DNA of 53,319 bases, the filler included, from Sluysia triapertura (taxonomy: Eukaryota), in the NCBI GenBank assembly GCA_046118255.1. It is 4 parts of 4 records of this genome, joined end to end, with 100 filler letters (N's around TTAATTAATTAA, not from the genome) between each part and the next. Parts side by side here need not be neighbours in the genome. Positions count along the whole stretch, not along the records: positions 41,997 to 53,319 come from JBJNIA010185990.1; 3 more parts are not named here. One strand, given 5' to 3'. A program made the translations under genes and the position numbers. The notes under the pieces were generated by a model. The model was not told the origin of the DNA, did no database searches, and saw only the letters and a list, made by a program, of their open reading frames with translations. Positions 1 through 53,319 of the stretch are shown piece by piece (the first letter of the stretch is position 1; each line of letters begins with the position of its first letter).

Positions 1-1767
1 GACTCAATTGAGTTGTGGAAAACACTCATTGAATCTTTTTCTTTTGCAATAGCTTTAAAAATAAAGTAAATTTACGAGGTTAGTAGTGAGTTAAGGTTTA
101 TTTTGTTTTTGTTATTATTTTATGTTTTATTTTTTGGTAACAACATTTATGTTGTGTGACCCCTGAGATTTTTAAAGAGTTAATTTATTATAGATTTTGA
201 TTAACTATATAAAGGGTTTGATTCATATAAATATAACTGTGATATAAAGATTTTAGTTATAAGATTTGATTTGTATAATTGTTATAGAAAAAATATAAAG
301 AGATTCGATTTTATTTGATTTGAGTTATTAAAAAGGGTTATTTATAAACGAAAAACACAACAATAATAATTAAAATTTATAATAATTAATATTATAAAAT
401 GATAATTTAACGATTATAATAATAATAGTTAAAATAAAACTATTATTTAAATCACATAAAAATTAAAATTAAATAATACATAAATCACCACATAAAAATT
501 ATTTATGATTTATGATTAAACGGAATATGATTCTTTTAGCATCCAAGCAGAATCGATGGAATTTCTAAAATACTTTTTTTGAAATACGGTTTTCATGTTT
601 AGAAATTGAGTTTCTTTTATAGAAAATCATTTTCTTTTTATCATTATTTTACGTGTTGTAATGACAACCTAACAAATTATTTAGAATTATAATTTGTCAT
701 AAAATTATTTTTTTATAACTTAAAAGTCATTCTGTGGCATAATTTATTATTTAATTAAATTAGGTTTGTAATTTTAACTTTTGGTAAAAAGTTATATGTA
801 TGGGAAATCTGCGAACGGAATAAAATATTTTGTTTTAACGCATCATTCATAGAAAAAGTAGAGTGCAAAGATTTAAAATAACGGAAACAATCACTTCGTC
901 ATGGGTTTGTGTTTACTATTGTAATATAGTTACAAAAAATTTATTTGATAATTTAACCACTAAATTTTTTCATTTTTCGGTATAAATATTTATACATATT
1001 AATATTTATGCTTTATTTTTATTTCTGTTGTGAAAGATATCAATAATAATTATTATTTACTTGATTTTCTTTAGTATTATTAAGGTAAGGTTTATTTATA
1101 TTTGTGAATAAGTGTTAATTAAACTGTTAAATTAAAAGTTAAGTGCGGACAGCATGATGTATATGTATGTATCGTAATACAGTAGTCTAAGTAATTATCT
1201 TGGATAAAGCATTCATGTTCCAAATTTTAAAAAATATATTTTCAGTTCATTGATAATTATTGGAACATATAGATCTGACTTTCATATGTATCTGAATTTG
1301 CATTAATTATTCGATTAGTTTATTGATTTACACTGATAAATTTAATGCATGATAAACAATGTAAATTTATTTATTTTATCCTAAGTAAATTCTCAATCAC
1401 ATCATTTTTTCGCCTAATAAAGATCGAGATGTGTGTTTGTATATGTAAAGTTTAAATATTTGATGTTCAAATCATTCTCATTTTGAGTTTATTTTACAAA
1501 CTTAAACTCATTAATTTCATTAATTACATAATAAAAGTTATATCTTGTATAAATATTATCATTGATATTATAAAATTTACTTTTTCTAAAATAATATTAA
1601 ATAACTGATAAAAATATTTCACAAACAAAATGTATGATAATTATTTTACATAACTAAAATTATCAAGTGGATACATCGTGTGTTGCTAATTGTTTCTAAT
1701 TAAAACAATTAAAATTTCGCTTTTTAAATATCATTACTAAAAAGAGGACAAAAAATATTTGAAATAA

Positions 1768-4700
1768 ATGAAAGTTTATTATTTGATTCTCTTTTATACA
1801 CTTTATTGTATCTTTAGTATTGTCGGTAGGTTAAAAATGAATTAATTTATATTATATTTAGATAGTAATTCAGCTTATGAAAATATATTGAAATTTAAAT
1901 CAATTGTTAATAAACATAAGACAGTTTATGAAACCTCTCGTACCTATTCTTCCTTGACATTAGATGCCAGTTTTAAAGATCATATCATAATTAGAAGAAT
2001 TCATAAAACAATAAAGGAACCATTTATTTTATTTAATTGTTTAGTTGATAGTGTTCCCAATCACTTAATATTATCTATGGAAATGTGCTATAAAAAATAT
2101 AGAAACGCCAATCAACTTTGCTTTGATGTGAATAGAAATAAATTTTATAAATTTAATAATCGCTTACAACTTGCTTTTGACATTAAATCAAATGGGTTTG
2201 TGGCTAATTTTCATATTTTCACTGATGCATCTAATATAAATGGATTATATTACTGTAAAATTCGGTCAAAATATGAAACAATACAATCTAATTACATAGA
2301 AATTCAAGATTACGAAAACGTTATAACAAAAAGTTTAGGGCATTTAACAGAAGGATCATATAAAAGTATATCTGTAAAAAATGACACGCCATTAACTTTA
2401 ACATGTCGTGATGACATAAATTGGCCAAATCCAAAATTACATTCCGATATTGATTGGTTTAAATGGAAATACTGCATTGGTATCGATTGTATTTATTACA
2501 GTGATCATAATTACTTACAACCCATTAACAGTTATTTTCATTTTATTACTTATGATAATGGTGACTTGAAAATAATGGATTTTAAAATGAATGTCGAATC
2601 GATAACATTAATTTGTTGGCCAAATAATCCTATGCCAGGCGTCTATTTTAATGCTTATAATATAAATATCGATGTATCAAAAAATTCAAAACAATGGAAT
2701 CAGAATATTACAGCTATATCATCTATTAATAATGAACTGTCATTGACAGAAGGCAAAGTTAATTTGTTTTATTAATTACTACCATGTTTAAAAAAATTAT
2801 TTTTTAACTTCTTTAATTATATAATCACGATAATTTTAAAAATTTAAGATTAAAGTTTAAATTAATATAAAATCAAATTATTTATTATTTATAAAAATTA
2901 TTCATACAATAATTTTGAAAACAATATAAAAAATTTGAAAAAAAATTAATCTAAAAAGTAATTAATAATGGAATTTAGAAAATTAATTTTAATTTTATTT
3001 AGAGTTCGTATACTTCAAGAAAGTTAGCAGTAGATTTTTTATCAAACCCGCATACTAAGTTTTACTGGACAAAGGATGGTAACGATGTGCACAAATTATC
3101 ATCGGAGTTTAATTTCGATAAATACAATTTATATTTTCCGGATACCATAACAAAAGAATTTGAAGGTAGTACTTTTTTATTATAAATGAAATATAATCAA
3201 TATATTCAGGTTTGAGGGAATATTTTATTTTCTACATGTATTTTAGGATTAAATTTGATTTAAAAAATAAAAGCCTAGATTTTTCGAACTCAATATTTTT
3301 CCTTTTTAATACCTATCATATATCTAAGTTATGCCGCTTATTTTAATGAATTATTGCAAATTAAATATTAGCTTGACAAGGATGAAGTTTGTAATTAATT
3401 ATATTGCCAACTTTAACAGCTTATTATTTGATATTGGCTTAATATTTTACCGTTCTACTTTTTTGTTGGAAGGTTGCATATCTCGCCTCTTAAAATAAAT
3501 CATAAAAATTATTAAAATTCTTTTCTGAAATTAATTAAAATGGAACGAACAGCAATTTTCACTATTATGAAGTTTGAACGACGGCGAAGCATTAAGTGAA
3601 CAACGCAGCAGACAGTATCAAATTGGTTGTACAAATGTCGTCCAGGTAATTTTAACTTCACAAATGAGCCACATGGTCATTTGCAGTTTGGCTCATTTAT
3701 CTCACGCTGGGAAAGTAAAAAAAGTTGAATGAATGAAAAACAAATATAAAAGTGTTGGGAAACTTTCTTGATGTTTACTTGTTACTTATGATGAGAAATG
3801 AAGTGAAATATTCATCAAAAGAAGCTGGCGGTCGTCTGTAATCGATTTTGCTTTCATGAAACCTGGCTCATCAATCAGAGCAAAAATATAGTCCATCCAA
3901 GTGGATAAAACGATGCAAAAACTTAAAGATGAACAACCTATTTTATTCTATGATAACAAACGACTGCAAACCGCTTCTACAACTTTTTAATAAGAAAACC
4001 ATTTAATTCCGGGAATTCATTCTCTATGCCAGGGTTTTGTACCACCAGCTTGAACAATCTGCTGCTCAAATAGCAAAAGTGTATAGATAATGTAGGTGGG
4101 TACTTTGATGGATAAAACAATTCCTTATATTTCTAGGTCAATAGCCTATTATTTACAAATTTCATCCTTGATAATGCTATTTTTGATACATTTGCTTATC
4201 AAGGATTTATGTGATCGCACAATCTTCACAAGATCCAAGATTCAAATATAGTTAATTTTGTTTTTTTAAATACTTTCTATTTAACTCCAGGTAATTATTC
4301 TTTGACGGTATTACAGAAATTTCCTACTAATCAAATTCAATTTCATTTCTTCGTTACAATAAAAACAAATCCAGCAGTTAAATTTAATCATAACACGGAT
4401 GTGTTTTATAAAATACGCGGACAAAATCTCTCTATACCTTTCAGTGTTGTTGGTAAACCGGATGAAATAGTAATGTTAATTAATTTTAATTTTAATTAAT
4501 TATAGAACATTTATTTTAATGATTTAATAATTAAAAACACATCAGACGTCTTTATTAAGCAAATTAATACTGAAGAATATTTGCTGGAATTTTATAATTT
4601 AACAGTTCGACAATTAACATCAACTTTGTTTAGTCCAATTAATAAAGTCGATATTGTCGTAGCCAATCAAAATGGTGAGTCCAGAAGAAAATTTAATATT

Positions 4701-7154
4701 CTTGTTTATGGTTCGTTTTTAATTTTAATTATTAATTTTTAAATATGAAATAAGTGCTTATTTGTGAAATAAAAGGAAATTTGATTTTAAACCCTTTAGT
4801 GAAAATAGCGGGCCTCGCCGTAGTATGTTTTAATATTTAAAAACCATATGAATTTCTTTAAATATTTATTGTGCATGTGGTCTTTTTTATATTTTAGCAA
4901 AATTGACGACGTAAAGTGGCTTTAAATTTACCAGATTGCTTGGAAAAGTATGACACACTTCAAGATTAATAGTTATAAATAATTTGTATAATTATTGTCG
5001 AGAATTTAAGCATTTTTCTGAGTTTTTTCTGTGCTTTTCAAGATATTTCCTTGTTTCATCTCAATTGTATTGTGATTTAAAGTTTTTATTTTTCAATTTT
5101 TTAATATACTATCATTACTTTATAAGTCTATAGTATTACAAATGAAATAGTTTGTACTTTTATTTAAAAATAGTAAATAAAAACAAAAATATTTTCACGC
5201 ATAAATTTAATGGCAAGGTAAGAGGTTAAAAATAAATTCTGCTGGATCGGAATTTTATTTAGATTTTCTTTTTTAATGCTTTGTCACCTACATTAAATGA
5301 TTTTGTGGTATTTCATAGTTAACTTTTTTCGCAGTCTTCTAATGTGTTATAATTTCAGTCAGATATTTATCTTTTATTCGTGCGGGTACAGCATCTCGTA
5401 TTGTTCTGGATTGTCTCAATAACTCTGATGAAACTGTGTATGCATTTGTTTTGAAAAGACCTTTTGATGAAGGTTTAGTTTGCCAATTTCGTGTAAGCCT
5501 TAATATTGAGCAAAATCAAATTTTAATTAATTTTTAATTATGGAATTTTGAATTTTTATACTTAGAATGATGTTAATATAATGAATTTAATCTGAGATTA
5601 TTGCTGTGAAAGAGGTTTGTTTGAGAGTAAGAACCTTAAACATTTTTCATTAGAAAATTGGGTGTGAAAAATTGAAAATCAATTAAATTCTAGAAAGTGA
5701 AATTAACAATATTATTGATTGTTATTTTAATGTGAGAAGTAATTTAAATAGATGGAGCAAAGTAAAAGATATTGAGGGTTAATAATAAATCAAATTTTTG
5801 TGTTTTGTACCTAATGAAGTTTGACAGTTGTTATCAGTCTGATTCTCAAAGAGGTTTTGATGATTTGTGTGAGTGTTTGATTGTGAAACCGAGGATTGAT
5901 TGGATGTGTGATATTATAAATGAAAACTTAAAATTTTTTACAACACAAAAGAAAATTCATGACTATTGTAATATTTATTATTTTAAGAATAAAATAAATA
6001 CATAATTTTTTGGGGAAATACTTAGTTAACTTTATATTAGTAATTTTTGGCATATTACTTAAAAATATTTTAACAAGATTATTTTTATAAGATATTGATA
6101 AATTTGATTTTGGGGAGATTATTTTATAATATTTAATCGTTATTAATTTAGGTTAAGATTATCTGAAAATATTTAAATGTAACTTTTGTAAACATTCTAG
6201 ATATTGATTTTTTTAGTGTCTGGTTTCTTTGGATAGATTGTTGTGTCCTTAATGTTATTATGACCATTATTGTTAATCTTCTAATTAGTCATTTTTATTA
6301 TTAAGTGGAGACTTATAATATCAATTTGTATTTGATTTTTGAATCATTAAATTATTGAGTTTTTATTAATTTGATTTAAAAAAATTAATCTTTGTGATGA
6401 ATAAATATTATCATCAAAGTAAGAAAATTTCTGATAATTTATACTTGATATAATGAGTGTCGAAATTATTGAAATTCTATTTAAGTTAATTAAATTGATA
6501 TTGATTTATCGTAACTAATAATTTTAAAAGAAGCAACATAATATTTATTATTTATCATCTACTTACTACAGTAAGTAGATAATTTTTGAAATTATTAAAG
6601 GGTTGTGATATTAAGATATCAATCTAAAATAGGTATGTCAATTAAATGTGTATAAATTACATTTATATCACTGATGTAAAGATTATCTGATTCTTTGTAA
6701 ATCAATTGATATTGATCAGGGTAATACTTTTACAGCGATTTAGCGCAATTAAAAGATTAAAATATTAGTTACTTACATAATTAACTTCTTATTTAATATT
6801 TATTAACAGAATCTCCAAAATACTCAAAACCGGAATTTTATTGTGGTGAGGCATTCAATGTAAAATTTCTTGCTAATGCGGATTATTACGAAAAAGAAGG
6901 TTTTCAAATTAATCATTTATGGGTGTTTAATAATGAAACTCAGCATCGAAATCGGAGATATATCAATATATCTCATGACTTTGTTACTGTTTATCCATTT
7001 AGTGGAATGAGGTTGAAATTGGCATATCAATATCAGATATTCAAATTGGATGATAATAATAAAAATAATCATAATAGAATTTATTTATTAACTGAATTTG
7101 ACAGCAATTATCTCAATGATTTCCGTATGGAATTAAACTGTGGAATAACAACGG
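1768..7154 (+). CDS. Multi-exon immunoglobulin-superfamily (Ig + probable FN3) cell-surface/secreted protein; exons 1768-1825, 1862-2757, 3003-3165, 4291-4469, 4506-4710, 6810-7154; 3' end unresolved
   Basis: All introns are GT..AG and phase-compatible. Exon 1 encodes a signal-peptide-like MKVYYLILFYTLYCIFSIV. Ig hallmarks: NGLYYCKI, LTLTC..DIDWFK, FYWTKDG..EFEGNYSLTV across exons 3/4, and VVANQNGESRRKFNILVY. The ORF-track pieces 1888-2775, 4302-4499 and 6923-7186 fall in frame with this model. Architecture resembles L1/neuroglian/contactin-type proteins (inference). Confidence 0.8.
3368..4179 (+). mobile_element. Decayed Mos1/Hsmar-type mariner element in intron 3
   Basis: Left TIR ttgacaaggatgaagtttgtaattaa (from 3373) matches the reverse complement of the right end, ttatcaaggatgaaatttgtaaataa. 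Remnant peptides TVSNWLYKCRPGNFNFTNEPHG (mariner HTH) and PILFYDNKR (HDNARPH-like), with stops and frameshifts. Confidence 0.75.
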
Positions 7155-7215
7155 GTTGGTATCCAATTTATTATTTCATTTTTTAACGAATTTGAAAATG
7201 TTTTTAATGTTTAAT

Positions 7216-8039
7216 GTTTTGAACAGTAACTTCCTATTTTAAAATACCTACAATTTAATTCAAATGCCGTAATGTGTTTCTCAACTTTGTGTGTATTTTG
7301 CTTAATGTATGGCAGTTTAATCTATGCTCTCTGTTTTCTTTTTAGATCAGTTTTGTGAATTTGTTTTAATTAATTTGTTTGAAATTTCAAAACCATAGAA
7401 GAATGGTTGGGAACATCCCAGATACCTGCAGGTTACGAAGTTTGGAGATTCATTGTTTAAGTTCAAAGATGGTGGAGAACCATTAAGGAAAAACATGATC
7501 AAATTATTGACCCAAAGACGATCAAGTATTGTCATGAAAAACTCATTACCACAGGATCTGTGGTTGATACCCGAAGAAGCGGGTCGCCTTCCAAATCTAG
7601 AGACCTTGAGGTAGTACAATTTGTTCAAGAAATGTTTAATCGTAGCCCGTGAATGTCAATTCGACAAGCAACAAGGGAAAGTAGGCTCTCTTTTCACTGC
7701 GTACGTGTAGTGCTAAAAAATGAACCTGGAGACTGCGACATTCGTAAGGAATTTGGAGAGATAATGTTGGTTTGGTTTAGAGATTGGCCTTATCTATTTA
7801 AAACTATTCTCTGGAGTGATGAGTACATGAAAAGTGAAGTTATGGCTTTTATCCCGCAGGAGTTTCTTGTGAAATCAATTGATGTGATTCCTGGTCGACT
7901 TGAGAAACTGGTGGTGAATAATTGTGCCTTTATTGAATTTTTGAATTTATATACTTTCTTGTCGTATTTATTAAACGTATAAATTATATTTCAATTATAA
8001 ACTACAGTTATTTTAAAATAGGGAGTTACTTTTCAAAAC
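7216..8039 (+). mobile_element. Internally deleted Tc1/mariner element (DUF4817-type HTH)
   Basis: About 50-bp TIRs: gttttgaacagtaacttcctattttaaaata versus right-end reverse complement gttttgaaaagtaactccctattttaaaata. Peptides KLITTGSVVDTRRSGSP..MSIRQATRES and ILWSDE (first catalytic D) are joined directly to the C-terminal IPGRLEKLVVNNCAFIE. Confidence 0.85.
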
Positions 8040-9499
8040 TTTGATAATTTTTAGATGAACAAAATTGGAAACATTGAGTGCAGTAATAATAATTTAGCAT
8101 TAACTTAGGAAGTAGAAGACAAATGAATATTCTGTTGAAGATAGTCTCAACTAATTGTCGTCTTTTGAAAGTGATACATGTGATCAACTGGTTAAGTACG
8201 TGTCTGTGTATCTAATTAAAATGTCTCACCTTATGGTACAACCAGATCAAAATAATGATGCATAATAACATATTCTGTGTTTGTTTTCTTCAAAATAAAG
8301 AAACCCTTTTTTTAAAGCCGCTGAAGAAAGAAAAATTAAAACAAAATATTTTGGATTAATAGAGTTGACACTGTTTAATAATTATCAAGTTAAATTTGTG
8401 ACCAATGAAACAATGGTGATTGCTGCCTTATGTAAATAATTTAATCTAATTCTTTAATAACTTTAAATTCAAAACTCAGCAAATTAAAATAAGATTCGAT
8501 TTTATTCTTTATATCATAATTAATACAATTTATCAATTATCACTAATAAAAGTTAAATGTTATAACCAATAAATGTCAAATTACAAATCAATCAACTAAC
8601 AACAAAAATTCACAAATAAGAAAATTAACCAATAGAATTTCATGTGTGTTAAATCAATGTGGAGCGAAATAATAACGAACTGTTATCCAATATAACTCAC
8701 ATTTAATGCACGGCTTTCCGCACAATGACGTAAGACGAAATACAATTCTTGGTTTATGATCCCAATAATTAATTATACTGATTTCATAATTTCCATAAAT
8801 TTTATTAATTTAGTATCTAAATTACTTTTGTAATTGAATTCATTTTTATTTTCAATTTAACTTTTCATTTAATTTTAGATTCATACTTGGCAGATGATAT
8901 CATCTGTAAGTCCACTTAATTCAACATAATCCGAATAGACTTTAAACTAAATTTTCTATAAACCATAATAACTAGGAGGTATCCATTTTTTCATTAAAAT
9001 TAATGCATTTTTCAATTTTAATGCCATTGGTCAGATTATTAATAAATGATTGGATAATTTTTAAGTATCAGTGAAACAACCGTTATGATGTGAGCAATAT
9101 TCTTTGTATTTTATGATTTTAATTTGAAGGGTATAACTAATTTACTCTAGAATAGAACATATAATCACCTTTATGCATCCAGGTCCAGTTTTATTTTTCT
9201 ATACACGACTACTAAAATACTTTAAACAATTTGAAAAATTTTAGAATTTGTCATTCTTAGAATATTACACCATGTTTATTATAACTTTAGAAATAACAAA
9301 TTTCTTATTTTCTAGCCACTCTGATTGGTCTAATTATGCTGACTATAATAATATCATGTTTTGTGGTAATTATTCTGTCGTGCTATTTAACGAGAAACAA
9401 AGGCAGTAGTTATAATGGTTAGTATATTTTGTTTTTCATATTTTATTATTGCAAATGTGTACTACTTTCAAGTATCAATAAACAAAAATTGTTTAAACA

Positions 9500-10248
9500 A
9501 TGTTATTTGATTCAACTCTAAATTAATTGTTACATAAATTAAAAAATATGCAAATTAACAAATGGTTCTTTGTACATTTCAGATTTTAACAATAGTTTAT
9601 TGTACTCAATTTCATATAGAAAAGTGAAAAAATTACAATAATTAATCAAATAGCAAAACTAATTCTCCAAGTGGGAAGAAGATCACTCATGTAACACCTT
9701 ATCTTAAGAAATTACAATGGTTACTAATAAGTGTAAGAATAGAATTCAAAATAATGACAATAATTTACAAATGCTTATATTGCGGAAGTCCTGAATATCT
9801 TAGAAATAATAAAAATTTTGGAAACCAAGATGAATATTTCATTGATACATGGTAATAATCTATACAGAATCCACAGTAATAATAAGCCATGTGATAGGTT
9901 GTACACCGTTTATGTTCCAAGAATGTACAATCACTTACCAAAGAATACCAAATTACTGGAAGATTATGAAATATTTAAGAAAAAGACAAAGTTGTTTCTG
10001 TTTCAGAAATATTATAGTGAATGATTTATTTTAAACGCTTTTGAGTACTTACGCATTAGATATGAGCGCAATATAAATTAATATATTATTATTATCATTA
10101 TTAATATTGTCATCATTATTATCTTTATTAATATTATTATTATTATCATTATTATATCATTATCATTATTATATTATTAACATTATTATTATCATTATTA
10201 ATATTATCATTATTATCATCATTATTATTATTGTTGTTATTATTATTA
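9500..10248 (+). mobile_element. L2-clade LINE, 3' fragment with (ATT)n tail
   Basis: HVTPYLKKLQWLLISVRIEFKIMTIIYKCLYCGSPEYL and DRLYTVYVPRMYNHLP..FKKKTKLFLF match the L2/Crack ORF2 C-terminus. The 3' UTR aacgcttttgag..gagcgcaatataaat is followed by an ATT/ATC microsatellite (~10085-10248). Confidence 0.85.
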
Positions 10249-11899
10249 GATCAAATAAAATTAAAAAAGTCGTTTTTGTTACAATTTCTAAAGAAATTTA
10301 AAATTTAAATTTTTCAACAAGTACAAATACAAAATGAATAAATAAATAAATGTATATATTTTGGGTTTTCGAACAAAAAAGCATTACAAAATTCGATTAT
10401 TTATTTCTAACTATATTAATTCGAAAAAGAGAAAACAAAATGAAAGTTACTTTTAATATATAAATATACTGAATTTTTGATTTAGACTATTATTACTCTA
10501 TTATTAATACTTTGTTTTACTGAAGTGTTTGTGTGTTATTTTATAAATAACTGTTTTGAAAATTGCTATTCAGAACAATTACTGTGCAAGCTAGTGTGTG
10601 CTCGTGAACTGCTCGAGGATGTGATTAAAGTGTGCAGAGATAGATGTATCAGACAAGACGATAAATGTTACAATAACTGTTTGAAAGTAACGTAATACAT
10701 AGAATAATTTGGTTTAATATTTATCGATTTTGTTGTACTTTTCAAGTAATATAAATAAATTACGATATTGATGCTGCTGTTTACTTGAAAATTTCGCTAT
10801 TATTAAGAATAAATAGTAGTAAAGGTGTTATTTTATCGGCAGTGGAATTATAAACTAAATAAGTTATGAATAATTAAAGTTTTATAATCCAAATATTCAC
10901 GGAATAAATTATAATATTGTACAAAAATAAAACCGAAGATATTTCGAATTAAAAAATTTATATGGTCTATTTGCAATGATTATCTCAAGCTTGTTGAAAT
11001 ATTGATATAGAAAAAAAATTACAAAATTTGACAATTTTTGATGCTTTACCAATGTTAATCTCGAATCGAATAAGTAATCCTAAATTGTATTAAGTTATTC
11101 GCTTTGGCACTTGTGTTTTGAGTGTTATTTGTTTATTTAAGTATTTATTATTTCAAGACAAATACACATTTATTCATAAATAATCATTGGCAATGGGAAT
11201 GCAACAGAAATCGATATCCTTTTTCTTATTTAAGCAAAAAACAAATTATGAATCACAAAAATAGATGGAATTATAAAAATACTAAAAAAATGGGACACAA
11301 TTTTCTGGCCATTACTTAGACTATTTCGTCTCAGCAGATATTGAACTGAGTTTATCTGAGCAGTGTAGTTTTGTAGAGTCAGAATTAGTATACCTATCAA
11401 TAAATTATTAGTTTGGAAATAAACATAACAAATTAATAAATAAAGTAGAATTTTTGTAGCTTTTTTCAAGCTTTTACCCTTGTCCATATTTATATTTGTG
11501 GCCATAAAAGGTTTGCAAGCTCTCCATGTTATAATATATATTGAAAGTATCACGAGTGGGTTAAAATGATTAATAGTGATTTACAAAATAATCACTTTCT
11601 TATTTAAGTTGATACATTGGATATAACCATTTATATTTATTGATTTACTAATAAGAGTGATGATATCACGTCTAACGTGCTTAGAATATTTTTAGAGTGT
11701 AAATACATTTGATTAGGAAATATAAAACATTTATTGTGATAAAAATGTATTAAAATTCAAAAAATAATTATAGAAAAATTATCTCCGGAAAAACAAATAA
11801 GATAGAAAATTTTAAGAAAACAAAAAGTTGACGAAATATTTATATCACCTCTCATCTTGTTATCAAATAGAATTAAGTTTTCAATATAGCTGCTCAACA

Positions 11900-13900
11900 C
11901 TTGATCAACATCATTCTGAATTTCGGTTGTAATTGTTGGCCTAGGTCTAATGGCCTTATATCTAGCCTTTATTATTCCAAAAAGTTCATCAATTGGATCC
12001 AGCCGAGGTGTATAAGGTGGAAGGAATTTATAAGCAATTCCATTGGACAGAATCAGCAGTTATCCATTATGGTGGTGGTTTTGTATAATTGGTTTGTGAA
12101 AGAGTTTCGTATGGGACATTTAAAGGTGTAATATCCTTTGATACCCAGATCTTGAGGGCGTTTAAGAATGTTGGCAGTCATAAGCCTGACAAATACTTCA
12201 AGACATTGTTTTTGAGTTAAATAATTAATAAACATATTCGGTTTTTTTATTCTTGTGAGTTTAAGTATTGAGTTTAGAATATTAGAGGTTGTTATTTTTA
12301 TGTGGTTGAATATTATCACATAAGCGTATAGTTCCAAAATTCTTAATATGTTTAGGTTACTATTTTTATATATAAAATTCTCTACTAAATCTGTTTTCAA
12401 AATTTTGTTGAATTTAAAGTTTTGGATGTCGAAATTATATTTTGCTTTGGGAACCATCACAACATCCAACTTTATTTCTTACTGTAAAGTATATATAAAT
12501 TAATTTGTCAGATATTAAATACACAAATAAGTCAGAACCATTACTATCATAAAATTTTATTTCTAAACATATAACAAATAATTTATTATGATTGATATTT
12601 ATATAAAATTTAAAACTGTCACTTTCTTCTGCAGTTTTTTCGCCCCACACAGAATCTTGTCGTATTTCACGGGTCCAGAACCCAAATACTTTAACTGAAT
12701 AAAAACTTAGCATATATAATGAGTCAAAGCTTACTCTGAAACTGTTAGTTTTGCAACAAATTAGATCACAAAACTTAGGTATCTTTTTTAACATCAATTT
12801 ACGACACAAAATTTCTTTAATATAGGTTTCGCTCCAAAGTTTTTTTGTTTCGTCTTATAGATTTACCAATTACATGAATCTGACCAGAATTGTTCGGTCG
12901 ATGTTTTAAATAAAGTATCCATCTCTTATATATATCATATTGATAGTATAAACTCGACATGATGTTGGATAGCAATGTTATTTTAATTTCACTTTTACTC
13001 GTTAAATTGAGAACATTTAGATAGATGTGTATGATGTTGATATCAACGTTGATATACTTATGAAAACGACAAGGGATATAATTGTAAGCTTCATTGTGAT
13101 CTGATAATTGAAAACTTGGTCTGCACAGCATTTCAAAGATTGACATGTTCACAGAAAACAGTTTTGCATGTGTAACTATTGAAACGACAGCTGTTATCTG
13201 GTTTGCTTATATGACATTAGGATTAATTATCATGTTCGAATGATCCAAAAATAAATAATAACATTCAGTAAAGCTGAAATAAAAGTTTTTATGATCGTGC
13301 TGAACCGGAATTAAATTTTTTAATGTAGGCTTGTTGGAAATGAAGGAGATTTCTTTGTTATTGTAACTAATCTTGCCGATCTTGTGATTATCATAAAAAA
13401 GCTCCGATGGGATCAATGTTATATTGGATGTGTTGATCAGACGTTCATGTCCTGTATCATAGTAATAGATTTATACGTTATTACACCGGGATTACAGCTG
13501 TAATCAATTAACAGATACAGTAACGTAGATGGATCTAAAATACTAATAAAAATCAAATCCGCTGTGATAAGATTAAAAATAAATGATGTACGTATTCCTC
13601 GATTTGAATTGGAAACCAAAATGATCGGTAAATTGTCGACAGGGACATATATTACAGGATAAAGTGTAAATCGAAATTTCAGCATTCTTATACTTTCTTT
13701 AAGCGTTTCATTTGATACTTTATGTACTTATTGTTTGATTTTGCTCCTATTATGAACATAATCACAAATAAAGACTAATATGTGATCATAGTCACTCAGT
13801 TGGAACCTTTTTAATATCAATTTGTTTTTAACATCAGATACCATTATTTTTACACTTCTATGTATGGAGTTTATATGATTTTATAACTAAAAAAGGATTC
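11900..13900 (-). pseudogene. Fragmented, apparently intronless long coding region of unknown family
   Basis: Five near-abutting minus-strand ORFs (13685-13437, 13416-13207, 13152-12817, 12809-12435, 12469-12053) in DNA where long ORFs are rare. The frame continues upstream of 13685 through a single stop. No motif recognised. Confidence 0.45.
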
Positions 13901-14868
13901 ATAATCACAACTTGATAAATTTATTTATGTCTTTTAGATCAAAAAATTTGTTGACATTGATTTATTCTTCATATTAGTGTTAGTCGGAGATCGTTGAATT
14001 TTGATTTTTCTTCAAAATGTTTTTAACTGTTTTTATCGTCCAAAAAATCACGAATGGCATAATTTTTTTATACAATATTATTATTTTGCTGTTATTTTAG
14101 TCTGTCCAATCAGACTACACATACATGAAATTCAGAATAAATGGTCTGTTGAGTGAAATTTTATTTTTATCCACCTATTTTTGCTTGCCCAATCAGAGCA
14201 TTTGTGAGTATTGTCAGTAATGTGCACTCTGATTGGGTAATGAATAAAATTCATTTATAAACTAATTGACTATCAACCGTCATCAGTACTGTCACTCCAA
14301 TGACATTTTTAAACAGCGTTATAAGTACTGATGACGGCAGCAACTATTTTGACGAAATAAATTAAAAATTAATAATTCATTTACAATAATAATAACAACA
14401 GCAATAACAATAATAGCAATAACGAGAACATTGTGATTATTATTATTGTTATAAAAAGATGAATGCATAAACTTATCTTTGAAACTTCTACACGAACTTT
14501 TTTCTTTCTATTTTATATTCTAACATATATAATAAATAAAAGAAATAAAACTTTTGAAATACTGTGAAGAAACAACGATAACGAGGTATATTACGTCTCA
14601 GTTATCGTTGTTGCTTCTTGTTGAGATAATGAATCGTTTAAAGCTTTACTGTATTTATTTATAAAAATAAAAGAAATGATTTCAGTTGTAATTGAAACGA
14701 AGAATATTAAAATAGATTACTAAAATTTATTAAGATTTGGAATTAAAAATAAGATTTATACCTTGAATATGATAATTTGAGATGCTTATTGAAAGGTCGA
14801 AGTTATTTTAGTTTAAAACGATGATTACAAAATAATCTTACCATGTTTATGGTGTTATAAAGAATAAG

Positions 14869-15282
14869 TGTTGGTGATGAATATGTATGAACGAAGTAGG
14901 TTTGTTTAGTGTAGTTGGTTGGGAGTTTGAATGAAATTGTTATCCATGTCTGAGGTACTTGTTGATATTATTATGTGGTGCTATTGTATTTATAATTTTT
15001 GTATTATATATTGTGATTGTGGTTTGTTTGAAGAAATAGCTTTTGAGTGAATGTTGTGAATTATTCGGGATTAATTATCAAGATAAGGTGTGGATGAGTT
15101 GTTGCTATATCTGAGTTGTTAGGATATTATGAATGTGGAGTATTGTTTATGATGATTGAGTTGATGTATTTCGGTAGTAAAAAGTGTGATTGCTTTAGAA
15201 ATTATGTTTTAGTGGAGTTTAAATTATGAATATTTGACATTATGTTTTAAAAAGTTTTAGGTTGTGAGTGTTGGCCACTACA
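14869..15282 (-). repeat. Probable solo LTR (TGTAGTGGCCAA family)
   Basis: The minus strand begins TGTAGTGGCCAACACTCACAACCTAAAA and ends CCAACA. The start is nearly identical to 41829-41860 and similar to 37965. No convincing TSD. Confidence 0.55.
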
Positions 15283-17739
15283 TTGAGTATTAATAAAGTC
15301 TATCGACTTTATTCGACTATTAGAAAAGACTTATTATTACAATAAATTATTTTTGAAATTTTCTGTTATTATTTTTATTATTGCTAATAAAAATTTTTCA
15401 GTATTTTAATAAAATATACCAACATTATTATAGTTAATAGATTAAACGCTCTTGGAGCTTTTATTACTGCTTTCAGCTTTTTATTATTATTCTAAGATCT
15501 TTCGTTATTTCGTGAAGTTGATATTTTTGTGTTTATTTAATTATTATATAATTAATTATTTAATTATTTACGTTATTAAAATTTTTATCATTTGAGAATT
15601 TGTTAAAGACACTAACTGCAGAACATTTATTTGCAGATAAAATATTAGCTTATTTAGTTGCAGGCATGCCCTCTTTACAACATAAGACGTTTGCTGTAAC
15701 CGGAACCTGCTCAAAAAATACTTTGCTGCAGTTAAGAGTGTTAGAAAACGACAGCACAGGCAAGTCAACACTATTTATTCTACGAAATATTTGAATTATA
15801 CAAAAAATTAAGTGTATTTTTGCCATTCCTAGAATATGTTATCAGAATGTTTTCAAATACAACAAATTGTTGGGGTTGGTGATGTAGATGTAAGTGTCAG
15901 GACCCAGGATAACAGCATAGGTGAACATTATTGAAGAATTAAGATAGGATATTATGATGAACTGTAATGGTAAGATAAGTATATAAAATACTTAAATCAA
16001 GATAAAATAATGAGAAATATTAAAGTGCATTTGTTAACTAAAGCACATTTGTTTAATTTGATAAGTCAATAAAAATGTTTGCTCATGATTAAATGATATT
16101 GGATTTAGTGTTTAATATTGAGATTTATTAGTGTTTTTAATGATGAAGTATTGCGAAGCACGTCAACGTAGATAACTTAAATATTAGTTATTTTAATTAA
16201 TTTTTATAATTTAAAATTCAAGTTAAATATGTTCCAATGTCTAATTATTAATAAAATATCAATCAAATTGATGCTTATAGAGAGATCAATTCAAATATGT
16301 TATTGAACTTGACGCACAAAGTTTTAATGCAGAATACTCCTGTGAGAAATAAATTTATTATTTCATTGATTTTATCGTTAAATTAAGTTGACAAATTGAG
16401 TTATTATTATAAAAGAAATGTAACAATGATTTTAAATTTTAATCAGAAGATTGTTTGCCACAAATCCCATTTACCGCAGATAATTGGAATGATAATGAAG
16501 TTGAACTTAGACGGAAATTGCTGTAGACATTTAATTGGCGAAATTAATCGGCTTATTGCCGACTAAAAGAAAATCGACAGCTTGTTCGATTTCTAATTTT
16601 TAATTTCACTAATTGCCATAAAACTGCTCTTTAGTAGTTACATTTCTGCAATTAAAACAGAAGCAAAGAAAAATTTAAATTACTTTTCAACTGTAGGAAG
16701 CTGCTTTAGTTTATCTGTGGATAACGTGAAACTAAAGTTATTTCTTTAGTAACTGACTAAAATAAACCATTTTCTTTTTAGAACAAGGATTAGTAATATT
16801 TTGCATTAATACGGGTGCTAAAATTTAAATAAGTTGTGTCACCCTGGTTGTGATGTGTCTTTAAAGAATAATTTACATTTTTATAGAGTAATTTATATTG
16901 ATATTGTTATAAAGAATAATTTATATATTCTACTTGTAATCTTGTGATAATATAACGAATATATCGAGATTTTTAATTTGTTTGGTTATTAAGTTTCAAT
17001 GTGATAATTTGGGAAAATTAAAATGTTAAAAGACACAACAAAATAAATACATATTATAAAAGATATAAAATTATATTTCACAAATTCAGTGTTTGTTATA
17101 AGCACTGCATGCAACAAAAAGTATATATTCTATGATTTCTTAGTTTAATTTCTTAAGCAAAATATTATAGTGGATTCATCTATACTATACGCTTTACACC
17201 TATTGGGAGACAGACCAATAAAACTTTTCATGTTAAATGAGGGTCAAATTAACTCTCTTCACTTAATTTACCTTTTTATGCTAAGTCAAAATTACTAAAA
17301 GCGTAAAGTTTATTGTACAAAACTAATTACATTACTAAATTCAATTAAGATAATAAAAATAATATATTATTATATATAAAATATATAAATTAGTTTATTG
17401 CAAACAAATTATTTTAATATAGATTTTAAGATTTGTTTAAATTAATCGTGGAAAATAATTAAAAGTTTATGTCAATTTTAGTAATCTTATAAATAATAAA
17501 CTTACAAATAACAAAAACATAGAATATTGTTACCCCAATCTTGTGATAAGTGCCATTTGTCTACCACAAGTCGTATGGAATTGATAATAACGCGCTTTGG
17601 TGTGTATTGAATAATAAAAACGCTCTTGTCGTATTTTGTATAAAATTTACTCATCTTTATATTGTTGGGGTAAAAGGCCTAAAAAGTGCCAAGTAGTATA
17701 ATTGATATATTGAAAATGAAATTGTTAGACGGGGCTGAT

Positions 17740-17839
17740 NNNNNNNNNNNNNNNNNNNNNNNNNNNNNNNNNNNNNNNNNNNNTTAATTAATTAANNNNN
17801 NNNNNNNNNNNNNNNNNNNNNNNNNNNNNNNNNNNNNNN
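17740..17839. other. Artificial contig-joining spacer
   Basis: N44-TTAATTAATTAA-N44, with stops in all six frames; an identical copy occurs three times. Confidence 0.98.
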
Positions 17840-18110
17840 TTAAAATCCTACGCAGACGTCCATTATAGGTAAATCGTTTGACGTAGGCGGACCCAAAATA
17901 TAAATTTATCATTTTTCTATAATTGTTCAGGTCGTACTAAAATCGAACATTATTATTATTATTATTGCACTTACTAAATTACACGGAATGATCGCCAAAT
18001 AATGTCGCGAATGAACCTTAATTAATGTTTGTGGATACTTATTTAAATGTGGATGTTTTTAAATGTTATAACAGTTCTTTCAGTTGTAACATAAATTTTC
18101 CCAGATATTT
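17840..18110 (+). repeat. 3' part of a Gypsy-type LTR with decayed PBS at the contig start
   Basis: 17841-17950 aligns with 51036-51137. gtaacataaattttcccagatattt (18086-18110) parallels gcaacataatttttggtgcccagtatattt at 51332. Confidence 0.6.
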
Positions 18111-18348
18111 AGATAATATAAAGTAAGTGCAATATCAATTTCATATTTTAGCAATATTTATTATAAATATAATTTATTTAAAATATTTTTATTTTTAAAA
18201 TGCTTTTCACAAAATTTATAATATGATTTCTTACAAAGTAATTAAATGAATTGTTTAAATAATCCATGATTACAATGTACTTTGGGATACTACTACTACT
18301 ACTACTATTAGTACTACTACTACTACTATTAGTACTACTACTACTACT

Positions 18349-18663
18349 AATTTACAAATGATTACATTACGGAAGTTCTGAATTGGAAATGAAGACGAAT
18401 ATTTCATTGAGGCAAAATAATAATTTATAGAGAACTCAGAGTGATAACAAGCTAAGTGATAGGTTGTATACTGTTTATGTCTCAAAGATATACAACCAGT
18501 TATCAGAGAATGTCAAATTGCTGGAAGATTATGAAACATTTAAGAAAAAAGCAAAGTTCTTTCTGTTTCAGAAATATTATGATAACTTACCTTAAGCGCT
18601 GTTGAGTACTTTCGCAGTAGATACGAGCGCAATATAAATTAATATATTATATTATTATTATTA
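18349..18663 (+). mobile_element. Second, more 5'-truncated copy of the same L2 LINE
   Basis: Clear nucleotide similarity to 9762-10095 (gtgataggttgta.ac.gtttatgt; tttctgtttcagaaatattat; gagcgcaatataaattaatatattattatt). Confidence 0.85.
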
Positions 18664-21149
18664 TAAATAATCCATTATTACAATGTACTTTGGGATACTA
18701 CTACTACTACTCATACTACTTTAGTATTGGTTTACTATAGTTTCAGTATTATGGTTTAGTATTATGGTAAGCTTGAGGAGATCTGATTGGTTTTTAGTTA
18801 AATAATATAAAATTGATAATTTAGTGATATTTCGTTGGACGAATATAAATTTGAGTATACTATTATTACAAGTGTATACAAGATAATTTAATGAAATTCG
18901 TTAGTATAATAAATTAAAAGAAATTATTTTAAATGTAAAAATTTATGCAAAATTCATAAAAATGATTATTTAGTTAAATACCACAACCGTTCTTCTTCTC
19001 AAACAAAATTCAGTACGTTAAATCATATTCAATAATTTAATTGTAACTTTAATTCTCGATTAAATTCAAAATGACTACAAAAGTAGGAATCACTTGAACA
19101 TTGAACAAATTTTAATGAATGTTGTTAATAAATTGACTTCAAAAATTTATCCTACTACTAAAATTGATTTAAACATAAGATCTGGTGTCCTCTGACGAAT
19201 AGACAACACGTGATTTCGTAAATCAATTTAATATAAAAAGTTATCTATCAATTCATCATTATTTTTTGGAAAATTCTGTAGCGTTAAGAATCAGTGGTAA
19301 TTCTATATTTTAAATGAAGTTAGTATTTTATGTTTTATTTATATTACAAACATTTATATTGTATTATAATTGATCAAGTTGTTTATTATTCTCAGAGATT
19401 TTAAGATAGATCGTGATTCTATTAATACCAAGTTTATGATTATGAAAGTCATGTAAAAATAACTTTAAGCACAATAGATATAAACTATTCCCGATTTTCA
19501 TTATTCGGCCTTGATATTGAAATAAATCTTAATCGAAACTCGAAACCAATTTATATTATAGTGAAACTACTTATGAAACTTCGATCAAATTCACTTAATA
19601 AAGAAATGATTGACAATAGATTCTCATATGATGATACGAAATTCTATGTCATGTAACTATAAAATTTTATTTTAATTCATACCAAAAGAACATTTTCACA
19701 ACTATGTTATAAGAACAAAGAACATTACCTTTTACTTAATAAGTCACAATGATATTAATTTACTTTCAAACATTTTATATAATATAAATGAGACTTTCAA
19801 ATTTTGTAAAATCTACTTAGATCAACTTCTAACATCAACATGCTCCATCCTACTGCTAAATTATTATCCAAACTGAAAACATTAGAAAAATGGTATCTAC
19901 GCTTATTATTGTTTAATATGACCAAGTAAAAAAGGATTACATTGTTTTAATTTCTTGAGTAATGATTGTTACGACGTGATAATTTTAGCTTAATCTAATT
20001 TGGTTTAGGTTATCATAATGTGTCACGTTAAAATAATATAAATATAAGCTGTACGTCAATAAACATAGATATAAAATAATTGTAAATAATAACTAAATTA
20101 GAATAGGTGTAAATAGCAATTTATAATTCACAGTTCACCCTTACTTTAATTTTAATAAATAAATGTCAATATGTAATATCATTTTAATAAATTATTAATT
20201 AGCAATACTTGTTATTGTAAAAAGGTGTAAACAAAAATGAACTTTAACATATTATATTAGTAATGTACATAAATAATACAAGTATTATATAAATTACATA
20301 TTATTATATTATTAGATTTAAAAAGTGGACTGATTGGAATTCGAACTCGAAATTATGCAACTAAGTTTTGTTCGTCTAATAATTCGTCAATTTTTTCATA
20401 CGGTTTTAAACATCCACCTTACCCTGGGAGGAGCCTGGACAGTATCAGATGTATTGGTTAACTGGTTTACTCGTGTTAGCGTAATTTGAAAAATCGTTGG
20501 TTGAGTGAATTATTGGTGAGTATCATATTAAATTTGGATTAGGTGTTAAAAGGAATTTTAAAGGTTTCCATTTGTATGAAGTTTATTGCACTTGCACGTG
20601 TAGGGGCTTAGGTTATCTGCAAGGGTTTCATTTTAAGTAGTCAAAGACTATTTTAATGGTCTGTTAAATGAGCCGCCTGTCACAACAATATCTGGAACGA
20701 TATTCTATCACTTTATTTAACAAGCCAAACATATAATTTATACAAGAAAGTGATATACAATATTTTATGTTAGATACCCATAATGGTTATGCTTGCAAGG
20801 TTCTATGCTTATCGAATATTGTATGTAAGGATTACTAACTTCATCTGCGAATAATACTTGCAATGATGTGTTGCTAAGTGTTATTAAATATTACCAAATA
20901 ATAAAAGAAAATAAACATCACAAAACCCATTCATTCAAAACAATTATTATACTTCAAAATGATAGATAAATGCCTTCATATCCTTAATATATCATCACAA
21001 ATCTTAAACACCTGTAAAAGCTATGGTATTAGTAAAAATGTATAGAACATAAATTTACTAATACTAAAGGGTAATAAAATAAATAAATATATTTATTAAA
21101 ATTCGTCATCAAAATTATCATCATTCTACTTATTAATAAAATACTATCA

Positions 21150-22990
21150 ATACTATCGTCGCTGTTGGAGTACAATTTTCTTTTATTTGATTGTGAATAA
21201 TTGATTATTTTGGAGCCAATTCTGATTTGATCTACAGAATAATTGGCACTATTTTCATAATATTCTTCATATTCATAATTTATTCAGAATAACTCCTTTA
21301 GCCTTATTGTATTCAATAGTATTTTGACCAAAAAATATCCAATCAATATATTTTACCTAATTTTGACTTGACACATCGAGTGACTCATCTTTAATCATTT
21401 CATTTAATAAAGTATCTAAATTAACATTAACAAGAAACTATCAGTATCAGCAGTCATAATTTCATTATTGCAATTAAATTTCTGATATTTTTCTAATTCT
21501 TCATATTGTAATTGATGCATTCTTAATTTGCTTAAATCTAAAACAGTTAATCCTACAGGATTTGGTCTATCTAAGCACACTTCTTTTCCTAGTAAAATTG
21601 CAATCAAATCGTCGCAACATTAATTAAATTTTTAGCAGTACGACTAGATATTACATTAGTACATCATTTTAAATTTTTACAGTCTTTCCAGAGAGAGAAC
21701 TGCTTCAAATTTTAAAATTTTTTCTGGAATTTCGTTGTTGCATGACTATGCTTATTCGAATTATAATCAATATATTTTTTAAAAATAAAAGTTTGATTAA
21801 ATTTAACTGCTCCTAAGTTTACATATATTTTGTAGAATAAGTCGATGTACTATATAATTAAATTTATGATCATGAGTTTGTATTTCATATCGTGTAGTAT
21901 AACATATCGATTGTATAACATATTTTACTATTTGCAGTGTATGCATTTGGTAAATTTACAATTAATTTATATAGATCATATATCCATTCGAAGCCATTGT
22001 GTAAGTCCAGCCATATAAATTAATAATATCTATGTACAATAAACTAGTATTAATATCAGCTTTTGCATAATATTTGTTGACAAATGTCTTCGTACACCAT
22101 TTTTGAAAAAACTAAACATGTTAGGATCACTTAAAACCAGTAACTCATCATATTTTATTTAAGTGCTGATGACCAACTTAAAGTTGCTTGGATCTAAATA
22201 GTCTTCATTTATGGATCTTTTCCTAAATTCTTCAAAAATATCCACCAATAAATGCGTTTAATTTTATGTAGGCCATCAAGTAATCAAATAAATTATCACA
22301 ATTTAATTATTGACATAATAATTTAATATGACAATGCCTTATTTTAATTGTCATCATTTACATCATTGTGTCACTTTGATGGTGGTAATATTTTGTAGCA
22401 CACAGATTGAAGTAGCCACATGATATGTAAAAATATTTTTTGATATTGCTACACTATTTTAAAATACACTAAATTGAAAACGATCTACAAATTTAATTGA
22501 AAAATTTGTAATGATCTAATATAAGCAAATAAGGATTGAAACTATAGTGAACATTGTGGATTAATTCAACCAATGCATATTTTAATATATGACGTCATAC
22601 CCGCGTAAATTATGAAATATAGGTAAAGTCTCCTTAAATTACATTTACTACAAAATATTTACTAAAAAATGATCATAATCTTTAACAAGTTTAGTTGCTC
22701 GTTTTTTGCATTATTAAACTGAAATTGTTCGTAACTAGTTAAATTCATTTCTTTTTGATATTAGTAATAAGGCATAACTAAATTTTGAACAAGTTCGACA
22801 ATCTTACTTAAAAAAACCTTCTGCACATTTATCACTAGCAAAACTGAACCTACAGCTAATGGTTCATGACTTTGTTGATATTGTCTGTCTGGTAGCAATA
22901 CTGATTCAAAATCTGCATATATATCAAATGGTGATAAGTAAATTCACATTTTTTATGAAATGGCATAGTATGAAAATTATCTCTTAAATA
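21150..22990 (-). pseudogene. Decayed protein-primed family-B DNA polymerase (Polinton/Maverick/adintovirus type)
   Basis: Ordered motifs on the minus strand: PFDIYADFES (ExoI, ~22930), PIFHNLRGYD (ExoII, ~22610), LLYIDIINLYGW (motif A, ~22030), and LDRPNPVGLTVLDLSKLRM..ADTDSF (motif C, 21607-21416). Many stops and frameshifts. Confidence 0.9.
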
Positions 22991-24212
22991 TTTTTACTGC
23001 GAAACTTAATATGATTATTAAATTAGCTATCTGTCCTAAATCCTCTTAAACATTTTGTGCATCACTTACACTTAATTCTTTAAAATTTCTTCATATTATC
23101 GACGGTTAAATTTTAGTATTTTATGCATATTTTTTACTCAAATATATATACACTATCGTCCCTCTTAAAAACCTATATCCAATATAAAAAGTACAACCAA
23201 TCAGAACGATCTAATAAAAACACGAACCAAATAATTCATATCAAATCCAAATTTAATATGAATTCACCAATGAAGACGATTTTTCAAATTATGGGCGCGC
23301 GCGTAAACCAGGTAGTCATTTTCAACATTATTAATTATTATTATTATTATTTCGGCATCTATTAATTTATGCAGTTTTATGCGATTTATCAAATTATACA
23401 GATATTGAACTAACTGCACAATGCACTTTACGTAGCAAATAGCACGTATCGGAGTATCCGAATATTTATCGAAAGTTATCCAAATTCATGAATCTGACTT
23501 TCATTTTTATGTGAAACATTGATGCACAACACTGCTATGGTCATGAACCGACAATTAAGCAGAATGAAACAGCATTATAAAATAATAATTGAGAGCAAAG
23601 ATGTATATTTGTCTGTGGCGCTTCAGATTAAAGTAAATATGGTTTTTTTGTTGCACGTAATACAAAACATAGAAACCAATTACAAACTGTATTTGCATGT
23701 CATTATATAGAAATTTAAATCATTTAAATTATGTGAGATAATGAAAAATATTAAATTATTAAATATTTTTAATTAACTTTTTCTTTTCATTGATAGAAAA
23801 TAGATTTAAAATTTTATTTATTTAGGATTTAATGAATTTTTATACAATCAAGATAAATATAAACTTCTTAAATTAGCTTATCAAGATTATAACCTGGAAC
23901 ACTAGTGCGTGATGTATTTTTATTATAGTCAATTATTCAATTGGAACTTTCAGCTTTATTTAATTCTACAACAAAATTTAGTATCTTTTAATTTTAGAAA
24001 GACACATTATACGAAATAAAAATAAAAACAAATAAATAATTGAAGCAAGTTTTTAAAACACGTGTATCTTATTTGTATGTTTACTACTTCAACTAAACTC
24101 AATTGTTAAATTTATAGGTCTAACAAATCCTAAATTCTTCAAAATACTTTTTCACTAATATTAAATAATGAAAAGAAAATTCTGTTTCAATCAAAAATTA
24201 AATTAAATAACT

Positions 24213-25058
24213 TTATTTTATTTTCACAAATTTCACACGCTTTAAGCACGCGATATAAATAATATAGATTTCACTAACTTGAACACCTTTTGACCAATTT
24301 TTATTGTATGCGTAATCGTATTCAGAAATATCACCGAGAATTTTCTTAATTTGATTGTTATTTACCGAGTATATAGGAATGGAACCCAGTGTAGCCTTAG
24401 TGAATAGACTCATACCATTGTTATTCTTAGTACATTCTTTAACTTGGGGATAATCCTGTTGATTTGTTAAATGCTTTAAATTATTTGACTTTTCAGTACA
24501 CTTCTCATTCTCATGCTGATCATCATCACCATCATTATCTTCATCTTCACCAACGTCGCCGTTATCATTATCATTATTATTATTATCAACATTATTGTTA
24601 TTATCATCTGCATTATTATCATTATTTTTATTGTTATCATCATGACCATTAATNNNNNNNNNNNNNNNNNNNNNNNNNNNNNNNNNNNNNNNNNNNNNNN
24701 NNNNNNNNNNNNNNNNNNNNNNNNNNNNNNNNNNNNNNNNNNNNNNNNNNNNNNNNNNNNNNNNNNNNNNNNNNNNNNNNNNNNTATTGTTCTCATCCTT
24801 ATCTTCATCACCATATCCATTATCTGTGTCTAAAACAGATTCTTCTTCAGCAATTGTTGACGGTGGTTTTCTGTGAGGTGGGATAGGTGGTATATGTAAA
24901 GATGAAAACAATGAAGTATCTTGTAAAAGATTGGATAACATTGTATTAGAATTAGAAGTACTTGTTTGAAGTGATGAAAGAACATAGTTCATAGTTTGTT
25001 GAAGATTTGTTGACGTATATTTTACATTATAAAACGATGTATAAAAATTCATATTCAA
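24213..25058 (-). CDS. Uncharacterised low-complexity Asp/Asn-rich protein, interrupted by an assembly gap
   Basis: The frame is open on both sides of the N-run, with non-repetitive N- and C-terminal parts and a PPIPPHRKPP motif. Frame continuity across the gap is unverified. Confidence 0.5.
   Translation of the reverse strand: MNMNFYTSFYNVKYTSTNLQQTMNYVLSSLQTSTSNSNTMLSNLLQDTSLFSSLHIPPIPPHRKPPSTIAEEESVLDTDNGYGDEDKDENNXXXXXXXXXXXXXXXXXXXXXXXXXXXXXXXXXXXXXXXXXXXXINGHDDNNKNNDNNADDNNNNVDNNNNDNDNGDVGEDEDNDGDDDQHENEKCTEKSNNLKHLTNQQDYPQVKECTKNNNGMSLFTKATLGSIPIYSVNNNQIKKILGDISEYDYAYNKNWSKGVQVSEIYIIYIACLKRVKFVKIK
24654..24784. other. Assembly gap within a trinucleotide-repeat-rich tract
   Basis: Run of N flanked by (ATC/ATT)-rich sequence. 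Confidence 0.95.
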
Positions 25059-25314
25059 TCAACATATCAAATCAGACAAGTATCGAAGTACCATGGATGA
25101 TTTTGAAAATATAAACCAGAGAAAATTTATTTTTCTACAATGATTTTTATAAGACCATGCCTAAATCCGTTCGAAAGTTTATTAACTTAAAAACTTTATC
25201 TAATCACTATGATTGTGTCGACTGCATTTGAAATTAGTAAAAATATGAGTTCTTTCTTCAGTATCTTATATTAAACAAATACCACAATATCAAAAAATAG
25301 ATGTATTAAAATAT

Positions 25315-26703
25315 TTATTTACAATAATTTTTTCTTAAATCTGTAATGAGTTGCTTCATTTCATCGAATTTATTCTGATTGGACCATATGCATTTCTTAC
25401 TTACATCACACTTTAGTTGTTTAGAAAATAAATCTTTATAAAACTCTTGCAGATTTGGCAACAGCCATTTGTGTGGATTTGAATTGTTTCGATATGCCTC
25501 TAAACAAGCTTGTTTATTGGCCACAAAAACACTTAATCCACAATTAATATCACTGATTTTATGTGGAAAAATCGGATATAAAATTACATTATAATTACTT
25601 GAAAATTTCTCTATTAAAACAGTGTCAATAAAATGCATATGTGCATCATAAAATAAAATATTTCTCGTGTTTCCATTAACAATATCTTTATTCAAACACG
25701 TCATTAAAAATTGTTCAAAATATCTACTGAAATTACTAAAAATTTCATTAATATCTTTAACTCCTTTACTATAAGCTGCTGAATAAAACTGAAAATAAAT
25801 CAAATCGCCTTGTTCGTTGCATAATTCGTAGCAACTATGAGCTGATTTATTAGATACTATTTTCTTAAATACCGATTTGTCTAACATAGATTTAATATCC
25901 AATTTATGTTTCTTATCTAATTCAAAATTTGAAATACCGAAATAATATATATTTAATGTTGAATTTAAATTTTTCATCAATTCATTATCATAATTAGTTT
26001 TACGGATTTTTGTAATATGATATTTTTCCGTTGTCAATTTTTGAATTAATTTAAAACGATTTGAAAATAAATCATACCAATTGGAATTTTTTGTTAACAC
26101 AAATTTCTTATTTTCATTCCTTTTATTATATTGATTTAATTTATTAAATAATAATGGACCAATTAATAAAATATCTTCTTTAGTTAAACTATAACCGATT
26201 CGATTTAATGATTTTATATGTTCAAATAAAACCTTCTCATTATTGTTAGTCAAACGTTTACGACGAATTATTTTCTGATTTACCGAATTCAATTCATCTA
26301 CGTTATTATCATTCCATAACCCTAATTTAATTGCTGTTGCTCTAGTTTCACTTAGTAACTGCTCCAAATTAATACCGTTATCCATTGCAGCATTAAAAGG
26401 ATGTTTACCTTGGAAAAGTATTTCATGAATACCATTATCATACTTAGGTTGAACAAATAATTCATAGCTCAATCGTCTTGCTGACATTTTATTTTGTCTT
26501 ATAAAATTAATTTCATGCATCTCTTCAGTAACAGAATCATCATCATCATCATCATCGTCGTCGTTATCATCTTCATCATCATTATCATCAATATTACTAT
26601 ATGTATCTGTAATAAATTTAACAGCTTCATTATGATCTTCATGATTTTTAAAACTATTAAAATAATACCAATTTAATCGATCCATTAATTTATTAATTTT
26701 CAT
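25315..26703 (-). CDS. Intact pogo/CENP-B-family transposase-derived protein (psq-like HTH + CENP-B-type HTH + degenerate DDE_1)
   Basis: 462-aa ATG-to-stop ORF. Motifs: FIRQNKMSARRLSYELFV (psq-like HTH); LTNNNEKVLFEHIKSLNRIGYSLTKEDI..WYDLFSNRF (CENP-B-type HTH); ILFYDAHMHF..NVILYPIFPHKIS (DDE_1 'lllDgH.SH..I.l..lPpHtt' pattern). Poly-Asp tract near the N-terminus. Confidence 0.75.
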   Translation of the reverse strand: MKINKLMDRLNWYYFNSFKNHEDHNEAVKFITDTYSNIDDNDDEDDNDDDDDDDDDSVTEEMHEINFIRQNKMSARRLSYELFVQPKYDNGIHEILFQGKHPFNAAMDNGINLEQLLSETRATAIKLGLWNDNNVDELNSVNQKIIRRKRLTNNNEKVLFEHIKSLNRIGYSLTKEDILLIGPLLFNKLNQYNKRNENKKFVLTKNSNWYDLFSNRFKLIQKLTTEKYHITKIRKTNYDNELMKNLNSTLNIYYFGISNFELDKKHKLDIKSMLDKSVFKKIVSNKSAHSCYELCNEQGDLIYFQFYSAAYSKGVKDINEIFSNFSRYFEQFLMTCLNKDIVNGNTRNILFYDAHMHFIDTVLIEKFSSNYNVILYPIFPHKISDINCGLSVFVANKQACLEAYRNNSNPHKWLLPNLQEFYKDLFSKQLKCDVSKKCIWSNQNKFDEMKQLITDLRKNYCK

Positions 26704-27258
26704 TTTAATACAAGCATGAATTATAAATTTTTAAACAAAAAAACATTTTGTATTATAAATAAAATTTAAAGAAATTTAAACTAAGTCAATTTTTGTAGAA
26801 CAAATTTTTCTATATTATAAATCTATTGATAATTATAAAGTTATAAAAGTATTGGTATTATTTTTCAAATTTATAATGTGATCCTATTATTATTACAATT
26901 ACTGCTAATAATAACAATCATAATAATAAAATTAATGATAATATCGTTAAAAGTTTGGGTTATAAAATAATTACGTATGATAAGTATTCTAAATATTGAA
27001 ATTAGAAATAGATAAGAATATATATATTTATACATAATTTTTACAAGCTTGATTATAATTTTAAATACACTAAATAATTGTATTGCTTAAGATATTCGGT
27101 TCTTCTTGGTGTGCTTGTGCATGTTCATTATAATTTTGCAATATTTTTATTAATTTCATATTTTTATGAATGTAATTTCAAATTATGCTACCTGTAGTAT
27201 TTGATTATTTTTTTATGTAATATGAATATAAAAACTTGAATTTTCAGATATTTCTTTG

Positions 27259-27785
27259 TTACATGAAAATTTTGAAATATATCGAAGAATATTCATTCCA
27301 TGCACACATATCAATAATTGCTGAGTTATTTAAATAGTAGTTATTCAAATAGTTCAGACAGTTTTTTTTCAGGCTTACAATATTCGCTAAGTAAATTATA
27401 TTCATAAAAATTTTAATTTAAAATAAAACACTAACGTGTTTGACAATGTTGAGACGGTACATATGAATCTGTTGTATAATCAGGAATACTTTTGAATAAT
27501 TTTGAAATCACGAAAGGCGACTTTAATTCCGCGGGTGGTTCTGAATAATTATTGTAACTAGAATTAACTAAAGACTCAAATTCAGCTTCGTACATCATGA
27601 AAGGCACTGGTGTATGTGATTCAGCAGTTGTTGTTGTAAATAAGGCCGAGTGTTGAGATATTTGTTGTGACTGTAACGATAAAGAATCTGTGGATGTATA
27701 AAGCGGATTTTCACGAAAATGTTTACTGGAACGTAAATTAGTTCCTGGTATAAATTCCGGTTCACTTTTGTTACTTTCTTGACGT
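27259..27785 (-). CDS. 3' exons of an uncharacterised gene (exon 27785-27436, 49-nt intron, exon 27386-27259)
   Basis: A 350-nt exon open end to end between tttag and gttagt encodes Ser/Thr/Pro-rich RQESNKSEPEFIPG..RENPLYTS... A phase-compatible last exon runs to TAA. A possible upstream exon lies at 28301-28148. Missed by the ORF track. Confidence 0.55.
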
Positions 27786-28759
27786 CTAAATCAATTATAA
27801 AACAAATAATTTTACAAAAATAAGCGGAATAAAATTCAAGAACTCATAAAACTCGTAATTTTTAAAAACAAGAATAAACAAACAAATGTCATTACTAAAT
27901 TAATGCATAAATGAATTATAATATAGCTAAACCAATATTATAGAAGAAAATTAATTAATTAATATTGTCATAATTCATAAAGAAACTAAATATTTTCTAA
28001 TTATAAATTAAAATAATATTAAAAATGGAACAAAACAGGTACATTTTATAATAATTTAACGAAATAATATCAAAAACCCTAAAAACCCAATAATCCCAAA
28101 GTTTTAAAAGACTTAGAAGATAATAGAATAAAGATGTGAAATAAAACCTATCATATTTAAGTAAGTAGCCAGCAAAAAAACCACGGAAACACGTAGGAAT
28201 ATAAAAATATATGTTAGTGAAAAGAAAACGAACACTAATGAATGCTAAATTAGGGCTGGGACTTTGAAGGATTTTCCTGCACCAGTGCACCAGGAACAAC
28301 CCTATTCAATAATTAAACTCCCACTAAATGATTTAATAATAATGTATTATTCAGTTAAATATAATATAATAAAAACAAGAATGAAATTACAACATAACGT
28401 TATGAATTTCAATGATTTTTAATAAAATAAAGGTAGAACCAGATGTATATATTATACTATGTATGTATATTATATAGTATATAATGAAATACCTACTAAC
28501 AACTATTATTCCAGAATGAGACATGTCTTGTATTATAAAACATTGATTTCCCAATTAGAAATTTATTGTGAATATTCTAGAATTTTATTTCAAAAAAACA
28601 CTCAAGAAAATTCATGATTTTTAAGACCATTATATTGTCATTTATTTATTGATCATGTTCATAAGATAAAACTAAAAACCGGAGCAGAAAATTTATCTGA
28701 TGCACCGGGAACAACTCTATTACTAATACAAGTTTGTATGATCAGAATTATAATATAAG

Positions 28760-29728
28760 CTTTTAAGAGTATCACGCTAACGGCATCATGGGTGTAATTT
28801 TATTTTACAAATTTAATACATACATGTAATTATTTTTGACATAAGAATTACATATTTCATGAAAATTATAAAATATATTTTTTACACTTTTTGCAAATAA
28901 TGTTGCGGTGCCTTTTACAGCTCACAGAATATTTTTTATCTTATTTCCTTGCTTAGATGTGGATGGTGGTATTGGCATTGTTTCTTCAACCTTGTCATGA
29001 AGTATTTTTAAAATTATTATCAGATTATTCGGCAAATTCGATATTTTTAATTGATCTTTAAAAAGTGGTTCAATAAGAGAAAATTCTAATCTTGTCAGGT
29101 ATTATTTTAAAGCATTGCAAAACTGCAAGAATGGTGTTCCAGTTTATACCCGCTGAATTCACTAGTCCATATACTACTACCAGAAGCCATCTTCGAGTTA
29201 TTTGACTAACGGAGTAGTTTTTGCATAATTGATCAAATGTATCAACTCCTCTTTGTTGAGTTGTTTATGATTAATAGAACGAATGATTTAGGCATTTCTT
29301 CATCACTTTTCTATTTTTCCTCTTATATTGAACCCTCTCAATCAACTGTGTCTAGCATAATTTTTTCCAATTCATCTTTTTTGGAACGCCATATTATGAA
29401 ATTATTTTCGTGAAAATAAAATAAATATAATAAAATGAATAAAACACTTCTAAGATAAATATTTCCTTATCTCTCAACTTATAATTGTCTTACTAGAAAT
29501 AAAAATTATAACTGCACTACTTAATAGCAAATTTTAAAAAACTTACACTTACGGTATTATAAGAGAGAAATATCAACCCAGATCATTTTTTGTATTACGA
29601 AGTACATAACAACGTGAACTTTTTTTATAATAACGGTATCCCTATTTAAGGAAAAAATCAGTGTTATCTTTAATCTAGTTTTTTAATATTAGAAAAACAA
29701 TTGCAAGAGGTTATTTTATAAGGGTTAA
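28760..29728 (-). mobile_element. Internally deleted piggyBac element
   Basis: Minus-strand peptides NSTK/GVDTFDQLC, NYSVSQITRRWLLVVVYGLVNSAGIN and a Cys-rich tail IICKKCKKYI are piggyBac C-terminal signatures. Acidic N-terminus MAFQKDELEK near 29390. One end reads TTAA-CCCTT at 29728; the other end is uncertain. Confidence 0.8.
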
Positions 29729-30275
29729 TAAATAGATTAATAAGCAGTATAATAAAATATTAAATAAATCCAATAGTAAAGAAACTATTAGCACTTAAAT
29801 ATCGTGAAAAAGATAATATGAATAATTGGTTAAATTTGTAAATTATTGGATATTCGTGAAGAGATTAGTTCATGCTTCTAAGAATGAAAAATTTATTTCT
29901 ACTACGATGAAATTACAAAATAATGGATTAACAAATCAAATGAAAAAAAACAAATAATTTTAATAATGTTTCTCTATATCAGATGAGAATAATAGTAAAA
30001 GCATTTTTAAAAACTCCAGAAAATAAACCAAAAATGACAGCTTATTAATTGATTTTAATGACAAAGAAAGTATTAAATCAGTTAATGATAATATTAACCA
30101 ATCTCATCTTAATTACAAGTTGGAAAATCCACGTGGTTCTACTCAAACTTATAATTAATGATATTAATTAAATATGACAGTAATGATAATATATAATCAA
30201 TGTCGAACCCATATTTTACGTCACCCATATTTAAATTTAAAATATAATGGATAAAAATACAAGAGAAATTTTATA

Positions 30276-30375
30276 NNNNNNNNNNNNNNNNNNNNNNNNN
30301 NNNNNNNNNNNNNNNNNNNTTAATTAATTAANNNNNNNNNNNNNNNNNNNNNNNNNNNNNNNNNNNNNNNNNNNN
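30276..30375. other. Artificial contig-joining spacer
   Basis: N44-TTAATTAATTAA-N44. Confidence 0.98.
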
Positions 30376-31343
30376 TATATATTCGTAATTTATATAAAAG
30401 GGTTTTCGAATTAATGTCACAATAAAAAGAAAATCAAAATAAATCAATTTATGTCATCACTGTTAAAGTATAAATGTCACAATTAGGTAATGTGTAATAT
30501 TAAAGGCAAATGATGTATTCAATTATATAATGTAAAATCAAAAATGAATTATATTCAAAATTAATGTTACGTTTTAGATAAAATATTAAAAATTAATTAT
30601 TTGCAAACAATTACGATATAATATAAGTAAGGTATATATAATTATTAATATTATTAAATAATAATATTTTTTCTTAATTTTCTTTTATTTATGCAAATTA
30701 AAATTTACTCAAAATTAAATATTTTCCTGATTTTATTATAGTTTATTAAATTTTAATCAACTAACGATTAATTACTGCGACTATTACAAATGTTTCTTCA
30801 ATATGATTAAATCGCTTAGAATTCTCAACAATTATTTATAAAAACTTGTTTAAAATTTGAGTGAAACTTTTTGAATCATTCTAATATATATATATATATA
30901 TTTATATTGATCAGCCAATAATTTTAATGATAGTTACTAAACAATATGTAAACAATTGAATAATATGTTTTTAAACAATAATAAATAAATTAAATATAAT
31001 AGTTTCAACAATAAATATACCATATTTCTTTATTATTTATTTTTATTTAATAATTTAGTTTTTTACATATTTAGTTAATTTATTTAATTAATTTACATTA
31101 ATTTACAATTTTGCAATAATTTTATAATAAATTACAATAATTTCACAACAATTTTATAATTTTATTATGCAAAAACATTGACTCTGACGGCATTGAACTT
31201 AACTCTAATTCTATAGTTAATTAAATAGTTGATATTCGGTAAGGTCATTGAATGATATTATCCAATAAAAGGCACATTTGTTCGTTTCTGTTTCATCTCG
31301 ACACCAGTTCATTATGCAGCATCTTATTTGAAGGTGAATCAAT

Positions 31344-31889
31344 TTAATTCTGTTTCCCAATATTGTAGCATAAATATCTTTCTGATTTCATGCTAAAGAT
31401 ATTCGAGGCATGATATTTCTTGGTATGTAATTGTTTGTATCTTAAGTCTATCGTAGCGCCATTCGTATTCGATATACAAGATAAGTAAATGCATACCAAA
31501 ATTGTTGACCTTAATTTTGTCATTTGCCATTCTCCATAAATAAATTGTGTTTGATTAGCATATTCATAAATTGGAGGTGGAAACATTGGCATGCTTGGTG
31601 GAAGAGCATAATTATTTCTCTGTGGAATTGTACATGGATCATCGTTATAGTGATTATGCGTAAGACATAGATATTGACATTTGTTTGATAAAAACATAAT
31701 AATAGTTAGTACTACTATTGCAAGAGAAATTACAAACAATATTGCAGCTACAATTAATGCTGGATCGTTTCGCAATATTTCTAATATTGTTAAATGGTTT
31801 CTTGTTCCCTTTAATGCGAAGTGTAAATACTTTTGTGAGAAAAGTGAAGCAAATAGAATAAAAAAAGTTAAGTATTGTGAGTCCACCAA
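31344..31889 (-). CDS. Possible small membrane protein ORF (TM helix, PPxY motif, second hydrophobic segment)
   Basis: 181-codon open frame containing ALIVAAILFVISLAIVVLTIIMFL, PPPIY and MTKLRSTILVCIYLSCISNTNG. There is no ATG before the TM segment, so the start is uncertain. Confidence 0.4.
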   Translation of the reverse strand: MVDSQYLTFFILFASLFSQKYLHFALKGTRNHLTILEILRNDPALIVAAILFVISLAIVVLTIIMFLSNKCQYLCLTHNHYNDDPCTIPQRNNYALPPSMPMFPPPIYEYANQTQFIYGEWQMTKLRSTILVCIYLSCISNTNGATIDLRYKQLHTKKYHASNIFSMKSERYLCYNIGKQN

Positions 31890-32160
31890 CGTACTGGGCT
31901 TACCTGCTGGTGCCAGCCGTTGGATTTTTATAAGTGTAAAAGGAAAAATGAGGCTTTTGGTAATGTTTCTTGTCCGAAGATAGATATTTTAAGGGTTTTA
32001 ATTTGAGTTATTAAGTAATTTGAGTTTAGTTATATATTTTACGAATGATTCCCTTACATGGAATCAATAAATGAAAATATACGTTCTAGAAATAAATTCT
32101 AGATTTTTGAAAACTTCAAATAATGGGATTTTAATAGATTTTATAACTATTTAAGTTGAA
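31870..32160 (-). repeat. LTR-like repeat downstream of the Gypsy pol (probable 3' LTR)
   Basis: 31878-31928 aligns with 42038-42088, and 32037-32110 aligns with 42309-42385. Same orientation as pol; boundaries not defined. Confidence 0.5.
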
Positions 32161-33099
32161 AAGATCGTAAAACGAAAAAGTTCCTTTATTATATACAAAA
32201 ATTATACAAATACAATTAATAATAATGATAAAAAGTTACTTTAATTAACTATTGTTAGTTATTTATGTTTAATTTAAGTTTATGAAAGATTTTACCACGG
32301 ATCTTTATAAAATCCAAATTATGAACACAATATATTTTAAGTTTATTTTTCTTATGATATAAAATTTATATCAAATCTTACAAATTATCAAACTAACGTC
32401 ACTCAATAAAATATTTTTGTAGGATTGTCTTTATAATCTGGTTTGATCTAATAAGGTCTATTTCACTTTTGTACGAAACCTTTGCGTGTCTGACCAAAAT
32501 CTTGTTTTTAAAAATTTTAAAAATTTTGTTGTGTGAATTGTCGTTAAAAATACTCATTTAAATACTTGTTTTAGTCTGACTAAAACAAATATCAAAATAT
32601 TAAATTATTAAAACAAATATTACCTTTTGTGATGTTAATTTATTAATTTGAAATAATAAATTACATAGTTAAAATTCAATAATTTAAGATTTTAATTAAA
32701 ATAAATGATTAAATTAAAATAAAGTACCTTTAAAATATTACGCCCAAAAAATTATTATTTCCAAAATAAATGTCTTTAAATCAATATAAATAAATGTTGT
32801 TAAATTTTATATTCATCAAAATAAATGTTATTAAATCGTATAAATCAATAAGGTTCAAATAGATATTAATATGAACATACCGTGAAAGGATTCTTTAAAT
32901 CTTCATTAATATAATTTTCACATATTATCCAAGAGCTAAAATTAAGTCTAGCTGGTTTCAAAAGGCAAATCTAGCATGAATATTATTGTTTAATATTTTG
33001 ACTTTTACCTCGTTATCCAAATTTAAAGGTATGTTCGCCGCAGTAAATTACTGTAACCATTTTAATTAAGATTAATGGTATAAAATTTTATTATATGTA

Positions 33100-34190
33100 G
33101 GTATTCGTATTTTCCCACTAAAATGAAGTATAGTCCAGAGTATATGTAATACTGTGAATACCAATAATATGATTAAAAGTTTATAAGAAGGTTCTAATTT
33201 GCCTTCGTTTTCGAATTGTTTATTAGTTCGCTAGCTTTGGTAGATACTTCAGTGGTTTTCTTTATTTTTAAGTTGTTCTACATCTTCAATGAACTTCCAT
33301 ATATCCCACATATTATCAAGAAAAAGGATATTAGCATAGGTCTGTAACCATAATGTAGGCAATGTGGAATACCACCTATATGATGCGGTCTGCCACTTAA
33401 CAAAGGATTTAGATGAATACATTAAATTTCAAATTTATGTCGTAAAATTCTATTTTCCAATATTGATTATAAATGTTAGTGATTATTATCCTTTGTTCCT
33501 AACAATATTCATTTTCTTATATTCTTCGTCCGTTTCCGAGGCCATAATACTAGTTATAAGAGATAAGAAAGTGTAATCACTATGTATAACCTGAGATTCA
33601 GATGAATCAGAATTTACTTCTGATGTAACAGTTTAGTTGGTTGAAGACTGCCACGATATATACGACAAATAAAATGTAGAAGCAATGATATCAGGCAGTG
33701 GTAATTCCGAAGTTTGTAATGGTGATTTAGAAATTGGCGTTTGATATAAAATTATTTCATCTTCAACCTGTGAAACGATCAGTTGCAGTATAATTATATT
33801 TGATCCTGTTGGAAGTTTTATAAAACTTCACTTATTATGAATAACCATGTTCTCTAATTTATTAATAACATCTAAACCCAATATTAATTCGAATGGGCTA
33901 TTACCTCAAACATTCACGGAAGCTTTCACACATTGAACTAATATATCCACATAATCTAATAATACTCCAATTGATGTTTGATTAACGCTATATGTTGTTG
34001 TCATAGGTCTGCTAATGAATACTAATTCCAGGTAGTTAGAAAATTTCTATGTAATACTGATGTAGTGGCAATACTACCGGTGTAATACTACCGGTAACAA
34101 TGACTGCTCTGACCCATTTCCTATTAAACCTTACGTTTTGTATTATGTGAGCTAGATAATTCCTGTGAGGATGCATCATAAATACCACCT
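33100..34190 (-). pseudogene. Decayed extra ORF beginning with a retroviral-type aspartic protease domain, 3' of integrase
   Basis: VRFNRKWVRAVIVTGS (GTT in place of the GAT of DTG), TSVLHRNFL and SPFELILGLDVINKL. The same frame continues into a Ser/Thr/acidic region with few stops. The 3' limit is approximate. Confidence 0.7.
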
Positions 34191-34289
34191 GTTTATGTCA
34201 TAATGAATGGATTGAAAATGGTTTGTCCCTATTTCATGTTTTGGTTTAACCTTCAATCGTGATTTCATTACTATTCTATTCCTTCAGTT

Positions 34290-35665
34290 ATATTCCTCCT
34301 TTTGTGCAATTTTACATCTATTGGCATGCGCTACGAAAGTTTTAGAGTTAATTTTATTAGGATCTTTAACGAATATGTGTGTATCAGTAACCTTAGTTAC
34401 TACGTATGGACTTTACAAGGTTTGTGCAGTTTAGATGAATGACCTGGTTTTGACAACGGATAATATATAGTATTTCATCACCTACTTTTCGTATGACTTT
34501 TAGCTGTTTTGTCATATGTATCCTTATATATTTCTTGATAATACTTGATTTAAAGACCTGCAAGTTTCCAAGCATCCTGCAGTTGTTCTTGCATTACCAT
34601 CACATATTCGAGGATCTCAAAGTATTGTGAAGTCGGTGGAACCCATAAGAGTATCTGCTGTACATTAAATAAAATGAAGTGAAGCAAATAAGCATGACGC
34701 AATATATCGTTTGTCTATCGTTTACATAAAACTGAATCATATTAATAAGAGTCAGGTTGAATCGTTCCATTAATCCGTCAATTTGTGGATTATATGAAGA
34801 CGTTTAAATTCTAAGAACTATAAAAATCTTCGCTACTGATTTTTAGAATTCATACTCTGATCTGTCAATAATTTTCGTGGCGTACCATATCTATAAATAA
34901 TCTTTCTACTAGTATTTGCGCAACTGTTTCGGCCTTTTGATTTGGCATGAAATAAGCCTCTGGCCATTTGGTCAAGTAATCAGCGAATACAATTATATAC
35001 TTATTTACGTTAATTGTTTCCGAAAGAGGACCCATGACATACATAGCAGTAAATTCCATTGATGACAGTGGTAAGGGCATGGGCTTTAAAGGCACTTTTT
35101 TTCTGTCCAGTGTTTTTACGTCTAAAGCATATTGAGCAGTCTTTACACAATTTCTTTATATCAGACTCCATGTTTTCCCAATAATATTTCTTCTTTATCA
35201 TAGACAAAGTCTTTTTTGTTAACAAACGACCTCCTAATTGGCCATCATGAAATTGTATTAAAATAGGTATAATTAAGGACTCTGGAATGATTGTTTTGCA
35301 TTCATCTTTATTGTTTCTGACTCTTAGTATTCCGTCCATAATGGCTAATCGTTTCCCTTGTAACTCATTTAAGGTTCCTTTGGCCAATGCATCTAGAATG
35401 GCTGAAATTTCCTTATATTCTCTTTGATGCTTTATAATTTCTTTAGTATTTTGCGTTTTAGTACAAAATTAATATTTCCATGATCATCTACATTTGTCAA
35501 TCGAAACATGCAATCAGCTCCATTATTCAAATTACCAGGTTTATAAATAATTTCTAAATTAAATTCTGAAAGTTTGTTGAACCACATGTTTAGTCTGCTA
35601 ACTTCATCTCTACGATTGTATAAGTATGTTAAAGGTTTGTGATCAGTGTATATTAAGAATTCAAA
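34290..35665 (-). mobile_element. Ty3/Gypsy pol remnant: RNase H C-terminus + integrase
   Basis: Peptides in Gypsy order: FLIYTDHKPL..LSEFNLEIIYKPG..ADCMFRL; FHDGQLGG..YYWENMESDIKKLCKDCSIC (H2C2); KYIIVFADYLTKWPEAY..AETVA; SYNPQIDGLMERFNLTL; VAHANRCK. Truncated upstream of RNase H. Confidence 0.92.
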
Positions 35666-36277
35666 TAATTAATTCAGAATTGTGTGAATCGGTGTCAGTT
35701 GCACCAATATAACTTATATATGGAATACATATGACAAATCAAACAAAAGAAAAATGATGGAGTTAAACCTTCACTTTGTTCACTTATTATTAGACAAGTA
35801 GTAAAAATAATGAAGTCTTCACTAAATTTAAATAAACATAAACCCAAAGTATATCAATAAATCAGAAATAGATCATAACTTATTAACTAAATAGACCAAT
35901 GTTATTAGGATTTTCTTAAATAGATGCGCGCAGTTCTGTATTTTCAAACATTTCATTAAGTATAGGTTTAACAAATGTGGAGCAATTTAATGTTGAACAG
36001 TTTTAAAAAGAGATTTACGTTAAAAGACTTATAGTGAAGGTGTGCAACGTAAGGTAGGAGTATTTACAAATAAAATATGGAGAATCTTTTAGTGGTAATT
36101 AAAATGCCGATATTTTCAATTCTGAATCTCTCTATGGAATTGTAATTCATTTAGCTAAGAAGGACCTTAGATAGACTAGGTAAACTTTCTTTATAACACA
36201 ACATCACCATTCTGTCAATAATTATTATAATCAACATTTTAGACGTCGATTTCGTGATTCATTATCTCAATTAAGCA

Positions 36278-36534
36278 CAGTGGCTGACTAAGGCTAAAGC
36301 TGGCCCTATGCAATATTGTAATTCTAGGCCTATTTTTCAATCATGACACATTCTATGCATTTGGTAGTTTGGTTTTAAAGCATATAGTATGTAGTTCTAT
36401 TTAATTATCGGATTCCAAGATAAAAATGAAAAAAATAATATTATTTTATTTATATTAAAACCCTAATTTTCGGGACCCAAAAATTACGGGCCCTAGGCAC
36501 GTTCTTAGGTTGCCTAGGCCTTAGTCCGATCCGG
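36278..36534. mobile_element. hAT-type MITE
   Basis: 17-bp TIRs (cagtggctgactaaggc / reverse complement ccggatcggactaaggc), an 8-bp TSD attaagca / gttaagca, and subterminal ggccct motifs. Confidence 0.75.
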
Positions 36535-37964
36535 GTTAAGCAAACTAAAGTTATTCCTGTTTCCATTAATCCATTTTATCTTCAAATCCATGAAAATGGA
36601 AGAGTTGTTCTTTGTAAAATCGTTTTTATTTTCACTGGGAAAATGAAAATAGTAAAATACAGGTAAAATCTTTGTAAACTATATTTTAATCCCGATGTAA
36701 TGGGGATAATAATTTTCGTTTAAAATCATTTGTACTTTTGAAAAATTGAAGATCCTATTGGATTTTAATTTTAAAATATTAACTCTTTTGTGTTTCATTA
36801 TTTTAGTACTGCAGTTTTAATAGATCTTCGAGTTTGTGATTGTTTTCGTTTTTAGACTTAAAATTAACGAGAAGTAATTTATGGATTATAATAACGCAAA
36901 TTGCAGTTGAATTTTAATCGTATAAATTTAATAATTTTGAAGCAGATAATTATTAAAGAAAGTAAGTTATTAAAAGACCCTCAAATTACAATTAAGAAAG
37001 AATAATTAATATACCAATACTAATTGGTTCAAGATGTTAAATTTTATGCTAATATTTGCTTAATTATAGTTACATGAACGACATAAATGTTTGCTGTAAC
37101 CGAACTCTGTTCAATTTTATTTTGTCGTAGATTAGGAATTAAGAAAACCACAGCACTTTTAAAGAATCACATAATTCTTTTAACAATGCATTCTGTTGAA
37201 TTAATGGATGAATATCTTTGTTATGCATTTTGAATAAACTATTCTGTTCTTTTTGAGTTTCATAAAGCATCGAAAAAGATATTTCTTTAAACGTAAGTTT
37301 GTCTAGTAAAGTTTTAACATTGAAGTCCTATTTTAAACTTTTAGCACATATTTAAGGGCTCAAAAACAAAATATAAATTATTCATAAAGTGACTTTCAGA
37401 GTCAACAAGTAATGTTAAAATAAAAATTGTAATAACTAATTATAAATAAAAACATTTTATCACCATATAGATAAATTTATATTAAGGTATTTCGAATATT
37501 TAATTATAGAAGTTGTTATCTCTAATAAATATGAAAATAAGAATTATATCTTTGAAATAGATTTTAGCGCCAGTAAAATTGATGAAAACAGCTGTGCATT
37601 TATTAATTCAGTTTCTTGACGAACAATTTGGTGGCCACATGCCAGCACGAAAAGCATTATTAAAAATCAGTCGCGAAATTTTGAGTATTCTAAGAATTTA
37701 CACTTGAGTTTGAAAAAAGATTTAACCAAACACTAATTAATATGCTTCTATCATAGGTCAATGACAGAGAAAATGACTTGGATCTTTACATAGTTACATG
37801 TTCATTCACTTTGCTACACCGGAACATCAAATGTTCATTAAAGCATTTTTGACTACATGGGAGATTGTTATGATAGGTCAACCTAAAACAATATTATATA
37901 ATGTTAACCAATCATTAATGGAGTTTTGTTGTGTCACATAATAATTTTAGATAAGTATGTAAGT

Positions 37965-38334
37965 TGTGGTGGCCAACCTTTTCATTTAAAAGTTAAGTCA
38001 TTATTTCATCACATTAACTAACATTTTACATTTTATTTTTTCAGAATCAATCAAAACCTTTCTTTATATTTCAAAACAGTTAAATTCATAACATTATAAC
38101 ATCAAAATCATACTTACATTCAAACCTTAAATGTACATTTCAAATCTCATTTAAAACATTATATCTCACAATTCCACAACATTAGAATCACAATTTACAC
38201 CTTAAATTATAAAAGATATATTCTAAAATTAGCCCGAACATTCCAAGTTCTCAATCCGTTCACACACAATTATTGACATATTGGAAAAACTTTAAGCTCA
38301 CACTTCTTAATCATGTTTAACATTTTCGTCAACA
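37965..38334 (+). repeat. Probable solo LTR related to 14869-15282
   Basis: Begins TGTGGTGGCCAACC, ends GTCAACA, and has the same A/C-rich strand bias and similar length. Confidence 0.45.
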
Positions 38335-39538
38335 AAATTTTACTTAAGTTAAATTCATTTGGTTATATGTTAAGAAATTTTTATATTTTAACAAAAGAAA
38401 GATTATGTAAAAAGAATTTTAAAGATTTATGCGTATTGAATAATTTTATTTTATTTACTGATTTTATTATAATCATTACTATTTTAATCATGCTTATTAT
38501 CATCATTACCATTATTTGGCATTAATGCACAATTTACATCAGCAACTATCAGTAAGTGACAGTTTTAATTTAAATAAATCTGTATAACTGTATTAACTGC
38601 CAATTAGTGACAGTAAAATAAGCAAAATTTAATCATGTTTATTTTTGTGTATGCATTCTTGTAATGCTTATTGGACGTCCAATCAACAAAATTTTGTTTA
38701 CTCGTTTTCATTAAATGTCCAATCACAAGTCACATTTCTAATCGCTCATTATGAGGACAAAAGATTAAAAATAATTTCACAATTATAAATTTATTAGACA
38801 AATAATTACAAGAGTGCAACTCAAATAAAAACGGACAGACAATGTATTCTACGCAATTATTAAAACCATTATTGTTCATAATTGTCAAAAACTAATTTTA
38901 TGCAATTTGTAAAAACATCGTTTTAAAAGTTTAATCAACCAACTTGCTTTGATACTTCAATTAATTATATTTCAATGCAATTTTATACTATCCAATAACA
39001 GAAACGACTTTCTTATACTTCGAACTTCGAAATGTTGTGCAAGTAAGTCAAGAAATGTCAAATCGCTTAGAAGGTCAGTTAAATGAACCCAATAATTTAG
39101 TCAAAACTAAAAGTGTTCCTAACAACGCATACGCATAATCTTTTAGCGTATGAAGACAATGAAATAAAATCTTCAAATTTTCAATTCACTGATTCATATC
39201 AAAGATCTAAGATGTTATTTTATCAGTTTCATCTTCTAACGAATGTGTCACCAATCTATATTCTGTTCCAGGTACATGTGAATTTTTATCTAGAATTAAA
39301 CTAAACGTAATAATTCCTTCATTAATTCTTTAGATTCATCTTCAATGCTGAAATTACATCGTGATCAACAGTCATCATCAATCATGTCTTGTTCTGCTGA
39401 TGCTTTTAGTAACCGTAAATAGTATATGTGTTGACTTGGACCACGTTACCATATTCTGAAATATGTGATGAGTGTATAGAAAAGAAGTGCGCTACATGAC
39501 TGTACCTCTATTCGTGTTGACTTATCCGAAAGAATTTA

Positions 39539-40294
39539 CTTACTCTGTCCCATATTATGGGTTTTTTATTTGTTCCAAATTATGGTATGCAAAATTCTCA
39601 AAACGTAACATGAACGTTTTTCTTTGGTCAAACAGAAACATTTTTCGTCTCCAAGTACATAGTTATACAGATCTTCAAAATGTCCATCAGATTTTAGGCG
39701 GGCCTGTTCATTTTGATCTGCGAGTAGTGTCTTCACAGTTGGTGATACTCAATTTATAGGATTACCCTTGTTAAATCTTCGGAAGAGTGTCGACTTATGA
39801 ACATCAATTAAGCAAACATTAACCACGGTTAAGAGGGATATCTTTAATTTTGTCTAAATTAGCGGAATAATCGTTGCGTTTTCGACTATATTTCTTTTTC
39901 TTTTATGACACATCTTCAGTAAATTTTCCTCCTTCGTATTGTTTTTTAGCTCTTCGGCATATTCTATAAGCAGTCAAACGAGAAACTTCAAATTTACAAG
40001 CAGTTTTTTTTGGTTTGTTTAAATAAAAATTGTAGCATTGTGCTTCTTTGATCAGCAATTAATTGTTTTGATTTGATACTTGTTCTTTGAAAACGGTTAT
40101 GTTTTGAATTCATACCTTTTTAATTTGAATTAATTATCAATAATTTTTTGACAATATTGAAAATATTTATGAAACAGATATAAAGCAAAATACCTGCAAA
40201 GCCGTCTACTTGTATTAAGAGCACTTAATTCTAAATGCATCCATAATCAAAACGTGTTTATGTAAATGTACAGCATAATTTGGGACAGAGGGAA
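39539..40294 (-). mobile_element. Internally deleted mariner with Stowaway-type TIRs (DD39D/Soymar-like)
   Basis: TA on both sides. 21-bp TIRs CTTACTCTGTCCCATATTATG / TTCCCTCTGTCCCAAATTATG (17/21 match), resembling CTCCCTCCGTCCCA. Peptides DKIKDIPLN and VKTLLADQNEQARLK..FEDLYNYVLGDEKCFCLT (cf. VHIDEKWF). Confidence 0.8.
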
Positions 40295-41828
40295 TAATAA
40301 ATGTATTCTCTACCTTAATAATTTTTGATATTCGTTTACATTTTATAACCATTTTATTATTTGCTTATATTCTATTTTATTTCTGTGCTAATCTAAATTT
40401 GAAAACATTGGGTGTGTTTTATTCAAAATTTATAAACAAATCTCTCACACAGGAAGTAATGTTAATGATAACAAATGATATCACGCCAAAAATTAAAGTT
40501 CCAAAAGTATAAATAACTGATTTAATCAGCTTCAACTCTACAATTTAATGAAAAATATAATGCGCACACAAAAGAAAATATTTAAAAATTAGTTTAATAT
40601 TTAAGTATTAGTTTAACACAAATCGTAACTATTTTATTTTATAAATTTTTAGTTCAACATTTATACGAATGTTTCATTCATGTTTTGATACAATTACGAG
40701 CTTCTGATTATTCCGCTATAGTTTTGGAGTTACGAATGATACTCCAATACTCCAATTTTTCTGAATTTATATACTTTTATATATCGCCTTTTAAAATAGG
40801 CTTAGATCATAGTAAAAAACAGAATTACGAAAAATCCTCGTCAATTTAACATATTTTCTTTAAAGTCTGATTATATCATTTACTTAATATTTAATTATAC
40901 ATTAAATATAATGATTTATACTTACATAGAGTTATCCAAATTCGAATTATACTTGTTATAGTTATACACCTTGATCATTACATTGTTATTTGAGCGACTA
41001 AACACATTTATAAAACTTTATTTAATTCGGATTATAAAATCTTATAGAAGTGTCATAAGACGCCGGCTACAGGTAAACCAAAACAAATTTAATTTGCGCA
41101 GTAAATAAAACTGGAAATTAAATTCAACATTAAACTCCGTTACACATAACAGATAAAAAGCTAAAAACGTAGTTTCTTCAATGACTAGTTCAGTCGTGTC
41201 ATACTTCTCCCGACAGAACCTTTGTTTGGTCTGATACAAGATTTAAATGTTTTCGAGGTAATTTTATATTTAAAAAAAGAAAGAACGTATAACTTAAAGC
41301 TTCGAATCCATGTCTTCTGGTTTTCGGAATTGCATAATGACGGACAACTGTACGCGAGCGCACATTTTCCCAACTAATTCAAAATACAGGTCACGACCCT
41401 ATCTAAACATGATGCTCGCGCTGTTTCACCAAATTATGTCAAATTTCATAGATTCAGCTGAAAACTGTGCTTTATAATGACATATTTGATGCATTGTTCA
41501 TGACTATCAACTTCAAATGCAAGACGTCGAAAAGTGTAAACAAAATTTAAAATGATATTTCTGTCTTCAAAACTTTAAAACGTTATTTGTAAAGAATAAT
41601 TGAAAATTAATCTGAAATGCTAGTTTTGAAACAAAAACCATAACTGACTATTCAAAATCAAAGAAACTCAATATGTGACAATGGATGCCATCAATTATCA
41701 TTGTATTTAATGTACACTCTAAGCATTTATGTGTATTGATGACAATAGAACTCGCAATGTTTTATATCTTCGAGTTTCAAGATAAAAAATCTGACAATGT
41801 AATAATCACACTGAATTTGTTGCATTCT

Positions 41829-41896
41829 TGTAGTGGCCAAAACTCACAACCTAAAATTTATTAAAACATCACATTCAACATTCGTAACTCAAAAAG
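41829..41896 (+). repeat. 5' end of a TGTAGTGGCCAA-family LTR, cut by the contig end
   Basis: tgtagtggccaaaactcacaacctaaaa is nearly identical to the reverse complement of 15255-15282. Confidence 0.65.
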
Positions 41897-41996
41897 NNNN
41901 NNNNNNNNNNNNNNNNNNNNNNNNNNNNNNNNNNNNNNNNTTAATTAATTAANNNNNNNNNNNNNNNNNNNNNNNNNNNNNNNNNNNNNNNNNNNN
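41897..41996. other. Artificial contig-joining spacer
   Basis: N44-TTAATTAATTAA-N44. Confidence 0.98.
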
Positions 41997-42420
41997 ATAT
42001 ATGAGATATTTAAAGTAGAATAAAGTTGGATTTTAACGTGAGTTCACCAACGTACTAGGCTTACCAGTTAGAGCTAGCCGTTGGATTTGTAAATAAAAGA
42101 TTTTTGAAGTGAGAATAGAAAAACTGTCTAACGTGTGCGTAGTTTTACTAGGATATTCTTGGTTTATCAACTTTACTATTACTTTTTAAATTTAGTAGAC
42201 CTAGCTTAATGCTAGAGATATTTTAATAAAATTTAATGCAAAAAACTTAACGATATTTAATTTATAAATGTGTTATTAACTGAACAAATAGAAATAATTT
42301 ATAGAATATTTTACGAAGATCCCATGAAAAGGATCTATAAAAATGATTTTACGTGATTAGAGTTAAATTCTAATCGTTGAAATCTTTACTATACTGAAGA
42401 TTTTATAGTTGAAACTATTC
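41997..42420 (-). repeat. LTR-like repeat homologous to 31870-32160, at the contig start
   Basis: gtgagttcaccaacgtactaggcttacc..gccgttggattt is shared with 31878-31928; a second block of similarity lies near 42309. Confidence 0.55.
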
Positions 42421-45400
42421 AATAATGAAGGAATAAATTCTTTAAAAAATTTATTATACAATCACTGGTTTATACACTGTTATAAATAAAATAAATATAT
42501 TACGAGGAATTAGTTTTAATTCCTAAATTATTGAAATTTTAATAGTGATTTTACGTAATATCTATTATAAGATCTTTTTAGAAATAATTTACACAAATGA
42601 TTTTTAGTGGATTTTATGGGGATAATGTGTTAGTATCGACCCTTAAAATAAAATGAACTAACGTTACAAAATTAAATTATTTGAAAAAAACGAAGATTGG
42701 TTAAAGTCGATTTGAAACAATGTACGACAGCGTGCCACTGTATTAAGACTTGAGAGATCCATACAAATTCCGTATTTGTTAAAAATTTCTTTTGTGTTTC
42801 AATGTGAAAATGTGTAACTATTTATACTTGTTTCAGATCAACCTTGGTGACCTTTTAAACAATTTAAACAAATATAAAATTAAATATTAAATTAAATTTA
42901 AATATTAAATTTAACGAATAAGAATATTACATAATGCTTGCATTTTTTAAATTTAAATTAATTCCAATTAATAATGTATCAATAATAATTTCCAACGTTA
43001 AAAATAAAGATAAAATTAATCATTATTTATATAAAAATCAATAATAATAATAGTAATTTTGTTCATTTTAATTTTACACACTAAATAATCAATATAATCA
43101 ATAATAATAGTAATTCAATTTAATTGTCCACACATATAAGTAATTTTGAATTGTACACACGATACTTGATACTACACTATATTAACAGTTTGGATAAATA
43201 AAATGAAATATGGCGTTAATCCAAATGATAAATTTCCCACTGTTGTAGATAGTGATACTAAATTGTAATGAAATTAGATTTATACTAGTATATATACTTT
43301 AGTGAGGGCGTATAATCGTTACTAAAGCCGAAAACTTTAAATTTATGTTTTAAATAAATTAAGCTAACTAGAATTATATTTTCAACTAGAATTATAATTT
43401 TAATTACATATTTAGAAACAAATAAATGAACAAGATTTTTAGGCGTAAGGCCTTTTACAACAATTAAAATATTTAAAGTAAACAAATTAACCATTTTAAC
43501 AAAAAATTTATTTAATAAAAAGGAAACAAACATAATATATATAGTAACATACGTAGTATATATAAAGGTTCGATAAATAGTCGCTGAATTTGTGATGCAT
43601 TTTAGTATCTAGTTTTGATAGTGACATATAAGATTCTTTTAAAGTTTCTAATTGTAGTTTGGTCAATTTGGGATCTAGTCCGCATACTTTAGCAGAAATG
43701 ATTATTAAACAAAAACGATTTAGGAGCTTGAGTTAAATTGTGTAAAAATAATTTCATAGCAATGTTAGACGGTGACAAAGCATTAGTATATTCAATATCA
43801 TTTAAAATGATCCTGCTACTTTCAATAAATGAAATAAAACTATAGTTTTTATAAACATCTTCATATCAAAAATTTTTTAACTACATATTGATTTTTATTT
43901 ATGTCGTCTTGAAGAATAATTATTATTAATTTTAATTATTTTATATTTTAATATAATTTCAGGTTGTAAATTTTAAAAATCCACAACAATATTCATCTAC
44001 ATTTAGAGGAACAATAAGTTTTTTTGCATTTCAATGTATCAATCCAATAATAAAGTTCAGCAAATATTTGTCTGGTTAATTGATATTTTTCTAGCTAATG
44101 AATTAATGAATATTTTGAAATCATTTTCATATTTTTATGAATTGGTTTATTTTTAGCAAAAAGAACTGGAATTAAAACTGTGTTAATAGCAGTTAAAATA
44201 GTATTTGTTAATTCTGAGCTCCAGTTGGAAGGATTTTCAAACATCTCATTCATACTACAATTACTTAATGACTTTGATAAATCTAGAGTTTCATCTGATT
44301 CAAATATTATATAAATAATTCTTTATTTCATCTAATAATGGAATTACACTACAAAAAATTGATAAGAATTTATTCTATTATGAGGATAATAAGAAATTGA
44401 ATCAAATTTAGAGCAAATTTCTTGCCAAATTTCATCGAATTGATTTTCATAGTTATTTTCATAATTATTTCTGACGTTACTACACTGTTTAATTTATCAT
44501 TGCTTGTTTAGACAAATTTTATATATTTATTTTTACAAAATTATTATAAAAATTTATAATTAAAAAATTTTATTCAAATTACATCTTTCAAATTAAATTA
44601 AAATTAACAAATATAATAAAGATTTTGTTAAAATAAAAATTGTTGTTTATAAAGAAAAGTTTAGAAGAAATTGTTATAATGTATTAAAAAATTAAAAGAT
44701 GTCTACCAGTTAACAAATTTGCTTAAATAGAGAATGAAATTTTCATTTATTATTTAGTCACAATTTAATTCATTTGATATTAATAAGCCAATCAAATTTT
44801 AATTCATACTTACATCAATCCAGGTCTGACGCAGTTCATAAAATAAGCAGACAAAATTCAGTAATTAATAAGAAAAGTACTTCATCCACAAGAAATTAAG
44901 TACAAATAATCAAATTAATTTGTGAATTCGACAGTGAAGTTAATGGAGCTTTTGAATTATTTATCAGGAATTAGTATTAAATCGTTTGTTTTTACTAAGA
45001 AACTTATCATTTAGAGGAGCCATAAAATATTACCTAAACGCATTTTATTTTTTAAGATTGACTTTAAGTCAGCCACAACCTTCTAATATAACATTTTTGA
45101 AGACTCACCTTAAGCTAGCCAAAAAATCATAATTAAACTATTTGATTAATAATCGGGAATAAAGCCTAAGAAATTTTGTTCATAACATTTTTATCGCTAT
45201 TATATTTAATTGATGAAAATTGAATTTTATAATAACAATTTTGTTTCTTATAAATATTTAGACAAATTGATATTTTGTTTAGTGTTATATTATTTGAATA
45301 ATACCATTTTAGTAAATAAACGTTTATAGAGTCATTTTATTTATTTGTTGAATTTAATAAGAAATCTTTGAAAATTAAATTAATATATATTGTATTTAAC

Positions 45401-46659
45401 ATTTCCAGTAATAGTTTATTATTTGTGTAATGCAGAACTATTCAAGTTGCTTATTTTCGAAAATATTAATCTATTTTTCATTACCATAAAAATGTTATTC
45501 ATGTTACAAGTTAAAATATAATCAATTAATATGATATAATACTACTTTCATTTATGTATTGCTAATATCTGCTACGAAATGTCATAAAATTTCTGAAATA
45601 GAAATATCGATGCCCATTTTTCACAAAATTTATAATTTTTTTTTATCGATTTGATGTACTCTGGTAAATGCAATCTATACAAATACAATGTGTAGCTAAT
45701 GCTATTATCATTACATATTCTGTATAAATCGTTACATTCATTTTGGTTGCCGCGTTTTAATAACAAAGAGATTTTAAACTTCCTTAACATTCTATACTTG
45801 TTTTCTTTATCTGAGATCTCCTTTTTAATTGAAAAAATATTCTTACTGTTTGATTAAATATTACTTGGAACATTCCTATTTTTATGTGAAAGAATAATAA
45901 AATAATAAAACAATGAATATACATTGAGTTTTAATAAATTTTTCATTATTCTTTATTCTTTATTTTCATTATTTGCCTTTACAATAGTTTTATAATACAA
46001 TTATTATCATAAAGTAGATCGTTTTTTGACAGTTTCTTCTCACTTGCGAATTGCAGGTATTATTTGCTTAATTTAGTAAAACTCATTAAATATAAGTATT
46101 AATTAAATTAGAGAGCATTCAAACTGGAGTAAAAAATCAGATAAGTCATAATCAAAAAGGTAACACAATAGGTGAAAAATCGTAGTATCAGTATTTCAAA
46201 ACACGTACAATTTCAACGAGGAATTATGTAATTTAAAACATGAAGATGATCTTGACTCTTTTCTTTTTTAAAAATTTATACAAAATTATAAACTATATAA
46301 AATTTTCTTTCCAGCACCGCGTTTCAAAAGTGGACTATGGAAGTTAGCGCGTTCAAGCATTTGCGGTTTTACCATTAATATAGACTTTAATTTAGCATTT
46401 TCATTAAACATGATAACATATTTTAAGTATAATAAATATATCGACATTTATTTTTATTTTGTTTTCCATGTAGTTTACAGTATTAAAAGTTTCTTCAAAT
46501 ATTATAATTTTAACTATGTTCAGAAATTTTATAAAATTAAAATAGTAATTCACAAAAACTTTAAGTCTAATTTAAAATTAAAATTAAAATTTCACATCAT
46601 AACCCTCACCTTACAAAAACAATGTTTTTTATTTTTATTTTTCAGAAAATAAAAATTGT

Positions 46660-47335
46660 CTAATTGTAAAATTAATAAAAAAGATCAATACAAGAGGAAC
46701 ACAGAATTTTTCAACCAATATGGGAATTAAACTACTTTTTTTATAGAGCTAAAAGACAAAGCTTTATGTTTAATTTGTAAACAGACTATAAATGCTTTGA
46801 AAGATTATAATTTAAAACGCCATTATGAAATGCATTCAGAATATAAGCAGTATACGGGAAAAATAAGAGAAGACAAGTTAAAAAAATTAAAAAGTGAACA
46901 ATCATTTTTTAAAAGATCGTTTGAATGTCAAGTTCAAACTAGTTTCATTATTTCAGAACTTATAGCCAAACGTTCAAAATGCTTTACAGACGGTGATTTT
47001 GTTAAGGAGTGTATGTTAAAAACTGCGTAAGTACTCTTTCCCGAAAAAGTCAAAACTATTCAAGGCATTTCACTATCAAAATATTGAAAATAATTTGAGA
47101 AATATTCACCATTTTTCACTTGCTTGTGACAAAGATTTTACTGTGACTAAAGAACTCCTCGACATTTTATCTCTTAAAAACACCACAAAGATAGAAGACT
47201 TTTTTGAATCCGTCGCCGAGCTTTTAAGTAAATATATAATTTTTCTTTATCTAAATTAGTATGTGTATCTACAGACAGTGTGAAAACAATGACTGAAAGA
47301 AAAAATGGCTTTATAGCTAAATTATTAACTAAATA
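46660..47335 (+). mobile_element. Decayed hAT transposase, SPIN/Charlie (GTF2IRD2/EPM2AIP1-like) type, N-terminal half
   Basis: RIFQPIWELNYF, KALCLICKQTINALKDYNLKRHYEMH (BED-like finger), SELIAKRSKCFTDGDFVKECM, FSLACD, VTKELL and VSTDSVKTMTERKNGFIAKL, with stops and deletions. Confidence 0.88.
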
Positions 47336-48653
47336 TTAACTAAATTATTATACATCGCGTAAATTTGTAGGCAACTTTTATGTTTGTTTTTAGAATTCAC
47401 AGTGAAAAATAAGAAATTAAATTAATTAATATTCGAAAGTCTAACTTAGAGAAATATGCTGAAAATTTAAGTCAACACAAAATTTTACATGGAAAAGTGT
47501 TCAAAATTAAAATTGGGAAATGGAAATCGTTGAATTATTGGTAGATATATGTTAGAACTTTAAAAGACGATGCAAGGATGAGTATGGAAATCACAAATAT
47601 TTTATAAAGCAGAAAGCAACATTTCAATGATCTTAGAAACACAGAAGTACAAAGTAAAAAATAGTATCACTTTTCATAAACTGAGAATGCAACTTGAGCT
47701 GTTAAAAAAAGTGATCTAAATTGAATTCGAATACACAGTACCACTACGTATTCTGGCGGAGATTAATAATATTTCATGGGGTTTCATTATCCAGTAATTT
47801 AATTTATGTATATTGTGTAGTTGAGAAAAGAACACATCGCTCCAGGTTTAATTTTGATTACGTTAATGCACCGGTTTACGAATCTACAACATGGAAAATC
47901 ATATACAAGGTGAAAATTTTAATGTAATAAAGGCCAGCCAATTTCTCAAACGGCAAATATATTGATAATTATTTGATTTTCGTTTATACAGGCAATCAAA
48001 CAATAAATATTCCAAACTACGATAATAAAATATCAATCTGTAATCACAATAAATATCGACAAAATACATGTACTACACAATATAAATGATAGTTTCAGAA
48101 GTCGACTTATCGAAATTTTGACCAAACAAAGGAAATAGCGTTTATTTATGGCCTTTTTTGTGTTGCTTTGTTTAGAATTTTGAAACAATATTTCTTTTAA
48201 CTTTCCAAAAGTAAAACTAAAATTAAAAATTCTAAATATTAAAACTAAAAAATAATTCCTATAAAAATAAAAATACTTAAATTTAAAATAAATATAAGGG
48301 GTATAAAAAAGGTTTTGAAGGGCGTATTTGAGAAAACCTTATCTTTAAATGACATTATTCTTATCTCAAATCAATTTCTCAATTTGTTTTTCCATTGATC
48401 AAAATCATTGATCACGTCTTATTTCTTGTGAATAAAGAAACTACGTCGTAAGAGGAACTTTCAATAGAAATAATGTGCTGCTGTATAAGAAATGGAAATG
48501 ATAGAATAAAAAGTCCATTGAAATTCTTTTTTACGAGTGAATGAAAAAAAATGAAAAGCTAAATGATTACCAATAAATGAAACAATATAAATAGATCATA
48601 TCCTCTAACTTTGAATTTAAAAAATACTGCGTATCTTATAAATTTAAACAAAT

Positions 48654-48956
48654 TTAATAACAGGTATTCTTATTCGAAAAGTTACTGTATAATAATAAAA
48701 CTTTAAGTATAATTGGATAAACCACAAGTACGATACATAATATAGCAGATATATCCCTTAAATAATAGATTATTATAAGTATCTTGAAATCATTAAATAA
48801 AATCAAACAAACTGATAGACGCAGTCCTAAATCATCTGTATCTAATGGTGACAAAAATTCCTGTGAATTTATATTTCCTTTTTGAATTACTTCTTCAGTT
48901 ATTCGAACATTACAATGTATATTAGTCATACAAAATGTAATAATGATATTGTTCAA
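48654..48956 (-). pseudogene. Isolated membrane-protein exon, possibly an ABCA transporter TMD fragment
   Basis: EEVIQKGNINSQEFLSPLDTDDLGLRLSVCLILFND..IIYYLRDI resembles the ABCA 'E..G...F.SP...D..SL...LL.D....Y' segment before the last TM helix. No other exons found. Confidence 0.3.
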
Positions 48957-51029
48957 AATAATAATAATAGTAATAAGATTAAAATTATGAATAGTTTAAT
49001 AAATTTTATGCATCAGGTTACCAGGAAGTGATTTATTTAAAAACAAAATAAAATTTTATGTCCGGATTAAGTTGTCAAATGAAAGTTTATAATTGGTCGA
49101 TTTTCTTAGATAATTGTGTGTTTAAAAAATTTAATTCTATACTCATTTCTGTATACAGTCTTTCCGGTTAAGTTCTATACATTTTGATTGCATAAGTAAA
49201 ATACATAAATAAATGAAAGTCTAAAGTGTCATTAGTTATTAAAAAGGCTTTGATATCAATGATAATTTACTTTATTCATAATAATAATATTATTATGTGT
49301 TATTAATAATAAAATATAAAGAAAACAAATAAAATTTTACACAATGTTTTCAATAAGAAAAGTGTTTCAAAATATTTCTTGAAAATAAGCATTATTTCCG
49401 AATAAGTTTCAAAATTATATTCTTTTAAGAAATTTTTTGTGTTTGAACAACGAATAAACCTTTCGGACTCGAATCAAGATAATGTGGTGAGCATTTTAAA
49501 TCTAATTCTTTGATTAATTTTTGTGTTTATTGCAAAGAAGATAAAAAATATTGTATATTTATTTGTTTAATTTTTATTTTTCTCGTTTTAACCAGTGGTA
49601 TTTGATAATATTCGATATTTGTGTTTTGCTACTTTCCTATAAAATCAAGCAGTTTAAGACTATATTGTTTCTGAAATCAGATAACATCACGTCTCTGCAT
49701 TTTCCATTCACTAAAGTCCCTTCTAATCAGTTTGTCTTTAGATGAGTGCAATAATAGAGTAATTTCGAAACTTTTAAATTTAATATTGTGAAACAAATCT
49801 CGAACACAATTTTCTAATTCCGCTGAACGAAGTAACTTAAAAACTGATACAACAGCAATATTTACTTGTAAATATTAGTTGTGATTAGTTGTGACATATA
49901 TGAATATAAAAATTTTTGTGAATATTATTTATTATTATATTATTAATTTAAATAATGACATTACATTAAAAATTAATCATGAAATCTAAAAGTACATTTT
50001 TGAAAATTATTAACGAAATTTAAACTATAAAACTTAGTTGTTTATTTTAATTTAATTGTTAATGCAAATGTTTATAAACCACTAATTATTAATGTTTATG
50101 AAAACTTTTAATTTTTAATTCAATGTCTATTATATCTATTAAAAACGATTTGATATAAAATAAACAAAAACGAAAAGTACATGAAAATAGCACATATATA
50201 ACATCTTCACGTTTATGGGACTTCCAGAGTTAAGAGAAACTAAAAGAGATTAATTGAGAGAAGAAACGCTGTTAAATTATTATTTGTGGAATCTTTTGTC
50301 ATCGCAAATTTGATTATTCTTTGGAAACATTATACATCGCAAATTCGATTAAGGCTTTTGACAAGGGTGGTGCTTATCGAAACAGTCGTCGTTATAAATT
50401 TGGACAAAGTGGTGTCTTACGAAATAGTATTCTTAAAGGAATATTGCTTGTAAATCCTGCTGCGGAATTTGTATAAATCATAATTCTAAGTAAGCCAATT
50501 TTTATAAGAAGCACTGATAAACTCTGCATTAAAATCAGTACCTAAAATCTACTATATCTACCCAAGAATTAATCCTGGGTTAAACTCAGAACTAAAATTT
50601 TTAAATTGGATATCTATTTATTATTTAATACTTTAATTTTATTTGTGTTAATATTACTTTGTTAATAATATTACTTGAGGTTTCGATTATATTTGTATTA
50701 AATAATTTTTGTATGTTTATTTGATCAAAAAAGAATTGTCTCATAAAGTATTTTGTTTTTTAGAAATGGATAACGTATTATTTATAGCAAATGATAAAAT
50801 TTTGTCGAATAATCTATTTTGTTTTTCAGAAAGGAATAAAGTACTGTAATAGAAAGCGAATTAAAATTAGTTAATAAAATCAATTAAAGGTATTTTTCGG
50901 AAGTTGAATCAAATTAGTTAAGAAGCTCAAATAAAATATTAAAGTATTTTTTGAATCATATAAGTAGCCAAAAAAAGTTCGATCACGTAATTAGAGAAAA
51001 GACAGTTTATTGATCTTTAGATTCATTAA

Positions 51030-51354
51030 GTTTTATAAAATCCTGTGGACACGTCCGTATACGATAAATCGTGTTACACAGGCGGACCAATCTTAAATTT
51101 CTTTTTATAATTGTTCAAAGCTAAGGAATGCGAACATATTTAACCAGTAAATTGTTGTGTTTTTGTTATTGATATGATTTCCAAGAGCTTAATTTGGGGG
51201 TAAATATTTATTGATATTAAGAAATTTATTTAAAATTTATATTTGATCTATTGAATACTTAAATAATTGAGATTCTTTTTAAGCTAATTAAATTGATATT
51301 TATTTTAAATAATTTAATAATTTTTAAATACGCAACATAATTTTTGGTGCCCAG
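51030..51354 (+). repeat. 3' part of a 5' LTR ending ..CAACA (51337) followed by candidate PBS TGGTGCCCAG (51345-51354)
   Basis: Homologous to 17840-18110 and located about 400 bp upstream of gag. The TGG-initial motif is complementary to a tRNA CCA end; the tRNA identity is not established. Confidence 0.6.
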
Positions 51355-51760
51355 TATATTTGTTTTGTTACAAAATTATAGAATTTTGTTACTTATTTGA
51401 TTTATATTTTGATTAATTCAGGTATATTTTTAGTGTTGCTTTGGTTAGTTAATATATATTTTATTAATTATTTGATAATCATATTTGTAATTTTTGAGGT
51501 ATTTGGCCCATTTTAAGAATTTCTAATCATTATAAGTTTGTATTTTTAAGGATTATTTTACGACTATAGTAAAATAAATAAAATAAAATTAGTTTTCAGT
51601 CTTCTTTAGTATTTCTTGTTGTTAATTAAACTTGTAAATTTTTGGGCTGTTGTTATTTAGATAATTTTAGAGAATTGTAGTGTAATTTATATTTTAATTT
51701 ATAAAGAAAAGATACTTATTTTAATTTTGCAAAAAAGAGCAGTAAAACGAAGAGTTAGCA

Positions 51761-52480
51761 ATGCCTCGAGTAAGAGTGGTTAGAAATGATAGCCGCGTGC
51801 TTCCTTTAGATTCTTACGATGGAAACCCACATAGCTTATCGCAATTTATCACTCAATACCAAATAAGCTCAAACATTGCTGGAGTGAAGCAAAACATTGT
51901 GAAAAGAAGAGCTTTAGTTGCTTACTTAAGTATATGTGAAGAAAAAAGAATGAAATGGACAAATTTAATTAAGGAATTTGAAAATCGGTTGGTTACGAAA
52001 GATACTCAATTTACAAATGATAGGGAATTTAGAAACAGAATAGAAGGAACAAATGAATCCGTTACACAATATACTTTTGATCTGAAACAGTTAGCTTTAA
52101 AAGCATTTCCCAATTTTAGTCATGACCAGAAAAATGAATTAACAGTGCAGCAATTTTTGGATGGATGCAAGGAGCCGATTCGATCAGAATTGCTAATTTC
52201 TGACGCCACAAAAATGGAAGTTAGATTGTCGATTGCTCCATATGAGGCTAGTTTTATATTGAACCAATAGAGCACCATGATATTACAGTAAGTGGAAATG
52301 CTTATGTGCCGAAATATAATTTTTTAGATAAACGTCGTAGTACACATCGTTTTGGTAGTGCTTATAGAAATTTTAATGGTGAATGTAAAATGTCTCTAAC
52401 TCCGAAAAGGAGAAGATTACCAGTATTACCGAGAAAATTTAATAATAATCAATTTTATAATGGAAATAAAAAATGAATAA
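51761..52480 (+). mobile_element. Ty3/Gypsy gag (capsid) remnant with no pol following
   Basis: LDSYDGNPHSLSQFITQY..WTNLIKEF..RIEGTNESVTQYTFDLKQLALKAFP..QFLDG is a retrotransposon gag/major-homology-region pattern. A frameshifted Asn/Arg-rich tail follows 52270. Confidence 0.85.
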
Positions 52481-53319
52481 ATAACAATAAATTCTGTTTT
52501 AATAATGGAAATAATTACCGTGTTAATAGATTCTCTAATTTTAGAAAACTGGTTCCTTTTAAAAATGACATTATGTTGGGATTGCCCAAATGTAGATTAG
52601 GAGATGAGTAAGAAACATATAAAATCATAAAATAAAGGAAAACTTATACAAATTGATGCATTGAACATTATAAACATTGTTGAAAACATTTATAATGATC
52701 CTAATAGCTAAAGAATATTTTAGGGTTCCAAAGACCTATGTAAGGGTTTGAGATCTTGTGGAAGCTTGAGATGGACTTGAAAAATTTTTGCAAGCATTAA
52801 GGTACCTTTGAACTTTAGAACTTTAGATCTTTGAAGACCTTAGTAACCTTTAAGTATTCTTGAAATATCGATAAGCATTTGAGATCCTTTAGTAACGTTA
52901 TAAAATGTATAAAATCTTTAAAGTTGTTGAGAAATAAAATCTTTGTTCAAAATAATGAAGATAATTTCATTATAGTAATAATTAACATGAAGAAGTAGAA
53001 AAAGAAATCATAGGGGTGAAGGTGAAAACATCTAGAGCCTCCTGAATGCCTTACAAACTACTAAAAAACTTCAGAACCTCAATAAAACCTTTAAACATAG
53101 AATAAGATTAAGTCTAAAAATTGATTAATTAATTAAAAATCTTAATAAACTTAATTAAGAGAAAGTACGTTTTTGTGAATAACTTTTGAATGCGTAATGC
53201 TATTGTTAGGTTGCCATCACAACCCTACAAATTAACTTTAGAACAACATAATAACATGTTAAAATTAATTAAAATCAATAAATAATCATTTAAAATTATA
53301 AAAATATCATAAAATTAAT

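What the first reader, a model, noticed from the sequence alone, without database searches (positions are those of the whole stretch)
51030..51137. Conserved, covarying bulged RNA hairpin found four times in Gypsy-associated LTRs
Seen: four loci share the layout AAAT-[P1]-[P2]-WCY-loop-GRT-AAR-[P2']-A bulge-[P1']-YGRAC. They are 17847-17887(+), 51042-51082(+), 31923-31886(-) and 42084-42047(-). P1 is CCTACG/CGTAGG, CCTGTG/CACAGG, and CCAACG/CGTTGG (twice). P2 is CAGACG/CGTTTG, GACACG/CGTGTT, GCTGG/CCAGT and GCTAG/CTAGT. The sequence changes while pairing, the single bulged A and the 3' YGRAC tail are kept, and G-U pairs indicate the element's sense strand. The two + copies also share a second stem, TGTTC..GAACA (17924-17949, 51112-51136), and their loop GTCC could pair with the tail GGAC as a pseudoknot. 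One copy is upstream of PBS+gag and another is downstream of pol. Inference: a selected cis-acting RNA (TAR-like, packaging, splice/polyA control or an unclassified ribozyme). I could not fit it to hammerhead, HDV, twister or pistol consensus.
Basis: partly seen in the sequence, partly recalled or inferred. Interest (0 to 1): 0.75.

Follow-up and report, generated by a model that had tools for sequence, protein, structure and literature searches.

The report
Conserved stem-loop in retrotransposon LTRs
Two short GC-rich hairpins in this AT-rich animal genome share a layout and flanking bases, and the one whose surroundings can be read sits between the TATA-like box and the poly(A) signal of a retrotransposon LTR, where retroviruses also keep a stem-loop, so it is a plausible but fairly ordinary cis-element.

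Summary
Both are as described: a 6-bp P1, a G·U pair, a 5-6-bp P2, a 15-16-nt loop, one bulged A, AAAT in front and YGRAC behind.

Stability alone is not exceptional, because shuffles of the piece fold as well. The link between A and B is modestly significant:
- A model built from A alone finds B as the best other hit (17.9 bits, E about 0.02).
- The unpaired and flanking bases match at 16 of 26 positions (background fraction 9e-4).
- Six of 12 pairs differ on both sides and still pair.

With two sequences this is suggestive covariation, not proof.

A lies in a credible LTR. It has a 3' end fitting the Mag-type Gypsy motif, a PBS-like site 7 nt later, and a gag ORF whose relatives carry Retrotrans_gag. 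The order is TATAAAA, hairpin, AGTAAA, GT-rich run. My best reading is a stem-loop at the U3/R border, analogous to retroviral R-region stem-loops.

Not supported: the pseudoknot, the second stem, a ribozyme, and the strand call from G-U pairs. There is no Rfam match. The TSS is unmapped and may fall inside the loop. I could not obtain more copies.

The parts
51042..51082 (+). Hairpin A. P1 is CCTGTG/CACAGG, followed by a G·U pair, then P2 ACACG/CGTGT. The loop is 16 nt and there is a bulged A at 51076. AAAT lies 5' (51038-51041) and CGGAC lies 3' (51083-51087).
   Evidence: Sequence. Minimum free energy -14.8 kcal/mol, and it is kept as a separate domain in the 319-nt R-U5 fold. Layout scan.
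42047..42084 (-). Hairpin B. P1 is CCAACG/CGTTGG, followed by a G·U pair, then P2 CTAG/CTAG. The loop is about 15 nt and there is a bulged A. AAAT lies 5' and TGAAC lies 3'. The piece ends 50 nt downstream of it.
   Evidence: Sequence. Minimum free energy -12.7 kcal/mol. Best non-self hit of the model built from A alone, 17.9 bits, E about 0.02. Flank identity 16 of 26.
51034..51040 (+). TATA-like box TATAAAA, ending one base before hairpin A. B has TATTTAC at the matching place.
   Evidence: Read from the sequence. Function is inferred. Such heptamers are common at 76% A+T.
51146..51171 (+). Poly(A)-signal-like AGTAAA (51146-51151) followed directly by a GT-rich run (51152-51171).
   Evidence: Read from the sequence. 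It fits the conserved LTR order TATA, AATAAA, GT-rich stretch described in PMC3601003.
50270..51337 (+). Putative 5' LTR of about 1068 bp. The 3' end AAATACGCAACA is well supported. The 5' end at TGTTAAA (50270) is only a candidate.
   Evidence: The 3' end matches the Mag A integrase motif RMRWMYAYAACA at 11 of 12 positions, and the 5' candidate matches TGTTRKR at 6 of 7 (motifs from PMC3601003). Summed contig depth rises from U3 towards U5. No second LTR lies in the piece.
51345..51356 (+). Primer-binding-site-like TGGTGCCCAGTA, 7 nt after the LTR end.
   Evidence: Read from the sequence. The tRNA partner was not identified, and no tRNA gene lies in the piece.
51761..52270 (+). gag-like ORF of 169 aa, truncated: it has no zinc knuckle and no pol follows.
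   Evidence: ORF list. It has 73 relatives at E<=1e-3, the best at 3e-18. Relatives carry PF03732 Retrotrans_gag and zf-CCHC. The ORF itself has no Pfam hit. It is a high-copy sequence in the genome.
51112..51136 (+).
   Evidence: The bases are there, but the stem is absent from the minimum-energy and centroid folds. It is untestable in B.

Best explanation
A and B are two diverged copies of a cis-acting stem-loop carried by LTRs of related Gypsy/Mag-like retrotransposon families.

In A the stem-loop sits at the U3/R border. The order along the LTR is:
- a TATA-like box;
- the hairpin;
- about 60 nt of spacer;
- AGTAAA;
- a GT-rich stretch;
- U5;
- the LTR end;
- the PBS;
- gag.

I take it to act as RNA on the element's sense transcript, as the stem-loops at the start of R do in retroviruses. 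Those affect expression and processing of the genomic RNA and help the first strand transfer.

Invariant features are the C-G/C-G base of the stem, the closing G-C, the G·U pair with the bulged A, and the AAAU and GRAC flanks. These are the likely contact points for a protein.

Shown here: the two hairpins, their shared flanks, the compensated stem differences, and the LTR landmarks around A.

Inferred: that the hairpin is transcribed whole, that it acts as RNA, and what it does.
For: - Both hairpins fold as drawn.
- They are the only GC-rich hits of the layout in the piece.
- The model from A alone finds B first, in register, at E about 0.02.
- Flank and bulge bases match at 16 of 26 positions, against a background fraction of 9e-4.
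- 23 of 24 cells pair and 6 of 12 pairs changed on both sides, while slid controls gave 0-1. RNAalifold gives the same helix with a covariation term of -3.5.
- The hairpin stays a separate domain in the R-U5 fold.
- LTR landmarks around A: the 3' end fits the Mag A motif at 11 of 12 positions, and a PBS-like site and gag follow.
- Summed depth rises from U3 into R/U5, as expected if R and U5 are better conserved than U3 (PMC3601003).
- Retroviral LTRs keep a stem-loop just after the TSS whose structure is conserved while its sequence is not (PMC2664473).
Against: - There are only two sequences, aligned largely by the structure itself, so covariation is not statistically established.
- Wider flanks are not alignable.
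- Stability is matched by shuffles of the piece.
- TATAAAA ends one base before the stem, so a TATA-driven start would fall in the loop. The 5' arm would then be left out of the 5' end of the RNA.
- No RNA run holds this stretch, so the TSS and poly(A) site are unknown.
- B's LTR context cannot be seen.
- The loops are not UG-rich, unlike the retroviral examples.
Confidence: 0.45

Rival explanations
1. It is a core-promoter palindrome. The two arms flank the transcription start, which lies in the loop. The conserved AAAT is the end of the TATA-like box, and YGRAC is a downstream promoter element of DPE/MTE type. The full hairpin would then exist only as DNA, or only in the 3' LTR copy of the transcript, upstream of the poly(A) signal.
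For: - TATAAAA at 51034-51040 predicts a start near 51061-51066, inside the loop.
- GGACC at 51084-51088 fits RGWYV and lies about 24-28 nt downstream of that start.
- B has TATTTAC at the same distance from its hairpin.

The spacing arguments rest on general knowledge of arthropod core promoters.
Against: - The arm sequences differ between A and B while pairing is kept. That is not expected of a protein-binding DNA site.
- B's tail TGAAC does not fit RGWYV.
- Neither loop has a conserved initiator.
- TATA-like strings are frequent at 76% A+T.
Confidence: 0.2
2. It is a chance resemblance. Two unrelated GC-rich hairpins in repeat-rich DNA happen to share arm lengths and a few flanking bases, and the reader picked them out after the fact.
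For: - Hairpins this stable arise in shuffles of the piece.
- The E-value of 0.02 is rough, by a factor of about five either way.
- Sequence-only alignment of the surroundings is at background level.
- Any two hairpins aligned stem to stem will appear to covary.
Against: - The flank-only identity test, which is independent of the stems, gives 9e-4.
- Five pairs, the G·U pair and the bulged A are identical and in register.
- Both hairpins have TTAAA starting 11 nt after the stem.
Confidence: 0.15
3. It is the terminal or subterminal hairpin of another kind of mobile element, such as a Helitron-like 3' end or a MITE. In A that element would happen to lie inside or next to the LTR.
For: - GC-rich hairpins in AT-rich DNA are typical of Helitron 3' ends (general knowledge).
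- B lies in DNA with no visible LTR landmarks.
Against: - No CTRR lies within 10-15 nt after either hairpin.
- The 15-16-nt loops are long for that class.
- A sits in the canonical order between TATA and the poly(A) signal.
Confidence: 0.05
4. It is a new self-cleaving ribozyme or a pseudoknotted regulatory RNA.
Against: - No Rfam family matches at E<=10, even with the lax filters used on short stretches.
- The pseudoknot partner is absent in B.
- The fold is a plain bulged hairpin without a conserved core.
Confidence: 0.03

Closest known systems
Stem-loop at the start of R in orthoretroviral LTRs (HIV-1 TAR, the MLV R-region stem-loop, the HML stem-loop), as summarised in PMC2664473
   Same: It lies between the TATA box and the AATAAA/GT-rich module of an LTR. 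The structure is kept while the primary sequence drifts. It is a single bulged hairpin.
   Different: - The host is an invertebrate LTR retrotransposon.
- The stem starts one base after the TATA-like box instead of about 25-30 nt after it.
- The loop is 15-16 nt and not UG-rich.
- No transactivator is known.
- The TSS is unmapped.
General LTR architecture of animal Metaviridae (Mag A, Mag C, Zam and CsRN1 models, PMC3601003)
   Same: - The 3' end AAATACGCAACA fits the Mag A motif.
- The order AT-rich box, poly(A) signal, GT-rich stretch, then ...CA is kept.
- U3 is less conserved than R/U5.
   Different: That work describes no conserved hairpin for these clades. The poly(A) hexamer here is AGTAAA, not AATAAA.
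Helitron 3' subterminal hairpin
   Same: A short GC-rich palindrome in AT-rich DNA.
   Different: There is no CTRR terminus, the loop is long, and the hairpin sits within LTR landmarks.

Membership tests
LTR of a Ty3/Gypsy (Mag-like) retrotransposon | Terminal short inverted repeats TG...CA with the clade's integrase motifs | tested here: met
   The 3' end AAATACGCAACA (51326-51337) matches RMRWMYAYAACA at 11 of 12 positions. The 5' candidate TGTTAAA (50270) matches TGTTRKR at 6 of 7. Motifs are from PMC3601003 and the sequence. The 5' end is only a candidate.
LTR of a Ty3/Gypsy (Mag-like) retrotransposon | PBS a few bases after the 5' LTR, followed by gag | tested here: met
   TGGTGCCCAGTA lies 7 nt after the LTR end. 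The gag ORF at 51761-52270 has relatives carrying PF03732 and zf-CCHC. The tRNA partner was not identified.
LTR of a Ty3/Gypsy (Mag-like) retrotransposon | A second, matching LTR and a target-site duplication | not testable with these tools
   The piece ends 2 kb after the PBS, and no second copy lies in it.
LTR of a Ty3/Gypsy (Mag-like) retrotransposon | pol with the Gypsy domain order (PR-RT-RH-IN) | not testable with these tools
   No pol ORF lies in the piece. The element is cut or overrun by another repeat after about 52280.
Retroviral-type R-region stem-loop (TAR-like) | Lies in the LTR between the TATA box and the poly(A) signal | tested here: met
   TATAAAA at 51034-51040, hairpin at 51042-51082, AGTAAA at 51146-51151, GT-rich run at 51152-51171.
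Retroviral-type R-region stem-loop (TAR-like) | Begins just after the mapped transcription start, so it is in R | not testable with these tools
   No RNA run holds the stretch. The TATA spacing would put the start inside the loop.
Retroviral-type R-region stem-loop (TAR-like) | Structure conserved while the sequence diverges | tested here: inconclusive
   6 of 12 pairs are compensated and 23 of 24 cells pair, but this rests on only two sequences.
Retroviral-type R-region stem-loop (TAR-like) | UG-rich crown (PMC2664473) | tested here: not met
   The loops are UCCGUAUACGAUAAAU and CUCUAACUGGUAAGC.
Known RNA families (Rfam 15, including hammerhead, HDV, twister, pistol) | Score at or near a family's gathering threshold | tested here: not met
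   Nothing overlaps either hairpin in the sense of the hairpin at E<=10. The only overlap is a chance-level OrzO-P match on the + strand at 42053-42105 (14.0 bits, gathering 60, E 6.7), which crosses B's site on the opposite strand.
Helitron 3' end | Hairpin followed within about 10-15 nt by a CTRR terminus | tested here: not met
   The tails are CGGACCAATCTTAAAT and TGAACTCACGTTAAAA. Neither contains CTRR.

The most novel reading that the evidence does not exclude
The hairpin is a recognition element shared across otherwise unalignable LTR families of invertebrate Metaviridae. The invariant G·U pair, bulged A and AAAUCC/GGYGRAC base would form a binding site for the element's own Gag/nucleocapsid or for a host factor. 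That would make it a packaging signal or a TAR-like control signal not yet described for this group.
Probability: 0.2. Interest if true: 0.5.

Novelty: new member of a known kind. Interest (0 to 1): 0.3.

Why it matters
Cis-acting RNA signals of invertebrate LTR retrotransposons are poorly mapped compared with those of retroviruses. A stem-loop that survives while the rest of the LTR diverges beyond alignment could serve two purposes. It would be a useful landmark for marking the U3/R border in LTR annotation, and it would be a candidate control or packaging signal. It does not change the general picture, because LTRs are already known to carry R-region stem-loops.

Tried and rejected
- **Rfam:** scanned over the whole piece and, with laxer filters, over each hairpin's neighbourhood. 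Nothing relevant turned up.
- **Further copies in the piece:** a model built from both copies found none.
- **Alignment of the surroundings:** blastn and local alignment of the regions around A and B stayed at background level.
- **More copies from elsewhere, to test covariation:**
  - The word search with gag found nothing.
  - Metagenome scans gave nothing for the window's gag. For relative P0006 they gave one contig with only 66 nt upstream.
  - Two viral-contig scans were empty.
- **Sequencing runs:** the only run holding the stretch is kept as contigs, probably the source assembly, and is not on record as RNA. Laying it gave a depth profile, but none of the 40 differences listed (of 331) falls in the hairpin.
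- **Self-priming of the Tf1 type:** no stretch near the hairpin complements the PBS, by reading the sequence.
- **Splice donor in the tail:** CAG|GCGGAC and TTG|GTGAAC are poor donor sites, by reading the sequence.
- **tRNA-like origin:** ARAGORN found nothing.

Full report
**Scope**

I say nothing about the other two. The piece is 24% G+C and looks like repeat-rich animal DNA.

**The observation**

The sequence reads:
- A: AAAT CCTGTG GACACG [16 nt] CGTGTT A CACAGG CGGAC
- B: AAAT CCAACG GCTAG [15 nt] CTAGT A CGTTGG TGAAC

RNAfold returns exactly these helices, at -14.8 and -12.7 kcal/mol with z -1.85 and -1.48. A mechanical scan for the bare layout looked for 6 bp, then 5-6 bp, a loop of 10-22 nt, and one 3' bulge, with G-U allowed. 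It found about 17 distinct hairpins on both strands. All are AT-rich and weak except A and B, and only A and B have AAAT in front and GRAC behind.

Stability by itself is not remarkable. In 50-nt windows the piece has 24 windows at or below -12.5 kcal/mol, against 2-7 in five dinucleotide shuffles. The best shuffled values (-13.3 to -15.9) equal or exceed A.

**Are A and B related?**

Sequence alone does not show it. blastn and a local alignment of about 240 nt around each hairpin score at the background of random segments of the piece. Three tests that use the motif do show a link.

1. A covariance model built from A alone, so not fitted to B, ranks B as the best non-self hit. B aligns over all 66 positions with the helix in register, at 17.9 bits and E about 0.02. 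The next hit scores 12.7 bits and lacks the helix. The calibration is rough, by about a factor of five.
2. I counted only bases that are not part of the stems: 6 nt before, the bulge, and 19 nt after. A and B agree at 16 of 26. Only 20 of 22,506 placements in the piece reach that, a fraction of 9e-4, and those 20 include A and B themselves.
3. On the structure, 23 of 24 cells pair. Five pairs are identical, including the two C-G pairs at the base, the closing G-C and the G·U pair. Six differ on both sides and still pair. Sliding the 3' partner by 1-3 columns gives 0-1 such pairs. RNAalifold predicts the same helix.

Both copies also have TTAAA starting 11 nt after the stem.

The caveat matters. 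Two hairpins aligned stem to stem will always seem to covary, so the compensated pairs count only as far as the flank test establishes homology. I put the chance that A and B are truly related at roughly 80-85%.

**What surrounds A**

Downstream of A, in order:
- AGTAAA at 51146-51151;
- a GT-rich run at 51152-51171;
- AAATACGCAACA ending at 51337;
- seven bases of spacer;
- TGGTGCCCAGTA at 51345-51356;
- an ATG at 51761 opening a 169-aa ORF.

The ORF has no Pfam hit and no word-search relatives. The full HMMER search gave 73 relatives, the best at 3e-18. Those relatives carry Retrotrans_gag (PF03732) and CCHC knuckles. The language-model look-up points the same way.

Published LTR models give TGTTRNR...YNYAACA as the general ends. 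For the Mag A clade of Gypsy they give TGTTRKR and RMRWMYAYAACA (PMC3601003). The 3' end here fits at 11 of 12 positions. A candidate 5' end, TGTTAAA at 50270, fits at 6 of 7 and would make the LTR about 1068 bp long. That end is unconfirmed, because no second LTR is in the piece.

Directly before hairpin A is TATAAAA (51034-51040). The order is therefore TATA-like box, hairpin, poly(A) signal, GT-rich stretch, ...CA, PBS, gag. This is the canonical LTR order with a stem-loop added between the promoter and the poly(A) module.

Laying the only available run (contigs, probably the source assembly) gave the following summed depths:

| Region | Places | Summed depth |
|---|---|---|
| Putative U3 | 49800-50979 | low |
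| Bin holding the hairpin | 50980-51097 | about 2,200 |
| R/U5 | 51098-51333 | 10,000-51,000 |
| Leader | 51452-51687 | low |
| gag | 51806-52277 | up to 124,000 |

This fits the rule that R and U5 are better conserved than U3. It also places the hairpin near the border. Depth from contigs is crude, and AT-rich cross-matches may inflate it.

**What surrounds B**

The piece ends 50 nt after B, so neither the poly(A) module, the LTR end nor a PBS can be seen. Upstream on the minus strand there is no ORF, only short repeated units. I cannot show that B lies in an LTR, and there is no pol in my piece.

**Mechanism**

Orthoretroviral LTRs keep a stem-loop just after the start of transcription. Its structure is conserved while its sequence is not. 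Examples are TAR in HIV-1 and the R stem-loop of MLV, which is important for RNA processing (PMC2664473).

The hairpin here occupies the equivalent slot and behaves the same way between A and B. In a fold of the whole R-U5-PBS stretch it remains a separate domain. My best reading, at about 45%, is a sense-strand RNA stem-loop at the U3/R border that acts in cis on the element's transcript. The invariant base pairs, the G·U pair with the bulged A, and the AAAU/GRAC flanks would be the likely protein contacts.

The main weakness is geometry. The TATA-like box ends one base before the stem, so a TATA-driven start would fall near 51061-51066, in the loop. If so, the 5' end of the RNA carries only the 3' arm. 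The whole hairpin would then exist only in the 3' LTR copy, about 64 nt before the poly(A) hexamer, or as DNA. That is the second reading, at about 20%: a core-promoter palindrome, with GGACC in A fitting a downstream promoter element.

Three points count against the second reading. B's tail does not fit that element, neither loop holds a conserved initiator, and a protein-binding DNA site should keep its sequence rather than its pairing. TATA-like strings are also common at 76% A+T. No RNA data exist to decide between the two.

**Claims not upheld**

- The pseudoknot (loop GTCC with tail GGAC) is present only in A.
- The second stem, 51112-51136, is 5 bp, is not chosen in the minimum-energy or centroid folds, and cannot be examined in B.
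- The strand call from G-U pairs rests on one pair per copy. Energies do not favour one strand: A gives -14.8 against -13.3 kcal/mol, and B gives -12.7 against -13.2.
- Nothing suggests a ribozyme, and no Rfam family comes near.
- A Helitron-type end is excluded by the absence of CTRR.

**Limits**

The decisive test is covariation over many copies, and I could not run it:
- The metagenome and viral collections held no usable upstream DNA.
- The reads tool gives no per-copy sequences.

**Verdict**

The feature is real and modestly supported. It is most likely an LTR stem-loop of a kind long known from retroviruses, seen here in an invertebrate Gypsy-like element. I rate it a new member of a known kind, with interest 0.3.

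Noticed in passing
window 52500-53220: This stretch just after the truncated gag has an enormous summed contig depth, up to about 1.5 million against 15-24 for single contigs. There are many internal skips and loose ends, which suggests a very abundant, internally repetitive element or satellite-like repeat. It appears to cut off the retrotransposon.
   Followed up: partly
L001 3058-4266; proteins P0006, P0007, P0054: Distant gag relatives from metagenome contigs are followed directly by an ORF of the Monjiviricetes (rhabdovirus-type) fusion glycoprotein family, PF24664. In P0007 an aspartic-protease motif follows the glycoprotein, which gives the unusual gene order gag, glycoprotein, pol.
   Followed up: partly
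window 46740-47260 (+) and 43500-44460 (-): These are broken reading frames that look, from memory, like a BED-finger N-terminus (KALCLICKQ...LKRHYEMH) and a hAT-type transposase C-terminus. Pfam gave no support for the pieces tested.
   Followed up: partly
window 50287-50351, 50736-50843; 42328-42355 and 42582-42609: There are short direct repeats upstream of both hairpins, with units of 35 and 66 nt before A. Before B there are repeated small palindromes, each followed by CGTAAAAT. This could be an enhancer-like U3 organisation.
   Followed up: no
window 51000-51008 and 42121-42129 (-): The 9-mer AGACAGTTT lies 33 nt before hairpin A and 36 nt before hairpin B. It may be a further shared motif or chance, because the wider alignment is at background level. 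A second inverted repeat lies at 42115-42151, next to B.
   Followed up: partly
window 50550-50605 (-): A stable local hairpin of -14.2 kcal/mol lies in the one U3 bin with raised depth (2,140, against about 200-450 in the bins on either side).
   Followed up: no
protein P0001 (HBK71896.1): The closest gag relative is filed as a hypothetical protein of a Flavobacteriaceae metagenome-assembled genome, on a 3150-nt contig. This is most likely eukaryotic contamination of that bin.
   Followed up: no
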